Part shown: positions 1 through 64,000 of the stretch, piece by piece
Layout: each line of letters starts with the position of its first letter
Position numbering within the stretch: position 1 is the stretch's first letter
Source of the DNA: Bacteriovoracia bacterium
GTDB taxonomy: Bacteria > Bdellovibrionota > UBA1018 > CAIPTA01
NCBI GenBank assembly: GCA_050246755.1
Contig: JBFWVL010000001.1
Coordinates: forward strand, 544,001-608,000
Direction: 5' to 3'
DNA: 64,000 nucleotides
Translations under genes and position numbers: made by a program
Notes under the pieces: generated by a model
Told to the model about the DNA's origin: nothing
What the model saw: only the letters and a program-made list of their open reading frames with translations
Database searches by the model: none

Positions 1-1
1 T

Positions 2-1000
2 GCCCACGGGCACGAGCTTCCAAGCATGGAGCCCCGCTGCGAGCTCGCGCAGCTTCAAATCACTCACCTGCACGATCGGCGTGGAGGGAGCGGAAAATTC
101 CTCCGCCAGTTTCTCGCCGATGCGGGCCGTGAAGCGCTCGGAGAGCAAAGTGCGTACCTCCTTCTGCGAGCCCGCTTTTTTTCGTTCCATAAAAAAATCG
201 AGCAAGGAAGAATCGGGGCTGAGATTGATCACGATTTCATCTCCGGGAAACCAGTGCAGGGAAACCTGCAGGATCGCCGGGCCGGAGAAGCCGGTATGGG
301 TGAAGAGAATATTTTCCCGGAATTTCTTCCCGTTACAGCTCACCTCTGCATCGAGGCTCGCTCCCGAAAGGCCGCCAAAACGGCCGAGAAAGGAATCGGC
401 CATGGTGAGCGAGACGAGCGCGGGATCCCGGCGGGTGATTTCGAGACCGAACTGCTCGGCGATCTGGTAGCCGAAATCGGTGGCGCCTATTTTCGGGATC
501 GAAAGGCCGCCCGTGGCGATCACCAGGGATTCGGTGAGCATCTCTCCACTAGAAGTATTTAGACGGAAACGGAAACCACCTTCCTCAATTTTCTCCACGC
601 CGAGGATTTTCGTGTTCAGGCGGATTTCGGCGCCGGCCTCGTCGCATTCTTCGCGCAGCAAGCTCACGATGGACTGGGCCGAATCGTGGCAGAAGAGCTG
701 GCCCAGCTTTTTTTCGTAGTAGGAAATCCCGTGCTTTTCCACGAGGGAGACGAAATTAGCCGGCGTGAAACGGGCCATCGCCGATTTGGCGAAATGGGAA
801 TTTTCGGAAAAGTAGGCATGGGGGCCGGCGCCAGTATTGGTGAAGTTACAGCGCCCCCCGCCCGAGATCAGGATTTTTTTGCCGAGCTTATCGGCATGGT
901 CGAGCGCCAGCGTGCGGCGGCCGCGGCGGGCGGCCGTGGCGGCACACATCATTCCGGCGCCCCCGGCGCCCAGCACTATCACGTCCCATTGCTCCTGCAT
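2..1000 (-). CDS. NAD(P)/FAD-dependent oxidoreductase, HI0933/YhiN/BaiN family (runs off the left edge; absent from the ORF track)
   Basis: Manual minus-strand translation from ATG at 1000: MQEQWDVIVLGAGGAGMMCAATAARRGRR...GKKILISGGGRCNFTN, i.e. a Rossmann GxGxxG plus the family signature. The same frame reads ...LHAWKLVPVG at the window edge. Confidence 0.9.
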   Translation of the reverse strand, partial: MQEQWDVIVLGAGGAGMMCAATAARRGRRTLALDHADKLGKKILISGGGRCNFTNTGAGPHAYFSENSHFAKSAMARFTPANFVSLVEKHGISYYEKKLGQLFCHDSAQSIVSLLREECDEAGAEIRLNTKILGVEKIEEGGFRFRLNTSSGEMLTESLVIATGGLSIPKIGATDFGYQIAEQFGLEITRRDPALVSLTMADSFLGRFGGLSGASLDAEVSCNGKKFRENILFTHTGFSGPAILQVSLHWFPGDEIVINLSPDSSLLDFFMERKKAGSQKEVRTLLSERFTARIGEKLAEEFSAPSTPIVQVSDLKLRELAAGLHAWKLVPVG

Positions 1001-1085
1001 CCCCCCTCTATACCTGGCCAGCGGAGGCAAAAGAATAGGCCGGAAAAATACTATTAATTTTCAGCAATTACAGCCACTTAGCCAT

Positions 1086-1113
1086 TCAAGTTACACGGTA
1101 TTAGGTCCGATAA
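1086..1113 (+). promoter_or_regulatory. Putative sigma28 (FliA) promoter
   Basis: TCAA(G)-N16-TCCGATAA versus consensus TAAA-N15/16-GCCGATAA. Confidence 0.5.
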
Positions 1114-1119
1114 AGTATA

Positions 1120-1207
1120 GGACAGTAACATGGGGGGATTTCAGGGGACTTCCATGTGGGGCTCGGGGATACGGTCTGGGGTGACCGCTCCGAGCCTTCT
1201 TTATTTT
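1120..1207 (+). ncRNA. Candidate G-rich small RNA with two hairpins and an intrinsic terminator
   Basis: Lies downstream of the sigma28-like promoter. Hairpin 1128-1157; hairpin GGCTCGG(1160-1166)/CCGAGCC(1190-1196) with inner CGGTC/GACCG, followed by TTCTTTATTTT on the + strand. Both flanking genes are on the minus strand. Confidence 0.4.
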
Positions 1208-2054
1208 AGAGGGCCTGACCCAGCGCCTTGGGCGGACGAGACCTTCCTAAGAAGCCGGCCATCACGATTACCGTGGTTAGGTAAGGCAAAGCCTGAATGA
1301 ACTGACTCGGCAGAAAGAGATCCACGTTTTGTGCGCGGATTTGGATCGCTTCCATCAAACCGAAAAACACGCAGGCCAAAACGGCATAGAGCGGACGCCA
1401 CTTCCCGATGATCAGCGCGGCCAGCGCCATGAAACCGCGACCGGCCGTCATATTCCGGGAATAGCCCGAAGCGAGGAATAGCGAAAGGCTCGCGCCTCCC
1501 CAAGCGGCCAGCATTCCGGAAAGCATCACGGCCCCGTAACGAATTTTCTTCACCGAAAAACCGGCGGCCTCGAGGGCCTCGGGCTTCTCCCCGGCGAAAC
1601 TCATGCGCAGGCCGAAATGCGTATGCGTGGTTATACCCCAAACCACGAGCGCCATGATCCAGGCGAACCAGAGCGGGAAATCCTGGAAACGCGCTTCAAG
1701 GGGAAGCGAAGGACTGCCGCCGGTGGAATCGTAGAGCAGCTTGAGCACGAGCGGATTGAGACCCATCGCGAGAAGGTTCATCGCCGTGCCGGCCACTACT
1801 TGGTCGGCACGGCCGTGGATCACGGCCGCAGCGTAGACCATCGCGAACAGTGCCCCGGCAATCCCCGCCGCGAGAAACCCCAGTGGCGCCGAGCCGGTGG
1901 AGAGCGCCACCACCGCGCCGGCGAGGGCGCCTACGAGCATAAAACCTTCCAGCGCGATATTGATCACACCGGCACGCTCGCTGAAGAGACCACCGAGGGA
2001 AGCGAACACGAGCGGAGTGGCTAGGCGCAAAATGCTAAGAAGCAGGCCGGTCAT
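1206..2054 (-). CDS. Nucleoside/sugar ABC transporter permease (YufQ/NupC-like)
   Basis: SERAGVINIALEG and GRGFMALAALIIGKWRP motifs; hydrophobic; operon context. Confidence 0.9.
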   Translation of the reverse strand: MTGLLLSILRLATPLVFASLGGLFSERAGVINIALEGFMLVGALAGAVVALSTGSAPLGFLAAGIAGALFAMVYAAAVIHGRADQVVAGTAMNLLAMGLNPLVLKLLYDSTGGSPSLPLEARFQDFPLWFAWIMALVVWGITTHTHFGLRMSFAGEKPEALEAAGFSVKKIRYGAVMLSGMLAAWGGASLSLFLASGYSRNMTAGRGFMALAALIIGKWRPLYAVLACVFFGLMEAIQIRAQNVDLFLPSQFIQALPYLTTVIVMAGFLGRSRPPKALGQAL

Positions 2055-3097
2055 GGTTTCTTCGTCCTTCCTATTCTCACCGAAGAAAGAATCGCCACCG
2101 CCAGAATCACCAAGGCTTGGATCACGAGGGAGAGATCGCGGGTAACATTCTCGGTTTCGATATCAAGATCAGCGGCCCCCTTATGAAGGGCAGCGAACAA
2201 AAAGGCGGTAAAAAGAACTCCCATGGGATTGCTGCGTGCAAGCAAAGCCACCGCGATCCCGATGAAGCCAAATTCGGGTGAGAAACCGAGCTTATATTTT
2301 CCCGCGGCACCGAATACTTCGCTGAGTGCCACTCCCGCGGCGAGTGCCCCCGCCAGAAACATCGCCATTTGGCGGGTACGGGCCACGTTGATGCCGGAGG
2401 CGGCGGCGGCCCTTTCGTTTTGCCCGCAGGCGCGCAGCTCGAAACCGTATGAAGTGCGGTAGAGAAAAACCCATACAATCGCCGCCACCAGCACCGCCAC
2501 GGGGAAAGCCAAGCTCACCGGCGCATCGCCGAACCATTGCGCGAGCGGATCCACCGTGCGGAAAAAATAAGCGGCGGCTACGGAATGGGTTTCCGGATTC
2601 TGGCTCTCGGGATTCTGCAGGCGCGCGGTAACCGCCCAGCTGGTGAGGGCAGAAGCGATGAAGTTCATCATGATCGTGGTGATCACTTCGTGGCTACCGC
2701 GCACGGTGCGCAGCCAGCCAGCGATCCAAGCCCAGAGCCCTCCGGCCATCATCCCGCAGAAGACGGCGAAAAGAGGCGCGATTACCGGCGGTAAACCCGG
2801 TACGGCAAGCGCCGCCACGGTGGCCGCAAGCGTGCCCACGTTGAGCTGGCCTTCGGCGCCGATATTAAAAAGCCCCGCGTGAAAAGCCACCGCCACCGAA
2901 AGGCCGGTGAAAATGAGCGGCGTGCAATAGTAGAGCGTGACGCCGAGGTCGTAGCGGGAGCCGAATGCGCTCTTGCCGATGATCAGCAGAATATCGAGGG
3001 GCTTTTCGCCGGCGAGCCCGGCTACCACGAGCCCGAGCGCCAGGCCGATGGCCAAACCGCCGATGGCGAGCAAAAAATGCCGGAGCGAGCGACTCAT
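2051..3097 (-). CDS. Nucleoside/sugar ABC transporter permease (YufP/NupB-like)
   Basis: AGLFNIGAEGQ, EVITTIMMNFIA and GFIGIAVALL motifs. Confidence 0.9.
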   Translation of the reverse strand: MSRSLRHFLLAIGGLAIGLALGLVVAGLAGEKPLDILLIIGKSAFGSRYDLGVTLYYCTPLIFTGLSVAVAFHAGLFNIGAEGQLNVGTLAATVAALAVPGLPPVIAPLFAVFCGMMAGGLWAWIAGWLRTVRGSHEVITTIMMNFIASALTSWAVTARLQNPESQNPETHSVAAAYFFRTVDPLAQWFGDAPVSLAFPVAVLVAAIVWVFLYRTSYGFELRACGQNERAAAASGINVARTRQMAMFLAGALAAGVALSEVFGAAGKYKLGFSPEFGFIGIAVALLARSNPMGVLFTAFLFAALHKGAADLDIETENVTRDLSLVIQALVILAVAILSSVRIGRTKKP

Positions 3098-4611
3098 TCC
3101 CGCGCTCCTCCCGCCATCAAAAGACCGATACGGTTCTCGTTAAAATCTCCTTTTAGGAAGGAGCCCACCACTTCTCCGCGGTAGAGCACGAGCAAGCGAT
3201 CAGAAAGTTTCAGCACTTCATCGAGCTCGGAGGAAATAAGCAGAACGCCGGCGCCGGAATTTCGTAGATCGAGGAGCTTGCCGTGGATAAATTCGATGGC
3301 GCCGATATCCACCCCGCGGGTGGGCTGGGCGGCGAGCAAGAACCGCGGACGATCGCCAAGCTCCCGGGCCACCACTAATTTCTGCTGATTCCCGCCACTG
3401 AGGCCGCGCACGATCGCGCCGACATCGGCGGGCCGCACGTCGTATTCCCGGATCGCCGCCTGCGTGGCTGCGGCCACCGCGCCCCGGTTCAATAGCCCTG
3501 CCCGGCGAAATTCGGGCCGGCGGGATTTTCCGAGGAAGAAATTTTCGGTGAGCGGAGAATCCAGCAGAAGGCCCTCCGCCAGGCGGTCTTCGGGGAAAAA
3601 GCCCACGGCCTCGGCCCGCATGCGGCTGCCGTTGAATTTCTCCGCGCGTTTTCCCAGAAGGCTAAGCTCCCCCGAGCCCATTTCGCGGGCCGGATCACGC
3701 AGTAAACGAATCAATTCCGTCTGGCCGTTGCCTTCTACCCCGGCCACGCCGAGAATCTCACCGGCCCGCAGGCGAAAACTTATTTCTTTCAGACGGGAAT
3801 GCTTATCGCGGGGCCTTGCGCCCTTGAGCTCGAGCACGAAGTCGGTGCCTGTCTCTTTTCTCAACGATTCCACCTTCGCGAGCTCGCGGCCAATCATCAA
3901 GCTGGCGATCTCGCCCACGCTCGTGCCCGCGATCTCCCGCTCGGCCACCACGCGGCCGGCACGGAATACGGTCACGCGATCGGCAACATTCATCACTTCC
4001 TTGAGCTTATGAGTAACAATCAGAATCGTTTTCCCTTCGGCGGCCATTTGCTTCAGCGTGCGGAACAGCGAAGCGATCTCCCCCGGCGCGAGCACGGCCG
4101 TGGGCTCATCGAGGATCAGGATCTCGGAGTTCTGGTAGAGCAGTTTGAGGATTTCGATCCTTTGCTGCATGCCCACGGGCAAATCTTCCACCGGGCTATC
4201 GAGCTCCACTTCCATGTGAAAATCGCCGAGCAGTTTTTCTAGCCGCGTCCGCGCGGTTTGGCGGTCTAGCGGCGCCAGCGAAAACGATTTGCTGGCAAGC
4301 AAGATATTTTCCACGGCGGTATGGTTCCCGGCGAGCATGAAGTGCTGGTGCACCATGCCGATGCCGGCGGCGATCGCGTCGGCCGGGGACCGCCAGCATT
4401 TCGCCTCGCCACGCAGAAAAATTTCTCCGGAATCCGGGATGAATTGCCCGAAGAGGATCTTCATCGCCGTGCTTTTACCGGCGCCATTCTCCCCCACGAT
4501 CGCGTGGATCGAGCCCTTCTTAACCGATAAATTCACGAGCTCATTGGCCACGCAGGCCCCGAAGGCCTTCGCGATAGACCGCAGCTCGATCTCGAAATTA
4601 CTTTTTGCCAT
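3094..4611 (-). CDS. ABC transporter ATP-binding protein with two NBDs (YufO/NupA-like)
   Basis: Walker A GENGAGKST, ILILDEPT, LSGGNQQK. Likely start ATG 4611 (MAKSNF), overlapping the BMP gene end. Confidence 0.92.
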   Translation of the reverse strand: MAKSNFEIELRSIAKAFGACVANELVNLSVKKGSIHAIVGENGAGKSTAMKILFGQFIPDSGEIFLRGEAKCWRSPADAIAAGIGMVHQHFMLAGNHTAVENILLASKSFSLAPLDRQTARTRLEKLLGDFHMEVELDSPVEDLPVGMQQRIEILKLLYQNSEILILDEPTAVLAPGEIASLFRTLKQMAAEGKTILIVTHKLKEVMNVADRVTVFRAGRVVAEREIAGTSVGEIASLMIGRELAKVESLRKETGTDFVLELKGARPRDKHSRLKEISFRLRAGEILGVAGVEGNGQTELIRLLRDPAREMGSGELSLLGKRAEKFNGSRMRAEAVGFFPEDRLAEGLLLDSPLTENFFLGKSRRPEFRRAGLLNRGAVAAATQAAIREYDVRPADVGAIVRGLSGGNQQKLVVARELGDRPRFLLAAQPTRGVDIGAIEFIHGKLLDLRNSGAGVLLISSELDEVLKLSDRLLVLYRGEVVGSFLKGDFNENRIGLLMAGGARE

Positions 4612-5572
4612 TCTTGTAGAAGTCGGGAACCTGAGTTTTTCCGGCAATGATCTCCGCCTTGATGGCGTCCACTTTCTTCTTCACGTCGGCGCCGATCAAC
4701 TTCTCGTTGTATTTATCAAGCGCATAATCCACGCCTTCGCCTTTGAGGCCGAAACGCTCGGTGCCGCCGGTAAATTTTCCTTCTTTGAGCTCTTTCACTA
4801 CCCGGAACACGGCCACGTCCACGCGCTTGAGCATCGAGGTGAGCACGAAACCGGGCTTCACCCAGTTCTGGTTCGAATCCACGCCGATCGCGAAGAGCTT
4901 CTTTTCCTCGGCGGCGTCGAATAACCCATAGTTGGAAGCTCCGGCCGCGCCGAAGATAATATCCACGCCTTGGCTATACTGCGTAAGCGCGAGCTCCTTG
5001 GCCTTCGCCGGATTATTCCACGCCTCGGAAGAAACGCCGGTATAACTCGTTACGAGTTTTGCCTTAGGATTTACTTTTTTCAGCCCCGCCTCGAATCCCA
5101 TCTGGAAACGGCGGATGAGGGGAACGTCCATGCCGCCGAGAAATCCCACTTGGTTGGTCTTGGTGGTTAAACCCGCGATGGCGCCCACGAGGTAGCTGCC
5201 TTGGTGCTCCTCGAACAGCAGGCTGCGCACGTTCGGCAATTTTACTTCTCCGTCTACGAGGGCGAAGTGGAGCTTGGGATACTGGGTAGCTACTTTTTTC
5301 GTGGCTTCGGCCATCGCGAATCCGATGCCGATGATGAGGTCGAAATTTTTCTGGGCGAAGGAGCGCATGGTGGTTTCGATCGCGCCGTCGTCGGTGGCTT
5401 CCACGTATTTCAGTTGAATGCCGAGCTCTTCTTTGGCCTTGGCGGCCCCGGCATAAGCGGCGGCGTTAAAGGATTTATCATCGCGCCCGCCTTTGTCTAA
5501 AATTAGGGCCACCTTTAGATCGGCGGCAAAAGAAGTGGAGGCCAGGAGGAAAAATAAGCAAAAGATTTTCAT
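4598..5572 (-). CDS. BMP family ABC substrate-binding protein (purine nucleoside type)
   Basis: Signal peptide; DKSFN, FEEHQGSYLVG, IGVDSNQ and SMLKRVD motifs. Confidence 0.9.
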   Translation of the reverse strand: MKIFCLFFLLASTSFAADLKVALILDKGGRDDKSFNAAAYAGAAKAKEELGIQLKYVEATDDGAIETTMRSFAQKNFDLIIGIGFAMAEATKKVATQYPKLHFALVDGEVKLPNVRSLLFEEHQGSYLVGAIAGLTTKTNQVGFLGGMDVPLIRRFQMGFEAGLKKVNPKAKLVTSYTGVSSEAWNNPAKAKELALTQYSQGVDIIFGAAGASNYGLFDAAEEKKLFAIGVDSNQNWVKPGFVLTSMLKRVDVAVFRVVKELKEGKFTGGTERFGLKGEGVDYALDKYNEKLIGADVKKKVDAIKAEIIAGKTQVPDFYKNGKK

Positions 5573-5724
5573 GCAGCAAAATTATCCAGATACTTGGGGA
5601 ACGGCAAGAGAAATGCCGGGCGATTTCGCCAGGCTCAAAATAGCCATAAAAACCATAGGTATCAATCACTTAAGCCATATAGCTTTCCCGGGCTAAGGGC
5701 GCTATCCTAAAGGTAGAGGTACCT

Positions 5725-6057
5725 ATGCGTAATTTTCTTTTAATGGCTCTTTCACTTATCGCCTTTCCCGCCTTCGCCGGAAATACGATCGACGACATGC
5801 TCACGGTGAAAAAGGTGGAAGGCCAGCAAGCCGTGCTCGAAGGAAAAACCGCAGGTCTGAAAGCCGGAGACAAGCTTTACTACTACCGCTCGCCCTTTCA
5901 ATTCGCGGTAACGGCCGTGAATGGAAATCAGGTTACGGTGGCGCTTCCCGCCAATAGCGAAATCACCGCCGGGCAAAACATGGTGCGCCAGCCCACCGAC
6001 TCCATGAAGAAAGCCATGGACACGGAAGAGAAGCTGAAAAAAGCTCTCGAAGAATAA
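5725..6057 (+). CDS. Hypothetical secreted protein
   Basis: GAGG SD; signal peptide ending AFA. Confidence 0.7.
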   Translation: MRNFLLMALSLIAFPAFAGNTIDDMLTVKKVEGQQAVLEGKTAGLKAGDKLYYYRSPFQFAVTAVNGNQVTVALPANSEITAGQNMVRQPTDSMKKAMDTEEKLKKALEE

Positions 6058-6059
6058 AT

Positions 6060-8360
6060 CTAGACGGCGCGATCCGCGCTGCGCACGCGTTCCCCGCGAT
6101 ATACGGGCCAAATCACCATGCACACGATATACATCGCGAGCTGGCCGAGCACGGAGATCCAGGCGATGCCTTTGAGCATTCCGGCCTCGGCGAAAAATAG
6201 CGAGCCAAAGCCGATGATCGTAGTGAGCGCCGAAAGCTGAACCGCCTGGGCCACGAAACGCGCCGAAGGCAGGGCCCCAAATCCTTCGCGTTCCCGGTGG
6301 CGTACGTGCACGCCCATATCGATGCCCGCGCCGAGCACGGCCGGTACCATCGCGATATTGAGGATCGAAAAACGCACGCCCACGAGCCCCATGAACGCCA
6401 CGAGCAAGAAAATGCCCGTGATCAGTTGCAGCTCTAAGTCCAGCGCATCGAGGAGATTGCGGAAATCGAGGCCCATCACGAAGAATGCGCCCGCCAGGAA
6501 AACGAGCAGGATGATCACACCATCGTGGGTGATATGATCAAGAATTTCGGCAAAGATCCGCACGTCGCTGCCGATGCGTGCACCCGGAAACTTCGCCCGG
6601 GCCTCGGCGAGCAAAGAAGCAAAGCCGCGCAAATTCGCGGCCTGATCGAGATCCTTCGCCGCGTAGGCCAGCACGATGAATCCGCTCTTGCCGAAGGCAT
6701 CGTTTAGCTGAGGAGGAAGATCGCGGCGGGTATAGGGCTTGGCGGCCAGAAGCTGGCGCACGTCGGCGGCGGCCATGCCGGATTTCTCGCTCAATTCCTG
6801 ATCGGTAAGCCGCCCGAGCCGCGATTCCACGCGCTCGATTTCATCGAGCCGGTCGGCCATATCTCGCGGCAGCACGCGCTGGATGGAAATAGCGTCCTGA
6901 ATGATCTCTTTGCGCAGTGGATCGCGCAGCCAGCTTTCTAGTTGGCGGGCTTGGGTGAGATCCTTGGCCAAAATAGCGGCGGGGGTGAAGGAACGCCCGA
7001 AGATATCATTCACGAACTGGTTTCGCTCCCGGGTTTCCTTCGAGAGGTTATGCATGCGCTTGAAATCATATTCAAACTCGGCATGCCATGCGCCCCAAAG
7101 GCAGAGCAGCAGGAAGGGCGGGATAACCCACCGCAGCTTGGGACCGATCGGATAGAAGGAGAAGATCTCCCGCACTTGGCCGAAGCGGGGTGCGGCGCCG
7201 ATCACGAAAACCATCGCCGGGAATACCAATAGGTAAACAAGATAAATAGAGAGAACGCCCACGCCCGCGATTTTTCCTAACTCGGAAAATCCACGAAAAT
7301 CGCTGAACGACAAAATAAGAAAAGCCGCCGCCGAGGTGATGGCCGCCGAGCCAAGCGCGCGGCCGGTTTGCAGGTAGGCATGCTCGAGCGCGCTTTCGCG
7401 GGAATGCCCGGAAGTCAGTTCCTGATAGTAGCGGCGGATCAGGTGAACTCCATATTCCACCCCCAGGCCACCGAGGATGGCGAGCAAGAAACCCGTGAGA
7501 ATATTGATTTGCCCCACGAGCAGGCGCGCGGCACCGAGAGTCCAGGCCATCGCCACGCTCACGGCCAATACGGTGAGCACCGAGCCGCGCACCGAGCCGA
7601 GCCCGAAGATTAGGGCGAGGGCCACCCCCACCAGGGATATCCACGAGGTGAAACCGATATCGCGCTCGATTTGTTTGGTGTCGTTCACCTTATCGATATA
7701 GCGGCCCACGAGCTGGAGCGGCAGCCCGGGATCGCTGAGCTTTAGCTTGGCGCCCACCTCTTCCACCAGCTTGGTGGAGCGGCCTAAGTCTTCCGAATCG
7801 AAGGTGGGCTTGGCGAGCAGCATGGCGTAGCGCTTATCCGCCGAAAGAAAAAAGCGCTCGCCCTTTGCGTCGCCCAATTTCTTCAGGCGAGCCTTGGCGC
7901 GCCGTAAGTTCTGCTGGCGGTCTCTTTCGGTTTCGAGGCCGAGGTCGATGAGGCCGCGTTTGCCGTTATTGAGAATGATCTTTCCGGCATCGAGCACTTC
8001 TTCGAAATCTTTTTCGGGCAGCAGATAGAGCGCTCTATCCCGCAGGGAATATTCCTCGCGCTCGTAGAACGTATAGCGGATCTCGGGATTCTCTTTCAGC
8101 TGCGCCGCGATTTTCGGCAGGTCTTGCTCGGGGTGCTCTTTGGGTCCTACGAGCACGATCAGGTAGCCCACGCCCCCTACCTCTTTCGATACGGCGTTGA
8201 GGTCCACCACGCTTTCGCGGTTTTCGGGCAAAAGATCGGCGAGTGAAAGGCGGATCGGCAAGTCGAGCCCGTGGCTCATGCCGAGCGCGGCGAGAGCGAG
8301 AGCCAGGAGAAGGCCTACCCAGCGGTAGCGAATATTCAGGCGAAGGATTCGTTCAAACAC
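6060..8360 (-). CDS. MMPL/RND family transporter
   Basis: Two repeated TM bundles with GLGVEYGVHL and GAGIDMGVHV motifs and periplasmic loops. Confidence 0.85.
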   Translation of the reverse strand: MFERILRLNIRYRWVGLLLALALAALGMSHGLDLPIRLSLADLLPENRESVVDLNAVSKEVGGVGYLIVLVGPKEHPEQDLPKIAAQLKENPEIRYTFYEREEYSLRDRALYLLPEKDFEEVLDAGKIILNNGKRGLIDLGLETERDRQQNLRRAKARLKKLGDAKGERFFLSADKRYAMLLAKPTFDSEDLGRSTKLVEEVGAKLKLSDPGLPLQLVGRYIDKVNDTKQIERDIGFTSWISLVGVALALIFGLGSVRGSVLTVLAVSVAMAWTLGAARLLVGQINILTGFLLAILGGLGVEYGVHLIRRYYQELTSGHSRESALEHAYLQTGRALGSAAITSAAAFLILSFSDFRGFSELGKIAGVGVLSIYLVYLLVFPAMVFVIGAAPRFGQVREIFSFYPIGPKLRWVIPPFLLLCLWGAWHAEFEYDFKRMHNLSKETRERNQFVNDIFGRSFTPAAILAKDLTQARQLESWLRDPLRKEIIQDAISIQRVLPRDMADRLDEIERVESRLGRLTDQELSEKSGMAAADVRQLLAAKPYTRRDLPPQLNDAFGKSGFIVLAYAAKDLDQAANLRGFASLLAEARAKFPGARIGSDVRIFAEILDHITHDGVIILLVFLAGAFFVMGLDFRNLLDALDLELQLITGIFLLVAFMGLVGVRFSILNIAMVPAVLGAGIDMGVHVRHREREGFGALPSARFVAQAVQLSALTTIIGFGSLFFAEAGMLKGIAWISVLGQLAMYIVCMVIWPVYRGERVRSADRAV

Positions 8361-8381
8361 GGCCCCAAGCTACCACCAAAG

Positions 8382-9281
8382 TTAGCGAAAGAGCAGAGGC
8401 AAAGTGATGGCCGTGCCGCTCCGCGCACGCGGAAAGCGGAGCGTAGAAAAGGATCTAAGCAGCTCTTTGCGTACGTGTTTCTCGCCCAGTGGATCCGCGT
8501 TCACGGGCACCAGGGTATCGGCCAGAATTTTTTCCAGCTTCGCGGCTCCACTGGAACTCACGCTCAGGCGCAAGCTGAGAATCCCATGCCACCGCCCGTA
8601 CGGAGCGAGCGCGTGCACGAAGTTTCCGACCGCTTCGTCCAATACCGGCGCCACCTGCCGCGCCGTCAGCGCGCCCTCGAGGTAAGGCTTAGGATCCGTG
8701 AACCACCCGTGAATCACCAGCCTGGCTTCACGTGGATCCTGGGTGCCGGTTACCGGCGTTACCCCATGGGGAAAGCGCGGATCGAAAACCACGAGGCGAT
8801 TAAATCGAGGCTGGATACGGTCCACAAAGCTTTTGATTTCCCTGTCCTGAGAATCCTGGAAGTTTTGCCAATAGTTTAGAGTTTCGGGCTTTAAGATCAG
8901 GGTTTCGCCCCCCCGGAATACCTGCTTTTGGGAGGAAAGAGAAAATACGTAAGCCCAGGGACCATGCGGCACATCCGAGTGCAGCTTTTGCTCGCAGCCT
9001 TCCACGTAGTAGCTCAGCCAGGGCGGCGTGAGCGCCGTGCAGCCCAGGGTTTCCCGGGCCCAACTCCCGAGGCGGCCAAGAAAGGAGCGAAAGATTTTCT
9101 GCGGGAAAAACGAAGCCGCGGGGGTGCGCACGAGGGTGTATTGATCGGGCACATGCCAATAGTCCCATACGAAGCGATCGCTGCGGGCCGCCCGGGGATT
9201 CTTAAAACGTTCCTCGAATACTCCGCGCATTGCTTTGGCTTCGGCGGCAAAACCGTCTTGTACCCAAAAGTGCTTTTTCAT
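8382..9281 (-). CDS. 2OG-Fe(II) oxygenase (prolyl-hydroxylase-like) with C-terminal extension
   Basis: HSD...H facial triad (LHSD, FPHGV), GGET, FNRLVVFD and the R of EARLVIHGW. Confidence 0.8.
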   Translation of the reverse strand: MKKHFWVQDGFAAEAKAMRGVFEERFKNPRAARSDRFVWDYWHVPDQYTLVRTPAASFFPQKIFRSFLGRLGSWARETLGCTALTPPWLSYYVEGCEQKLHSDVPHGPWAYVFSLSSQKQVFRGGETLILKPETLNYWQNFQDSQDREIKSFVDRIQPRFNRLVVFDPRFPHGVTPVTGTQDPREARLVIHGWFTDPKPYLEGALTARQVAPVLDEAVGNFVHALAPYGRWHGILSLRLSVSSSGAAKLEKILADTLVPVNADPLGEKHVRKELLRSFSTLRFPRARSGTAITLPLLFR

Positions 9282-9323
9282 GGGCCTCTTCTACCATACT
9301 CCGTGTAAAGGCGCTTTCTGGTT

Positions 9324-9350
9324 TAATGCGCCAGGGGGGCCCGCCGATAA
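9324..9350 (+). promoter_or_regulatory. Putative sigma28 promoter, leaderless
   Basis: TAAT-N15-GCCGATAA (perfect -10), 6 nt before ATG 9357. Confidence 0.6.
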
Positions 9351-9356
9351 GATAAG

Positions 9357-10865
9357 ATGGGAATTTTATTACTGCTATTACTGAGCCCAACGGTTTTCGC
9401 CCAGCCCGATTGCATAGACTGTGACCGCCGGCCGGCGCTGCAGGAACCGGTGGTAAGCCTCGGGCGAACGATCGCGGAAAAAGTGGACCCGGGCTTCTGC
9501 GAGGAACAGATCCGAATGGCGGCGCGGAACGATATCGAAGCCCTGCAGTCGGCCGTGAAAGAACTGAATACCACGCTGAAAGTATATGCCGAAGCCAGTC
9601 CGCTCCTCGAAGCCGCTTACAAAAAATTCGAAAACCTTCCCTCTTCCGGGAATCTCAACTGCGGCCAGGTGGAAGACGTGCGCTTCGCCGGCGATGCGCT
9701 TCGTTACCGCCATACGCAAGCGCAAAAATCGATCGATTTCTACGTGGACTACGCCAAGGCGGTAGCGGAAATTAAGGAGCCTTTTTCGATAAAAGAAATT
9801 ACCGAGAAGGCTCTCTGCATCCAGGCCTGCGTGCAGAAAAACGGCGGGTCCGACTCTAAACTCACCGCCGAGCATCCCTGCGCCGTGAGCTGCCGGGCGG
9901 GCGCAGACCTGCTCGCCGAAACTGGGTCGGCGGCGGTGAGCCGCGTGCTGCTGCAGCCCGCTTGCCTCCAACCCGAATACGGCACGATCAAACCCGGGGA
10001 AGCGCTTGCGCTCGCGAAACGCCTCAAAGAAGAAGAAAAGAAAAGTGTGCAGGCGCTGATGGAGGCCTGGCAAGAAAACCAAAAAGCGGTCGAGCGAGCC
10101 CAGGCTTTAACGAAGAAAAGATCTGAGGCCGTGGAAGCAGCCTTGCAGAAAATCTCCGGGCGAGTATGCACTTTGGAAAAAATTCTGCCGGCGCTCCAAG
10201 AAGCCACTTCGCTGGCGCGGGCGCCCGATACTATGTACCAAGGTACCGGTTTCCATTTTTCGGCGCAGGGAAAGCATTTCTTTGCCTCCGCCCAGCACGT
10301 TACGGGCAGCGGTGAGGACAAATACGACGAGGAGCTGCATTCCCTCGTAATCGACTATAATCCGGAGCTTCACTTTTTTCCTCGCGCCGTGGAGCGCTTT
10401 GATTTCGCCGCGGATGCAGTAATTAAGGAAATCAAATCCACGAAGGCGCCCCTTCGCCTAGTGGACGCCAAAAAGAAGCCCGCGCCGGGCCAGAACTTCT
10501 ATCTCGCGGGCTTCCCCGGAATCCGCGGCAGCAAGTTTTCCACTTTTCGCTGCCGCTTTTTAGGTTACGGGGAAAATGTCAGAGGGGGCAGCGCTTACCT
10601 CCTCCACTGCCCCGCGGATGGATTTCTCGACGGCCTCTCCGGGGGCCCAGCGGTGGATGAAGAGGGAAGGGTTTGGGGAATCGTTTCAAACCACGCGGAA
10701 CGAGCCGACGTGGTTTCCGTGGCTCCCCTTGCGGAAGGGCCCGGCGGGAAGCCCGTGATTGGAATCCAGGGAACCTTTCTCTCGGATCTCTGCTACGGTT
10801 CCATCAAGGAGCTCGATCCGCCGCACCGCTGCCAGATCTTTCCCGGTTCCCGCGAGCAATATTAG
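9357..10865 (+). CDS. Secreted protein: Cys-rich helical N-terminus plus C-terminal trypsin-like serine peptidase domain
   Basis: Signal peptide; GTGF...ASAQHV, ADAV and DGLSGGP catalytic-triad motifs. Confidence 0.75.
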   Translation: MGILLLLLLSPTVFAQPDCIDCDRRPALQEPVVSLGRTIAEKVDPGFCEEQIRMAARNDIEALQSAVKELNTTLKVYAEASPLLEAAYKKFENLPSSGNLNCGQVEDVRFAGDALRYRHTQAQKSIDFYVDYAKAVAEIKEPFSIKEITEKALCIQACVQKNGGSDSKLTAEHPCAVSCRAGADLLAETGSAAVSRVLLQPACLQPEYGTIKPGEALALAKRLKEEEKKSVQALMEAWQENQKAVERAQALTKKRSEAVEAALQKISGRVCTLEKILPALQEATSLARAPDTMYQGTGFHFSAQGKHFFASAQHVTGSGEDKYDEELHSLVIDYNPELHFFPRAVERFDFAADAVIKEIKSTKAPLRLVDAKKKPAPGQNFYLAGFPGIRGSKFSTFRCRFLGYGENVRGGSAYLLHCPADGFLDGLSGGPAVDEEGRVWGIVSNHAERADVVSVAPLAEGPGGKPVIGIQGTFLSDLCYGSIKELDPPHRCQIFPGSREQY

Positions 10866-10882
10866 CCGTCCGGAAACCGAAC

Positions 10883-10906
10883 GAAATTTGCGGCGCCGCA
10901 AATTTC
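10883..10906. repeat. Perfect 24-bp palindrome, copy 1 (intergenic between convergent genes)
   Basis: GAAATTTGCGGCGCCGCAAATTTC; identical to 22886-22909. Confidence 0.95.
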
Positions 10907-10910
10907 TGCT

Positions 10911-11609
10911 CTACTCGATCTCGTAGTCTACGGCTACGTTCGAGGTAACCGAAATCTCTCCCGCCGAAACCACCGTGGCGTCCGCCACCGAAGACCTTGC
11001 CATCTTCTGCATCTCCATCATCGGCCGGTAGGGCTGGTAGTTCACGGAGCTGTCCGAAATTCTTAGCACGCCCCGGATCGGCTTCTTGGCGAAGCGGGCG
11101 AGGGCTTCCCCGCGGGCCTGGGCATTCTTCATCGCGAGCTCGAGCGCCTGCACTTCCACTTCCTTGCGTTTTTCGGTATCGAACGTGAGGCCCTGGAGCT
11201 GCACCGAAACATCTTCCGTGCCCTTCCCCACTAGACCATCGAGCATATCGCCGAGCTTCTCAAGCTTGCGATAGGTGATGGCGAGGCCGTGGTCCACGGT
11301 ATAGCCGAGAAAATTCTGCCTATTGTTCTCGTAGGAGTACTCGGGATTCACGCGAAAACCGGAGGTTTGAATGTCCTTGGCATCGATTTTCAGCTCGCTT
11401 TTCAGCAGCTCCATCACGCGCGCCATTTCCTTGGCGTTCTTCGCTTGCGCGGCCTTTGCGTCGCGGGCCTTGGTATGAACCTGCAGCTGAACGTTCACGA
11501 GGTCGGGTTTCACTTTGATTTCACCCTCCCCCCTCACCGAAACGTAGTGAAAGTTCTCGGCGGCAAAAGTGGTGGAAGAAAGAAGCACAAGAAATAGAAA
11601 TTTGTTCAT
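10911..11609 (-). CDS. SIMPL (DUF541/YggE-like) periplasmic protein
   Basis: Signal peptide from MNKFLFL; VSVRGEGEIKVKPD, DIQTSGFRVNPEY and AGEISVTSNVAVDYEI motifs. Confidence 0.9.
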   Translation of the reverse strand: MNKFLFLVLLSSTTFAAENFHYVSVRGEGEIKVKPDLVNVQLQVHTKARDAKAAQAKNAKEMARVMELLKSELKIDAKDIQTSGFRVNPEYSYENNRQNFLGYTVDHGLAITYRKLEKLGDMLDGLVGKGTEDVSVQLQGLTFDTEKRKEVEVQALELAMKNAQARGEALARFAKKPIRGVLRISDSSVNYQPYRPMMEMQKMARSSVADATVVSAGEISVTSNVAVDYEIE

Positions 11610-11871
11610 GCCTAAATAGCAACAGAGACGCGGCGCGATCGTCAAGAGAGCCGAGGAAAAGGGATCGCACAAGTGGTGCGGAAATTAATAGGAGGAGCGA
11701 AGGCGGGCGGGAGCACGGCGCTTCAACGCCCTACGGGCCATGTTGGCTCGGGCGATCATCACCAGGGCACAGGCAAAAGTTTCGACTACGATGGAAAATC
11801 CACGTTGCATGGGTGGGTTAATATCTCTAAACCCCATATACCGTCAACTGGCAATTGCGTCTTAGCGAAGC

Positions 11872-12081
11872 TTAGCTATCGCCCTGCTGAAGTTTCTCGC
11901 GGCGGGTATTGAGGTGTTCGTTGAGTTTCTTAGAAAGACCGTAGCAGCGCTCGAGCCGCTCGAGCATGGGGGAGTTTTCCTGCTCGCGGGCTTCTTCCAC
12001 CAGGGAGTGAAGGGTGATGTAGAGCGCCCCCAGGGGGGAGGCGATATCGTGGAGGAATTTTCTTTCTTCGTTGATTTGCAT
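11872..12081 (-). CDS. Stand-alone HisKA/DHp-like microprotein (69 aa)
   Basis: H-box ERKFLHDIASPL followed by two amphipathic helices; no ATPase domain. Confidence 0.7.
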   Translation of the reverse strand: MQINEERKFLHDIASPLGALYITLHSLVEEAREQENSPMLERLERCYGLSKKLNEHLNTRREKLQQGDS

Positions 12082-12132
12082 GGGGCCTACTTCAATCCAG
12101 TTTGTCGGTAATTTCCAGCAAATTTTCACTTC

Positions 12133-13242
12133 CTAAAAGGCGTGGCCGAAATCCACAAATACGCCTTTTTGGTCCCGCGCCACGGCGTAATCTATGCGGA
12201 TTTTCGAGATTTTATCGGGTGGCAGCCCAATGCGCAGGCCGGCTCCGTAGGTAACGTGGGCGCGGGAAAACCGCTTGTCGGTAACTTCGCCAAATTCGAG
12301 AAAGGAGGCGCCGCTCACGTAACTATAGATGGGAAAGCGCAGCTCACTTTGCTCCACGTAGTATTTCTTGCCCCGGAACCGATTGTAAAAGTGGCCGCGC
12401 AGGCGATCCGTTCCTCCCAGGCGAAACTCGTTGAGGTAGGTTGGCTCCCCGAGAATGAAGCCCCCCGAAAGCGCATGGGCCAGCACGAGGTCGCGGTCGA
12501 TCACGTACTGAAAAATATCGAAATCCCAGTCGAAAGTGGTGGAACGCGCGTGAATCGGGCCCTTATAGGGAAAAGCATGGGTAATGCGGAAGCCTTGGTG
12601 CCAGCCCAGTGAAGGGTTGGAGGGAATATCCCGGTAATCCAGCTCCTGCTTAATCCCAGCCGCCACCACGAATTCTTCGGGTTCAATCGGATCTTTCTGA
12701 AGGCTTTCCTGGGAACGAAATTCCGCCTTATTGCGACGCGCCCGGTGCTCGAATCCTGGGCCGATGGAGAAACGGGAATTAAAGCTGTAAGGGAAATACA
12801 CTTCCGTTTCGTCCTTCCAGAAAAGCACGTCCACGCGATCCTCTACTTTCGTTTCGTTGCCGCGGCCGTAGTTGGACTCGAAGCCGTTGGAAAGCTCATT
12901 TCGCAGGTCCATCCGCCACCAACGGGAAAAGTAGCTATGCCAATTGACCTCCAGTTTCGTGGCTTTTGCCTGGGCGAAAATTCCCACGATGCCGAACTCG
13001 TATTTCTTTTCCCCGTCGGTCACCTTGTTCTGAAAATAACCTCCGCCGAGAAAAACCTTATAGGTGGGATTATAGCCCCCGAGCGGAACGAGCGAGCGGA
13101 ACTTCCCGCTTTCGGGCAACGGCCTAGATTCCGTGGCGGCCAGCACCGGATCTTGCAGCGCCTCCGTGCGGGTAGGCTCTTCTGCGAGTGCAAAAATGGG
13201 AAGGAGAAGGAAGAAAAATAGGGTCATGGAGCGTATGGTCAC
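12133..13242 (-). CDS. Omp85/BamA-TamA family outer-membrane beta-barrel, no evident POTRA domains
   Basis: Signal peptide; LGGTDRLRGH loop-6 motif; YGAGLR; C-terminal F (DFGHAF). Confidence 0.75.
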   Translation of the reverse strand: MTIRSMTLFFFLLLPIFALAEEPTRTEALQDPVLAATESRPLPESGKFRSLVPLGGYNPTYKVFLGGGYFQNKVTDGEKKYEFGIVGIFAQAKATKLEVNWHSYFSRWWRMDLRNELSNGFESNYGRGNETKVEDRVDVLFWKDETEVYFPYSFNSRFSIGPGFEHRARRNKAEFRSQESLQKDPIEPEEFVVAAGIKQELDYRDIPSNPSLGWHQGFRITHAFPYKGPIHARSTTFDWDFDIFQYVIDRDLVLAHALSGGFILGEPTYLNEFRLGGTDRLRGHFYNRFRGKKYYVEQSELRFPIYSYVSGASFLEFGEVTDKRFSRAHVTYGAGLRIGLPPDKISKIRIDYAVARDQKGVFVDFGHAF

Positions 13243-13365
13243 TTTCTGGGGAGGGAGACGAAAATATTTGAAATGAATAGCGATTTTCTAAAGAAAACGA
13301 TAGCAACAAAGCTGCCGCACCCCTTCGCCAAAAAGCCGCATTACGGTTAAATTAAATCCCACTGC

Positions 13366-15786
13366 ATGCAGAAAGTTAAACCCTTAAAGGATCATTTCCT
13401 GCCCGCAGGAGCTCATATCGTCGCCCTAACCGTTGGCCTGTGCTTAACGGCTTTAGCCAGCTTCTATATCCAGTCCGACGTGGCCAGCGAGGAAAGCCGC
13501 CGATTTAAGGAATTGACCTCCCAGATCGAAGAACAAATTCATCTTCGCCTGCAGCGCTACGAAGATGCCCTCCTTCATACCCGAGCCTTTTTTGCCGCCA
13601 GCGACGAAGTGAGCCGCGGAGAATTTCACGAATTTTTTTCCAACTCGAACCTTTTCGCGCGCTCGCCGGGGCTGCGTGGCGTGGGTTATTCGCTGTTGGT
13701 ACCGAAGAATAAACTGGCGGAGCATACGCGCCGGGTAAGAGCGCAGGGATTTCCCGACTATGAAATTTGGCCCACTACCCCCCGCGAGGAGTACTTCGCC
13801 ACGCTTTATTACGAGCCTTTTAACTGGAAGGACCAGAGGTCTTTCGGTTTCGATCCTTCTACCGATCCAGTCCGGCAAGCGGCGATGGCCCAGGCCAGAG
13901 ATACAGGGGCGGCCACCATCAGTGGAAAAGTAGAATTGCTGCAAAGTAGCGGTGAAAAAAGCCAAACCGGTTTTTTGCTCTACCTCCCGCTTTTCCTCAA
14001 TAAAGTAATTCCATCCACCGAAAGCGAGCGGAGGGAAAAACTGAAGGGCTACCTCTACAGCCCTTTCCGCAGCCAGGATCTCTTCGGAAATATTTTCAGC
14101 GAAGATTCGGCCCCCTACAAACAAGTGCAATTCGAGATCTACGACGGAAATGCGCCGAGCCCCGCCTCCCTTCTCTACGATAGCGACGACCAGATCGAAT
14201 TCGGGCTCGGCAACCGCCCGCGCCTGCAGGAAACTTTTCCGATTTTCGTGAACGGGCATGCCTGGACTATCTACGTAAGCACCCTGCCCCCTTTCACCCC
14301 GCTCACTTCCCGCTATGCCACACTCTTCATCGCCGGCGTGGGAATCCTCTTCAGCTTTGCCGCTTTCTGGATCCTCCTCACGATCAAGCGGCGGATGGAA
14401 TCCGAGCGCACCCGGCTAAACGAAGAAACCGCGGCGCGGCTGCAAGTGGAACTACTGGCCACTGAGTTGCGAGCCGCCGTGCGCGACCGAAACTTTTCCC
14501 TCACCACGCTCGAAACCATCAATAAAGTGGGCCGGATCATTTCGGCTGAGCTCGATCTAGAGCGCCTGATGCAGGCCGTGAACGACGCCGCCACCTCCAT
14601 CACCCGCGCAAAGTTCGGCGCCTTCTTCGCCAATCAAGTTGGCCCGGCCGGCGATACCTACACGCTCTATACAATCTCGGGCGTGCCCCGGGAAAAGTTT
14701 TCCCATTTCCCCATGCCCCGGGCCACCGAGATTTTCGCGCCCACCTTTACCGGCGCCAGCGTGGTGCGCAGCCATGATATCACCCAGGATCCCCGCTACG
14801 GAAAAAATGCTCCCTTCAAGGGCATGCCCGAAGGGCACTTACCCGTTAAGTCCTATTTGGCCGTGCCGGTAATCTCGCGTTCCGGCGAAGTGCTCGGCGG
14901 CCTTTTTCTCGGGCATCCTAAACCAGGAGTGTTTACGGAGCGCGATGAGAAAGCTGTGCTGAGCCTAGCCGCTCAGGCCGCGGTGGCCGTGGATAACGCT
15001 CTCCTCTTCAAGAACGCGAGGGAGGCCGTAGCGGCCCGCGACGATTTCCTATCGATCTGCAGCCACGAGTTGCGTACCCCGCTAACCTCGCTCAAACTGC
15101 AAACCCAGCTCACCCGCCGGCTGCTCGACCGGGAACCCGCACAGGCTCCCGAATCCACGAAATTTCGCCGGTTCCTCGATAATAACAACGTGCAGATTGA
15201 TCGCCTGGTTCGCCTCGTGGAAGACATGCTCGACATTTCCCGCATCCGCGCCGGCAAGCTCAGCTTGCAGGCGGAGCCGGTGAACCTGCGGGCGCTGGTG
15301 CAGGAAGTTACGGAGCGCTTCTCCCCGCAGCTGGCCAATTCGGGCAACAGCCTCTCTTTACACCTCGGGGAAGAAGTGAGCGGGAAATGGGACAAATTCC
15401 GCCTCGAGCAAGTTCTCGTAAATCTCCTTACCAACGCGATGAAATATGGCGCCGGCAGCCCGATCGAAATCTTCCTTTCGCAGGCAGACGGCATGGCCAC
15501 GCTCGAAGTGGCCGACAAGGGCATTGGTATCGCGCAGGAAAGCCAGTCGAGAATCTTCGAGCGCTTCGAGCGCGCGGTTTCGAAGCATAATATCAGTGGC
15601 CTGGGCCTTGGGCTCTTCATCGTGCGCCAGATCGTGGAAGCGCACGGCGGCACGATCTCGGTGACGAGCGAGGTGGGCAAAGGCGCCCGCTTCACCGTAA
15701 AGCTGCCCCTGGAATCCAGGCCTCCCTCTCCGCTCCCCCCTTTTCTGGAGTCCCCCCTGTCTCCCTCCGGACACAGTCCCATTTGA
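13366..15786 (+). CDS. Sensor histidine kinase (CHASE-GAF-HisKA-HATPase)
   Basis: Two TMs around a CHASE domain (GFD...R..AM..ARDTG); GAF (SYLAVPVISRSGEVLGGL); SHELRTPL; NLLTNAMKY; GLGLGL. Confidence 0.92.
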   Translation: MQKVKPLKDHFLPAGAHIVALTVGLCLTALASFYIQSDVASEESRRFKELTSQIEEQIHLRLQRYEDALLHTRAFFAASDEVSRGEFHEFFSNSNLFARSPGLRGVGYSLLVPKNKLAEHTRRVRAQGFPDYEIWPTTPREEYFATLYYEPFNWKDQRSFGFDPSTDPVRQAAMAQARDTGAATISGKVELLQSSGEKSQTGFLLYLPLFLNKVIPSTESERREKLKGYLYSPFRSQDLFGNIFSEDSAPYKQVQFEIYDGNAPSPASLLYDSDDQIEFGLGNRPRLQETFPIFVNGHAWTIYVSTLPPFTPLTSRYATLFIAGVGILFSFAAFWILLTIKRRMESERTRLNEETAARLQVELLATELRAAVRDRNFSLTTLETINKVGRIISAELDLERLMQAVNDAATSITRAKFGAFFANQVGPAGDTYTLYTISGVPREKFSHFPMPRATEIFAPTFTGASVVRSHDITQDPRYGKNAPFKGMPEGHLPVKSYLAVPVISRSGEVLGGLFLGHPKPGVFTERDEKAVLSLAAQAAVAVDNALLFKNAREAVAARDDFLSICSHELRTPLTSLKLQTQLTRRLLDREPAQAPESTKFRRFLDNNNVQIDRLVRLVEDMLDISRIRAGKLSLQAEPVNLRALVQEVTERFSPQLANSGNSLSLHLGEEVSGKWDKFRLEQVLVNLLTNAMKYGAGSPIEIFLSQADGMATLEVADKGIGIAQESQSRIFERFERAVSKHNISGLGLGLFIVRQIVEAHGGTISVTSEVGKGARFTVKLPLESRPPSPLPPFLESPLSPSGHSPI

Positions 15787-15850
15787 CACCAGGTCTCCCT
15801 CCCGCTGCTTTTTCTCCGCTCTAACCCCTTGATCTTCCAAGCCGGCACCG

Positions 15851-15866
15851 GGGCACGCGCGTTGCA
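15851..15866 (+). promoter_or_regulatory. Putative sigma54 (-24/-12) promoter of the pilus operon
   Basis: GGGCAC-N5-TTGCA matches TGGCAC-N5-TTGC spacing, 57 nt before the first pilin ATG. Confidence 0.55.
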
Positions 15867-15922
15867 CTACTATCCTTGAGAGCCACACGGAGTGGTTCAA
15901 CTAACGCCAGGAGTGCCCATCC

Positions 15923-16396
15923 ATGAAAAAAGTAGCCCTTAGTTTTCTTCTTCTTTATACGGCCCCCGTTTGGGCGGCTTCCACGGACACCCTGCTCTTA
16001 CAGGGCTCGGTAACGGCGGTGAACGATATCGCGGTTACTGCGGTGTCCGGAGTGAACAATTCACTAAACATCGTGGGCGGACAATCCAACGTGACGGTAG
16101 CCAACGTAGCGGAAACTTCCAATAATCTTCTCGGCTATAAGATCATGATGTCTTCGGCCAACGCCGGCGAGCTCAGGAATGCATCCGACGCCTCGAAGAA
16201 AACGACCTATACGGTGGTATACGGATCAGGATCGGCGATGACGCCCACCACCTCGGCCGCGCAGGTGAAAAGCGTGTCGTCGCTCACGGGCCTAACCACC
16301 AACTCGAGCGCCGTGAAGGTAAACGTAGTGGCCTATCCTTCGGCCCCCGCCGGAACCTATAGCGATACCGTTACCCTCTCGATCGTGGCCAACTAA
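15923..16396 (+). CDS. Chaperone-usher pilin subunit 1 (Csu/spore coat U-like, Cys-free)
   Basis: AGGAG SD; signal peptide; N-terminal LLLQGSV strand; C-terminal AGTYSDTVTLSIV. Confidence 0.8.
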   Translation: MKKVALSFLLLYTAPVWAASTDTLLLQGSVTAVNDIAVTAVSGVNNSLNIVGGQSNVTVANVAETSNNLLGYKIMMSSANAGELRNASDASKKTTYTVVYGSGSAMTPTTSAAQVKSVSSLTGLTTNSSAVKVNVVAYPSAPAGTYSDTVTLSIVAN

Positions 16397-16445
16397 GCCA
16401 CGATCGCCTCGCCTCCATAAACATATTTAATAGATAGGAACTCAT

Positions 16446-16943
16446 ATGCGTTCTTCCGAACACAACTGGATTGTATTGCCCTTGCTCGCTCTTTTTCTCT
16501 CGACTTCGGCCGCCAACGCGGCCTCTTCGGGCACCCTGCTCCTCTCGGGCGTGGTTCCTCTCGTAAACGACATCGCCATCACGGCCAACGGCTCGAATAA
16601 CTCGACCCTAAATATCTCGGGCGGAGAGACCGCGAAGCTGGTGGCGAGCGTGTCCGAAACCTCCAACAATAGCTCCGGTTATACGGTTACCCTTTCTTCG
16701 GCGAACGCCGGCCAGCTCAAGCTGGCCTCGGACGCCACGAAGAAAACCGCCTACCAAATCAGCTACAACGGCGGATCCTATGTCTCGCCCGCGGTGTCTC
16801 CCGCCACGGTGAAAACCGTGTCTTCGCTCGGAACGCTCACCACCAATAGCAGCCCTGTGCGCGTTAACGTTACGGCCTTCGCGAACGCTCCCGCCGGCAC
16901 CTATAGCGACACGATCACCCTCGCTATCGTGGCGAATCCCTAA
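16446..16943 (+). CDS. Chaperone-usher pilin subunit 2 (paralog of subunit 1)
   Basis: Shares NNSLNI/NNSTLNI, ETSNN, SSANAG, DA.KKT.Y and AGTYSDT with subunit 1. Confidence 0.8.
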   Translation: MRSSEHNWIVLPLLALFLSTSAANAASSGTLLLSGVVPLVNDIAITANGSNNSTLNISGGETAKLVASVSETSNNSSGYTVTLSSANAGQLKLASDATKKTAYQISYNGGSYVSPAVSPATVKTVSSLGTLTTNSSPVRVNVTAFANAPAGTYSDTITLAIVANP

Positions 16944-16975
16944 TGCCCACACGGTATCCCGTTGGAAGGCTAGGT

Positions 16976-17260
16976 ATGCAGACTCTTTATTTTCTTTTGC
17001 TCAGCATTCCCGCATTCGCCGACGGGCAGCTATTGGTCTCGGGAAACGTGGTTCCCGCCATCGACTTCGGATTCGAGCCCTTTAACGACGGTTACGCTAT
17101 CCGGAACCTGGGAAACTCCGTGGCCCTCTTCCAGATCGGCGCGCGCGACAAGCAAGGGCGCCAAGTAGCCTGGCTCCGGCAGAGCGAGCAGCTCCTGCTG
17201 CGCACCGATTACCTGCAGAAAACAGGTGGGCCTATCGAAATTCGGATCCTTGCCCCGTAG
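16976..17260 (+). CDS. Small secreted pilus-associated protein (possible minor or terminator subunit)
   Basis: Signal peptide MQTLYFLLLSIPAFA; mature N-terminus DGQLLVSGNV resembles the pilin donor strands. Confidence 0.55.
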   Translation: MQTLYFLLLSIPAFADGQLLVSGNVVPAIDFGFEPFNDGYAIRNLGNSVALFQIGARDKQGRQVAWLRQSEQLLLRTDYLQKTGGPIEIRILAP

Positions 17261-17285
17261 GAGAAGGCCCCTTTACAATAGATGA

Positions 17286-17984
17286 ATGAAAATCCTCCTC
17301 CTTTTCCTATTCTGCCTTCCCGCCCACGCGTTCCGTCTTTCTCCGATGGTGGTTGATTTCTCTCCTTCCGGAAAAAACGCCACCCAAACCTTGCTCCTGG
17401 ATAATCCCGGCAAAGAGCGGGTGGCCGTGCAAATCGAGATCATGAAAAGAAAAATCGATATCGACGGCAAAGAGGACCGCACCGAAGTTGCCACGGACTT
17501 CGCCGTTTTTCCCGAACAGCTCACGCTGGAAGCCGGGCAAAAAAGAAACGTGCGGGTAACGTGGACCGGAGACCAAGCCCCCACCACGGAATTGCCTTTT
17601 CGCCTGGTAGCCTCCCAGCTGCCCGTGACGCTGAACCGGCCCACCAACCGCGCCGACGTGAACGTGAATTTGAAATTCGTGCTCCAGTACGTAGCCTCCC
17701 TTTACGTGATCCCCAACGACGCTAAATCCAGGGTGGTGGTGGCGGCAGCCGGCACGGGAAAAAACGGGAACGCGGAACTATTGCTGAAAAATGAAGGCAA
17801 CGCGCGGAAGGTGCTCGAAAAACTGCAAATTAAATTCGTGGGGGAGAAAGGCAGCTACGATGTGCCCGAAAATTTAATGGCCGAGGTGCGCGCGCAAAAT
17901 ATCCTGGCCGGCGCCAGCCGCAGGTTCACCTTTCCCGTGCCCAAGGAATTTCGCGTGAAAAAAGCGGAGATCCGCTTCGAATAA
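17286..17984 (+). CDS. Periplasmic pilus chaperone (PapD/CsuC/EcpB-like)
   Basis: Signal peptide; FRLSPM, VFPEQLTLEAGQKRNVRV, ELPFRLVASQLP and NEGNA motifs. Confidence 0.88.
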   Translation: MKILLLFLFCLPAHAFRLSPMVVDFSPSGKNATQTLLLDNPGKERVAVQIEIMKRKIDIDGKEDRTEVATDFAVFPEQLTLEAGQKRNVRVTWTGDQAPTTELPFRLVASQLPVTLNRPTNRADVNVNLKFVLQYVASLYVIPNDAKSRVVVAAAGTGKNGNAELLLKNEGNARKVLEKLQIKFVGEKGSYDVPENLMAEVRAQNILAGASRRFTFPVPKEFRVKKAEIRFE

Positions 17985-17985
17985 A

Positions 17986-20385
17986 ATGCACATTTTAATT
18001 TTTCTCCTGCTCTCTTTTTCCGCCTCCGCCGGCACGCGCCCCCCCATCCCGCGCGCGTCGCTGGTGGCCCCGATCATCGTGGACGGCCAGTCGCGAGAGC
18101 AAGCCTGGGTATTTCCCAGCACCGACGAAGAACAATTTTTGGTGGAAGCCTCTCCTCTCCTTCTTTCCCTTGGGCCCGAGCTAGTGCCGGCCCGTCTAGA
18201 ATCAATCCGCGCAAAAATCGAATCGGCCGGAGTGATCCGGCTCAAGCGGCTGCGCGACGTGGGCCTTTCGCCCCGCTTCGATCCGCTAACCCTCGAGCTG
18301 GCGATTCAGGTTCCGCCCCAAGCCAAACGCATCCTTACCAAAAATATCGTGGCCCGCGAGGAATCGATTTCGGGAAATACCTATCGCTCCTCCCCCGCGA
18401 GCGCCTACGTGAATCTTCGCACCAGCCAGCCGTTTCAGTATCCGGCCACTGGCCGCAGCTCGCGCCTTCCTTTCGGCGCCACCTTCGATTTTGCGGGAAA
18501 TATTCAGTCGTGGGTCCTGGATTCCGGCGCCACCTATACCGAACGTGATCCCGCACCCTGGAAGCGAAACGATACCGCCCTCATCAAAGACTCCGAAGAA
18601 AAAATGCTTCGCTTCACCGCAGGCGACCAGGTGACTCCGTCCGTAGCCTACCTATCGGGGAAAAATATCGGCGGGATCGGGATCACCCGGGTATTTGCGA
18701 TTCAGCCCAATACCACCACGCAGCCGATTTCTCGTACGGAGCTTCTGCTGAAGCGCCCAAGCCAGGTGGAAGTGATCGTGAACGGCACCGTGCAAAATCA
18801 GCTTCGTTTGCCGGCCGGGCCCGTGAACGTACAAGACTTCCCCCTCGCCAGCGGGTTCAATAATGTGGCCCTTAAAATCACCGACGATCTCGGCAAAGTG
18901 GAAATCGTGAACCTCACTATTTTCTACGATTCCCAGGCCCTGGGAAAAGGCGTGCAATCTTTTTCCTATCACGTGGGGGCGCCCTCCACTCCGCTCGGCG
19001 CCGGCCGCCACTACGAAGGAAAAAACATAAATTTTTCATTTTTTCACCGGAAAGGCCTCTCCGACCGCTTCACCGGCGGCCTATTCGCCCAGGGCGATGA
19101 GCACCAAAATCTGGTAGGCCTGGAGGGCATCCTCATCGGAAAATTCGGCTCCCTCAGCCTCACTCCGGCCGCGAGCCGCATCGCCGGCCTACGGCCCGAC
19201 CTCGCTGGCCGGCTCCGCTACCAAACGCTCGACGGGTACCGCGGCCAGCTTCACCCGCTGCGTTTCTCCCTCGAAAGCGAGTATAAGGGCTGGAGGTTCG
19301 CGCCGGTGGGCGTAACTGAGCCGAGCAATCCCTACGCCTGGTCGCTCGACGGCTATACTCTGTATCGATCCAATGCCGGCATCGATTTCGGCCTGGGAGG
19401 ACTCTATCAATTCCAGCGAGCCTCGCCGGTGGATCGCTGGCAAGGACGCTCCGACTTCACGGCGCTCCTCTCCAACTCCCTGCGCGCCTCGGTGAACTAT
19501 GCCTATACCCACGATGCCCACCGCGAACACCGCGTTTTTCTTTCCTTCACCTGGGTAGAACCGAGCGGCCGACAATACGTGAACGGCAGCTACGATTACC
19601 CCACAAAAACGGAGCGCCTAGATTTAGTGCGCACCGCTGGGCAGCCTTACGATGACGTTCAGCTCGCGGCCGGCCTGCAGCGATCTCCGGAACAAAACAG
19701 CGTGAGTGCCCAGGCCGACTACGTGGCCCAGCGGGCGAATTTCCGCCTAGACCACCAAAGCAATATGCCGCGCGAGCAAGGAAAAACGAACCATATCACC
19801 ACCGCCGGGTTCAGCACGGCTCTGGTTTGGGCCGGCTCCTCCGTTTCTCTATCGCGGCCGATCTACGATAGCTTCGCTATCTTCCCCACGCGAGGCGCGG
19901 CGCGGGGCGAGGAAATCCCCATTAATCCGCAGGGTGATTCTGCCGAAGCCTACGCGGGCGGCTGGCTTCCCGCCGTGGTTCCCGGGGTCAACTCCTACTA
20001 TCAAACTCCCGTCTCCCTTGATACCTCCCGCCTTCCGGCCGGCATAAGCGTGGCCGAAGAATATTTTCACGTGAAGCCCACCTACAAAAGCGGCGTCGAA
20101 GTAATGATCGGCGCCGAAGCCAGCGCCACGGCCATCGGAATTTTAACGGCCAAGGGAAAACCGCTCGCGCTAGCCTCGGGTGAAGTTTTCTCGTCGGAAG
20201 GAAAAGGCGGTTCGGTATTCTTCACGAATAAGCATGGCCAGTTCATCGCCGAGAATCTGCAGCCCGGCACCTACCGCCTGCATTTCTATGAGGGAAATTT
20301 CCGCGATCGCCAGTTTAGCGTTCCGGAAGGCGCCCGTGGTATCGTGCGCTTAGGCAAGCTTCCCGTGGAAGGTGGAGACGAATGA
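17986..20385 (+). CDS. Outer-membrane usher protein
   Basis: About 800 aa; PSQVEVIVNG...LPAGP, LGKGVQSFSY, LSRPIYDSFA and a C-terminal FTNKHGQF domain. Confidence 0.9.
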   Translation: MHILIFLLLSFSASAGTRPPIPRASLVAPIIVDGQSREQAWVFPSTDEEQFLVEASPLLLSLGPELVPARLESIRAKIESAGVIRLKRLRDVGLSPRFDPLTLELAIQVPPQAKRILTKNIVAREESISGNTYRSSPASAYVNLRTSQPFQYPATGRSSRLPFGATFDFAGNIQSWVLDSGATYTERDPAPWKRNDTALIKDSEEKMLRFTAGDQVTPSVAYLSGKNIGGIGITRVFAIQPNTTTQPISRTELLLKRPSQVEVIVNGTVQNQLRLPAGPVNVQDFPLASGFNNVALKITDDLGKVEIVNLTIFYDSQALGKGVQSFSYHVGAPSTPLGAGRHYEGKNINFSFFHRKGLSDRFTGGLFAQGDEHQNLVGLEGILIGKFGSLSLTPAASRIAGLRPDLAGRLRYQTLDGYRGQLHPLRFSLESEYKGWRFAPVGVTEPSNPYAWSLDGYTLYRSNAGIDFGLGGLYQFQRASPVDRWQGRSDFTALLSNSLRASVNYAYTHDAHREHRVFLSFTWVEPSGRQYVNGSYDYPTKTERLDLVRTAGQPYDDVQLAAGLQRSPEQNSVSAQADYVAQRANFRLDHQSNMPREQGKTNHITTAGFSTALVWAGSSVSLSRPIYDSFAIFPTRGAARGEEIPINPQGDSAEAYAGGWLPAVVPGVNSYYQTPVSLDTSRLPAGISVAEEYFHVKPTYKSGVEVMIGAEASATAIGILTAKGKPLALASGEVFSSEGKGGSVFFTNKHGQFIAENLQPGTYRLHFYEGNFRDRQFSVPEGARGIVRLGKLPVEGGDE

Positions 20386-21287
20386 TACTTTTACTGTTAA
20401 TCCTGGCGAAACTCTCGTGGGCCGGCTGCAATAACTTACGCCTGACCCTGGCGAACTCCACCGTGGACCTAACGCCGAATACGGCCCCTTCGCTCAATCT
20501 CACTGTGAAGCGAAGCGGCAGCGGGGGCTGCGATTATTTCATCACCTTCGGCTACGGCAATGCGTCCACCTATGCCGACCGCAAGCTCTCTCAGGGAAGC
20601 TATTCCATTCCCGTGAATATCTACCGCGACAGCAACCATACCCAGATCCTGAAAAAACTTCCCGAAGCAGCGACCGTCACCGACGTGATCTACGGATCCT
20701 TTCCCAGCGGAACGAGCAATCCCAACTCTACCGTGCATACCTACTATCCCCAGCTCGGAACCGTCGCCTACAACCGCTTCGGCGAATATTCGGATACCTA
20801 TACGGTGAGTGTGTACGAATATACGGGAGGCCTATCGGGATCCCTGGAAGACTCGGAGAATCTAAAACTTAAGTACACCATGACGAAAAAGATCGATCTT
20901 TCGCTGATGGCCACGGGCGCGCCCTTTAACGTGGCCGATACCACCGAAACGATGAACTTCGGGACCCTCACGGCGGGCGCGGTACGTACCTTCGATATCG
21001 GAGTGAAATATAATGCCGGTTACCGCGTGCGCCTCTCGTCGGCAAACCAAGGGCGGCTCAAGCATGCTTCCCTCACCGATACGGTTCCTTATACTCTGCA
21101 GGTAAATTCCTCGGCAGTGAACCTCAACGGCAGCAATACTACGCCCATACAAGTTTCCACGGGCACCGGCGTGAGCCCCCCGAATGGCTTGGTCCTTACG
21201 TCTTCTGTCACCATTGGCGCGCTCGGCTCGGCGAGAGCGGGCACCTATTCTGATACGGTAACCGTTACGGTCGTGACCACGGAATAA
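20382..21287 (+). CDS. Two-domain pilus tip adhesin (CsuE/SCPU-like)
   Basis: Signal peptide; N-domain with two Cys ending GEYSDTYTV; pilin domain ending AGTYSDTVTVTVV. Confidence 0.8.
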   Translation: MILLLLILAKLSWAGCNNLRLTLANSTVDLTPNTAPSLNLTVKRSGSGGCDYFITFGYGNASTYADRKLSQGSYSIPVNIYRDSNHTQILKKLPEAATVTDVIYGSFPSGTSNPNSTVHTYYPQLGTVAYNRFGEYSDTYTVSVYEYTGGLSGSLEDSENLKLKYTMTKKIDLSLMATGAPFNVADTTETMNFGTLTAGAVRTFDIGVKYNAGYRVRLSSANQGRLKHASLTDTVPYTLQVNSSAVNLNGSNTTPIQVSTGTGVSPPNGLVLTSSVTIGALGSARAGTYSDTVTVTVVTTE

Positions 21288-21324
21288 TTTGTGGGGCGGC
21301 ATTTCCCCGTGCTTTACTAGATAG

Positions 21325-22203
21325 ATGAAAATCATTTTCTTGTGCTTGCTCCTCCCCCTCACTACCTTCGCCGAAACCAACCGTAACTACGCGGGCGTGA
21401 AAACTTTTTTGGCGCAGCTGGCTGCCAAATACCCCACCGCGGCTCTGCCCTTCGTTCTGGGCGACTCCGACTCCGGCGAAAAAATTCAGGGATTGAAAAT
21501 CGGCAATGGCCCCGTGCGCACCTTAGTGGTGGGCACCCATCACGGCAACGAATACGGTTCCACGGAAGTGGCGCTCGCCTTCGCACAATCAATCGCTGCG
21601 AATCCCATCTCTGGCCAAACCACCTTCGTGATCCCCGTACTGAATATCGGTGGCTATAATAAGCGCGACCGTTACGAGGGGGCCTCCACCGGCCGCCGCA
21701 TGGACCCGAACCGGGACTATCCCGGCCCGTGCGGTACTGAAGGACCCTTTTCGCTAAAATCCACCCGGGCCCTCGCCGATTTCGTGGCCAAAGAAAAAAT
21801 CGTGAGCTCCGCTACTCTCCATACCCACTATCCCGCCGTGGTTTTCCCCTGGGGAATTTCCTCCCACGATCTTGCCACGCCCTATGGCGATATTTTCCAG
21901 CAGTTGGTGGAGGCCGCTACGCTCGAGAGCCGCTATCAAATCGGTAACTCCACGGAAGTGATGTATCCGGCCGACGGAACGTTCGAGGATTACGCTTACT
22001 GGAAACATGGAATTTGGTCGATTTTATTCGAGCTCGGCTTTTCCCATTCGCCTTCCGAGCAGGAAATTCAAAACATGATCAGCGTGAACGTGCCTGGCAT
22101 CCGCCGCATGCTCGTGAAAGCTCCGACCACGCTAGCGCGGAATCATGCCTTTACGGGCGCGTGCGATAGTACGCTGCGTGGCCTAGATCGGCACGACGAG
22201 TAG
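21325..22203 (+). CDS. M14 family zinc carboxypeptidase
   Basis: HGNE, DPNRDY, TLHTH and FELG motifs; signal peptide. Confidence 0.88.
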   Translation: MKIIFLCLLLPLTTFAETNRNYAGVKTFLAQLAAKYPTAALPFVLGDSDSGEKIQGLKIGNGPVRTLVVGTHHGNEYGSTEVALAFAQSIAANPISGQTTFVIPVLNIGGYNKRDRYEGASTGRRMDPNRDYPGPCGTEGPFSLKSTRALADFVAKEKIVSSATLHTHYPAVVFPWGISSHDLATPYGDIFQQLVEAATLESRYQIGNSTEVMYPADGTFEDYAYWKHGIWSILFELGFSHSPSEQEIQNMISVNVPGIRRMLVKAPTTLARNHAFTGACDSTLRGLDRHDE

Positions 22204-22218
22204 TCCGGATTCCGGACT
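22202..22218. repeat. Inverted repeat upstream of the HNH gene
   Basis: AGTCCGGA-T-TCCGGACT; near-copy GTCCGGAAACCGAAC at 10868-10882. Confidence 0.7.
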
Positions 22219-22292
22219 TCGATCCGGCTTCCCGGGGATCTTTGCTTAGTTAGCCTCCCACGCTGTGGCGTGCGCTTTGATTGCTGGCCGGG

Positions 22293-23129
22293 ATGAAACT
22301 CACACAGCTATCCGATGAAAAACTTGCGCATGAAACGGAACGCCTCGCTCACCAAGAGCGCGAGCTCCTAGTTGAAATTCTTTGGCATCTGCAGGAAATA
22401 GACCGGCGACGCCTCTATTCCTCTTTAGGCTATAAATCCCTCTTCGACTACGCCGTTAAAAAGCTCCGCTACGCCCAAGATCAGGCTTACCGGAGAATAT
22501 CCGCGGCGAGACTAATGAGGGAAATTCCCGAAATTGAGCCTAAGATTCATTCGGGCACTCTGACCTTAACCCATATCGGAATGGCCAAGATCGTGTTCAA
22601 AAGGGAAAAATTCTCTCTTGAGGAAAAAGCCGCTCTCCTTAAAAAACTAGAAAATACTTCTACGCGGGAAGCGGCAAAAATTCTTGCCGCTATTTCACCA
22701 GAAGCCCTAAAGCCCGACGCCATTCGCCCCTTGGCGGCCGACCGAGTGGAAATGCGTTTTGTCGCCAACGAGAGCCTTCTCGAGAAAATCGAAAAATTGA
22801 AAGGATTGTTCGCTCATCGCTACCCACACCTGAGCCTTGGCGAGCTATTTGAGGTTCTCTGCGATCAAGTGATCGAAAATCAGACGAAATTTGCGGCGCC
22901 GCAAATTTCAAAACGCCAAAGCGTGGCGGCGAGAAGAAGGGCGGTGCTTGCCCGCGGGCGTTGCGAAAAGTGCGATTCCCGCCACGCCCTCGAGGTGGAT
23001 CACCGCGTGCCGAAAGCCTTAGGGGGTAAGGATACGATAGAAAATCTACGTCTCCTTTGCCGCTCCTGCAACCAACGTGCGGCGATAGAGATTTTCGGCA
23101 TCGACAAGATGGAAAAATACCTAACTTAG
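22293..23129 (+). CDS. HNH endonuclease with long helical N-terminal domain (DUF222-like architecture)
   Basis: C-terminal CEKC...LEVDHRVPKALGGKDTIENLRLLCRSCN; N-terminal HLQEIDRRRLY...GYKSLFDY...AYRRI. Overlaps the convergent ade stop by 4 bp. Confidence 0.9.
   Translation: MKLTQLSDEKLAHETERLAHQERELLVEILWHLQEIDRRRLYSSLGYKSLFDYAVKKLRYAQDQAYRRISAARLMREIPEIEPKIHSGTLTLTHIGMAKIVFKREKFSLEEKAALLKKLENTSTREAAKILAAISPEALKPDAIRPLAADRVEMRFVANESLLEKIEKLKGLFAHRYPHLSLGELFEVLCDQVIENQTKFAAPQISKRQSVAARRRAVLARGRCEKCDSRHALEVDHRVPKALGGKDTIENLRLLCRSCNQRAAIEIFGIDKMEKYLT
22886..22909. repeat. Perfect 24-bp palindrome, copy 2 (inside the HNH coding linker, encodes KFAAPQI)
   Basis: GAAATTTGCGGCGCCGCAAATTTC; 26 bp identical to 10881-10906 including the preceding AC. 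Confidence 0.95.
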
Positions 23130-24793
23130 CCGGCCCTTACGTCGATCACCTTAAACTGATTCACGTCCACCAAGCCTTTATCCGTGAGCTTTAAGGAAGG
23201 AATCACGGGTAAACTGAGGAAAGCCAGCTGCAGAAAGGGCTCGGGCAGCTCACAACCGATCGAGCGGCTCGCTGCCTGCAAATCGAGCAAAGATTTTTCT
23301 ATTTTCTTCGGGCTCTCATTCGACATCAAACCGCCGAACGGTAGCGAAAGCTGCGACTGCACGGCTCCGTCTTTCACCACGCAAAAACCGCCGCCGCTCT
23401 CGATGAGCGCCTTCAGCGCAGCACGCATGTCGGAAGTTTTTTCGCCCACCACGATGAGGTTGTGGCTATCGTGGCCCACGCTCGAGGCGATGGCGCCCCG
23501 GAGTTTCCCAAAGCCCTTTACGTAACCGTTCGCGGGTTTCGATCCGTGGCCATACCGTTCGAGTACCGAGAGTCGCGACACACCAGAATCCGCGCTGTTC
23601 ATAACGAGATGATCCGTAAGGATGCGGCCGTGCTTCACGCCGATCACGTGCACCGGGCCGCTAGGGCCTTCGAGGGAAGCCTCGGTGGGCGCGCCGGCGC
23701 GCACCGTGTTCTGGAATCCACGCGCTGGCGAAGAAGAAGCCGCCAAATCCTCCACCCGGATTCCAGACTTCCATACCTGCGCCACCGTGCACTTGCGCGC
23801 ATCATCGAGCAGCACCAAATCCGCCCGGTACCCCGGGGCAATCGCGCCTAGCCGTCGGATTCCGTAGTGCCGGGCCACGCTCCAGGACGCCGCCCGGTAG
23901 GCGATCTCCGGCTGCACGCCGTATTTAATCGCGCCGCGAATCAGGTGATCGATGTGTCCCTCTTTGGCGATGTCGAGTGGATTTCGGTCATCCGTGCAAA
24001 ACCCCATGCTCGTAGAGGTAGCCAAATTCAGTAAAGGCGAAAGCTCCTCGAGGTCTTTGGCCACGCTGCCCTCGCGAATCCAGCAGGCGATCCCCTTGCG
24101 CATTTTTTCCGCGGCCTCGCGGGCGCCCGAGCTCTCGTGGCAGCTGGAAATCCCTGCGGCGGCATACGCCGAAAGCTCCTTACCGGTAAGCAAAGGACAG
24201 TGCCCGTCGATATGATGGTCCTGAAACGCCTCGAGCTTGTCCCACACGATCGGATCCCCGTGCAAAACGCCGGGCACGTTCATCATCTCGGCGAGCCCGA
24301 GGGCCTTAGGGTGCCTCGCCAAACCCAATAGCTGACCGGCCAAAACCTCTCCGCCGCCATTCGTTTCCATATGCGTAGCCGGCACGCAGGAACTGAGCAT
24401 CACGCGCATATCGAGCGCCATACCCTCGGCGGCTTCGAGAAAATATTTCAGGCCGTCCACGCCGATCACGTTCGTGATCTCGTGGGGATCGCAGACCGCG
24501 GTGGTAGTACCACGGGAGAGAACCACGTCCTGAAAATTCCCGGGAATCATCAAGGAACTTTCCACGTGCACGTGGGCATCGATGAAGCCGGGCACGAGCT
24601 TCCTACGCCGCCCCTGATACACCCGCCGCGCCTTCAACCCGGGTTCCACGCCCACGATCATGCCTTCGTGGATTGCAACGTCGCCGAAAACCCAACGGCA
24701 AGAGAAAACGTCGAAGTAGCGCACGTTCTTGATGAGAAGATCACAGGGAATTTTGCCGAGGGCGGCGTCTACGGTGGAGCGAGAGAGTTTCAT
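23126..24793 (-). CDS. ade: Adenine deaminase
   Basis: PGFIDAHVHVESS, DPHEI, GLAEMMN, DGHCP, CTDDR and GHDSHNL motifs. Confidence 0.93.
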   Translation of the reverse strand: MKLSRSTVDAALGKIPCDLLIKNVRYFDVFSCRWVFGDVAIHEGMIVGVEPGLKARRVYQGRRRKLVPGFIDAHVHVESSLMIPGNFQDVVLSRGTTTAVCDPHEITNVIGVDGLKYFLEAAEGMALDMRVMLSSCVPATHMETNGGGEVLAGQLLGLARHPKALGLAEMMNVPGVLHGDPIVWDKLEAFQDHHIDGHCPLLTGKELSAYAAAGISSCHESSGAREAAEKMRKGIACWIREGSVAKDLEELSPLLNLATSTSMGFCTDDRNPLDIAKEGHIDHLIRGAIKYGVQPEIAYRAASWSVARHYGIRRLGAIAPGYRADLVLLDDARKCTVAQVWKSGIRVEDLAASSSPARGFQNTVRAGAPTEASLEGPSGPVHVIGVKHGRILTDHLVMNSADSGVSRLSVLERYGHGSKPANGYVKGFGKLRGAIASSVGHDSHNLIVVGEKTSDMRAALKALIESGGGFCVVKDGAVQSQLSLPFGGLMSNESPKKIEKSLLDLQAASRSIGCELPEPFLQLAFLSLPVIPSLKLTDKGLVDVNQFKVIDVRAG

Positions 24794-24825
24794 CCGCTAA
24801 GCGTAACGTAGAAAAGAAAACCGGG

Positions 24826-26733
24826 CTAGCGCGTCTCGTAAGGACGGAGAATCTCCGATTGTCCCGCTTCGTTAAATACTTGTAACCGGGCCGGTTCGCC
24901 CGAAGATTTTTCGTCGGTGGCCGAAGACTCCGCGGCTGGCACTAAGCGCAAAGAGCGATACGTGCGGGGGCCTAGAATGCGGCAGTCCGATCCATCTACC
25001 AAACGGCCCTGGGTGTCGAGGCCAAGCAAATGGCCGAACCAAGGTTCGCGAACCGAATCCCGCAAACCACAAGCAGTGGCATCGCCCACCGGAAAAATAT
25101 CGGTGCTTACCGAGTGCGTGCGGGAAATCGCGAAATCGACGATGCGACCGGTGCCCAGCGCCCAGGTAAATGGCCTGGAGCCGTCGAAGGACTCGAAGCG
25201 TAGCTGGCCGTTTTCAGAGAGCAGGCCTCTCAGGAACAGCCCTTCCTGAAATTTCTTGGCGCCGTCGGCTTGAAATCGGGAAGGATGCCAGCTTATTTTT
25301 TCCTCTTCGTAGTCGTCCCATTCGTTCAGCGGCACTAACTCCACCGTGGCCGATTGAAGAACGCGGGTATCATCGATCGCATAAAGCGAGTCCGCCATCA
25401 CGCCGCCATTTCCGTATACCCACGCCCTCGTGGAAATATTCAGGTCCTGGCGAATCACGAACGGCTGTTCGTTGCCGAACCGCGCGCCCATCGAGAAAAT
25501 CCCGCCTTTATCGAGAAAGATGCTCGCCCCCCCGAGGGCCATGAAGAATCGGGAAAGCTCGGGTGGGTTCGGTACCGCGCTCATCACCGACTGGCGCATC
25601 GGGTACGGCGTGAGGATATTTTTTCCTTCGTCCGCGCCGAACTGAACGTAGCGAAGGTCGTTGTCGGGAAGGAGAAAGTTAAAAAATGGATAATCGCCGA
25701 ACGGCACGCGGATACGATTGGCGTCCAGCACCTTCGCCTCGGGGTTGAGTACATCTTTGTAGAGAGAACGGAACCCCTCTTGGGTGCTCCAAGTTACCAA
25801 TCGCTGGGCCGAGGTGAAGAGCATCAGGCCGTTATTGCGCACGCTGAACTCCACACGCTCCACGGTTTCGCCTTCTCTCAGGAAAGAGAGCACGAGGGGA
25901 ACCGGCTCTGGCGAAAACGGATGCAGGAAGGAAACATTATGCTGATCATCGAGGATCGCCACGAGATCGTGGGCCGCGGCGAGCGCGGGCGGCAGGCGGT
26001 TGAAGCGGGTTCCCACCGTGGCCAAAGCCTTGCTGAGCATATATTCGCGGTCCCCCGGGGAAAGATTTTCGCCGAAGAGGCCCACCGCCGCGTAAAAAGC
26101 TGCGCCGTAGGAATAGGCGCCGGCGTCGCTTTCCTTGAGGCTAAAGCGTTCGTCGCAACCGCCCGAGGTTTTGGGAATATCTCCGAGACTGCAGATAACG
26201 TGGCCGGGATCGGAATTGCTCGAGTGCCGCGCCTCGTGCACCAGCACCGATAATGCCTCCAGGGGATCCTGCGTGAAAAAGCTTCCCCCGAGGTAAATCT
26301 TCTTCTCGAATTTTTTGTTGAACGCGATGCTGGTTACTTGGCTGAAATCAAAATCCACTTTTTCCGACATCTTATCCAGGTAGCCGATCGGATCGTGGAG
26401 ATCGGCCTGCAAGCTCGGAGCCCAGGTGGCAGGAAAATGAATCCGTAAATCGGAGGCCAGGCGAAATAACTTGGAGAGCGGGCCGTGGGTTTTGTCCTCG
26501 CAAATGGAAATGCCCGCGGGCACATCCATATTTAATTTCACGGCGGCCCCTCGGTATTCGGCGTCGCCGAGGCAGCGTAGTTTCTCGTAAGAATTCTGGG
26601 ATTCTATAGCCGCCGAGGCCACGTGGCGATCCAAACTGCCGCGGGCGTGAAAAGTTTGCGCAAACCCGCCCAGACCAAGGCCCGCCAGCGCCACAACGAA
26701 AAGCAGTTCTGTTCGGGGACTCTTATTCCGCAT
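24826..26733 (-). CDS. Secreted hypothetical protein with HEXXH zinc motif and beta-rich C-terminus
   Basis: N-terminal hydrophobic segment; LSVLVHEARHS motif; GAYSY downstream. Confidence 0.65.
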   Translation of the reverse strand: MRNKSPRTELLFVVALAGLGLGGFAQTFHARGSLDRHVASAAIESQNSYEKLRCLGDAEYRGAAVKLNMDVPAGISICEDKTHGPLSKLFRLASDLRIHFPATWAPSLQADLHDPIGYLDKMSEKVDFDFSQVTSIAFNKKFEKKIYLGGSFFTQDPLEALSVLVHEARHSSNSDPGHVICSLGDIPKTSGGCDERFSLKESDAGAYSYGAAFYAAVGLFGENLSPGDREYMLSKALATVGTRFNRLPPALAAAHDLVAILDDQHNVSFLHPFSPEPVPLVLSFLREGETVERVEFSVRNNGLMLFTSAQRLVTWSTQEGFRSLYKDVLNPEAKVLDANRIRVPFGDYPFFNFLLPDNDLRYVQFGADEGKNILTPYPMRQSVMSAVPNPPELSRFFMALGGASIFLDKGGIFSMGARFGNEQPFVIRQDLNISTRAWVYGNGGVMADSLYAIDDTRVLQSATVELVPLNEWDDYEEEKISWHPSRFQADGAKKFQEGLFLRGLLSENGQLRFESFDGSRPFTWALGTGRIVDFAISRTHSVSTDIFPVGDATACGLRDSVREPWFGHLLGLDTQGRLVDGSDCRILGPRTYRSLRLVPAAESSATDEKSSGEPARLQVFNEAGQSEILRPYETR

Positions 26734-27325
26734 CGGAAAAGATTCCTTCCACTAGCTCACGCTCCGAGAAAGGCGCGCTGGCCACGATCGAGGCGGGCAG
26801 CCGCGAGATTAGATCCCCGCGTTTTTTCTCGGGCAGAGTCTTGATCCAAGCCGTAAGGTTTTTCAGCGCTTGCCGCCGCACCAGCATATTTTCGCGAGGG
26901 CGCAGCGCGAGGCCGCGATAGAAGGCGAATAGTGCGGCACGTTCCGCTTCGCCCATTCGCTCCCCGTAAGCCGACGAAAGCGCCTTCAGAATTCCCATTC
27001 GGCTCACTAGTTCCAGTTGAAAGCCCCGCTCATCCCGCGGATAGGAGCGGCGGAACCGTGCGCTCAGGATGGGCTCGAGATCCGCGAAGCGCTGCGAGCC
27101 TAAAATTTGGGCATCGAAGAGAGCGGAAAATAATTCGGCGCCATGGCCGCGCAGAAGAACCTCGGCAGTTTTCCCCGGAGAAGGAGGAGGAACTGCAACG
27201 GGAGCGCTGGAATCCTGGAGCTGAGGAGAAAGAGGAGCGGAAACGGGCGGCGACTCGGTGGAAAGTATCCAGCCGAGGGCGAAGAAAGCGCAAAAAAAAC
27301 CGAGACTCCAGCCGAGAAGTTTCAT
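26723..27325 (-). CDS. Hypothetical N-terminally anchored helical protein
   Basis: TM/signal, then a Pro-rich linker and helical domain; overlaps the next gene by 11 bp. Confidence 0.6.
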   Translation of the reverse strand: MKLLGWSLGFFCAFFALGWILSTESPPVSAPLSPQLQDSSAPVAVPPPSPGKTAEVLLRGHGAELFSALFDAQILGSQRFADLEPILSARFRRSYPRDERGFQLELVSRMGILKALSSAYGERMGEAERAALFAFYRGLALRPRENMLVRRQALKNLTAWIKTLPEKKRGDLISRLPASIVASAPFSERELVEGIFSDAE

Positions 27326-27332
27326 TTCTTTC

Positions 27333-27359
27333 TCTTCGGTAGATCCCGGCTTTTCTTGG
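27333..27359 (-). promoter_or_regulatory. Possible sigma28 promoter, leaderless
   Basis: CCAA(G)-N15-ACCGAAGA, 7 nt before ATG 27325. Confidence 0.35.
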
Positions 27360-27385
27360 AAGAATTCCCCCGCTACACGGAAAAA

Positions 27386-27808
27386 TTAACGGTTATAAGT
27401 AAGCCCCCCGCAGCGCAGTGCGGTTTTCTTTCCGGTCTTCCAAAAGTTCTCCACGAGCGCGAAGGAAACGGGGCCTTCCCTACCTTCTTCGTGGCTCATT
27501 ACGATTTCCAAAACTTGGGCGCCGGTATTCGTCGCGCGTACGCCCTGGAATAAATCGTGGTTGAAGGAAACGAGGTCTTTCGAAGTGTCGATCACCGCTG
27601 GGTGCCCTACCACGAATTCCGTGCCGTCCACCGTGATGCGGATGCGCTCGTTCAGGGGATGCGGTTTATCGTCTATAAAGTACTGCTCGCCGGCCAACAT
27701 GGAGCAAACCGATTTGTCGGCGGTGATTCCAGTATAGGTGCCGGGTTCTACGTGAGCGAAAGCAGCGGTGGGAATGAGAGCCAAAGTAAGAAATAGAGTT
27801 TTCACCAT
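27386..27808 (-). CDS. Hypothetical secreted protein
   Basis: AGGAG SD; signal peptide ending AFA; two Cys. Confidence 0.7.
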   Translation of the reverse strand: MVKTLFLTLALIPTAAFAHVEPGTYTGITADKSVCSMLAGEQYFIDDKPHPLNERIRITVDGTEFVVGHPAVIDTSKDLVSFNHDLFQGVRATNTGAQVLEIVMSHEEGREGPVSFALVENFWKTGKKTALRCGGLTYNR

Positions 27809-27872
27809 TCATCTCCTGGTTACGTGTAGTAATAAAAATTTCTACGCCGGCTAACGAGGAAAGTCCATTCAT

Positions 27873-27887
27873 TGATAACAATTCTCA
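27873..27887. promoter_or_regulatory. Fur-box-like operator
   Basis: TGATAAC-A-ATTCTCA, 12/14 match to the 7-1-7 consensus TGATAAT-n-ATTATCA. Confidence 0.5.
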
Positions 27888-28030
27888 AAAAGGACCATGA
27901 AAAATATGCCCGTGTAGAGATCTCAACCTTTGTTAGCTGTGCTCCTGTTTCAGGGTGCTACTCTTTTTAAAACGCTCTTTGTTGCTCCTCGCGCATCGTG
28001 CACAACGCAAATCCACCTTTGGAGGGAATC

Positions 28031-29533
28031 ATGGGAAATTTGCAACGCCTCACTCTGGCCCTAGTGGCCGTTTTGTCCGTCAACGCTAACGCAGCGGTAC
28101 TTAATACCAAAACCCTGGAGACGCAGCTCCAGCAGCAAAAAGCTACTTGGACTGCCCGCGATAACTGGGTGAACCAGCTTTCCGTGGACCAAGTGAAGCG
28201 CATGATGGGATTTCCCGGCAAAGTGCGGTTCGGCAAGGACGTTCTTTTCAAAGCCCAAGCGGGATTAAAGTTGAGCGCCGACGGAATCGACTGGCGCAGC
28301 AAAGACGGACAGAACTGGGTTACGCCCGTGCTCAATCAGGGCAATTGCGGAAGCTGCGTGGCCTTCGCCTCCGTGGCCACCCTGGAAACCCAAATGAATA
28401 TCAGCCACCAATACCCCTGGCTAAATAAGCGCTTCTCCACCGAGGCGCTCTTCGCCTGCGGCGGCGGCGGCTGCGAAAGTGGCTGGTGGCCCTCGAGTGC
28501 CGCCAGCTTCCTGAAAAATCGCGGCGTGCCCGATGAAGCCTGCGCGCCCTACACGATGGGCGCCACCGGGGTGGATTCAGCGTGCTCGAGCATTTGCGCA
28601 GACTCCGCGCAGCGCTCGCAAAAAGTTTCGAACGTGAACGTGCCCCGTTCCGTTGAAGCCGTGAAGGCCGCCTTGAAGCACGGCCCGCTCATGACCACGC
28701 TCGACGTCTACGGTGATTTCGTGCTCTACGGCACCGGTATTTATAAACATACCACCGGCGAATACTTGGGCGGCCACGCGGTTTCCATCATCGGCTTCAA
28801 CGACGAAGGCCGCTACTGGATCATCCGCAATAGCTGGGGACCCGACTGGGGCGAAAGCGGTTTCGGCCGCGTGAGCTACGACGACGAGTCCGGCGTGGGC
28901 GACAACACCTGGGGCTTCGAACTTCCCGCCGCGGAAGGCGACGTAGCGATCAAGAATCTCCGTGACCACGATTTCGTTTCGGGAAATTTTTCCTTCGACG
29001 CGATCTCCACCTTCCCCGACACCGCGGAAATTTCCCTGCAGCTGGCGGGTAAAACCGGCGAACAGAGCACGGTGAGCTGCCAGGCTTCGAGCTGTAATCT
29101 CCAGGTGGATACCACCAAGATGCCCGACGGCCGCTATGAAGCTACCGTGAGCGCTTCGCACGGCGGAAAAACCGCCAAATCCGAGCCCCGCTACTTTTAC
29201 GTAGTGAATAAGCAGCCGGAAACGATCTCGGTGAGCTTTGCGCCCAAGAGCGGGCTCAACCTCGCGGCTCCTATCAAGGAGCGCGTGGAGTTCGACGTGA
29301 ATGCCGTTTCTTCCTCGGTGCCCTTCACCGGCCTTCAGCTGATCGTAAAGAAAGACGGAAAAGTGGTTTATACTAAAGGCGCCGACATGGTGCTCCCGCA
29401 GATGACGATGGGCTGGAGAACCCCAACCGTGCCTAACGGAACCTACCAAATCTCAATCGCGGCCAGTATCCAATCGAATAGCCAAAAATATGAAGCCGTG
29501 AGCAACGAATTCACGGTTACCGTGCAGAACTAA
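28031..29533 (+). CDS. C1 (papain-like) cysteine peptidase with C-terminal Ig-like domains
   Basis: GGAGG SD; DWR, QGNCGSCVAF, GGHAVSIIG and NSWG motifs. Confidence 0.92.
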   Translation: MGNLQRLTLALVAVLSVNANAAVLNTKTLETQLQQQKATWTARDNWVNQLSVDQVKRMMGFPGKVRFGKDVLFKAQAGLKLSADGIDWRSKDGQNWVTPVLNQGNCGSCVAFASVATLETQMNISHQYPWLNKRFSTEALFACGGGGCESGWWPSSAASFLKNRGVPDEACAPYTMGATGVDSACSSICADSAQRSQKVSNVNVPRSVEAVKAALKHGPLMTTLDVYGDFVLYGTGIYKHTTGEYLGGHAVSIIGFNDEGRYWIIRNSWGPDWGESGFGRVSYDDESGVGDNTWGFELPAAEGDVAIKNLRDHDFVSGNFSFDAISTFPDTAEISLQLAGKTGEQSTVSCQASSCNLQVDTTKMPDGRYEATVSASHGGKTAKSEPRYFYVVNKQPETISVSFAPKSGLNLAAPIKERVEFDVNAVSSSVPFTGLQLIVKKDGKVVYTKGADMVLPQMTMGWRTPTVPNGTYQISIAASIQSNSQKYEAVSNEFTVTVQN

Positions 29534-29546
29534 ATGCCTTCTTGGT

Positions 29547-29583
29547 GCCCGGGATGCCTAGAGCATTCCGGGCTTTTTCTTTT
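29547..29583 (+). terminator. Intrinsic terminator
   Basis: GCCCGGGATGC/GCATTCCGGGC stem followed by a T tract. Confidence 0.75.
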
Positions 29584-30118
29584 AGGCGGCGATGGATTTA
29601 TCTACGAGCGCCGAAAGCACTTCGATGCGTTTACGCACTTCCGGAGTCTGCGTTTCGCCGTGTAGAACCAGAATCAATTCTTCCCCTAGGCCGCGCTCCC
29701 AGGCATAACGGTCGGCTTCGAGCTGCGCTTGCAGCGGGGACACTCTAATCTTGGCGTGGCGATGGAACACGTGACCCAGCTCGTGCGCGAGAATCGCATG
29801 GGCCTGATGGTATTGCGCCGAGTGCATCAAATCGTGGAGCTCGGGGAAAATCAGAATCAGGGACCGGCCTTCATACGGATAAACCGCGCAGCTCATACGC
29901 TGGTTACAGAAGAGGAGCAGGAGTTTTTCGCGGTGGATGAGATTTTGCAAATCGGAAAGGGGAAAGCCGCAAAGCAATTCAATCAGGCTGTTACGAAAAG
30001 GCTCATCGCGCAAAATCCATGCGTGCTCGGGTTGCCGCAAAAATGCGGCGATGCAGGCCGCGGCGTCGGAGCTGCGAGTCGGGAGCCAGTTGCGCAATGA
30101 GCGGAGGAGCGAAGTCAT
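29582..30118 (-). CDS. M48-like HEXXH metallopeptidase domain protein
   Basis: AILAHELGH...QLEADRYA. Confidence 0.7.
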   Translation of the reverse strand: MTSLLRSLRNWLPTRSSDAAACIAAFLRQPEHAWILRDEPFRNSLIELLCGFPLSDLQNLIHREKLLLLFCNQRMSCAVYPYEGRSLILIFPELHDLMHSAQYHQAHAILAHELGHVFHRHAKIRVSPLQAQLEADRYAWERGLGEELILVLHGETQTPEVRKRIEVLSALVDKSIAA

Positions 30119-30124
30119 ACCCCC

Positions 30125-30151
30125 TTTTCGGCGCAGAACGCGGAAACCTTA
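30125..30151 (-). promoter_or_regulatory. Putative sigma28 promoter, leaderless
   Basis: TAAG-N15-GCCGAAAA, 6 nt before ATG 30118. Confidence 0.6.
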
Positions 30152-30161
30152 GCAGGTATTT

Positions 30162-30656
30162 CTATTTTAACAGCTTCGGCAGGATCGTCTTGAGTGATTC
30201 GCGTTCGGCCTCGGTGAGATGCGCTAGAAATTCCTTTTCCACCTTCTCGCGTAGACGCGATGCAGCCTTCCTTTTCGCCTGCCCCGATGCGGTAATATGA
30301 ATCAGCTTCACGCGCCGGTCTCCGCCCGAGCCCTTGCGGAGCACCAAACCATCAGACTCAAGCCCGTCGAGCAGCTTCACCATGGTCGCCTTATCGATTC
30401 CCATGCTTCCGCCCAACTCCACTTGGCTCATGGGTCCATCGCCCTCTAAAATGCGCAGGATTCCTAACTGAGAAGTAACCATGCCTTCCCCGGTTAGGGC
30501 TTGGTCGAGCATCGCTTTCATCCTCGCGGCGGATTTATACAGGCAATACGCGAAGTAATTCTTAAGGTTAGGGTGCACCACCGTATCGGAAGAAAAGCCG
30601 AGGGAGCAGAATTCGCTCACACTCGCTACCGTCTTTTTGTGTTTCGGTTTAGCCAT
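30162..30656 (-). CDS. MarR family transcriptional regulator
   Basis: SQVELG...IDKATMVKLLDGLE..GLV.R....DRR; divergent from the efflux operon. Start may be 30656 or 30674. Confidence 0.9.
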   Translation of the reverse strand: MAKPKHKKTVASVSEFCSLGFSSDTVVHPNLKNYFAYCLYKSAARMKAMLDQALTGEGMVTSQLGILRILEGDGPMSQVELGGSMGIDKATMVKLLDGLESDGLVLRKGSGGDRRVKLIHITASGQAKRKAASRLREKVEKEFLAHLTEAERESLKTILPKLLK

Positions 30657-30671
30657 CGATAAAGAGCGTAT

Positions 30672-30710
30672 CACAAATGGTTTGTGTTACGAACTATTTT
30701 AGCGTATAGT
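30672..30710. promoter_or_regulatory. Candidate MarR operator(s)
   Basis: Inverted repeats CACAAA-N3-TTTGTG and ACTAT-N8-ATAGT in the divergent gap. Confidence 0.4.
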
Positions 30711-30741
30711 GAATTTAGACCAAACGCTTCCCGAGGCGATT

Positions 30742-32031
30742 ATGACCTTCCTTCTTGCCCTTCTTTTTCTGCCCGTTACCACCCAAGCCGCGCCCCTAAG
30801 CCTCTCGGATGCGATTTCCGAAGCCCTGCAGGACTCGCCCCGTATCCAACGCAGCGAATCCGAGCGCGAACAGGCTCACTGGAAGAAAATTGAAAACACC
30901 GCGGGTTTTTTGCCCAGCGTTTCGGCCTCCGGCCAGCGCCTCCTCGAAAAAAAGTACGCCTTCACCGATATCAGCTTCAACGGGAGCCCTAGCTCGATTC
31001 CCCAGATTGTTCCCACCACCACCATCTCCCTGCTCGGGCAGATCCCTATTTTCGACGGTTTCGCCAACATAAACCGCTACCGCGCAGCCTCCGCTTCCGA
31101 GGATGCGGCTAACCAGGATCTGGACTGGTCTCGCTTTCAGCTGGAGCGTGAGGTTACCCTCCTCTACTTCAAGGCTCTTGGCGCGAAGGTACTCGAGCAA
31201 GTGGCGGAGCAGAATATTCGTACGCTCAATGATCACCTAAAAGACAGCCGTCTTTTCCGCAAGGCGGGAGTTTCCACGAACTACGATGTGCTCCGCGTAG
31301 AAGTGCAAGTAAGTGAGGCGAACTACGAGCTGATGAATGCCAAAGATAATAGCGCGATCGCTAAAAACGCCTTAGGGGAAAGCCTCGGGAAAGCCGCCGA
31401 AGACAGAGAAATTTCCGGAACCCTGCCGGTGCTGAGCCCCGATCTCGTGAAGAATCTCGACTACGCCGTAGCCTCAGAAAGAAACGATATCCGCGCCCTG
31501 GAAAACCGCAGCCGCAGTGCCGAACTCACTAGTTCCGCCGCGGCCGTGCATTTAGTGCCGAGGGTTTCGCTCTTCGGCCAGTACCAGTACTACAATAACC
31601 GCAACGACGAATGGCGTAACGGTTTCCGCGACGCCTACCAGGTGGGCATACAGCTGAACTGGAATATTTTCGACGGGTTCGCTTCCATCGCGCGCTCGAA
31701 ACAGAGCGTGGAGGCCTTCGTGCAGAACGAAAAAAACCTGGCGATCGCCCAGCTTCGTTCGCACCAGGACCTAGATCTCTGGAAAAGAAAGTTTCTCTAC
31801 TTCTGTTCCGTATATCAGTCGCGCCTAGAAGATATCCAGAAAACGAACGAAAACGTCCGTCTTGCACGCGAAGGGCGCAAAGTGGGCGCGCGCACCAATA
31901 CGGACCTGCTCGATGCAGAAACCGATCTCCACCGTGCTCAGGCCGGCGCCGTGAATGCGCAGCTTGGCGCCATCGAAGCTTTACTCCGGCTGGAGCTCGC
32001 GGCCGGAAAAACAATTCACCGATTCTACTGA
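30742..32031 (+). CDS. TolC family outer-membrane efflux protein
   Basis: Signal peptide; IPIFDGF and WNIFDGF repeats; DLLDAE. Confidence 0.9.
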   Translation: MTFLLALLFLPVTTQAAPLSLSDAISEALQDSPRIQRSESEREQAHWKKIENTAGFLPSVSASGQRLLEKKYAFTDISFNGSPSSIPQIVPTTTISLLGQIPIFDGFANINRYRAASASEDAANQDLDWSRFQLEREVTLLYFKALGAKVLEQVAEQNIRTLNDHLKDSRLFRKAGVSTNYDVLRVEVQVSEANYELMNAKDNSAIAKNALGESLGKAAEDREISGTLPVLSPDLVKNLDYAVASERNDIRALENRSRSAELTSSAAAVHLVPRVSLFGQYQYYNNRNDEWRNGFRDAYQVGIQLNWNIFDGFASIARSKQSVEAFVQNEKNLAIAQLRSHQDLDLWKRKFLYFCSVYQSRLEDIQKTNENVRLAREGRKVGARTNTDLLDAETDLHRAQAGAVNAQLGAIEALLRLELAAGKTIHRFY

Positions 32032-32040
32032 GGTTAAACC

Positions 32041-32886
32041 ATGGATAAACGCAAAAAAATTCTTACCGGCATCGGGATCGCCACGGCGATCGCCGCCGTT
32101 ATCTTTCTCTACGATCATGTGATGTACGTATCCACCGACGATGCCCAGGTAGAGGCCCATGCCGTGATGCTTGCATCGAAAGTGCCGGGATTCCTGGTAG
32201 CGGTGAACGTAAACGAAGGGCAAAGCGTGAAGAAAGGCGACGTGCTGATCGAGATCGACGCCCGCGACTACCAAAACACCTTAACCCAAATCAAAGGCGA
32301 CCTCACCTCCGGCGAAGCCCGCCGCCGCGATGCCGAAAGAAATTTCCAGCGCATCTCCCAGCTATTTACCAGCGGCGCCGTTTCCCGCCAGCAATACGAC
32401 ACCGCCAGCGCCGCCTATTCCGAAGCCAAAGCAAAATTCGATGCGATCTCCGCCCAGGTGGCGCAGGCGCAGCTGAATCTCGATAATACCAAGATCCTCG
32501 CGCCCTCCGACGGCTTTATCGCCAAAAGATCGGCCGAGATCGGGCAACTCGCGGCCACTGGAGTGCCTCTGCTCGGCTTCGTGGACGCGGGCGAGCGTTG
32601 GGTGATCGCCAACTTCAAGGAAACGCAAATCGCCGACATTCGCGTGGGTGCTCCCGTGAAAATCGATATCGACGCTATTTCCGGCGGCTTTCATGGCAAG
32701 GTAGTCAGCGTGAGCTCCGCCACCGGCGCCACCTTCACCCTGCTGCCTCCCGATAACGCCACCGGAAACTTCACCAAGGTGGTTCAGCGCGTGCCGGTAA
32801 AAATCGAGATCCTCGATCTCTCGGCCCAGCAGGTGGAAGCCCTCCGCGCGGGACTCTCCGCCAATATTAAAGTGAGCAAGCACTAG
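32041..32886 (+). CDS. emrA: HlyD/EmrA membrane fusion protein
   Basis: STDDAQV, ANFKETQ and LLPPDNATGNFTKVVQRVPV motifs. Confidence 0.9.
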   Translation: MDKRKKILTGIGIATAIAAVIFLYDHVMYVSTDDAQVEAHAVMLASKVPGFLVAVNVNEGQSVKKGDVLIEIDARDYQNTLTQIKGDLTSGEARRRDAERNFQRISQLFTSGAVSRQQYDTASAAYSEAKAKFDAISAQVAQAQLNLDNTKILAPSDGFIAKRSAEIGQLAATGVPLLGFVDAGERWVIANFKETQIADIRVGAPVKIDIDAISGGFHGKVVSVSSATGATFTLLPPDNATGNFTKVVQRVPVKIEILDLSAQQVEALRAGLSANIKVSKH

Positions 32887-32895
32887 GAGATTCCG

Positions 32896-34467
32896 GTGAA
32901 GGCAGGCGGCCCCCTCATTATCTTCGTCGCGGTGATGGCCTCGCTGCTCGAGATCATCGACACCTCCATCGTGAACGTGGCCTTGCCCACGATGATGGGA
33001 AATCTCGGCGCCACGCTTGAAGATATTTCCATGGTGGTTACTGGTTACGCGATCGCCAACGCCATCGTGCTTCCCGTTTCGGCCTGGCTCAGCGAACGCA
33101 TCGGCCGCCGGAAATATTACCTTGGCTGCATCTTGGCGTTCACGCTGGTGTCGGTGGCCTGCGGCCTTGCCCCGAATCTTTTCACGCTGATTCTCTTCCG
33201 CATCGTGCAAGGGGCCGTGGGCGGCGCCCTCCTCCCCACTTCGCAAGCGATGATCTACGAGCAGTTTCCCCGGGAAAAAGCCGGGATCGCCGGCGCGATC
33301 TTCGGCATGAGCGTGATGATCGGCCCCACCCTCGGCCCCGTGCTCGGGGGCTACCTTACCGACGAGTTCGGCTGGCGCTCGATCTTCAATATCAACCTGC
33401 CGCTCGGCCTTCTCTGCTTCATGGTGGGCTTTGGCGTGATCTTCGACCGCAAGGATGAGGAAGAAACCGGGATTCCCGCCAATAAACCCAAACCGGAGCT
33501 GGATGCCATCGGCCTCGGCTTACTGATCGCGGGAATCGGCTGCCTGCAATACATGCTCGAGCGCGGCGAATCCGATGATTGGTTCTCTTCCACCGCGATC
33601 ACCATCAACGCCATCGTGGCGGCCGTGTGCTTGCCCACCTTCGTATGGTGGGAGCTGCGCGTGAAAAACCCCATCATCAACGTGCGCCTCTTCAAAAATC
33701 AGATCATCGCCAACGGCGTTACGCTCATGGCGTTGCTAGGATTTTTTCTCTATTCGGTAGTTTTCATCTTGCCGGTATTCCTCACCCGCACTTACCACTA
33801 TACCGCCACCCAAACGGGCGCCTTCTTCATTCCCGGCTCTCTGATCACCGCGCTCCTGATGCCCTTCATCGGACAGGCGATGAGCCGCGGGGTAAATCCC
33901 AAGATCCTCATCTTCCTCGGGCTAGCTTCCGTGGAGATCTGCCTATTCATGATGACCTTCTTTTCGCCCATGTCCCCTAAGGACGAAATTCTCCGCATGC
34001 TCTACGTGCGCGGGATTGCCATGGCCTTCCTCTTCGTGCCGATCAATTCTTCCATCCTGAGCCAATTCAAGGGAGCCACGCTTGGCCAGGTTTCCGGATT
34101 GATGAACTTATTCCGCCAGATCGGCGGTTCGGTGGGGATCGCGATGGTAGGCACTTTGCTCACCATGCGGGGGCAGCAGAATTTCCTGAATCTGGCTTCC
34201 CATGTTTCGCTGCTGAATCCCGCCACTCAGGCGGCCTACTACCAAGGCCTAGCCGGAATGGGCGCCAAGATGACGGAATCTCTTGGGATGGCCACCGCCC
34301 ACGACGTGGTGATTAAATCCTTGTACGGACGCGTGCAGGCCCAGGCCTTCATGCTGAGCTTTATCCAGCTGGTTTGGATCGTGATGATCGTATTTGCTTT
34401 TTCCTTCGTGCCGCTCTATTTCCTGCGCCTAAAGGAAAAACCGACGGGCCCAATCGACGCGCACTAG
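32896..34467 (+). CDS. emrB: DHA2 MFS efflux permease (EmrB/QacA)
   Basis: DTSIVNVALP, GPTLGPVLGG, WRSIFNINLP and RQIGGSVG motifs. Confidence 0.92.
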   Translation: MKAGGPLIIFVAVMASLLEIIDTSIVNVALPTMMGNLGATLEDISMVVTGYAIANAIVLPVSAWLSERIGRRKYYLGCILAFTLVSVACGLAPNLFTLILFRIVQGAVGGALLPTSQAMIYEQFPREKAGIAGAIFGMSVMIGPTLGPVLGGYLTDEFGWRSIFNINLPLGLLCFMVGFGVIFDRKDEEETGIPANKPKPELDAIGLGLLIAGIGCLQYMLERGESDDWFSSTAITINAIVAAVCLPTFVWWELRVKNPIINVRLFKNQIIANGVTLMALLGFFLYSVVFILPVFLTRTYHYTATQTGAFFIPGSLITALLMPFIGQAMSRGVNPKILIFLGLASVEICLFMMTFFSPMSPKDEILRMLYVRGIAMAFLFVPINSSILSQFKGATLGQVSGLMNLFRQIGGSVGIAMVGTLLTMRGQQNFLNLASHVSLLNPATQAAYYQGLAGMGAKMTESLGMATAHDVVIKSLYGRVQAQAFMLSFIQLVWIVMIVFAFSFVPLYFLRLKEKPTGPIDAH

Positions 34468-34471
34468 AGGC

Positions 34472-34978
34472 TTACTGAATCTTTTTTTCTGCTTTCGCGA
34501 GCGCCGCGAACAGCTTCTTCGGATCGTGGCCCTTGGAAACTTTCGTATTCTTCTCTAGCGGCTCGGTATTAATGAAAGTGGCTTTCTCGTTCATCGGATT
34601 AACCAGCGCGAGCAACGGAATCCCCTTCCCCACTTTTTTCTGCTTGGCGAAAGCGAGCACGCGATCGAGCGCCTCTACGCCGGAAGGAAGCTTGTCTTCC
34701 CCCTTATAGAGCGCGATTTCCGCGATCGAATAGCCCGCGGCTTCGGCGAGCTCCGCATCCCGCAAAATTTTATGCAGACTCAGGCACCACGGGCACCAAT
34801 CGGCGCCGAAAACCAGGAGCAAGGGTTTCTTGTCGGTTTTCGCCTTCGCGAGTGCATCCGCGAGCACGGTTTTTTGATCCGCGCATACGGGATATACCTT
34901 CCCCTGCGGATCGCAGTTCTCCGCCGCCGAAACGTTTGCCGATAAAAGAACCAGGGCCAATAAAAAACTAATTCGCAT
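34472..34978 (-). CDS. Periplasmic thioredoxin-family protein
   Basis: Signal peptide; FGADWCPWC; cis-Pro motif GIP. Confidence 0.85.
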   Translation of the reverse strand: MRISFLLALVLLSANVSAAENCDPQGKVYPVCADQKTVLADALAKAKTDKKPLLLVFGADWCPWCLSLHKILRDAELAEAAGYSIAEIALYKGEDKLPSGVEALDRVLAFAKQKKVGKGIPLLALVNPMNEKATFINTEPLEKNTKVSKGHDPKKLFAALAKAEKKIQ

Positions 34979-36839
34979 ATTTTACTCCGAGCTCCCGCTC
35001 CAAAAGGTACATTACGTAAATGCCTGCTCCATAGCCTACCATGGGAATCGAGCCGGTGGGTGCGCCAATTTCCCCCAGAAACTGCTCGTTACGCTCGGAA
35101 ATGTACATTTCCGGCACCAGGAAATTGTCGGCGGCGCTTTTATTCACCATTTTCTCGATCAGCGGGAAACCACGCTCTCCTTCGCCAAGACGCAGAAAAT
35201 TTCTGGCCAAGCTGAAGTTAGAAAATAAAAACTCGTGCTTTTCGTATTGAGTATCTCCCCGCACGCGGCGGTAGCCGCCCGATTCTACCTTCAGCGCTTC
35301 CATTTGCTCGATGGTGCTGCGGATGATGGCCTGATCCTTCACAGCCCCTAGATTGATCGCTTCGAGGGCGGCGGCGTCCACCAGATTTTTGTAGTTTCCT
35401 TCCGCCGTTCCCGCCAGGAAACCATTTCCGGTAAATGCCTTGAGGATTCCCGTGCCTAGCTGGCCCACTGTTTTTTGCAGCTTCGCCGCCGCACGGCCGT
35501 CTTTCGTGCGCTTGGCCAGGCGGCTAAATCCATCCAGCCCCTGGAGCGCGGCGGCCGAAGAAAATACGAAGTGCTGCTTATCCCACTGGTGCTCTTCCCA
35601 AATGGAAGTATCGGCATCCACGATTTTGCCGTCTTCGAAGGGAACGAGATTGCCCACCAGAGGCCTGGCCACGAAATCTCTGGCCACACTGAATAACGGC
35701 CCGCGGTGGGTGCTGAGCTGCAGAAAAGAGTCGTCGCCGAACTTCTCCACGTATTCCGTGAGCGCCCATAGCACGAGGCCCCAATTATCGAATTCCACAT
35801 TAGGGGATCCGGCCATGGTGAAAAAAGGCTCTTCGGCGCCGTTGCCGAAATAGCGCACTACCGAAATTTGATACGGATAATCTTTTACCCAGCTTTGCAT
35901 TTTCCCGCTCGGGCGAGCGCGGAAATACGCGGCCATCCCGGCCCGGGCTTCCTCCTGATGGCCCATGCGAGTGAGCGCCACCACCGCGTAAGCCATATCG
36001 CGCACCCAGGACACGAACCACATCCCCTCGGGCAAGCTGGCCACGATCAAGCCATTATTGAAACGATCGCCGCGATTAGGCTCGCGGCTCTGCCCCATGC
36101 GCAATACCATTTCGCTTTGGCGCCACAGCCGGCGTTCGTTTTCCGAGAGAAATTTTACTTTTGGCACCACCCGCCAGGCTTCCACTTCGGCCAGCTCCCG
36201 CGCCACAAGTTTTTCGATGCTAAGGGTACCTGCCCAGCGAAGCGTGTCCCGCAGAACGTCGGCGGCTTGATCTCCTTCTTCCACCGAAACGAACGCCCAC
36301 GCTGGCCCGCCCTCGAGGCAGGTGCCGGAAAAGCGCGCCTTGCCTGCCTTGCCCAACGGAACGGCCAAAAGATTTTCTTCCACCCCAGAAAAACTCAGGA
36401 GCAAAGCTTGGGTAGATCCCCGGGAAATTTTTCGCTTAACTTTGGCGGCCGCGCTCCATCCCGGGATCACGCAAGAATCGGCCCGCGTGGTGCCGGTGAT
36501 CAGCGCATTCCGGCTCAGGCCATAGGGCAGAAAGTAGAAGTCGCTCGCGGGCCCGGCCTTGGCTTCGATCACCTGAGATTCGGCCACATAGCCCGAGCTC
36601 GTAGCGGTTTCTCCCGCCCAGGCTAGGGAGCGTAAAAAATTCGCGGTTTCTATTCCCTCTGCGTATTCGTTGGTGGGATCGGGGCGCACGAAGCGGTAGG
36701 GGTGGGCGTAAAATTTAGAAAGCGCGCCGGCGGACTGGGAAAAAACCGCGAAGCCGAATCCATTACCCGATACGAGCGGCGTATTGGCGGCGGCGGCATA
36801 GTCTCCTAGGCATAGAACGAACAAGAACAGAAATTTCAT
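34968..36839 (-). CDS. Secreted glycoside hydrolase, GH15/glucoamylase-like (alpha/alpha)6
   Basis: IVASL...WVRD, SIWEE and LVPE motifs; signal peptide from MKFLFL. Confidence 0.75.
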   Translation of the reverse strand: MKFLFLFVLCLGDYAAAANTPLVSGNGFGFAVFSQSAGALSKFYAHPYRFVRPDPTNEYAEGIETANFLRSLAWAGETATSSGYVAESQVIEAKAGPASDFYFLPYGLSRNALITGTTRADSCVIPGWSAAAKVKRKISRGSTQALLLSFSGVEENLLAVPLGKAGKARFSGTCLEGGPAWAFVSVEEGDQAADVLRDTLRWAGTLSIEKLVARELAEVEAWRVVPKVKFLSENERRLWRQSEMVLRMGQSREPNRGDRFNNGLIVASLPEGMWFVSWVRDMAYAVVALTRMGHQEEARAGMAAYFRARPSGKMQSWVKDYPYQISVVRYFGNGAEEPFFTMAGSPNVEFDNWGLVLWALTEYVEKFGDDSFLQLSTHRGPLFSVARDFVARPLVGNLVPFEDGKIVDADTSIWEEHQWDKQHFVFSSAAALQGLDGFSRLAKRTKDGRAAAKLQKTVGQLGTGILKAFTGNGFLAGTAEGNYKNLVDAAALEAINLGAVKDQAIIRSTIEQMEALKVESGGYRRVRGDTQYEKHEFLFSNFSLARNFLRLGEGERGFPLIEKMVNKSAADNFLVPEMYISERNEQFLGEIGAPTGSIPMVGYGAGIYVMYLLERELGVKYAN

Positions 36840-36939
36840 CAGGTTCCTTCCCAACCGACCTATTTCCTCATAAATGGGGTGAAAAGTCGCGCGTCAAAGC
36901 AGGGAAAATCGCGAAATGAAAAATAACTACGCCAGGCGG

Positions 36940-36955
36940 TGGCTCACTCTTTGCT
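36940..36955 (+). promoter_or_regulatory. Putative sigma54 promoter
   Basis: TGGCTC-N5-TTGCT; implies the downstream gene starts at 36991. Confidence 0.5.
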
Positions 36956-36990
36956 CTCTGCTCTCTGCAGGTTTTCTGCAAGGGGGTTTT

Positions 36991-37611
36991 ATGGTCACCG
37001 AAGCAAAACAAACCAAGCCGCTAATTCCGGAATTCGCCTACCGAGATATCGACTACTTCTTTCGCAAAAAAAAGTTCCTGGGACATTCCCACGAAAGGAA
37101 CGTGACCAGCGTGTATTCCGATCGGGCCGCTCTGAATTTGGCCGTGAAGGAACTGCAGGCCAATGGTTTCCGGAACGACGATATTTTTATCACCACGAGC
37201 CATCACGGCACGGTGCTCGATACCCCGCTCCGGATTGTTTCGATCGCGCCATTTCTCACCCCCCTCGGTATTTTGGTGGGCCTTATCTTAGGTGGCCTCA
37301 TGGGCTGGCTTACGCAAATGGGTACCCTGCAATTCTTTGGGATTCAGCCCTTCGTAATGGATTCCGGCCTCGTGGCCGCTTCCGCTAGCAGCACGGTCGG
37401 AGGGTTCGTCGGGGGGATTTTGGGCCTTATCTACGGAATGCGTATTCCTGAATACAACCCCTGGAAATATGAAACTTCGGCGCCGCAAGGAACTCTATTT
37501 CTCGTGGTGCGCACGGTGAATGAAGAAGAAACCGCGCTCGCCGCCGAAGTGCTGGACATGACCATGGAAGCGAATGCTCACCCCGTAGTGAGCGAAGAGC
37601 TAGCCGCCTAG
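36991..37611 (+). CDS. Glycine-zipper membrane protein (DUF3341/general stress protein-like)
   Basis: AVKELQANGF..DDI, then two Gly-rich TMs, GMRIPE, and LVVRT. Confidence 0.65.
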   Translation: MVTEAKQTKPLIPEFAYRDIDYFFRKKKFLGHSHERNVTSVYSDRAALNLAVKELQANGFRNDDIFITTSHHGTVLDTPLRIVSIAPFLTPLGILVGLILGGLMGWLTQMGTLQFFGIQPFVMDSGLVAASASSTVGGFVGGILGLIYGMRIPEYNPWKYETSAPQGTLFLVVRTVNEEETALAAEVLDMTMEANAHPVVSEELAA

Positions 37612-39189
37612 CCCAGAAAGAGTGCAAATCACTTCGGCGCCGAAAGCCTCGAGCTTCCGATCGCCAATGCCGTGCACCTGGCTCAGCTCGTCCTGCGTAG
37701 CGGGATTGAGAGAAACGATCTCGCGCAGCGTACGATCACTGAATACCATGAAGGCCGCCACGTCGAGCTCTTTGGCTTTCTGTTTACGCCACTCCTTAAG
37801 AGCCGCGAATTTTTCCTTCTGAATCCCACTAAAGCCTTCGAGGGCGAGGTTGGTTTCCTTTTTGGCGGCCTTGCGCTTACGCGCGCGCGGCTCGCCGGTA
37901 ATAGCCACTTCCTCGTAGACGGGCCGCTGCACTTTCCGATCGGAATCGGGCAGGCAGGAATCGCAGTGGCCGCAGCTCTCAATCCGCTGAGAATCTTGGT
38001 AGTAGGTAAGAATGCCGGCGTGGCGGCACTCGCCCCCTTCCGAATAGTTCACCAAAGCATCGAGGGTATTATAGCGGGATTTTTTTATCTCAGCCGGTGC
38101 ATGGGACTGCTGAATGAAAAAAGACTGGAGGCCCTTATCTTTTTTCGAGTAGAGCATCAAGCACGTAGACGGCAATCCATCCCGCCCGGCCCGCCCCATC
38201 TCCTGATAAAGAGAGTCGATATTGGCCGGCATCTGGAAGTGCACCACGAGACGTACGTCCGGATGATCCACGCCCATGCCGAAAGCATTGGTAGCCACGA
38301 GGATCCGGATTTCTCCCGCGCCGTAGGCTTCCTGGGTTTTGTGGCGATCATCGGGGCTTAGGCCGGCATGGTAAAAGCCAACTTTTTTAAAGGAAGCACT
38401 CAAACGCTGGGCTACCTCTTCGGTAGACCTTCGCGTACCGCAATAAATAATCACTCTGCCCTTGGGCGCTTGCTTCAGCGCTTGCTCGAGCAGCTGGAAC
38501 TTCGCCGTTTCATCCATGCAGGGTTCCACTTGGTAATAGAGGTTCGGGCGGTAAAACCCGTGCACGTGGCGTTCGGCGGCCTTCAATTCCAGCCGTTCTT
38601 CCACGTCTTTAAGTACTAACGGAGTGGCCGAAGCGGTGAGCGCGAGCGCGGGAATATCGGGGCGGATCTTTTTCAAAAATTTCAGTTGTCCATATTCTTC
38701 ACGGAAATCGTGCCCCCACTGCGAGACGCAATGAGCCTCATCGATCGCAAAAAGCGCGATGTCCCGCTTCTCGATCCACTTATGAAAAGCTTCCTTCTGC
38801 GCTCGCTCCGGCGAAAGGTAGAGCACGAACGCGCCGCCGAGCGCCATGCGGCGGAAGACGTCTTTCTTTTCTTCCTCGGTCTGTCCCGAGTGCAGGCAAC
38901 CGGCGGGAATTCCCGCTCTTTGCAGGGCCGACACTTGGTCCTTCATCAGCGCGATGAGCGGCGAGATCACGATCACCAACTTATTTTCGTATACGGCCGG
39001 GAATTGATAGCAGAGCGATTTTCCGCCGCCCGTAGGCAATACGGCCAGCACGTCTTTTTTCTCGAGAACGGCCTGAATGATTTCTTTTTGCCCAAGGCGA
39101 AACGAGGCGAGGTTGAATCGCTCGCGCAGCAGGGTTTCGTAAGATTTTTCGGTGGTTTTCATTTTTTGTATAAGACGCGAGTTTAGCAT
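37600..39189 (-). CDS. recQ: RecQ family ATP-dependent DNA helicase with HRDC domain
   Basis: PTGGGKSLCYQ, DEAHCVSQWGHDFR, QEMGRAGRDG, Zn cysteines and HRDC. Alternative start 39162. Confidence 0.92.
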   Translation of the reverse strand: MLNSRLIQKMKTTEKSYETLLRERFNLASFRLGQKEIIQAVLEKKDVLAVLPTGGGKSLCYQFPAVYENKLVIVISPLIALMKDQVSALQRAGIPAGCLHSGQTEEEKKDVFRRMALGGAFVLYLSPERAQKEAFHKWIEKRDIALFAIDEAHCVSQWGHDFREEYGQLKFLKKIRPDIPALALTASATPLVLKDVEERLELKAAERHVHGFYRPNLYYQVEPCMDETAKFQLLEQALKQAPKGRVIIYCGTRRSTEEVAQRLSASFKKVGFYHAGLSPDDRHKTQEAYGAGEIRILVATNAFGMGVDHPDVRLVVHFQMPANIDSLYQEMGRAGRDGLPSTCLMLYSKKDKGLQSFFIQQSHAPAEIKKSRYNTLDALVNYSEGGECRHAGILTYYQDSQRIESCGHCDSCLPDSDRKVQRPVYEEVAITGEPRARKRKAAKKETNLALEGFSGIQKEKFAALKEWRKQKAKELDVAAFMVFSDRTLREIVSLNPATQDELSQVHGIGDRKLEAFGAEVICTLSGLGG

Positions 39190-39211
39190 AGTCGCCCTTT
39201 CGCAAAACGGC

Positions 39212-39228
39212 CCAAATTACGAATTTGG
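39212..39228. promoter_or_regulatory. Candidate operator between recQ and the fadL-like gene
   Basis: CCAAATT-ACG-AATTTGG perfect 7-3-7 inverted repeat. Confidence 0.35.
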
Positions 39229-39312
39229 TACTGCGACAATGGTACACAGCGCCATTTGCCGGACTTTTCTTCTAAACCATCCATGCTAGCCTCTTGAGAA
39301 ATGGAGGTAACA

Positions 39313-40608
39313 ATGAAAATTATTTCTTTGTTCGTTTTGGCTTTCGGCTTTAGTTCCCTTGCACACGCGGCTGGTTTTGAAAAAGCCGTTCTTTGGTCCG
39401 GTAAAGAGGCTGGCTCCGGCAGCGCGGGTATGTCACGTATTTCAAGCAGCGAGTCGCTCTATTTCAACCCGGCAGGTTTGGCCGGCGGCGGCACGGGCGG
39501 CGATTTCACCCTGAACGTGAGCCCTACCTCCATTAAGCTCCAAGGCTCCATCGCCTCCGCGGCGGTAAACGAAGAGACCGATAAGAACTATTCCACCATC
39601 GGCAGCGGCTTCGTGAAATACAAAGTGAACGAGCGGCTCGGCGTGGGCGTGGGCGCCTACGTGTCGGGTGGATCCAAGGCGATCTATGAGAACGTGAGCC
39701 TGGCCAGCGACCAGCCCACCATCACCGCCTTCACCCCCACCATCCGTACCGAACTGGCGATCATCGAGTATTCCGTAGGCGCGGCCTACGAGATCATTCC
39801 TGGCCTTCGCTTCGGCGCGGCTTGGCGTATCGCTAAAGTAGACGGCGGTTTCTCCACGGTGAAAAAAACCATCGCCAATACCGCCTATTCGTTCATTGAT
39901 ATCGCCGACGCGAAACAAACCCGCTACAACGGCTATCGTCTCGGCCTACAGTACGAAAATGACGCGAAAACTTGGGGCGTAGGCGCTACTTTCCGCAATT
40001 CCATGAACTTTAGCGCCGTGGGTAACGGTACGGGATCCACCACCGTGATTCCCACCACGATCACCACCGCCACCACCATCGGCAAAACCACCCTCGGTAC
40101 CGGCCTTCCCTGGTCCGCTTCGCTGGGCGGAAACGTGCTCGTGAACGAAGACTTCCGCCTCCTCGCGGCGGTAGACATGATGAAGTACTCGGAAAACAAA
40201 CAGCTCACGATCGTTGGCACCATCAACGGCACCACCGTGATCCCCAACCTTCCGCTCAACTGGAAGGATATGTATAACTACCGCTTGGGCGGAGAATACC
40301 TCGGCATCGAAACCGTGGTTCTCAAAGCGGGCTACGTGCTCACCACTCCCGTAACGCCCACCCACGATGCCCGTGCCACGCTGGCTCCTCCCGGAACTGG
40401 CCACACGGTAACCTTGGGGGCCGGTAAAACGTTCTTGCGCAACACCGTTAGCGTGGATGGCGCCTTCGAATACGCCTTCAACAATGCGGGCGGTTCGGCT
40501 AGCCCGACCTACGCTACTGATACCACCAAAGAGCTTTTGGCCACTTCCTCCTCGGAATACAAAGCCAAGGTAATGGCCTTGCACTTAGGCGCTTCTTACC
40601 GCTTCTAA
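39313..40608 (+). CDS. OmpP1/FadL family outer-membrane hydrophobic-compound transporter
   Basis: GGAGG SD; signal peptide; mature AGF start; YFNPAGLA motif; C-terminal YRF. Confidence 0.85.
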   Translation: MKIISLFVLAFGFSSLAHAAGFEKAVLWSGKEAGSGSAGMSRISSSESLYFNPAGLAGGGTGGDFTLNVSPTSIKLQGSIASAAVNEETDKNYSTIGSGFVKYKVNERLGVGVGAYVSGGSKAIYENVSLASDQPTITAFTPTIRTELAIIEYSVGAAYEIIPGLRFGAAWRIAKVDGGFSTVKKTIANTAYSFIDIADAKQTRYNGYRLGLQYENDAKTWGVGATFRNSMNFSAVGNGTGSTTVIPTTITTATTIGKTTLGTGLPWSASLGGNVLVNEDFRLLAAVDMMKYSENKQLTIVGTINGTTVIPNLPLNWKDMYNYRLGGEYLGIETVVLKAGYVLTTPVTPTHDARATLAPPGTGHTVTLGAGKTFLRNTVSVDGAFEYAFNNAGGSASPTYATDTTKELLATSSSEYKAKVMALHLGASYRF

Positions 40609-40620
40609 GCTTAGCCCCTT

Positions 40621-40655
40621 GCCGGGCTGCCCCGAGCGGGCGGCCCGGTTTTTTT
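40621..40655 (+). terminator. Intrinsic terminator
   Basis: GCCGGGCTGCCC/GGGCGGCCCGGT stem followed by a T tract. Confidence 0.8.
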
Positions 40656-40717
40656 ATGCACTCCGAGTCGGAACTTATCTCTTGCCATCGCCACGGGCCC
40701 AATAGAAAATTCTGCAA

Positions 40718-42241
40718 ATGATTCTGTCGCAAGCGTTAAACCAGGCCGCCCTCAAGAACATGAATCACCCTGCCCTGATCGATCTGGGCAAATCACTTTC
40801 CTACGGCGAGCTCAAGCAGCGCATCTCGCAGCTCAGCTACCTCTACCAAACCGAAATTCCCGCGGGTGAACGCGTGGCCATTCTCGCCACCAACGGTTCC
40901 CAGGTGGCCCAAACTTTTTTCGCCCTCACGAATATCGGTAATCCGATTCTTTTCCTGGATCCCGCAGAATCCAACGAGAGCTTCGTGACCGACCTCCTGA
41001 AGCTCGAGATCAAATATCTGCTCATCACCGGCGATCAGCTCGCCCGGGCGCGCGATCTGCAGCGCTCCACCGGCATCCCGCTCTCCATCATCGAGCTCGA
41101 GAAGAAGCGTGGAGGCGAATACGATACTTCCTTCACTCCCGCCCCCGAGCGCCCGTTAAAAGACACCGACCCCGTGCTGATTCTACGGAAAGAAGAATTC
41201 GGCTCCGACCGGAAATATATTTTCTTCAATCACAAGAAAATCTATCACTCCGTAAATTCGGTGAAGCGATTCTACCGCCTGCTTCCCTCCGACCGCCTCA
41301 TGACCAATATTAATTGGAGCCACCCCTTCAGCCTCACTCACGGCCTGCTGCTCCCGCTGTTTCTCGGCGCAACCTGCATGGTGGATCCACTTAGCCCGTC
41401 GGTGGAAGAATTCATCGAGTATATCGCCAAAGAGCGCGTTACCCGTTTCGCCGGCCCCCCTAAATTTTATTTTCAACTTCTCACCTTCTGCGCGTCACAA
41501 AAATATACCTTGCCCGGAGTAAAGAGCATTACCGTGGGCATGGGCTCCATCTCCCTCGCCCTCCGGAAAACCTACCGTTTGCTGAATATTCCCGTGCTCC
41601 GCTGCTTCGGCCGCCATGAGGCCGTTTGGTCGATCGCCATGGATTCCTTCGATGAGGCGCTCGATATCGAAGGCGCCAAGAGCCGCCCGGTAGCAGGACT
41701 CCGTTGCAAGGTGCTGGACGCGAATGGTGATGAAATACCCGGCCCCGGCCGTCGCGAAGGAGTGCTCGCGGTTATGTCGGAAGCCGTGATGGATGGATTT
41801 TTTCACCCCAACAAAGAGACCGCCGCCCTCGCCACCCGTCACGCTCTCCGTGGAACTTGGTTCTATACCCAGGAGATTGCCCGTCTCGAGGGCGAGAACG
41901 ACGCCGTTACGATTGCCGTGCTGGGAAAAGCCGCCGATATGCTCCCGGCCACCACCGGCTTCGGCTTCGTTTCCCCCCGCACGATGGATGATTTGGCCCG
42001 CTCTATCGAAGGCGTGCAGGATGCGGCCGGATTCGTGCGCCAAAACGAAGAGGGCGAACGCTTCTTCGCCTGCGCCGTGGTGCCCGAACGCAAAAACCTT
42101 GGCACCAACGCGGTGCTCGCCGAGCTTCAGAAGAAACTCCCGCAAGATTACCCCCTCCGCAGCGTGCACTTCACCGACTCCATCCCGCTCGAAGCCTTCG
42201 GTTCGGTGAACCGGCAAGCGCTTACTCGGCAGTTTCCCTAA
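40718..42241 (+). CDS. Class I adenylate-forming (AMP-binding) fold protein with degenerate catalytic motifs
   Basis: Overall ANL layout (LSYGEL, GERVAIL, VLD..G, WFYT), but the P-loop, TGD and final Lys are substituted. Confidence 0.8.
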   Translation: MILSQALNQAALKNMNHPALIDLGKSLSYGELKQRISQLSYLYQTEIPAGERVAILATNGSQVAQTFFALTNIGNPILFLDPAESNESFVTDLLKLEIKYLLITGDQLARARDLQRSTGIPLSIIELEKKRGGEYDTSFTPAPERPLKDTDPVLILRKEEFGSDRKYIFFNHKKIYHSVNSVKRFYRLLPSDRLMTNINWSHPFSLTHGLLLPLFLGATCMVDPLSPSVEEFIEYIAKERVTRFAGPPKFYFQLLTFCASQKYTLPGVKSITVGMGSISLALRKTYRLLNIPVLRCFGRHEAVWSIAMDSFDEALDIEGAKSRPVAGLRCKVLDANGDEIPGPGRREGVLAVMSEAVMDGFFHPNKETAALATRHALRGTWFYTQEIARLEGENDAVTIAVLGKAADMLPATTGFGFVSPRTMDDLARSIEGVQDAAGFVRQNEEGERFFACAVVPERKNLGTNAVLAELQKKLPQDYPLRSVHFTDSIPLEAFGSVNRQALTRQFP

Positions 42242-42337
42242 ATTTTACCTGCGTCAGCCTGGCCGGCGCCTATTTTTTTGCCGCCACGGAAAAACCAGTT
42301 AGAATAGAGGCTCAACTGATTTTTCTATGGAGGAAAA

Positions 42338-42805
42338 ATGAAAAAAATCCTGGTTATCCTCGCTCTCACCCTCGCCCCCTTAGCCCACGCCAACGATACC
42401 AGCTCCGGCTGCGGACTTGGCTACGAAATTGCCCCTAAGCAATCCCTGCTCTCTTCCTTCGCACGCTCCCTCACGAACGCCACCTTCCTCAACACGGTAG
42501 CCATGACGTTCGGTACCTCCGGTTGCGCCAAGCACAGCATCGTGCAGAAAAGCCAAGAAGCTCAATACTTCGCCGAAGCCAACTACCATACCCTGATGAT
42601 GGAAATGGCGATGGGACAAGGCGAGAACCTGGAAAATTTCGCGGCCGTGCTCGGCTGTGACCGTGCTTCCTTCTCCGCCCGCATGCAAAGCCACTATGGC
42701 GATGTATTCTCCGGAAACGTCGCTCCCACCAATATGCTGCAGAACGTGAAAGCCGCCATCGCTACCGACAAAGAGCTGGCCGCCAGCTGCACTCCTCAAG
42801 GTTAG
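42338..42805 (+). CDS. DUF3015 family secreted protein
   Basis: GCGLG...TFGTSGC...EMAMGQGENL...LGC pattern. Confidence 0.85.
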   Translation: MKKILVILALTLAPLAHANDTSSGCGLGYEIAPKQSLLSSFARSLTNATFLNTVAMTFGTSGCAKHSIVQKSQEAQYFAEANYHTLMMEMAMGQGENLENFAAVLGCDRASFSARMQSHYGDVFSGNVAPTNMLQNVKAAIATDKELAASCTPQG

Positions 42806-42809
42806 TCTT

Positions 42810-44654
42810 TTGTCTCGGCCGAAGAGGATAGCCTGGATACTTCTCCTCCTGGCGCCTCTCTCGGCCGCTGCTGCTCCCTTCGCCCAATCGCCCGAGTGGC
42901 TCAACCTCCTGCACTTCCGCCCTAGCTTCATCGGCCCCAAGAGCACCGCCGACGGCCGCGATTTTTTTCTTTCTCCCGAAGGCAAAGTTGATCCCGAAAA
43001 AGAATTGGCAGCCACGCTCGCGGCCTTCCGCGCCGGTGCATCCGCTCCCCGCGTGGGCGCCCTCAAGCAAATCCCCCTCTGCGCGTTTCCAGCCCGCCGG
43101 CATTTTCTCGAACGTGCCCTCGGCGAAAAGTTTCCCGGCGTTCCCTGCCCCGAATTCGAGGAGTGGCGGGCCGGTCTTTCCGCCGAGAAGGCCACCTACG
43201 TTTTCTCCAGCGCCTATCCCAACAATCCCGCGGCGATGTTCGGCCATACCCTCCTGCGCCTCGATCGCGCCGCCTCCGCCGCCCGCACCAACCTGCTGAA
43301 CTACGGCGTAGCTTTCTCCGCTAATATTCCCACCGGCATCGATGATTTCCGCTACGGGCTCTATGGCCTGCTCGGTGGCTTTGCCGGCGTGTTCAGCCTC
43401 GCGCCCTACTACACTATGGTGAACGACTACACGAACGCCGAGATCCGCGACCTCTGGGAATATCCCTTGAAGCTGAATCCCGCACAGGTGGCCACGATCG
43501 TGGAGCACCTTTGGGAGCTCTATACTAATACCTACTTCGATTATTATTTCTTCACCGAGAACTGCACCACCCAGCTGCTGGCGCTATTGCAAGTGGCTTT
43601 GCCCGAGATCGATATCTTTCGCGGCCTGCCTATTTATATTCTTCCCATCGATTCCATCCACCAGCTAAAGAAGCTCGGCCTCATCGAAGATCCCCTGCAC
43701 CGCCCTTCCGTGAAGAAAAAATTAACCGCGAGCTACGCCACCCTCTCGAAGGAAGAGAAGAAAGAGTTCGCTACGCTCGTAGCCGGAAAAATTCCGGTGG
43801 CCACCATCACCTCCTCCGCCATTCTCGATACCGCCGCCGCCTACTGGAACTACAAAAAATTTCTGAACAAAAATCTGGTGAACTCGGCGGAGCAGGCTGA
43901 GCTGACGAAAATCCTACTGAGACGAGCTACCCTCGGCAAACAAGAACCGCGTAAGCTGGAGTATTCCACCGATTCCCGCCCTGATCTCGGCCACTATTCC
44001 TCCGCCGCGAACTTCGGCTACGGCTACCGTGAGAAAGAAAATCGCGTGCGCCTCGGCTACCGCATCGGCGTGCACGATCTGCTGGATGGCCAGCTGGGCT
44101 TCGAGCCCAATGCCCAGATCGATATTTTCTCCGGCTCTCTCGCCTACTTGCCCGAGCGAAAAAAAATCCGCTTCGAGGAGCTGCGCCTCTTCGAGGTTAC
44201 TTCGCTCTTCCCTTGGGATAACTACGACCGCAAGCTCTCCTGGAAAATTTCCGCCCGCGCCGAAGAAATCAAAAAAGTTCCCTGCGATAACTGCCACCGC
44301 GGGGTATTCGAAGGCGGAGCCGGCATTTCTTTTTACGGCTTTGGCGCAAAGGATCTTTGGTATTCTCTGCTAACCGCGCGCTCCGCCTACTCTTCTCGCG
44401 TTCAGTGGGATCTTGGTTTGGGCAGCGAATCAGGTCTGTTGTTTCGTTTTAGCCCTCGGCACTCGGCACGCTTCGAGGCGCGCGGCGAATGGGATTTCTT
44501 CCGCTCCTTTGGTCAGAGCTGGTCCTGGAATTTTTCTTTTACCGAGGCCTATACGTTCAATCAGCGCTGGGAGCTGCGGGCGGGTGTTGAGTATATTCCG
44601 CGTACCGTTCTCGATGAAAAATCCGCCTTCGCTAAAGCGATATACTTTTTCTGA
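42810..44654 (+). CDS. DUF4105 (Lnb N-terminal-like) domain protein with C-terminal beta-barrel-like region
   Basis: CAFPAR, NNPAAMFGHTLLR, RDLWEY and YYFFTENC motifs; C-terminal F. Confidence 0.85.
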   Translation: MSRPKRIAWILLLLAPLSAAAAPFAQSPEWLNLLHFRPSFIGPKSTADGRDFFLSPEGKVDPEKELAATLAAFRAGASAPRVGALKQIPLCAFPARRHFLERALGEKFPGVPCPEFEEWRAGLSAEKATYVFSSAYPNNPAAMFGHTLLRLDRAASAARTNLLNYGVAFSANIPTGIDDFRYGLYGLLGGFAGVFSLAPYYTMVNDYTNAEIRDLWEYPLKLNPAQVATIVEHLWELYTNTYFDYYFFTENCTTQLLALLQVALPEIDIFRGLPIYILPIDSIHQLKKLGLIEDPLHRPSVKKKLTASYATLSKEEKKEFATLVAGKIPVATITSSAILDTAAAYWNYKKFLNKNLVNSAEQAELTKILLRRATLGKQEPRKLEYSTDSRPDLGHYSSAANFGYGYREKENRVRLGYRIGVHDLLDGQLGFEPNAQIDIFSGSLAYLPERKKIRFEELRLFEVTSLFPWDNYDRKLSWKISARAEEIKKVPCDNCHRGVFEGGAGISFYGFGAKDLWYSLLTARSAYSSRVQWDLGLGSESGLLFRFSPRHSARFEARGEWDFFRSFGQSWSWNFSFTEAYTFNQRWELRAGVEYIPRTVLDEKSAFAKAIYFF

Positions 44655-44700
44655 CGCACCCAGCACCGCGAAGGGCGATCGTCGGTTTCATTAAGAAATA

Positions 44701-45144
44701 TTAAGGGCTCGGCTTAGTACGAATCTCCACCGAAGAAAGCATGGTCTTCCCCTCTGCGATCTGATCTGGCGATCCCCGCAAACGGTACTGAATCACGATC
44801 ACGTTTTCTTTGATTCGCAGCAAATAGATGGCCCCCTTGGCCGCGGTCCCGGCCCGAAATCCCGGCAACCCGGAAATTTCTACCGCACGCGGGTGCTGGT
44901 CTTTCGCCTCACCCACCACGTACTTCTCGAGAGCTTCCACCGAATCCACTCGGCTCACCCAATCGGATCCCAAGAAAATTTCCGACTGTGCTTTGTCTGT
45001 TACGGGCCCATGCAGGACACTGCTGCGCCCGTTATGCTGCACGCTCCAGCCCTCGGGCCGGTAGATGCCAAAGCCGCCGTCTTCGTTGTAGTACCAAGAA
45101 GCCTGGACCGAGAGTGCCGCGAGCAATACGAAAAGTAGCTTCAT
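44701..45144 (-). CDS. Hypothetical secreted protein (PsbP/DcrB-like fold possible)
   Basis: Signal peptide; GFGIYRPEGW. Confidence 0.65.
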   Translation of the reverse strand: MKLLFVLLAALSVQASWYYNEDGGFGIYRPEGWSVQHNGRSSVLHGPVTDKAQSEIFLGSDWVSRVDSVEALEKYVVGEAKDQHPRAVEISGLPGFRAGTAAKGAIYLLRIKENVIVIQYRLRGSPDQIAEGKTMLSSVEIRTKPSP

Positions 45145-45176
45145 GATTCAATGATACGCAGGAAGGAAGAAAATTC

Positions 45177-45770
45177 CTACTGCAGGCGGTACTCGATCGG
45201 CACGCTCACGCGCCAGCCCAGCGCCTTCTTTAGCTCGGCCGGCAGTGGCTTAAATTTTCCCACGGCTTCCACGAGCTGGAGCGCCGCTTTATTGAGTGAA
45301 GAGTGGCTAGAAGGTTTTACAATCCCCGTTTCGGCAATCTGCCCATCGGGACGCACCAGGAAGCCCACTTCCACCAAGCCCTCCTGCCGCAAAGTTTTCG
45401 CGAGCGAAGGGTATTGCTTCCGGGAATCGAGCAGGAGGCGTAGTTCATAGAGATAGCGCTCCTTTGCGGACGCTTCAAGGCCGCTTGCTGCGCCGGCCTC
45501 GACGCCCTCTTTTGCCCCTGCCTCCGTTTCGGTATTTCCCAGGCTATTCCCTCGAACTGAGGTCGCCGGGGCATTTTTTGTGATGGGCAGAGATTTGCGC
45601 GGAGCGATTTCTTGAGCAACCGATAGATGGGCCTGCGATAAAACTTGCACCGATACGCCGAGCGGTTCCGAATGCACCACGGCACGCGGGCAGCCGAATT
45701 GGTATAGCGCAAATAGCGCAAGGTGCAACGTGAAGCTCACCAGGAAAAATCTCTGAATGCGGATGCCCAT
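45177..45770 (-). CDS. tonB: Energy transducer TonB
   Basis: N-terminal TM with S..LH motif; YP..A...RQEG.V.V.F; SS....LNKAA. Confidence 0.88.
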   Translation of the reverse strand: MGIRIQRFFLVSFTLHLALFALYQFGCPRAVVHSEPLGVSVQVLSQAHLSVAQEIAPRKSLPITKNAPATSVRGNSLGNTETEAGAKEGVEAGAASGLEASAKERYLYELRLLLDSRKQYPSLAKTLRQEGLVEVGFLVRPDGQIAETGIVKPSSHSSLNKAALQLVEAVGKFKPLPAELKKALGWRVSVPIEYRLQ

Positions 45771-45873
45771 CGCCTAGCAAAGTATCATAGCGGTGCAGCA
45801 AAAAATAGTCGGTTGACTTGAATGCCTTCCTTGTTAAAAAGGGATCCTGCCCAAAATAAACCAAGGAAATCCA

Positions 45874-47832
45874 ATGATTCTCTCTCTCCTCCTCGCCCTC
45901 TCCGCCCAGGCCGAAACTCTGCCCGCCGGCTACGATCGCACGGCCCCCGTGGTGGTCCATTCCGACATCGAAAAATCGAGCGTTCCGCTGGTAAACGCGC
46001 CGGGAAATTTCGTGGAGAGAGACGCGGAGTCCATCCGGGAGAAAACTCCGGATAGCCTGAAGGCCGCGGTCGGCGCGGAACCCAATATTTTAATGGTGGG
46101 CAGCCCTCGCGCCACCGCCGAGCTTCCGCAAATCCGCGGGCTGGGCGCCGAGAGAATTCTCATTCTCGACGAGGGCGTGCGCCAGAATTACCAGAGCGGT
46201 CATAACGGCCGGATTTTTTCCGATTTCTCCCTCATGGAACGTATCGAGATCGTAAAGGGCCCGTGGTCTTCGCTTTACGGCAGCGGCGCGATGGGCGGCG
46301 TGATCAGCTTCCGGCGCTCGACCGCGGAAGACCTTGCGCGAAAATACGGCAAAAACACCGGCGGTGAGCTGGCGCTCGAGGGTGGATCCAATGCGGCGGC
46401 CTTCGGGCAGCGCGCGACCGGCTTCACCAAGGCTGGCCCGGTTACGCCACTTATTTCCTACCACCACCTCAAATCGGGGAATATCAAGCTCGGCGACGGC
46501 ACCACGCTGCCGTTCTCCCGCCTTGAAACAAATGATGTTTATTCCTCCGTGGGCCTCCAGCTCAGCGAAAGCCAGCGTCTCCTGATCAAGCTGAACCGCT
46601 TCGAAAGCAAGTCGCGCGAGCCCCTCAACCCCGAGCGCGGCGATACCGCGCTGGCGCTGGTGGGCGACGCCGTTTCCCGCAAGCAAGACGTGGTGGCCGA
46701 CTACCAGCTTCTCCGCGAGCATATCGACGTGCACGCGAAACCTTATTTCCGCAAAACCCAGGTGGCCCGCCGCCGCGTTAGCGATGGGCGCAACGATTTC
46801 CAAACGGTAGAGACCGCCGGCATCGATTCCTGGTTCAACCTACGCAATAAGCTCAGCGATTCCCTCGCCTCGGCCTTCACCGCCGGCGCGGAGTATTTCC
46901 ACGACCGCAACATCGGCCGCCGCGGGAACGCATCCCTCGTAAGCTTCCCCGACGGAACCACCAACCAAATCGGCGTGTACGTACAGCCACAGTTCGTGGT
47001 GAAGGAAAAATGGAAATTCACTCCCGGCGTGCGCGTGGATAAGTTCCATTCCCAATCGGGCGGCAACGCCGACAGCGATGGAAAAAAAGCTTCGTTCAAA
47101 TTTTACACTAGCTACGAGCCGCGCCCGCTCCACCTTTTCTTCGTGGGCTGGGGACAGGCGTTTAACATGCCAAGGCTGCAGGACCTCTACGCCAACGGCT
47201 TGCACTTCCCGGGGGGGGGCCCGGGCGTGCCCAATAACTTTTTCTTCCCTAATCCCTCGCTGCGCCCCGAGCGCGCCAATACCTTCGAGACCGGATTCAA
47301 AATCACCCACAATATCGGCGAGGATTCCGCTCTCTCCACGAATGCCACCGCGTTCCTCACGCAGGCAAAAGATCTCATCAACCGCGACGTGAACATTTCC
47401 GCCGGTACCACCTATTTTGCTAATATCGACCGTTCTCGCCTATACGGCGCCGAGGCTTCGGTATTTTTTCAGCGCTCGGCGTGGGGAAGCGGGCTGACGT
47501 ACGGTAAGGTAAGGAGCCGAAATAAGGTTACGAACCAGCCACTCCAAGATACTCCCGCGGATCACTGGGCCCTGCGCGCCGAAGCCTACGCTACCACTCG
47601 CCTAACCGTGGGCACCGACCTTCGTTATACCCAGGCCCAGCGTAAGGTACCGCTTACGATTCAGCCCACCGGCGCTTACTACGTGCAAGATCTTTTCCTG
47701 AACTATAACCACCGCCCCTGGGCGCTCGGGATATTCGTAGACAACGTGTTCAACCGTTCGTACCGCCGCCATTTCTCGACCAATCTCGAAGAAGGCCGCG
47801 ATATCCGCGGCACGCTCACCTGGGGATTTTAG
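45874..47832 (+). CDS. TonB-dependent heme/hemoglobin-type receptor
   Basis: IRGLG..RILIL.EG, IEIVKGPWSSLYGSGAMGGVI, AFNMPRLQDLY (FRAP-like), NPSLRPE (NPNL-like); C-terminal F. Confidence 0.88.
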   Translation: MILSLLLALSAQAETLPAGYDRTAPVVVHSDIEKSSVPLVNAPGNFVERDAESIREKTPDSLKAAVGAEPNILMVGSPRATAELPQIRGLGAERILILDEGVRQNYQSGHNGRIFSDFSLMERIEIVKGPWSSLYGSGAMGGVISFRRSTAEDLARKYGKNTGGELALEGGSNAAAFGQRATGFTKAGPVTPLISYHHLKSGNIKLGDGTTLPFSRLETNDVYSSVGLQLSESQRLLIKLNRFESKSREPLNPERGDTALALVGDAVSRKQDVVADYQLLREHIDVHAKPYFRKTQVARRRVSDGRNDFQTVETAGIDSWFNLRNKLSDSLASAFTAGAEYFHDRNIGRRGNASLVSFPDGTTNQIGVYVQPQFVVKEKWKFTPGVRVDKFHSQSGGNADSDGKKASFKFYTSYEPRPLHLFFVGWGQAFNMPRLQDLYANGLHFPGGGPGVPNNFFFPNPSLRPERANTFETGFKITHNIGEDSALSTNATAFLTQAKDLINRDVNISAGTTYFANIDRSRLYGAEASVFFQRSAWGSGLTYGKVRSRNKVTNQPLQDTPADHWALRAEAYATTRLTVGTDLRYTQAQRKVPLTIQPTGAYYVQDLFLNYNHRPWALGIFVDNVFNRSYRRHFSTNLEEGRDIRGTLTWGF

Positions 47833-49205
47833 TGATTGCTGCGAAATGGCCACGGCTATTTCTGGCCCTAGCGGTGGCAGCGGTGGCCGGCTATTTTCTT
47901 TTGGTGAAACCTATCCACGGGATCGCCGACAACGGGGATTTCTGGCGCGTGATGGCACCGGCCGGAATCGAATACCAGGAAGGAAAAATCCCTCCCCGCT
48001 ATCGCTCCCTGGCGCGCGAGTTTTCGCTTTCCACGCCCCACCTCGGCGACAGCACCACGAGCGCCGTCCTTCCCGCCTACCTTGTGGCCAAAGCTTCCTC
48101 TTTTTCTACCGCGTTCGACCTGCGTTCCCTCGGGGCCTTCTACCTGGCGGTCTACGCCTGCGGGCTTGCCGCTCTCACCTTTTCTCTGGGCGGATTTATT
48201 TTTGCGTTAGGAATGGCTTGGCTGAGCCTCGAGCCCACGTTATTCCTGCACTTCAATAGCTTTTTCTCCCAGTCCCTTTCGCTGGCCCTCTGGCCGTGGC
48301 TGCTATGGTCGTTAGTGAAAACGTTCACGACCGGAAGAAGGAAATACTCTCTCATCCTAACCGCAACGGCATTTCTCATAGCCACCAGTAAACTGCAGTT
48401 GGCGCTCGTTCCGCTATTGCTGTTGCTAGCGCTGAGTATACCGCCCAAAAAAAATCTGCGCTTCGCCTCCGCTCTTTTATTGGGCGCCACGGTTTTCAGC
48501 CTGGCCTTCTCTTTTCTGCCCTCTAGTCCCCAGCGCCGCGGCCTCGCCATCATGAACCACTACCACGCCATATTTACCGGAATCGCCCAGGTGGCGAATA
48601 ATCCCGTGGATCCGCTGCTTGCTCTGGGAATATCGGAAAACTACCACTACATGGCCGGAATCGGCATGATGGACCCTCCGGTAAATGGCAGGATTTCGGC
48701 GCAACTAGCCGGGCAGCTGGAGCACCTGAATTTATTTCACCTAGCCGGGCTCTACCTAGGCTCGTCGGGCGCGCTCGCGCATAGCTTGCCGAAATTTCAG
48801 GACGCTCTGGCCCGAACGCCTTTGCAATACCTGGGCAACTACGAAGCAAACCTTCCCGGAAAAACTCTGGACTTCCCTTGGCAATTCTCGAATTTTCGCG
48901 ATCCCATTTTTCGTTTTGCTCCTTGGCTCCCTTGGATTTTTAGTTTCTTGCTCCTCGCGATGGGCGGGCGAATGGTAGGCAAGCAAGAAAAGTTCGAGGC
49001 CTGGCACTGCATAACGCTATTTCTCCTCCTCCATTTTCTTTCGCAGCTCCCCATCGCCGTTTTGGGTAACGGCTTCTATAGCCTCCACCGCCTCCTCATT
49101 CCGGCCCACTTTGCGCTCGATATTCTGCTCTGGCTAACGGTCGACCGGGCAGTATCCCTTCTGCTCCACCAGCGAACGGCCCACCAGTTGGCCTTTCGTC
49201 CATAG
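47832..49205 (+). CDS. Polytopic membrane protein, WsfD-like GT-C glycosyltransferase
   Basis: GIADNGDFWRVM motif after TM1; about 10 TMs. Confidence 0.6.
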   Translation: MIAAKWPRLFLALAVAAVAGYFLLVKPIHGIADNGDFWRVMAPAGIEYQEGKIPPRYRSLAREFSLSTPHLGDSTTSAVLPAYLVAKASSFSTAFDLRSLGAFYLAVYACGLAALTFSLGGFIFALGMAWLSLEPTLFLHFNSFFSQSLSLALWPWLLWSLVKTFTTGRRKYSLILTATAFLIATSKLQLALVPLLLLLALSIPPKKNLRFASALLLGATVFSLAFSFLPSSPQRRGLAIMNHYHAIFTGIAQVANNPVDPLLALGISENYHYMAGIGMMDPPVNGRISAQLAGQLEHLNLFHLAGLYLGSSGALAHSLPKFQDALARTPLQYLGNYEANLPGKTLDFPWQFSNFRDPIFRFAPWLPWIFSFLLLAMGGRMVGKQEKFEAWHCITLFLLLHFLSQLPIAVLGNGFYSLHRLLIPAHFALDILLWLTVDRAVSLLLHQRTAHQLAFRP

Positions 49206-49324
49206 CCGCTTAATCCGATTATTCCGCCCGGTTTTTCGAAAAACTATCGCGATTCGCTACGCACCATGCTACATAAGATAATCTTTCAGCTACTTTACGA
49301 GATTGCGGGCAGTATTTGCTCATG

Positions 49325-49355
49325 GCCTCTGAAGCGGCACCAAGCCTCAGGAGGT
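49325..49355 (+). promoter_or_regulatory. Hairpin occluding the Shine-Dalgarno of the RRM gene
   Basis: GCCTCTGAAGC can pair with GCCTCAGGAGGT, which includes AGGAGG. Confidence 0.35.
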
Positions 49356-49360
49356 TTTTT

Positions 49361-49672
49361 ATGGGTAAGAAATTATACGTCGGTAATCTGTCGTACCAAA
49401 TGACGGATTCTGGGCTACAGGATGCGTTTTCCGCTTTCGGAACCGTTGAATCCGCAAAAATAATCATGGACCGCGATTCCGGTCGCAGCAAAGGCTTCGG
49501 CTTTGTGGAGATGGGATCCGACTCTGAAGCACAAGCCGCAATTGAAAAATTGAATGGCCAGGTTTTAGACGGCCGTCCCCTCACCGTTAACGAAGCGAAA
49601 CCTCAAGCTCCCCGCGAAGGCGGCGGACGTGGTTTTGGCGGCGGCAGCGGACGTGGTGGGTCTCGCTATTAA
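49361..49672 (+). CDS. RRM RNA-binding protein with Gly-rich tail
   Basis: RNP2 LYVGNL, RNP1 KGFGFVEM; AGGAGG SD. Confidence 0.95.
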   Translation: MGKKLYVGNLSYQMTDSGLQDAFSAFGTVESAKIIMDRDSGRSKGFGFVEMGSDSEAQAAIEKLNGQVLDGRPLTVNEAKPQAPREGGGRGFGGGSGRGGSRY

Positions 49673-49890
49673 TGTCTAGAGAAGACCTAATCAGCGCCGA
49701 AGGGAAAGTTACCGACATCACTGGCGGTAACTTTCAAATCCTGCTCGATAACGGGCAAACTGTTTCTGCTCGCCTCTCTGGGCGTATGAAGAAATTTAAA
49801 ATTCGGGTGCTCGTGGGCGACCGGGTAACAGTGGGAGTTTCCCCCTACGACCCAACTCACGGCCTCATTACACACCGTCTCCGCGCTTAA
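49672..49890 (+). CDS. infA: Translation initiation factor IF-1
   Basis: LSGRMKKFKIRVLVGDRVTV..SPYD...G.I; TAATG coupling. Confidence 0.93.
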   Translation: MSREDLISAEGKVTDITGGNFQILLDNGQTVSARLSGRMKKFKIRVLVGDRVTVGVSPYDPTHGLITHRLRA

Positions 49891-49920
49891 GCGCTCCAGA
49901 CGAACTTAGGAAAATTTAGT

Positions 49921-51123
49921 ATGAACTTTAGAGAGCTCGGCTTGGCCGAGAAACTTTGTCTTGCGCTCGAGCATTCGGGCATCACCAATCCTACTCCCGT
50001 GCAGGAGAAGGCTATTCCTTCCGGGCTGGCCGGCCGCGATTTGATCGTGAGCGCCCAAACCGGAACGGGAAAAACCCTCGCCTATTCGTTGCCCATGGTA
50101 ACTCGGCTCGAAGCCGACTCTTCGTCGACCGCGCTGGTACTGGTTCCCACGCGGGAATTGGCCACCCAGGTTCACCAAGTGCTGAGCCCCCTCCTCCGCA
50201 CCATGGGCCTCTCCGCTCCCTGCGTGATCATCGGCGGAGTGGCCATGGGCCCTCAGTTCGCCGCCCTTCGCCGTGATCCCCGTGTGATCATCGCTACCCC
50301 CGGCCGCCTGATCGACCATATCCAGAACGGTAAGCTCCGCCTCGACGGCGTGAAGACGCTGGTGCTCGACGAAGCCGACCGCATGCTCGACATGGGCTTC
50401 CTCCCCCAGGTGCGTAACGTGCTGAAGGTAGTGGGTGCCAATCGCCAAACCATGCTTTTCACCGCCACCCTGCCCTCCGACCTGAAAAAAATGATCCAGG
50501 ATTTGATGAAAAATCCGGAACAGATTTTCGTAGATCCGCCCTCTTCCACCAAGGCCAGCATCGAGCAGAGAATGCTCGAGGTGAACCAGGACCAGAAGAA
50601 CAACGCGCTCCTCGAGGCCGTAGGTGACCAAGTGGAAAGCGTGCTGGTTTTCGCCCGCACTAAGCGCCGCACCGATAAGATTGCCCAGCTCCTTACGCAA
50701 TACGGCGTGCGTAACGACCGCATCCACGGCGATCGCTCCCAGGCCCAGCGCCAGAAGGCGATCGACTCCTTCAAGGCCGGCCGAATTAAAGTGCTCGTAG
50801 CCACGGATATCGCCGCCCGCGGCCTCGACATTCCTCTCGTGGAGCTCGTGGTGAATTTCGATCTGCCGGAAACGAAAGACGATTACGTTCACCGCATCGG
50901 CCGCACCGGCCGCGCGGGCGCCGAAGGAATCGCTCTTTCGTTCGTAGCCAATGATGAGCACGGACAATGGGCCGAGATTAACGGCGCCGCCCGGCGTCCC
51001 GGCCAACCCAAACCCGCTCACCGCAACCGCCCCAGCGGCGGCCGCGGTGGTCCCCCAAAAAAACGTCACTTCGCTCCCTGGGGAAAACGCCCTTCTAGAG
51101 AAGTGGCTCAGTCGAGGGCCTAA
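49921..51123 (+). CDS. DEAD-box RNA helicase (RhlE/CshA-like)
   Basis: Q motif, AQTGTGKT, PTRELA, DEAD and HRIGRTGRAG. Confidence 0.95.
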   Translation: MNFRELGLAEKLCLALEHSGITNPTPVQEKAIPSGLAGRDLIVSAQTGTGKTLAYSLPMVTRLEADSSSTALVLVPTRELATQVHQVLSPLLRTMGLSAPCVIIGGVAMGPQFAALRRDPRVIIATPGRLIDHIQNGKLRLDGVKTLVLDEADRMLDMGFLPQVRNVLKVVGANRQTMLFTATLPSDLKKMIQDLMKNPEQIFVDPPSSTKASIEQRMLEVNQDQKNNALLEAVGDQVESVLVFARTKRRTDKIAQLLTQYGVRNDRIHGDRSQAQRQKAIDSFKAGRIKVLVATDIAARGLDIPLVELVVNFDLPETKDDYVHRIGRTGRAGAEGIALSFVANDEHGQWAEINGAARRPGQPKPAHRNRPSGGRGGPPKKRHFAPWGKRPSREVAQSRA

Positions 51124-52130
51124 TGCAGGCCCCCGCTGATTCCGTTACGGCGCCAAAACCGGGACTCTTCGTCCTGGCTTTGGCGTACCTATTGTTGGGA
51201 GCGGTTTTGTTCCTCTCCTACCTTCTGCAATTTCTGGGGCTCACCTTGCTCGGCTTTTTCGGCGCGATTCTCGGTTACCTGCTGCTGGCCCTGGGATTCA
51301 GGAAAAAAATCGTGACGTCCAACCTTCAGCTCGCCCTAGGGAAAGAACTCTCCGCGAGTGAGCTGCGCAGCCTCCGGAAAAAAATATTCCGGAACGTAGG
51401 CATCACCTTTCTAGAAATCGCCCGCAACTTTTCGCTAAGCTCAAAAAAAATGGCGCAGGAGCTCATCCTCACTGAGGCCGACGCCACTACCATCCGCGCC
51501 GTGCTTGCGCGCGGAAAAGGCGCGGTATTCATCAGCGGGCATCTGGGCAACTGGGAGCTCCTCGGCATGGGAATGGCGAGCAAAGGGTTTCCCGTCGCGA
51601 TCGTGGTGAAGAAAATGAATAACCCCTTCGCCCAGGTTCTCATCGAGCGGCAGAGAAAAAAAACCGGCATCGAGATCATCTATTCCGGGAACACGCTGGA
51701 GAAAATGAAGGCCACCCTGAAGCGCGGAGTGCCGATCGGTTTTATGGTGGACCAAAACATCACCGGCACCCGGGGAATACGCGCAAATTTTTTCGGCGTA
51801 CCGGCGGCCTCGATTCGCGGCCTCGCGGGGCTCGTGAAAGAAACGGGCACCCCGGTTATTCCCTTCTGCGCGGTGCGCTTGCCCAACGGCACAAATAAGC
51901 TGCGCCTTTTGCCGGAGCTGGCCTACCTCGAAGCCACGCATTTACCCGCAGGTTCTGCGGAACGCACGGCCCGGGAAGAGTGGCTTAATACCCAGCAATA
52001 CCAGCAATCCATTGAAACTCTGGTACGGGAAAATCTAGATCAGTGGCTATGGATCCACCGACGCTGGAAAACCAGCCGCGAGCCTCTCGTAGTCGAGACC
52101 GCACACTTAGAAAATTGTAAAAAAAACTAG
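51123..52130 (+). CDS. Lipid A late acyltransferase family (LpxL/HtrB/LpxP-like)
   Basis: GHLGNWE, VDQ, FFG..A and QWLWIHRRWK motifs. Confidence 0.88.
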   Translation: MQAPADSVTAPKPGLFVLALAYLLLGAVLFLSYLLQFLGLTLLGFFGAILGYLLLALGFRKKIVTSNLQLALGKELSASELRSLRKKIFRNVGITFLEIARNFSLSSKKMAQELILTEADATTIRAVLARGKGAVFISGHLGNWELLGMGMASKGFPVAIVVKKMNNPFAQVLIERQRKKTGIEIIYSGNTLEKMKATLKRGVPIGFMVDQNITGTRGIRANFFGVPAASIRGLAGLVKETGTPVIPFCAVRLPNGTNKLRLLPELAYLEATHLPAGSAERTAREEWLNTQQYQQSIETLVRENLDQWLWIHRRWKTSREPLVVETAHLENCKKN

Positions 52131-52318
52131 CGGGCGCCGGGAGTGGGGCGTTTGTAAGTGCCCTTGGCTTTTTGCTCGCAGGATTTGCAAAGAAAAACTT
52201 GCTGGCCGGTAGACTCACTGGAAACAAACCAATCGCCGTTTTTTAAAGCGCAATTCTCACGACAAAGATTGCATTTCATCTGGCCCCGCGGCGGTTTTGG
52301 GGACTGCGTAAAACTCAT
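52127..52318 (-). CDS. Small zinc-ribbon-like protein
   Basis: CNLC...CKSC; GGAG SD upstream. Confidence 0.6.
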   Translation of the reverse strand: MSFTQSPKPPRGQMKCNLCRENCALKNGDWFVSSESTGQQVFLCKSCEQKAKGTYKRPTPGAR

Positions 52319-52434
52319 GGTTTGCTCCGATCTGGTATCCTTTTAGGGTACCACAGGGGCCTTAGGAAGCGCTGGCTTTACGGGAAGAATCGGCTACGGA
52401 AGCAGTGTAAAAACACGAATAGCCGCCTTAAAGC

Positions 52435-54111
52435 TCAGCGCGCCAAAGGCAGCTGAACGATGAAATTAGCGCCCTGGCCCGGCATACTTTCCACGGTGAT
52501 CCGGCCCCGATGGGCACGCACGATTTCTTTGGTGATAAATAAGCCCAGGCCTAGCCCGCTGATGTTCCGGCTCGATACCGCACGCTCAAAACGCTCGAAT
52601 ACTCTCGGCAAACGATCCACGGGAATTCCCGGCCCCGAATCCTGCACGGTCAGTTCGGCGTTCTTTCCTCTTTCTTGCAAGCTGATTTTCACCGGTTTCC
52701 CGGGCGCATATTTTATACTGTTGGAAATCAGATTTACCATCACTTGCTCGAAGCGCCCCTTGTCTACTTCCGCTACCACGCGGTCTTGAATATCGAGCGT
52801 GAGGTCGCAGCCGGCTTCGCGCAGGGGATCGGCGTAGCGGCTGATCACGTCGCGCATGAGCTCCGCCAAATCCACCCTCTCGAAGTCGAACGTGATTTTC
52901 CCCGCCTGAATGCGGGAAACATCGAGCAAATCTTCGATCAAACGCGTGAGGCGATCCACTTGGGTATTCGCGATATCGAGAAACTTCACCAGGCGCTCCG
53001 GCGTAGGCGCTTGCTTCAGCTCCGGCTTCACGTTCCGGCGCGTGAGCTGGATTTGGAGCTTAAGCGAGGTCACTGGCGTCTTCAGCTCGTGGCTCGCGAT
53101 CGAGAGAAACTCGTCGCGGGCGAGAATTGCTTTCTGGGCCCGCTCGTAGAGAAAAGCATTGTCGATCGCGAGGCCCGCCCGCCGGCCGAGCTCCTCGGCG
53201 AAAAGACGGTCTTCGTAGTCGAAGCCTCTCTCTCCCGGGCCCTGGATAAAAGCGAGAATGCCCACGGTGCGCACGCGGTCGGTGATGGGTACCATCATGA
53301 AATGATGCAGGCCAATTTTCTTGGCGATCTCAAAATGATCTTCCGAAACCGATATCGTCCGCAGCTGTTCGTCGGTGATGGGAGAAAAATGCAGCGTTTG
53401 GCCTGCGTCCATCGCGGCCCGTAACCCGGCGGCGTGCATATGGTCGATGGGATTTATTTTTCCCAGCTCCGCTAATAAGGGCGTCTTGGTACGATCCCGG
53501 TGCATCGTCACTACCCGCTCGTAGGTATTCTCGTCACGCTGGATATTGACCGTGATCCAATCGCAGAATCCGGGCACCAGCAGCTTCGCGAGTTCGTGGA
53601 GGGCGTCGCGATAATTCAGCGAAGACACCAGCGCCGAGCTCGCTTCCGCAAGAATCGCCAGCCGCCGCGCGGATTTTTCTCTCTCCTGGCCCACCGTTTC
53701 TTCCCGCAGTACTTGTAAACGTCGGTCCTCGGCAATTTTCTTTTCCGTAATATCTTCGGAAATCCCCAGGAGAAAGGTGGGTTTTCCGTCTGGGCCGAAG
53801 AGGGGAATTTTTCTGGTATGGAGTATGCGATCGCCTTGGTGGGCCGTCCGGATCGATTCTTCCGGGATGTCCACAATCTCGCGCCCCCGCAGCACTGCAC
53901 GATCTTTCTCCACAAAAAAATCGGCCTGTTCTTTGGGAAAAAAATCGTAGTCGTTCTTTCCAATCATTTCGTCGCGGGGAATGCCCAATAAGTCCTGACC
54001 AGCCTTATTAAAGCGTACGAAACGGAGGCCCTCCGCTTCCTTTACGAAAACCATAAGGGGCAGATTTTCGATCAGCGAATCTAGGAATGCGCTGGATTGG
54101 TTTAGATCCAT
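52435..54111 (-). CDS. Cytoplasmic sensor histidine kinase (PAS-GAF-HisKA-HATPase)
   Basis: PAS (FVK...GKND.DFFP...DITE), GAF, SHELKTP, NLISNSIKY and GLGLGL. Confidence 0.92.
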   Translation of the reverse strand: MDLNQSSAFLDSLIENLPLMVFVKEAEGLRFVRFNKAGQDLLGIPRDEMIGKNDYDFFPKEQADFFVEKDRAVLRGREIVDIPEESIRTAHQGDRILHTRKIPLFGPDGKPTFLLGISEDITEKKIAEDRRLQVLREETVGQEREKSARRLAILAEASSALVSSLNYRDALHELAKLLVPGFCDWITVNIQRDENTYERVVTMHRDRTKTPLLAELGKINPIDHMHAAGLRAAMDAGQTLHFSPITDEQLRTISVSEDHFEIAKKIGLHHFMMVPITDRVRTVGILAFIQGPGERGFDYEDRLFAEELGRRAGLAIDNAFLYERAQKAILARDEFLSIASHELKTPVTSLKLQIQLTRRNVKPELKQAPTPERLVKFLDIANTQVDRLTRLIEDLLDVSRIQAGKITFDFERVDLAELMRDVISRYADPLREAGCDLTLDIQDRVVAEVDKGRFEQVMVNLISNSIKYAPGKPVKISLQERGKNAELTVQDSGPGIPVDRLPRVFERFERAVSSRNISGLGLGLFITKEIVRAHRGRITVESMPGQGANFIVQLPLAR

Positions 54112-54183
54112 ACCCCTATTTTTACCCGCGAGATCTTCAATCCGGTAGCGCCTTTATGCCCTCTAGCCCGTTGACCAGAGGCG

Positions 54184-55086
54184 TTAGCTTGCCTTGGAGC
54201 CTAGCTCTTTTTTCCAGGCATCGAGGAAAGCCGTGGAGGCCCTTCCCAGCTCCTGCCCTTTTCTCCAAACGGCAAACACCGACGCGGGCAACCGCTGGCA
54301 GTCCACGCGAATCAGTTCCCCGCTTTTCACTTCTTTTTCTACAGTATGCTTGGTGAGCAGCGCATACCCGAAGCCCCCAAGCACTAACTTCTTTTTCACT
54401 TCGTGTTGATTCACTTCCAGCCACGGCCGTTCCGTAATACCAAGCTTTCTCGAATGAAAGTGGGCGGGAAATCCTCCCGAATAATCGCTGTGGCGGGATT
54501 CCATCCTCGGCACCTGCGCCCTACGAAGATCGGCCAGCTTTAAGCCGGATTTCTTCAGCCAACGATTATTTTTCGCTATCACCACCCAGAATTCCGTCTC
54601 GAAGATTTGCCGGGATTCGAATGGTTCGGATGATTTCAGCGGGGTAAAAAAGATCCCGAGACTGCAACGGTCGTATTTCAGCTCATCTTTGATTTGGGAG
54701 GAAGTGCCCGCGAAAAGCCCCACGCGCAAACCGGGATGCCTTTCCCGGAACTCGCCCAGAAGCTGCGGCACCAGATAGAGCGCGATATTATCGGAGGCCC
54801 CGAGCGTCCACTCCCCCTCCAACTCCCGAGCCGAAGATTTCAGCCTGGCGGTAGCATGCTCGGCTTCCATGAAAATGCGGCTCGCGGACTGGAATAATAA
54901 TTCCCCGTCTTCCGTGAGCTTCATTCCCTGCCGCGTGCGGTTCAGCAGCGTCACGCCCAGATTTGCTTCGAGTAGTTTCACCATTTTACTGATGGCGGGC
55001 TGGCTCACCCGCAAGCTACGGGCGCTTTCCATAAAGCTTCCGGTGCGTGCCACTTCGTAAAAGTATTTGAGGTGAAGAAGGTTCAT
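54184..55086 (-). CDS. LysR family transcriptional regulator
   Basis: MNLLHLKYFYEVARTGSF..SA..L.VSQPAIS HTH. Confidence 0.93.
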   Translation of the reverse strand: MNLLHLKYFYEVARTGSFMESARSLRVSQPAISKMVKLLEANLGVTLLNRTRQGMKLTEDGELLFQSASRIFMEAEHATARLKSSARELEGEWTLGASDNIALYLVPQLLGEFRERHPGLRVGLFAGTSSQIKDELKYDRCSLGIFFTPLKSSEPFESRQIFETEFWVVIAKNNRWLKKSGLKLADLRRAQVPRMESRHSDYSGGFPAHFHSRKLGITERPWLEVNQHEVKKKLVLGGFGYALLTKHTVEKEVKSGELIRVDCQRLPASVFAVWRKGQELGRASTAFLDAWKKELGSKAS

Positions 55087-55099
55087 AACTTTAAGTTAT
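55085..55099. promoter_or_regulatory. LysR box (T-N11-A)
   Basis: ATAAC-TTTAA-GTTAT palindrome overlapping the lysR start in an AT-rich divergent gap. Confidence 0.65.
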
Positions 55100-55191
55100 T
55101 TTACTTTATATGATTATGTATTTTCTATCTACCATATAATCTGCGAACTTCCGTCTGCGCCGGCGCACCAACTAAAAAACTAGAGGTGCTT

Positions 55192-55986
55192 ATGATTCGT
55201 GTATTTTTCTTTTTATTGCTTTCTTTAGCCACCCTTCGGGCCCAAGCCATGCCCTGCGAGCTGCAGTTGCTCGTAGATCGAGCCGCGGAGCTGAGCGAGG
55301 GAGGCGTTCGCCCCGTGGTGATTACCGATCTCGATGAAACTATTATCGACTCCACCTTGCGGCGCTACCAGGCCCTCCAGCAAGCGACCTTCTTCCATTG
55401 CGGAGGCTATCACCAACCCGACTGCCATCGCCTGAAGGGCCTGAACATCGAGGAGTTCCTCTCCTTGAAAAACCGTTACGATATTGAACCCCTCCTCGAC
55501 GCCATTGAATTTCCAGCGGGCCCCCTGAGAGACCAGCTCCTCAAAAGCGTGTTCCGTAGCTACCTCTCCGGCAACTTTATGGAACTGGATCAGGCCATCC
55601 CGGGCGCATCTGAGCTCATTCACGCCCTCCAGAAAGCCGGTGCCGATATCTACTACGTTTCCTCGCGGTCAGAAAAAGATCAGCTGCCGGGCACCCTCCA
55701 ATCCCTGCGCACTCTGGAGTTCCTCCAGAAGGGAGAAGAGCAGAATGTAATTTTGCGGCCCGAGCATATGAGCTCGATTGAATTCAAACGCCGTAGTTTT
55801 TTCCAAATCAACGAAAAAACCGAGCTCCTCGGCGGACAGGTGATTCTTGTTATGGAAAACGAACCCGAGAATATGAATGCCATGACCGAGATCTTCCCCG
55901 CGGCCCAAGCGATATTTGTGGACGGCGCGCACCTGAAAGACGAACCGATGCTCAAACCCGTGAAGCACCTCAAGAACTTCCGTTAG
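55192..55986 (+). CDS. Secreted HAD-superfamily (acid phosphatase-like) hydrolase
   Basis: Signal peptide; DLDET motif I, YVSSR, FK and MENEPEN. Confidence 0.8.
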   Translation: MIRVFFFLLLSLATLRAQAMPCELQLLVDRAAELSEGGVRPVVITDLDETIIDSTLRRYQALQQATFFHCGGYHQPDCHRLKGLNIEEFLSLKNRYDIEPLLDAIEFPAGPLRDQLLKSVFRSYLSGNFMELDQAIPGASELIHALQKAGADIYYVSSRSEKDQLPGTLQSLRTLEFLQKGEEQNVILRPEHMSSIEFKRRSFFQINEKTELLGGQVILVMENEPENMNAMTEIFPAAQAIFVDGAHLKDEPMLKPVKHLKNFR

Positions 55987-55994
55987 GAGAAACA

Positions 55995-56312
55995 ATGAAA
56001 CTTTTTTTAGTGCACTGTGGTTTTTACGATCCCTCCCTCTGCGATGGGCAGTATGAATCTCACGTGAATTTTTTCGTGGCGGCCACCGACGCGGAAGGTG
56101 CCAAGCGCGCCGCCAAGGCTCTCCCCGACTTCCAGATCCGCAAGATGCACATCGACGGCCTCCAAGAAGTGGAGGCCGTGGGGGGCCATACCGTGCGGCT
56201 CGCCGAAAACCCGGCTTTGGCCGGCCAAACCATTTTAAAAGGGGTGCACTTCCGGGAACTGGCATCACCAGCCAAAAACCACATTAAGTTCAATGGCATA
56301 GGAGATTCATAA
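55995..56312 (+). CDS. DUF1543-like protein
   Basis: KLFLVHCGFYDP...ESH..FFVAA...AK..AK...MHIDG...V..V.G pattern; AGGAG SD. Confidence 0.7.
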   Translation: MKLFLVHCGFYDPSLCDGQYESHVNFFVAATDAEGAKRAAKALPDFQIRKMHIDGLQEVEAVGGHTVRLAENPALAGQTILKGVHFRELASPAKNHIKFNGIGDS

Positions 56313-56412
56313 TTATTTTAATCCACTATTGAGTTTGGGGCACGGATAGATATAATGCAGCACGTTAATTTTTAAAGATAAATATCTTTTGTTTTCCCCG
56401 CAAGGAGTTTTC

Positions 56413-57555
56413 ATGCTGCGTTTATTGGTCGCCTCATTTTGCCTAATCGGCGTTCCCGCCTTTGCCGCCAACCAATATTCGCTTCCCTCCCGGGTGCTTA
56501 GCCTTCCTAGTAATTCCGATTTTCCCGCTACCTACGAAATTTCCGCGGAACTAAAACGCCAGAAAGTGGTGCTCAGCGGAGACAACGCGCGGATCGCGCA
56601 AGTGGATCTTCGCGTACGCGGTGGAACCCGTGGATCCACCGTGGGCCTCTTCGTGGGACGCTCCGTGGTGGATACCGTGACCCTGAACGACTCGAGCGAG
56701 CGCACCATCACGCTGGTGAACCGCGAAGCGAAGTCACTCATTCCTTGGATCGTGATCGTTCGTAAGGGTGAATTACAAATCTTGGAAATGCGCGTGACCC
56801 TCGAGGGCGAACAATCGGCTCCCGTGGAAGCACCGAAACCAGCTCCGGCACCAGCACCAACACCCGCACCCACACCGGTTCCAGTTCCCGCAAAACCGGT
56901 GGAAGCTCCTAAGCCTGCTCCTACCCCAATTCCTGCAAAACCTGTAGAAGCGCCCAAGCCCGTGCCTGCACCAACTCCGGCTCCTAAACCCGCACCGGCC
57001 CCACAGCCAGTTCCTGCCCCTGCAAAACCCGTAGAAGCGCCCAAGCCCGTGCCTGCACCAACTCCGGCTCCTAAACCCGCACCGGCTCCACAGCCAGTTC
57101 CTGCCCCTGCAAAACCCGTAGAAGCGCCCAAGCCCGTGCCTGCACCAACTCCGGCTCCGAAGCCAGCACCCGCAAAAATCGAAGCACCGCAACGAAGCAG
57201 TAACGGAAAATGGAAAGTTGGCCAGTCCGCCTACCTCGTGGAGTCGAGCCAGCTTAGCCGCGCTTTCCTAGGCCGCATCGTACGTATCACGAAAAGCAGC
57301 GGCGTCGTAATCGAGCTCTCGGGAAGAAAGCAAATCACCGTGTCGCAAAATTCCGGCTCGCTGGTTAGCACCAAAAGCGGCTGTCAGCGCGCCATCTGCA
57401 CCGGAGACAATGTCGTCTCCTACGATCGCTACCGTCGGATACAATTCCTTAGGGTAGTAGCCATTCAAAGCTCAAACTTGGTAGTCGTGAAATCGCTTTC
57501 CACCGGCTATACCATCGGAAACTGGCCCATCAACGCCCTACGCTTCGCTCGTTAA
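56413..57555 (+). CDS. Secreted protein: beta-sandwich N-domain, Pro/Ala/Lys linker, basic beta-rich C-domain
   Basis: AGGAG SD before ATG 56413; signal peptide; about 120 aa P/A/K repeat. Confidence 0.75.
   Translation: MLRLLVASFCLIGVPAFAANQYSLPSRVLSLPSNSDFPATYEISAELKRQKVVLSGDNARIAQVDLRVRGGTRGSTVGLFVGRSVVDTVTLNDSSERTITLVNREAKSLIPWIVIVRKGELQILEMRVTLEGEQSAPVEAPKPAPAPAPTPAPTPVPVPAKPVEAPKPAPTPIPAKPVEAPKPVPAPTPAPKPAPAPQPVPAPAKPVEAPKPVPAPTPAPKPAPAPQPVPAPAKPVEAPKPVPAPTPAPKPAPAKIEAPQRSSNGKWKVGQSAYLVESSQLSRAFLGRIVRITKSSGVVIELSGRKQITVSQNSGSLVSTKSGCQRAICTGDNVVSYDRYRRIQFLRVVAIQSSNLVVVKSLSTGYTIGNWPINALRFAR
56932..57170 (+). repeat. 87-bp coding tandem repeat (about 2.7 copies)
   Basis: Units start at 56932, 57019 and 57106, encoding PAKPVEAPKPVPAPTPAPKPAPAPQPVPA. 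Confidence 0.9.
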
Positions 57556-57579
57556 GCCAAGCCATAGCCCCACGGCCCC

Positions 57580-57615
57580 AGAGGCTCTTTGCTCGACAAA
57601 GGGCCTCTTTATTTT
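57580..57615 (+). terminator. Intrinsic terminator
   Basis: AGAGGCTCTTTG/CAAAGGGCCTCT stem followed by TTATTTT. Confidence 0.7.
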
Positions 57616-57652
57616 GAGTCTTCGGGAGTGCTTGAAAGAATAGCTTTTTTTC

Positions 57653-57669
57653 TGTCTAACTTTTAGACA
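57653..57669. promoter_or_regulatory. Candidate enhancer-binding-protein site (UAS)
   Basis: TGTCTAA-CTT-TTAGACA perfect inverted repeat about 70 bp upstream of a sigma54 motif. Confidence 0.5.
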
Positions 57670-57737
57670 CCTGTCCACCGCCTACCACCAATACACCCTT
57701 GGAATCCAAGATAGCCAGTTCCCGCCATTCCCATTCC

Positions 57738-57753
57738 TGGCACCGCCCTTGCT
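57738..57753 (+). promoter_or_regulatory. Sigma54 promoter
   Basis: TGGCAC-CGCCC-TTGCT, a perfect -24/-12 consensus. Confidence 0.7.
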
Positions 57754-57804
57754 CTATCATGGTTGGCGAACCCGCCTATTTCTGACCCTTTGGAGAAACG
57801 TGCG

Positions 57805-59202
57805 ATGAAAAATTATCACCCAGCAATCTCGGCTCTGATGCTCCTAGCTTTCGCTACCTCGGCCTTTGCTGCTCCGCCCGCCGCCTCGGTAGACCCCGCT
57901 AAACTCGTGGCCGAACGGGAACAAACCGAGCTCGCGCATGACCAATACGGAAAAATTTTTGAATATTATATGGAAGTCTGCGGTGTAACCCGCTGGATGC
58001 CGAAAAAAGGCGAAGCCGGTGGTGAGTTTGGCCATACCGTAATGCACCTCAAAGGCGCTTGCCGCGACGAAAGCGTTTCCTACCCTAAATTAAAAATGTG
58101 CGGCCCTGAAGGCGGCGAAGTTTCCATCAGCATGGACTCCGATTACGGCAACGTTCAGTGGACGGCCGTATCCGATCGCAAATTCATGATGTACGGCAAC
58201 CTCGCGGCTGATGCACCCCTTACCGATAAAGAACACGAAGAAGCGATCAACGAAGCCGTTCGCCAGCGCATCTTCAGAAACGTAAAGCTTCACGCTTACC
58301 ACAATGCCCTCATTAAAAAGGGCGAAAGCTACGAACACATGGTGGCCCGTTGGTCGATCGGCACCAACTTCGCCGTGAACTTCGCCCGCTCCTCCTACTG
58401 CACACGCATTCCCCTCATCCCCAGCAAAGGCCCGAAAAATGCGATGGTGAAGAGCCTCGTGGATCATTTCAATGCGCTTAACCGCAAAGCCCTCGAAGAT
58501 GGCTTCGGTTATAACGGCATTACGAATAACTGCACCCACCTCGCGCACAATGGTCTTTCTTCGGTTGGCTTCTGGCCGGCAAAAGATGTGGGATGGCAAG
58601 AACCCGCGGGCCTCGGCTGGCTCGGATCCCACGTGAAAGAGAACGTTTCGGTTCCCTTCAATACCATGCACGACGCCCTCATGCGTGGCCTGGGCGATGA
58701 GAACACCTTCAATCCTTCCCGCCTCTCGGATGCCGAAGCGGAACGTAAAGGTTTCTATAAATTCCGCTGGATCGGCGCCCAGCCCGGCGTGACCATGGAA
58801 GTAATCCCGGTGCATTCGTATAAAAACGAGAAGTACGCCACCAATACGACGCCGTACTTGCTCGATACCTCTACCGAGCTGAAAAATCGCCTCGGCATGG
58901 GCGACGGGAAAAACGAAGCCCAGGCAATGTGGGCGCGCAATATCAAAGATATCCGCGTGCTCGATCTGAAGGCGAACTTCAAGTACTGGCAGAAAAAATA
59001 CGCGAACGATTCCCGCACTTCCTTCCCCGCCAGCAGCGGCTGGGGCGGTAACTCGTATCCCGACCTCGCTCCGGCCCTCTCTAGCTACCTGCGTAGCCAG
59101 CAGGCCGATCTCGCGAACCGCATGAAGCTTCTAGACCAAGTGCTCGCGGCCCCCGCCGAAGCGGCGCCCGACGCTAGCCCAGCGGCCGCTTCGGCCCGAT
59201 GA
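57805..59202 (+). CDS. Secreted protein with permuted papain/NlpC-P60-like His...Cys motifs
   Basis: GGAG SD; signal peptide; FGHTVMHL then YNGITNNCTH. Confidence 0.65.
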   Translation: MKNYHPAISALMLLAFATSAFAAPPAASVDPAKLVAEREQTELAHDQYGKIFEYYMEVCGVTRWMPKKGEAGGEFGHTVMHLKGACRDESVSYPKLKMCGPEGGEVSISMDSDYGNVQWTAVSDRKFMMYGNLAADAPLTDKEHEEAINEAVRQRIFRNVKLHAYHNALIKKGESYEHMVARWSIGTNFAVNFARSSYCTRIPLIPSKGPKNAMVKSLVDHFNALNRKALEDGFGYNGITNNCTHLAHNGLSSVGFWPAKDVGWQEPAGLGWLGSHVKENVSVPFNTMHDALMRGLGDENTFNPSRLSDAEAERKGFYKFRWIGAQPGVTMEVIPVHSYKNEKYATNTTPYLLDTSTELKNRLGMGDGKNEAQAMWARNIKDIRVLDLKANFKYWQKKYANDSRTSFPASSGWGGNSYPDLAPALSSYLRSQQADLANRMKLLDQVLAAPAEAAPDASPAAASAR

Positions 59203-59242
59203 ACCGAACGGAAATTTACTGAGAATTTAGGAGAAAAATTCG

Positions 59243-59848
59243 ATGAAAATGTTGATGTTGATCGCCCTGCTGATGATTCCGGGCAACTCGTTCGCCTTCA
59301 ATGATGTAGCTCCTAAAACCTTCGACCAAGGCTGGTTCGGCAACACGCCGGAAATGAAATTCGAGCAGGCCCCCGTGCCGCTCGCTACCGCCGAGCAATT
59401 CCGCGCCGCCCTCGAAGCGGTCCGCGAAGTGAATGGTAAAGAAGGCATACGTCAATCCAAGGAGGCCAGCGAAGATGGCACCGTTTGGCGCGTGCTGGAT
59501 CATGACCCCATGCAGTTCGACCTCTGGCAGAACTACCGCGTGATAGAAGTGCTAAAAACCCACAAGCGCAACTACAATACCTTCGTGGTGCGCACCCAGC
59601 TCAACGCCTACTCCGCCAAGGGTGGATGGGCCTGGAGCGCAGGGAAATTCCGCTACGTCGTGTACGTAAGAGACGACGGAAAAGTTCTCGCCGTGAAGCG
59701 AAACGAATTCAGCAACCTGATCGATTTCTACGATTGGAAGATGAATCTCCAAGAGGCCGACGCCAAAAAAGAAAAGCTGCGCCAGTCTACCGGCTACTCG
59801 CATGAAGAGTCGGATGCACAGGACCCTTCCGCAACTTCCGCCATGTAG
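59243..59848 (+). CDS. Hypothetical secreted protein
   Basis: AGGAG SD; signal peptide ending SFA. Confidence 0.7.
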   Translation: MKMLMLIALLMIPGNSFAFNDVAPKTFDQGWFGNTPEMKFEQAPVPLATAEQFRAALEAVREVNGKEGIRQSKEASEDGTVWRVLDHDPMQFDLWQNYRVIEVLKTHKRNYNTFVVRTQLNAYSAKGGWAWSAGKFRYVVYVRDDGKVLAVKRNEFSNLIDFYDWKMNLQEADAKKEKLRQSTGYSHEESDAQDPSATSAM

Positions 59849-59859
59849 TTTTGTGGTCC

Positions 59860-60792
59860 TTACTTCTGCTCAAACCCGGATTTTTTCGCCAAGATATAAA
59901 TGGGCCGGCCCTTAACCTCATCATAGGCTTTTCCGAGATAGATCCCCAAAAGGCCGCTGCTCAAGAGCTGCAACCCTCCCATGAACAAAATCAGCAGGAT
60001 CACCGAGGTCCAGCCGGGGACGGTTTGGACCGTGAAAAAATGAACATAGAAAATATAGGCGGCGTAAAAGCAGCCGATAAAAGTGACCATCATCCCGGCG
60101 TAGGCGGCGAGATAAAGAGGCTTGGAAGAAAAACTCGTGATTCCTCCGAGCGCCAAAGAAATCATTTTTCGTATCGAGTACTTTGTTTCTCCATGCTCCC
60201 GCTTGGCCGCCACGTAAGGAACTTCGATGGCATTAAATCCCACCCAGCCGGTGAGCCCGCGCAGGAAGCGCACGCGCTCGCGGAGGCCACAGAGCACCTT
60301 CACCACCTCACGGTCGAGTAGCCGGAAATCGGCGGCATTAGCGGTAAGGTTCACGTTGGCGAGCAAAGAAAAAAACTTATAGAAAAGCCCGCTGGTTAGT
60401 TTTTTATGCCAGGAAATTCCTTCGGTGCTTTCCCGCACGGCGATCACGATCTGGTAGCCGGCACGCCACTTCTCGATCAGCTTGGGCACAATCGCGGGGG
60501 GATGCTGAAGGTCCGCGTCCATGGTGATCACGGCCCGGCCGCTGGCGGCCTCGAGCCCTGCCGTAAGCGCGGCCTGGTGCCCGAAATTCCGGGAAAAACA
60601 GAGGAGCCGCACGCGGGGGTCGGACTGAATTAGGCGCTCCACTTCGAGGGCGGAGCGGTCGGTGCTGCCGTCGTCCACGAAAATAAGCTCAAAGGAAGGT
60701 CCGATTTTTTCAAATTCCGCGCAGAGCGCGGCGTAAATCCTGGGAACGTTTTTTTCTTCGTTCATCATCGGAATTACAACTGAGAAATCCAT
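59860..60792 (-). CDS. GT2 polyprenyl-phosphate glycosyltransferase (GtrB/YkcC-like)
   Basis: SVVIP..NEE, VDDGSTD, SRNFGHQAAL, DADLQHPP and DFRL motifs; two C-terminal TMs. Confidence 0.92.
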   Translation of the reverse strand: MDFSVVIPMMNEEKNVPRIYAALCAEFEKIGPSFELIFVDDGSTDRSALEVERLIQSDPRVRLLCFSRNFGHQAALTAGLEAASGRAVITMDADLQHPPAIVPKLIEKWRAGYQIVIAVRESTEGISWHKKLTSGLFYKFFSLLANVNLTANAADFRLLDREVVKVLCGLRERVRFLRGLTGWVGFNAIEVPYVAAKREHGETKYSIRKMISLALGGITSFSSKPLYLAAYAGMMVTFIGCFYAAYIFYVHFFTVQTVPGWTSVILLILFMGGLQLLSSGLLGIYLGKAYDEVKGRPIYILAKKSGFEQK

Positions 60793-60903
60793 ACTTTTTG
60801 TTATCATGCCGAGAAACACTAAGTAAACGGGAAAGCTCGCTTGAATCGCAACTCCTCAATTTATTTCTTCGCGGCCAACCTTCTGAAGAATCACGGAAAA
60901 AAA

Positions 60904-62184
60904 ATGGCCCGCGTCACGTTCCTCGCGGCCCTGCTGGCCGGAGTACTCTTCACACCTAAATATCCTTTATTTAGGGCCGGCATCCGTGTTCCATGGAGCC
61001 TGGGTTACGCGAGTAATATCGCGCGCAAGATCGTTTACCGCGAGCCCACTTCGATGCCGGACTGGCAGTTCGACGATCCGGGCCTCCTGCTCTTCGCCGT
61101 CCCCTTCTACTTAGCTCAGCCCAGCTATCTTTTTTCCAACCCCAACAAAGAGATTCCACGCTCCTTCATTTGGGTAATGTGCGCGATATACGCCGTCATG
61201 ATGGCCCTTCTCTATTGGCTTTGCGCACAATTCCTGGGAGAGTTAGTGACGCTTCTCCTTTGCTCGTTTTTGGCGCTTTCGCCGGTGTATAGGGCGGCGG
61301 CCATGAGCGTGGACGTGCACCTATTCCCGGTATATGCGGGAATCCTTTTCCTACTTTGCGCATTTCTGCTCGGCCGGAGGCCAACTACTCGGAAAAGCAC
61401 GCTGGCTCTCTGCGCCGCCGGTATATTTGCCTGCGACCTATTCCGCAGCTCGGGAATATTCGTAACGGCCGGCTTCCTGCTTCTGCAGGCACGCCCCGAA
61501 TCCCTGCAGGCTTTATTCCCGATTCGCTCCGGGGCCTTAGTAAAAAATGGCGCGCTCCTCTGCCTGGGACTACTGCTGGCGGCCAGCTTATGCTCGAGGG
61601 GAATCGGGCGGGCGGGCCACCCCGTATGGCATGCCCTGCACGCGGGGCTAATGGAGTTCGGCGGCCATATCGACGAACGGCAGCAGATTTACCCATTTTT
61701 TGTTCCGAAGGAGGAAATCCCCGCAACGGCAGCCTGGAATCCTACCTGGAACGATACGTTCGAGATAAACTTTGCGAAACAGAAGGCGCCAAGCGCCGCA
61801 GCCTACTCGCCCGAATATTCGGCCGTGCTGCGCGAGGATTTTTTTCGAATCGTTTTTTCCTATCCGACGGGATTCGCGAAACTGATCAGCTACCGGCTCT
61901 GGAATTTTTTCGATTTGAATTATTGGGGGAGAAAAGAAGGAACAGACTACCATTCACTTCCCGAAAGCTTCTTGTCGTTGCGAGGATTCTCTTCACTGCT
62001 CGTATTTCTACTAGCGGGGTACGGCGCCGTGCTCGCGCCGATCGTAGCGGTAACGCTGCTGCCTCTCGCTCTGCCCCCGCTGCTTGTGTCCACGACCTAC
62101 TTTTACTATCTGCTGCCGGGCCAGTTCGCGCTGCTACTTCTGGCCGCCTGCGCAGTTGCCCGAATACGCCGCCGCTTTATCTAG
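60904..62184 (+). CDS. Polytopic membrane protein (possible GT-C/GtrC-like transferase)
   Basis: About 10 TMs; DDPG after TM1; HPVWHALHAGL loop; divergent from the GT2 gene. Start uncertain (60841 or 60904). Confidence 0.55.
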   Translation: MARVTFLAALLAGVLFTPKYPLFRAGIRVPWSLGYASNIARKIVYREPTSMPDWQFDDPGLLLFAVPFYLAQPSYLFSNPNKEIPRSFIWVMCAIYAVMMALLYWLCAQFLGELVTLLLCSFLALSPVYRAAAMSVDVHLFPVYAGILFLLCAFLLGRRPTTRKSTLALCAAGIFACDLFRSSGIFVTAGFLLLQARPESLQALFPIRSGALVKNGALLCLGLLLAASLCSRGIGRAGHPVWHALHAGLMEFGGHIDERQQIYPFFVPKEEIPATAAWNPTWNDTFEINFAKQKAPSAAAYSPEYSAVLREDFFRIVFSYPTGFAKLISYRLWNFFDLNYWGRKEGTDYHSLPESFLSLRGFSSLLVFLLAGYGAVLAPIVAVTLLPLALPPLLVSTTYFYYLLPGQFALLLLAACAVARIRRRFI

Positions 62185-62966
62185 CGGGCGCCATTCTCCA
62201 TCACGGCGTGAATCCAACTTAGGTAGTTCACCACGATGATGGAAAAGGTATGATGGCCGCCACCGTCGCAACTCATATTGTCGGCATCGATATAGCTGCT
62301 TACGGCAGCGAGATAATATTGATTGGCGATCTTAATATATGCTGGACCGCCTGAATCACCCACGCAACCCGATTGCTTGCCTTCAACGTCGCCCATTTGC
62401 ACGATGAAATTCTTCTCGTCCCGGGCCTGCACTTGGAGGTTTGCTGAGGTAAGGCCATTATGGAGGCCTACACCAGTTTTACCAAATCCCTGGAGCACTA
62501 CCGTTCCGGCCAACTGGGTTACGTCCTTGAGCATTGGCACGGGCGTAAAAGGTGCGGGAGCCGCGCTTTCTAGGCGTAGGACGGCGATATCATTATTGTC
62601 CTCGAAACGCTGAGGCTCGGGCGTGTAGTTGGGGTGAATTTTCCAGGCGATCACTTTGCGCTTAGCCACTAACTTTTCGCCGTCGAAAAAGGCCACGAAT
62701 TCGGGTGTCACGATCGCGCAATGAGCTGCGGTGAGCACGTAAGTGGGACTGATCAGGGTGCCAGTGCAAGTGCCGCCGCTGAGCTTTACGAATACCGTGG
62801 ATCCCCAGCCCCAGGCATTCTTTGCCACCGGAGTGCCGGAAAATATGCCCGAGAAACTGGGAACGACCGACTTATCGAAGCCACGGCGCAGGCTATTTCC
62901 TTCTTCGGCGCGGGCCACGTTTAGAAAGAAAGCAATCAAAGCCAGGGTAAGAGCGAAACGCTGCAT
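62181..62966 (-). CDS. Secreted S1 trypsin-like serine protease
   Basis: CTGTLI..YVLTAAHC, NDIAVL and CVGDSGGP. Confidence 0.93.
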   Translation of the reverse strand: MQRFALTLALIAFFLNVARAEEGNSLRRGFDKSVVPSFSGIFSGTPVAKNAWGWGSTVFVKLSGGTCTGTLISPTYVLTAAHCAIVTPEFVAFFDGEKLVAKRKVIAWKIHPNYTPEPQRFEDNNDIAVLRLESAAPAPFTPVPMLKDVTQLAGTVVLQGFGKTGVGLHNGLTSANLQVQARDEKNFIVQMGDVEGKQSGCVGDSGGPAYIKIANQYYLAAVSSYIDADNMSCDGGGHHTFSIIVVNYLSWIHAVMENGAR

Positions 62967-63075
62967 GAAGGGTCCTCAGGATATGGGGCTATGCGGCTTA
63001 TACCCTTGCGTCATAAGAGGAACAAGGGGGAAAGATGAATTTTGCTGCCCCGGGTCAATATTTCTGAAAATTACT

Positions 63076-63103
63076 TAAACTCGCCTGCCGAACTAGCCGA
63101 TTT
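63076..63103 (+). promoter_or_regulatory. Putative sigma28 promoter, leaderless
   Basis: TAAA-N16-GCCGATTT, 6 nt before GTG 63110. Confidence 0.55.
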
Positions 63104-63109
63104 TATGGA

Positions 63110-63874
63110 GTGAGATGGATAAAATACCTAGTTTTATTAAACACTTTTATCGCTCCCGCCTGGCCGGCAGAAGGCGATGATCTTTTCTGCCAAGAGCTGA
63201 AAATAGGCGCTTCGCGGCCCATCCAACTCGCAGACCGAAACCAAACCACGGGCCTCACGCATTGGCAGCGCGTGGAGCGTACGGGAATCTATTCTTATCG
63301 CCTCCATTTCCAGCTGCGATTCCTCCCTTTTCGTTCGGAAGAAAAAATCGATCCGGGATTCCGGGAACGGATGGCCTCCTGCCTGGAAGAATTCAATCCT
63401 AAGCTCCAAGCCAAAGACGAAGAGGGCCGCGTTTGGAAAGTAGAGCTGGTGATTGATCCGGCGGAATCCGAAGCGCTCACCATTTTCGTCGGCGGTAAGG
63501 GCACGAATCCTAAAGCGCGCTGGCGCACCAAAGATTTCCTCCGCCCATCTTATTTGCTCTATCCTTCCGACATCAGCTGCCAAAGCGTCGTGCACGAGAT
63601 GCTTCATCTTGGCGGCCTCGTGGATGAGTACAGCGAGGGCAAGGAATTTCCCTGCCGCGCGGCCGGCCCCCTCAGCTCAGTGATGAGCAACGAGTACCTC
63701 GCCCTCGGCGAAACCACGAAATTCGCTTTGCAGCCGGCGCACGTGCGCGCCCTGGCTTACCCCGGCTGCCAGGAAAAAAACGCCAAGTACTACCACTGCG
63801 CGCAACGGTCCTACCTCACCGGGGGCTGCCATGCCCTGCCCGAGTGCGCCGTTGATTCCGGCTGGTTGCGCTAG
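63110..63874 (+). CDS. Secreted zinc metallopeptidase (metzincin-like)
   Basis: Signal peptide; VHEMLHLGGLVDEY and Met-turn SVMS. Confidence 0.75.
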   Translation: MRWIKYLVLLNTFIAPAWPAEGDDLFCQELKIGASRPIQLADRNQTTGLTHWQRVERTGIYSYRLHFQLRFLPFRSEEKIDPGFRERMASCLEEFNPKLQAKDEEGRVWKVELVIDPAESEALTIFVGGKGTNPKARWRTKDFLRPSYLLYPSDISCQSVVHEMLHLGGLVDEYSEGKEFPCRAAGPLSSVMSNEYLALGETTKFALQPAHVRALAYPGCQEKNAKYYHCAQRSYLTGGCHALPECAVDSGWLR

Positions 63875-63942
63875 TAGGCTGAAAGCGAAAATTTATTGCC
63901 CCTAACTCCGCGGCGCTATACGTTTTCCTCAGGGAGAACTCT

Positions 63943-64000
63943 ATGAAGGCAATCGTTCTGGCGCTATTTCTACCCATCACCGCCCTCGCGACCTTCGATG
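63943..64000 (+). CDS. Start of a secreted protein (truncated at the window edge)
   Basis: GGAG SD; MKAIVLALFLPITALATFD signal-like sequence. Confidence 0.55.
   Translation, partial: MKAIVLALFLPITALATFD

Follow-up and report, generated by a model that had tools for sequence, protein, structure and literature searches.

We analyzed a window of 64,000 nt from a Bacteriovoracia bacterium, focusing on the gene at 22293..23129 (+ strand). This gene encodes a DUF222-like/HNH nuclease of 278 amino acids, as identified from its open reading frame, its Pfam matches and its paralogs in tblastn searches, and its start (the ATG at 22293) is the same as in homologs. Upstream is an M14 carboxypeptidase gene (21325..22203, + strand; Pfam Peptidase_M14, E 3.1e-20), and the convergent neighbor is an adenine deaminase gene, ade (23126..24793, − strand; Pfam Adenine_deam_C, E 5.4e-55). 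The original prediction, made from the sequence of the window, had described the nuclease gene as wedged against the ade stop and as more AT-rich than its neighbors. Both points were confirmed: the two stops overlap by 4 nt, and GC content is 0.49–0.53 across the gene versus 0.55–0.64 in the flanks.

The N-terminal helical domain (22293..22877, + strand) is presumed to be the DNA-recognition part. Calling it DUF222-like rests on Pfam, where DUF222 (PF02720) matches residues 15–130 of the window protein with an E-value of 0.008 and a score of 16 bits versus a cut-off of 24.4, together with an Atlas model, as an Atlas structure search aligned the domain to a DUF222 cluster (TM 0.54–0.59). DUF222 is matched by 5/13 aligned family members at E ≤ 1, and a profile search of structure databases returned no solved-structure match for this domain. 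A ribbon-helix-helix segment had also been proposed; as RHH_1 is matched by 1/13 aligned members (E 0.14), this is left almost without family support. The HNH catalytic domain (residues 224–262, CxxC ... DH ... N ... CxxC-N; 22962..23078, + strand) is matched in Pfam by HNH (PF01844) with an E-value of 1.9e-12 (47.6 bits, cut-off 21.4), as are 13/13 aligned members. C224, C227, H237, N251 and C256 are invariant in the family alignment, and the catalytic DH...N and the zinc ligands of the window protein are intact. Profile matches of the HNH domain include the D/En region of group II intron maturases, McrA and the HNH of IscB/Cas9, with an NCBIfam IscB HNH match at 1e-8. PADLOC returned only weak HNH-domain matches (E about 1e-3), so no defense system was assigned.

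Between the two domains, the linker is encoded by a perfect 24-nt zero-loop palindrome (P1, GAAATTTGCGGCGCCGCAAATTTC, 22886..22909), as had been predicted. P1 is in frame and encodes residues 198–206 (TKFAAPQIS) of the ORF at 22293–23129, and as single-stranded DNA it folds at −10.6 kcal/mol (z −2.5). The identical 26-bp non-coding copy that had been noted was also found, with ACGAAATTTGCGGCGCCGCAAATTTC present at 10881–10906 and at 22884–22909. At ≤3 mismatches P1 has 2 matches in the window, and any match was seen in 0/100 shuffles. The dispersed copy of P1 (10883..10906) fills a 45-nt gap between convergent ORFs, a trypsin-like ORF (9357–10865, + strand) and a SIMPL ORF (10911–11672, − strand). 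Beside it is a hairpin, hp2 (GTTCGGTTTCCGGAC on the minus strand, 10868..10882), and the two fold jointly at −12.9 kcal/mol. No Rfam family was matched at this copy.

The P1 within the gene is also adjoined by hp2, here as a degenerate copy inside the coding sequence (22873..22885, − strand; encoding ...IENQT) that was identified using nhmmer. A model built from six dispersed copies matched the window gene on the minus strand at 22910–22873 (E 1.7e-8, 35.3 bits), compared to 26.0 bits for the gene's palindrome alone, and the window element has a 35-nt blastn match (91%) to C3:145024–145058. Because hp2 is degenerate in the gene, versus good in the dispersed copies, the gene-borne P1 looks derived and not like a master copy. 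Judging from these sequences, this fits transfer from a dispersed site to the gene rather than the gene acting as the source.

A second palindrome had been reported ahead of the gene, and this corresponds to a solo hp2-type hairpin (GTCCGGATTCCGGAC, 22203..22217) about 76 nt before the HNH start, the first G of which is the final base of the M14 stop. The arrangement is repeated at paralog 4 (C1:1680661–1681545), with GTTCGGCTTTCGAAC straight after the stop of its upstream gene. Adjoining the solo hp2 is an imperfect palindrome (GATCCGGCTTCCCGGGGATC, 22221..22240; partly flagged as a stem), which is possibly a decayed palindrome module and a putative element copy. As a generic hp2 regular expression was not enriched genome-wide (38 matches vs 56 in a reversed-genome control), hp2 was considered meaningful only beside the palindromes and HNH genes.

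The source genome (G000) was compared with 40 relatives, giving 41 genomes in all. It contains six HNH paralogs (tblastn), and in 3/6 a palindrome occupies the same part of the linker (gene nt 592–626), with a different sequence in each. Extragenic copies matching these three palindromes number 7, 5 and 1. The window palindrome therefore exceeds the two copies first seen, as it has 7 extragenic copies genome-wide, mostly in convergent gaps. Using a crude gene model, convergent gaps hold 9/13 extragenic copies versus 15.6% of the intergenic bases. The cores of both main palindromes are found at 6 and 5 sites in the source genome and in 0/40 relatives. Considering that the target is only 450 nt (six linkers) in 3.5 Mb, the probability of three independent chance matches is negligible. 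Similarity between the dispersed copies and the HNH gene is confined to about 40 nt, and the extragenic copies start at, or a few bases from, stop codons. In same-genus genomes, the orthologs of two flanking genes are without the elements. One further site, C2:338150, was dropped as unrelated (5 mismatches). hp2 is common to two palindrome families, so this portion of the element does not follow the identity of the HNH paralog.

HNH matches were present in 29/41 genomes, with up to 38 per genome, and across the genomes examined each palindrome type has 2–18 sites. Dispersed repeats had been expected to match a genome's own HNH palindrome, and this held for the source genome (three paralogs), G034 and G030. 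In G034, ACTTCGCCNGGCGAAGT is found at 18 sites, with 0 in the control and 0 in 4 other genomes. Of the fourteen sites we looked at, HNH linkers hold 5, and the other 9 are more than 1.5 kb from any HNH gene. One G034 copy lies in frame in an unrelated ATP-grasp-like ORF (L125), and G034 paralogs that are 70–89% identical have all kept the palindrome. G030's own palindrome has 11 sites, compared to 0 in the control and 0 in 4 other genomes; three HNH genes account for six of these sites, within or next to the gene, and the remaining five are elsewhere. In one G030 gene the palindrome is present three times, at position −100, within the linker and at the stop. In a comparison of a truncated G030 copy with a full one (about 88%), homology stops exactly at the palindrome. 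More broadly, 4/21 loci with a linker palindrome (in G038, G024, G030 and G014) have a second copy 100–291 nt before the start, which in two of the four is just 5' of a TTGAC(A) −35-like motif. In G038 and G024, the palindrome is not dispersed: apart from the linker, it is found once, upstream of the gene.

We also assessed 80 unique homologs, in which the linker represents 18% of gene length. The strongest in-gene palindrome falls in the linker in 35/80. Linker palindromes scoring ≥8 are present in 14/80 homologs, a minority; for palindromes scoring ≥9, 10/11 are in the linker, and every sequence is different. Linkers outperformed codon shuffles in 23/80 genes at p ≤ 0.05 and in 12/80 at p ≤ 0.01; a control window in the N-domain gave 5/80 and 1/80, respectively. 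That homologous linkers are palindromic, as predicted, is thus borne out by the placement of the strongest palindromes and by the codon-shuffle test. At least 8 different palindromes occupy the same linker across diverged lineages; the arms of two examples are ACTTC...GAAGT and AAATTTGC...GCAAATTT. No palindrome was found in eight HNH copies of G005 (85–95% identity) or in four of G030 (87–91% identity). As these most-multiplied sub-families are without one, the gene itself does not depend on the palindrome to spread. The repeated unit in these G005 and G030 copies begins about 200–230 nt before the gene and extends to the stop, and their alignments contain no terminal inverted repeats. A protein search for related loci yielded one locus, in a Bdellovibrionales MAG.

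None of the 40 other genomes searched yielded an ortholog of the window gene above 56% identity, although a ~93% identical strain keeps the gene at the locus, and no joint skipping the HNH gene was found in that strain's sequencing-run contigs. We found no empty M14–ade site: M14 orthologs are present in 2/5 same-genus genomes, with no ade beside them (M14 neighbors differ in G004, and the contig ends in G003). For the ORF preceding the 10883 copy, a search of same-genus genomes gave no ortholog at E ≤ 1e-30. Overall, none of the three outcomes that the original prediction had named as speaking against it (two copies only, non-palindromic linkers, fixed synteny) was observed.

The gene-borne palindrome together with its scattered copies suggests a nuclease-plus-target-site pair. 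In our main reading, to which we assign a probability of roughly 45%, every HNH lineage is paired with a palindromic site of its own, which it would bind or nick, an arrangement like REP-RAYT with an HNH enzyme. The gene belongs to a family of multi-copy, selfish-looking DUF222-like/HNH nucleases of Bdellovibrionota, many lineages of which would have a cognate palindromic site. This site would be written in frame in the gene's inter-domain linker and often also near the promoter or at the gene end; some genomes would in addition carry it between genes at a handful to about a dozen loci, mainly short convergent gaps. The variable N-terminal domain would read the palindrome on duplex DNA as a dimer, or else on an extruded hairpin, and the HNH domain would nick or cut there. 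Break repair and short-tract gene conversion may then copy and homogenize the site between loci, and the palindrome would thereby become a breakpoint for the exchange or loss of gene halves. The promoter-proximal copy may be an operator for autorepression. A further-reaching version, which we consider tentative and on the whole rather doubtful, is that these genes and palindromes together make up a new class of element that propagates itself, with an HNH enzyme in the place that RAYT has in RAYT-REPIN. Here the cognate hairpin or cruciform would be nicked, the break would seed copying of the site into gaps and the exchange of gene halves, and the in-frame copy would link the site to the specificity of the enzyme.

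A serious rival, which we nevertheless regard as unlikely, is a hitch-hiking palindromic element in the linker. The palindromes and hp2 would then be small REP/MITE/RPE-like mobile or convertible elements, moved by another enzyme or by repair, and the HNH linker a tolerant, perhaps preferred, landing place in a passive carrier that spreads them on duplication. In support of this rival, the window gene holds a complete but decayed hp2+P unit whereas the dispersed copies have intact hp2, and the window gene and paralog 2 are equal in length, which fits a short conversion tract. The in-frame copy in the unrelated G034 ORF and the HNH sub-families that thrive without palindromes are also in its favor, as is the precedent of Rickettsia RPEs, described as in-frame palindromic elements (PMC10969869). 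However, with at least 8 different palindromes at the same linker, and three families in one genome, elements that land passively would have to favor one gene family to an extreme degree, and the retention of the palindrome by the 70–89% identical G034 paralogs also argues against this rival. As for a mobilizing enzyme, two Y1_Tnp-like ORFs are present in the source genome, but none of the palindromes was found within 700 nt of either PF01797 match (C3:68489 and C1:164369), and a RAYT link was rejected.

It is quite improbable that the palindrome is mainly regulatory, serving as an autorepression operator plus an in-gene roadblock or mRNA hairpin, with the intergenic copies being terminators or RNA-stabilizing hairpins and with no HNH-driven spread. 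Upstream copies adjoin promoter-like motifs in several genomes, and I-TevI, with an operator resembling the nuclease target, offers a precedent (PMC2988022). The proximity of copies to stop codons would suit terminators, and the palindrome with a T-rich tail was flagged as terminator-like on the hp1-to-hp2 strand (loose consensus, one strand only), but most copies are without a T-run behind them (the tail is GTTCGGTTTC), a canonical terminator is located 25 nt past the element at C1:337357, and no Rfam family was matched. In addition, orthologous gene ends in same-genus genomes are without elements, and both the identical 24–26-mers at unrelated loci and the homology breakpoint at the palindrome would be left unexplained. 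Least probable is that intergenic hp2+P units are scars of past HNH gene insertions or deletions, with the palindromes as recombination joints (of the HNH or a host enzyme) that remove or swap gene halves and leave solo sites; paralogs 1 and 4 in would-be convergent gaps, directly behind hp2 after the upstream gene's stop, the G030 gene with three palindromes and the truncated copy ending at a palindrome agree with this, but it would require two precise deletions per site, no hp2+P+HNH-half intermediate was found in the source genome, and dispersed copies resemble the gene over only about 40 nt.

The preferred reading, a cognate palindromic site for each HNH lineage, can be compared with several known systems. 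REP/REPIN sequences are described as lineage-specific short extragenic palindromes, often convergent, with each type matching copies beside one enzyme gene (RAYT), and genomes with several RAYT genes as having several repeat types (PMC2817692, PMC3116915). Similarly, the source genome, G034 and G030 have dispersed genome-specific palindromes matching those of an enzyme gene. Unlike REP-RAYT, the enzyme here is an HNH nuclease and not a Y1 HUH transposase, its gene is itself multi-copy, one site copy is inside its reading frame, and there are 2–18 copies instead of hundreds (tens to hundreds) for REPs. DUF222-HNH proteins (REP13E12 or '13E12 repeat') of mycobacteria and other Actinobacteria likewise have a helical N-domain and a C-terminal HNH, and are likewise multi-copy per genome and patchy between relatives, whereas here the N-domain score (16 bits) is below the DUF222 cut-off (24.4) and the host is a member of Bdellovibrionota. 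In M. tuberculosis, the REP13E12 loci are described as gene-conversion hotspots without a defined function (PMC13061034) and as holding a putative prophage attachment site (PMC13061034; PMC10589994). In the literature searched, we found no description of a DUF222-HNH in-frame linker palindrome with matching dispersed copies. RPEs are reported as palindromic repeats tolerated in frame in protein-coding genes (PMC10969869). They are about 150 bp, occur in unrelated genes and encode a conserved peptide of about 50 aa, whereas the elements here are 17–40 nt and their in-ORF copies are concentrated in HNH linkers, with one in an unrelated ORF (G034). I-TevI is described as binding an operator that resembles its homing site at its own promoter (PMC2988022), comparable to the linker palindrome 100–291 nt before the start in four genomes. 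Unlike the nuclease here, I-TevI is a GIY-YIG enzyme and intron-encoded, with a target that is non-palindromic, outside its ORF and not dispersed.

DUF222-HNH genes are very common and multi-copy in several phyla. As the candidate target can be read from the nuclease's own gene, each paralog names its substrate, and the question is directly testable. If confirmed, this pairing would mean that dispersed palindromes linked to an enzyme, for which REP-RAYT is the paradigm, occur with a second enzyme class. It would also account for the recombination hotspots at these genes and give access to naturally varied HNH nucleases that differ in palindromic specificity. The further-reaching version, an HNH counterpart of RAYT-REPIN, would, if true, supply a mechanism for the unexplained REP13E12-type families.

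The perfect loop-less palindrome GAAATTTGCGGCGCCGCAAATTTC was confirmed at 22886–22909, in frame within the HNH ORF at 22293–23129 (plus strand), and a 26-nt string including it recurs exactly at 10881–10906. None of 100 window shuffles gave any palindrome match, even with three mismatches allowed. The immediate surroundings also proved to be as originally described: the gene overlaps the stop of the convergent adenine deaminase gene by 4 nt, its GC content is lower (0.49–0.53 vs 0.55–0.64 in the flanks), and an upstream palindrome (GTCCGGATTCCGGAC, 22203–22217) begins inside the stop codon of the M14 carboxypeptidase gene. Two co-directional ORFs (799 and 301 aa; 17986–21287) precede the M14 gene; they have signal-peptide-like starts and resemble a usher-type outer-membrane protein and a secreted partner. 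The HNH domain of the window protein is clear (PF01844, E 1.9e-12) and intact, resembling the D/En region of group II intron maturases, McrA and IscB/Cas9 HNH domains; the N-terminal part gives a weak DUF222-like match (16 bits vs a cut-off of 24.4). As a 29.9-kb contig from another study spans 20800–24800 gap-free at ~93% identity, the gene is fixed at this locus in a related strain. The ortholog of one dispersed palindrome copy (C3:145022; C denotes contigs) is present on another contig from the same run.

The palindrome was expected to occur beyond the window, and it does. In the 3.55-Mb assembly (10 contigs, the window being C1:544001–608000), its family (family 1) comprises three exact copies (C1:337357, C1:554883 and the gene-borne C1:566886) and diverged copies at C1:349791, C1:1178157, C1:1904970, C3:145022 and C3:53684. 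Every extragenic copy is followed, after 0–1 nt, by a second small hairpin, hp2 (GTTCGGnnnCCGGAC or GTTCGAnnnTCGAAC). Searching with a profile of six extragenic copies recovers the gene's own copy, in minus-strand orientation (E 1.7e-8); with a degenerate hp2 (GTCTGATTTTCGATC) included, the match scores 35.3 bits, vs 26.0 for the palindrome alone. Because this match extends over the degenerate hp2, the window gene holds the whole, slightly decayed two-hairpin unit.

Five further paralogs were found in this genome by tblastn (53, 39, 37, 34 and 31% identity). Two of them carry palindromes of their own at the equivalent position (gene nt 592–626), each one mismatch from perfect symmetry: TTTACCTCCGACGTCGGATGTAAA in paralog 4 (C1:1680661–1681545) and TTACTTAGTGCGCACAAAGTAA in paralog 5 (C1:70747–71682). 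Paralog 2 retains only the left arm and core (AAACTTGCGGCGCCG) at the same length as the window gene there; this closest paralog (C1:1815073–1815861) is missing 15 N-domain residues and may be decaying. The paralog-4 palindrome (family 4) has five extragenic copies, at C1:349830, C3:23626 (perfect over 32 nt), C3:198257, C5:72028 and C6:122572, with an hp2-like hairpin 0–8 nt away, and that of paralog 5 has one, 3.4 kb from its gene. The family-1 and paralog-4 cores occur at 6 and 5 sites in this genome and at none in the 40 relatives searched. Two other long perfect palindromes occur in this genome (32 nt, C5:241824–241855; 26 nt, C3:299681–299706), each within a long ORF; neither is related to the HNH-linked families.

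Convergent gaps are the main location of the extragenic copies: 9 of 13 lie in such gaps (7 assigned by a crude gene model and 2 more by direct ORF reading), which make up 15.6% of intergenic bases. The flanking genes are ordinary and mutually unrelated (PD40/TolB-like, pirin, T2SSE ATPase, response regulator, lipoate-protein ligase, TauE, AcrB, GNAT, trypsin-like peptidase, SIMPL). In the 62-nt convergent gap between the pirin and T2SSE genes (C1:349791–349851), family-1 and family-4 palindromes flank one common hp2. Where the T2SSE and AcrB genes have orthologs in the same genus, no such elements follow the stops.

The wider gene family has matches in 29/41 related genomes, with up to 38 per genome; many of them lie at contig ends. 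Outside the genome under study, the top match has 45% identity, and that within the genus 38%; the one relative recovered by name is a Bdellovibrionales MAG, and Atlas clusters of the family fall mainly in Bdellovibrionota and Myxococcota. Relative G005 has eight copies at 85–95% nucleotide identity and G030 four at 87–91% protein identity. In both, the gene is repeated together with the ~200–230 nt that precede it, which include a TTGAC-type -35-like motif. This unit extends no further than the stop codon, and comparison of the copies revealed no terminal inverted repeats. The HNH gene is thus itself a duplicating unit, which recalls REP13E12, described as a gene-conversion hotspot family without defined function (PMC13061034). 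Past the HNH stop, the G005 copies share two or three recurring downstream variants, so repeated units there may be longer and mosaic.

The set comprised 86 family members drawn from about 20 genomes; 80 of these are unique and full-length. In 35/80, the gene has its strongest palindrome in the linker window (18% of gene length), a share that rises with score (at least 7, 21/35; at least 8, 14/22; at least 9, 10/11). Compared with 200 codon-shuffled versions of each gene, the linker reached p ≤ 0.05 in 23/80 and p ≤ 0.01 in 12/80, vs 5/80 and 1/80 for an equal-sized N-domain control window. The expectation that homologous linkers are palindromic stands for a minority of genes, in which palindromy is kept while the sequence varies between lineages (CACTGCCGGCGCCGGCAGTG, ACTTCCGACGTCGGAAGT, ACTTCGCGCGCGCGAAGT, ACTCTTCCCGGGAAGAGT, ACTTCGCC(A/T)GGCGAAGT, and a 35-nt hairpin in G002). 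Paralogs in relative G034 that are 70–89% identical all retain their palindrome version; the most expanded sub-families have none. One G038 gene (C33:5800–8400) has three tandem 33-nt linker repeats (gene nt 796–879), each with the palindrome AACTCCTGCGCAGAAGTT, which implies that slippage can multiply the palindrome within the linker, and another locus (L058) has two palindrome copies 42 nt apart.

That each genome's dispersed repeat matches its own HNH palindrome held for G034 and G030. In G038 and G024 the palindrome is confined to the linker and a single position 259 and 218 nt, respectively, upstream of that gene. Within the flanking DNA covered, such an upstream copy exists at 4/21 loci with a linker palindrome. 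The G034 palindrome has 18 sites, with none in either the control or four other genomes; of 14 examined by tblastn and the family HMM, 5 are in HNH linkers and 9 are without an HNH-family match within 1.5 kb. A second G034 type has five more sites, away from HNH genes. One dispersed G034 copy (C91:7030–10046, locus ~1440–1520) lies ~14 nt past a stretch that looks like the T-arm and 3' end of a tRNA (GGTTCGATCCC...). The G030 palindrome has 11 sites; the control and four other genomes gave none. One HNH gene accounts for three of these sites (-100, linker, stop) and a second HNH gene for two (upstream, linker); a truncated HNH copy holds one more, and the remaining five lie elsewhere. The truncated copy (C8:128958–131975) is ~88% identical to a full one (C49:7771–10788) through the HNH half and palindrome; since homology ends exactly at the palindrome edge, with unrelated sequence beyond, the palindrome is a rearrangement breakpoint.

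Palindrome type is tied to HNH lineage. We favor a cognate nuclease–site pair (probability roughly 45%), in which the palindrome would be recognized by the variable N-domain and nicked by the HNH domain, and repair and short-tract conversion would copy and homogenize the site. This would explain why the 24–26-mers are identical, why the gene has a 35-nt conversion-like tract and why a breakpoint lies at the palindrome. The promoter-proximal copy may act as an operator, on the model of I-TevI, described as binding an operator at its own promoter that resembles its homing site (PMC2988022). Against this pairing, hp2 is degenerate in the gene and good in dispersed copies, which points to transfer from the dispersed copies into the gene; hp2 is also common to two palindrome families, sub-families without a palindrome multiply well, and one palindrome copy is in frame within an unrelated ORF. 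That copy, ACTTCGCCTGGCGAAGT (G034:C15:9064–12080, locus 1501–1517), lies near the C-terminus of a 487-aa protein that looks like an ATP-grasp enzyme (ORF 145–1608) and encodes TSPGEV, as in G034 HNH linkers.

Because of this hp2 decay and sharing, palindrome-free spread and copy in an unrelated ORF, three rivals stay in play: a hitch-hiking REP/RPE-like element is the most serious, though less likely than the pair; a purely regulatory structure is improbable; and deletion scars or joints are more doubtful still. A RAYT-type mobilizer is unlikely, as the two Y1_Tnp-like ORFs of the genome lack such palindromes nearby. A plain terminator also seems unlikely: the tail does not form a T-run, one copy has a canonical terminator beside it, and there is no Rfam match.

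Our literature search turned up no account of a family of HNH genes that pairs a palindrome in the reading frame with matching copies dispersed elsewhere, and the excerpts of REP–RAYT literature it returned make no mention of HNH. The finding belongs among enzyme-linked dispersed palindrome systems, as a variant.
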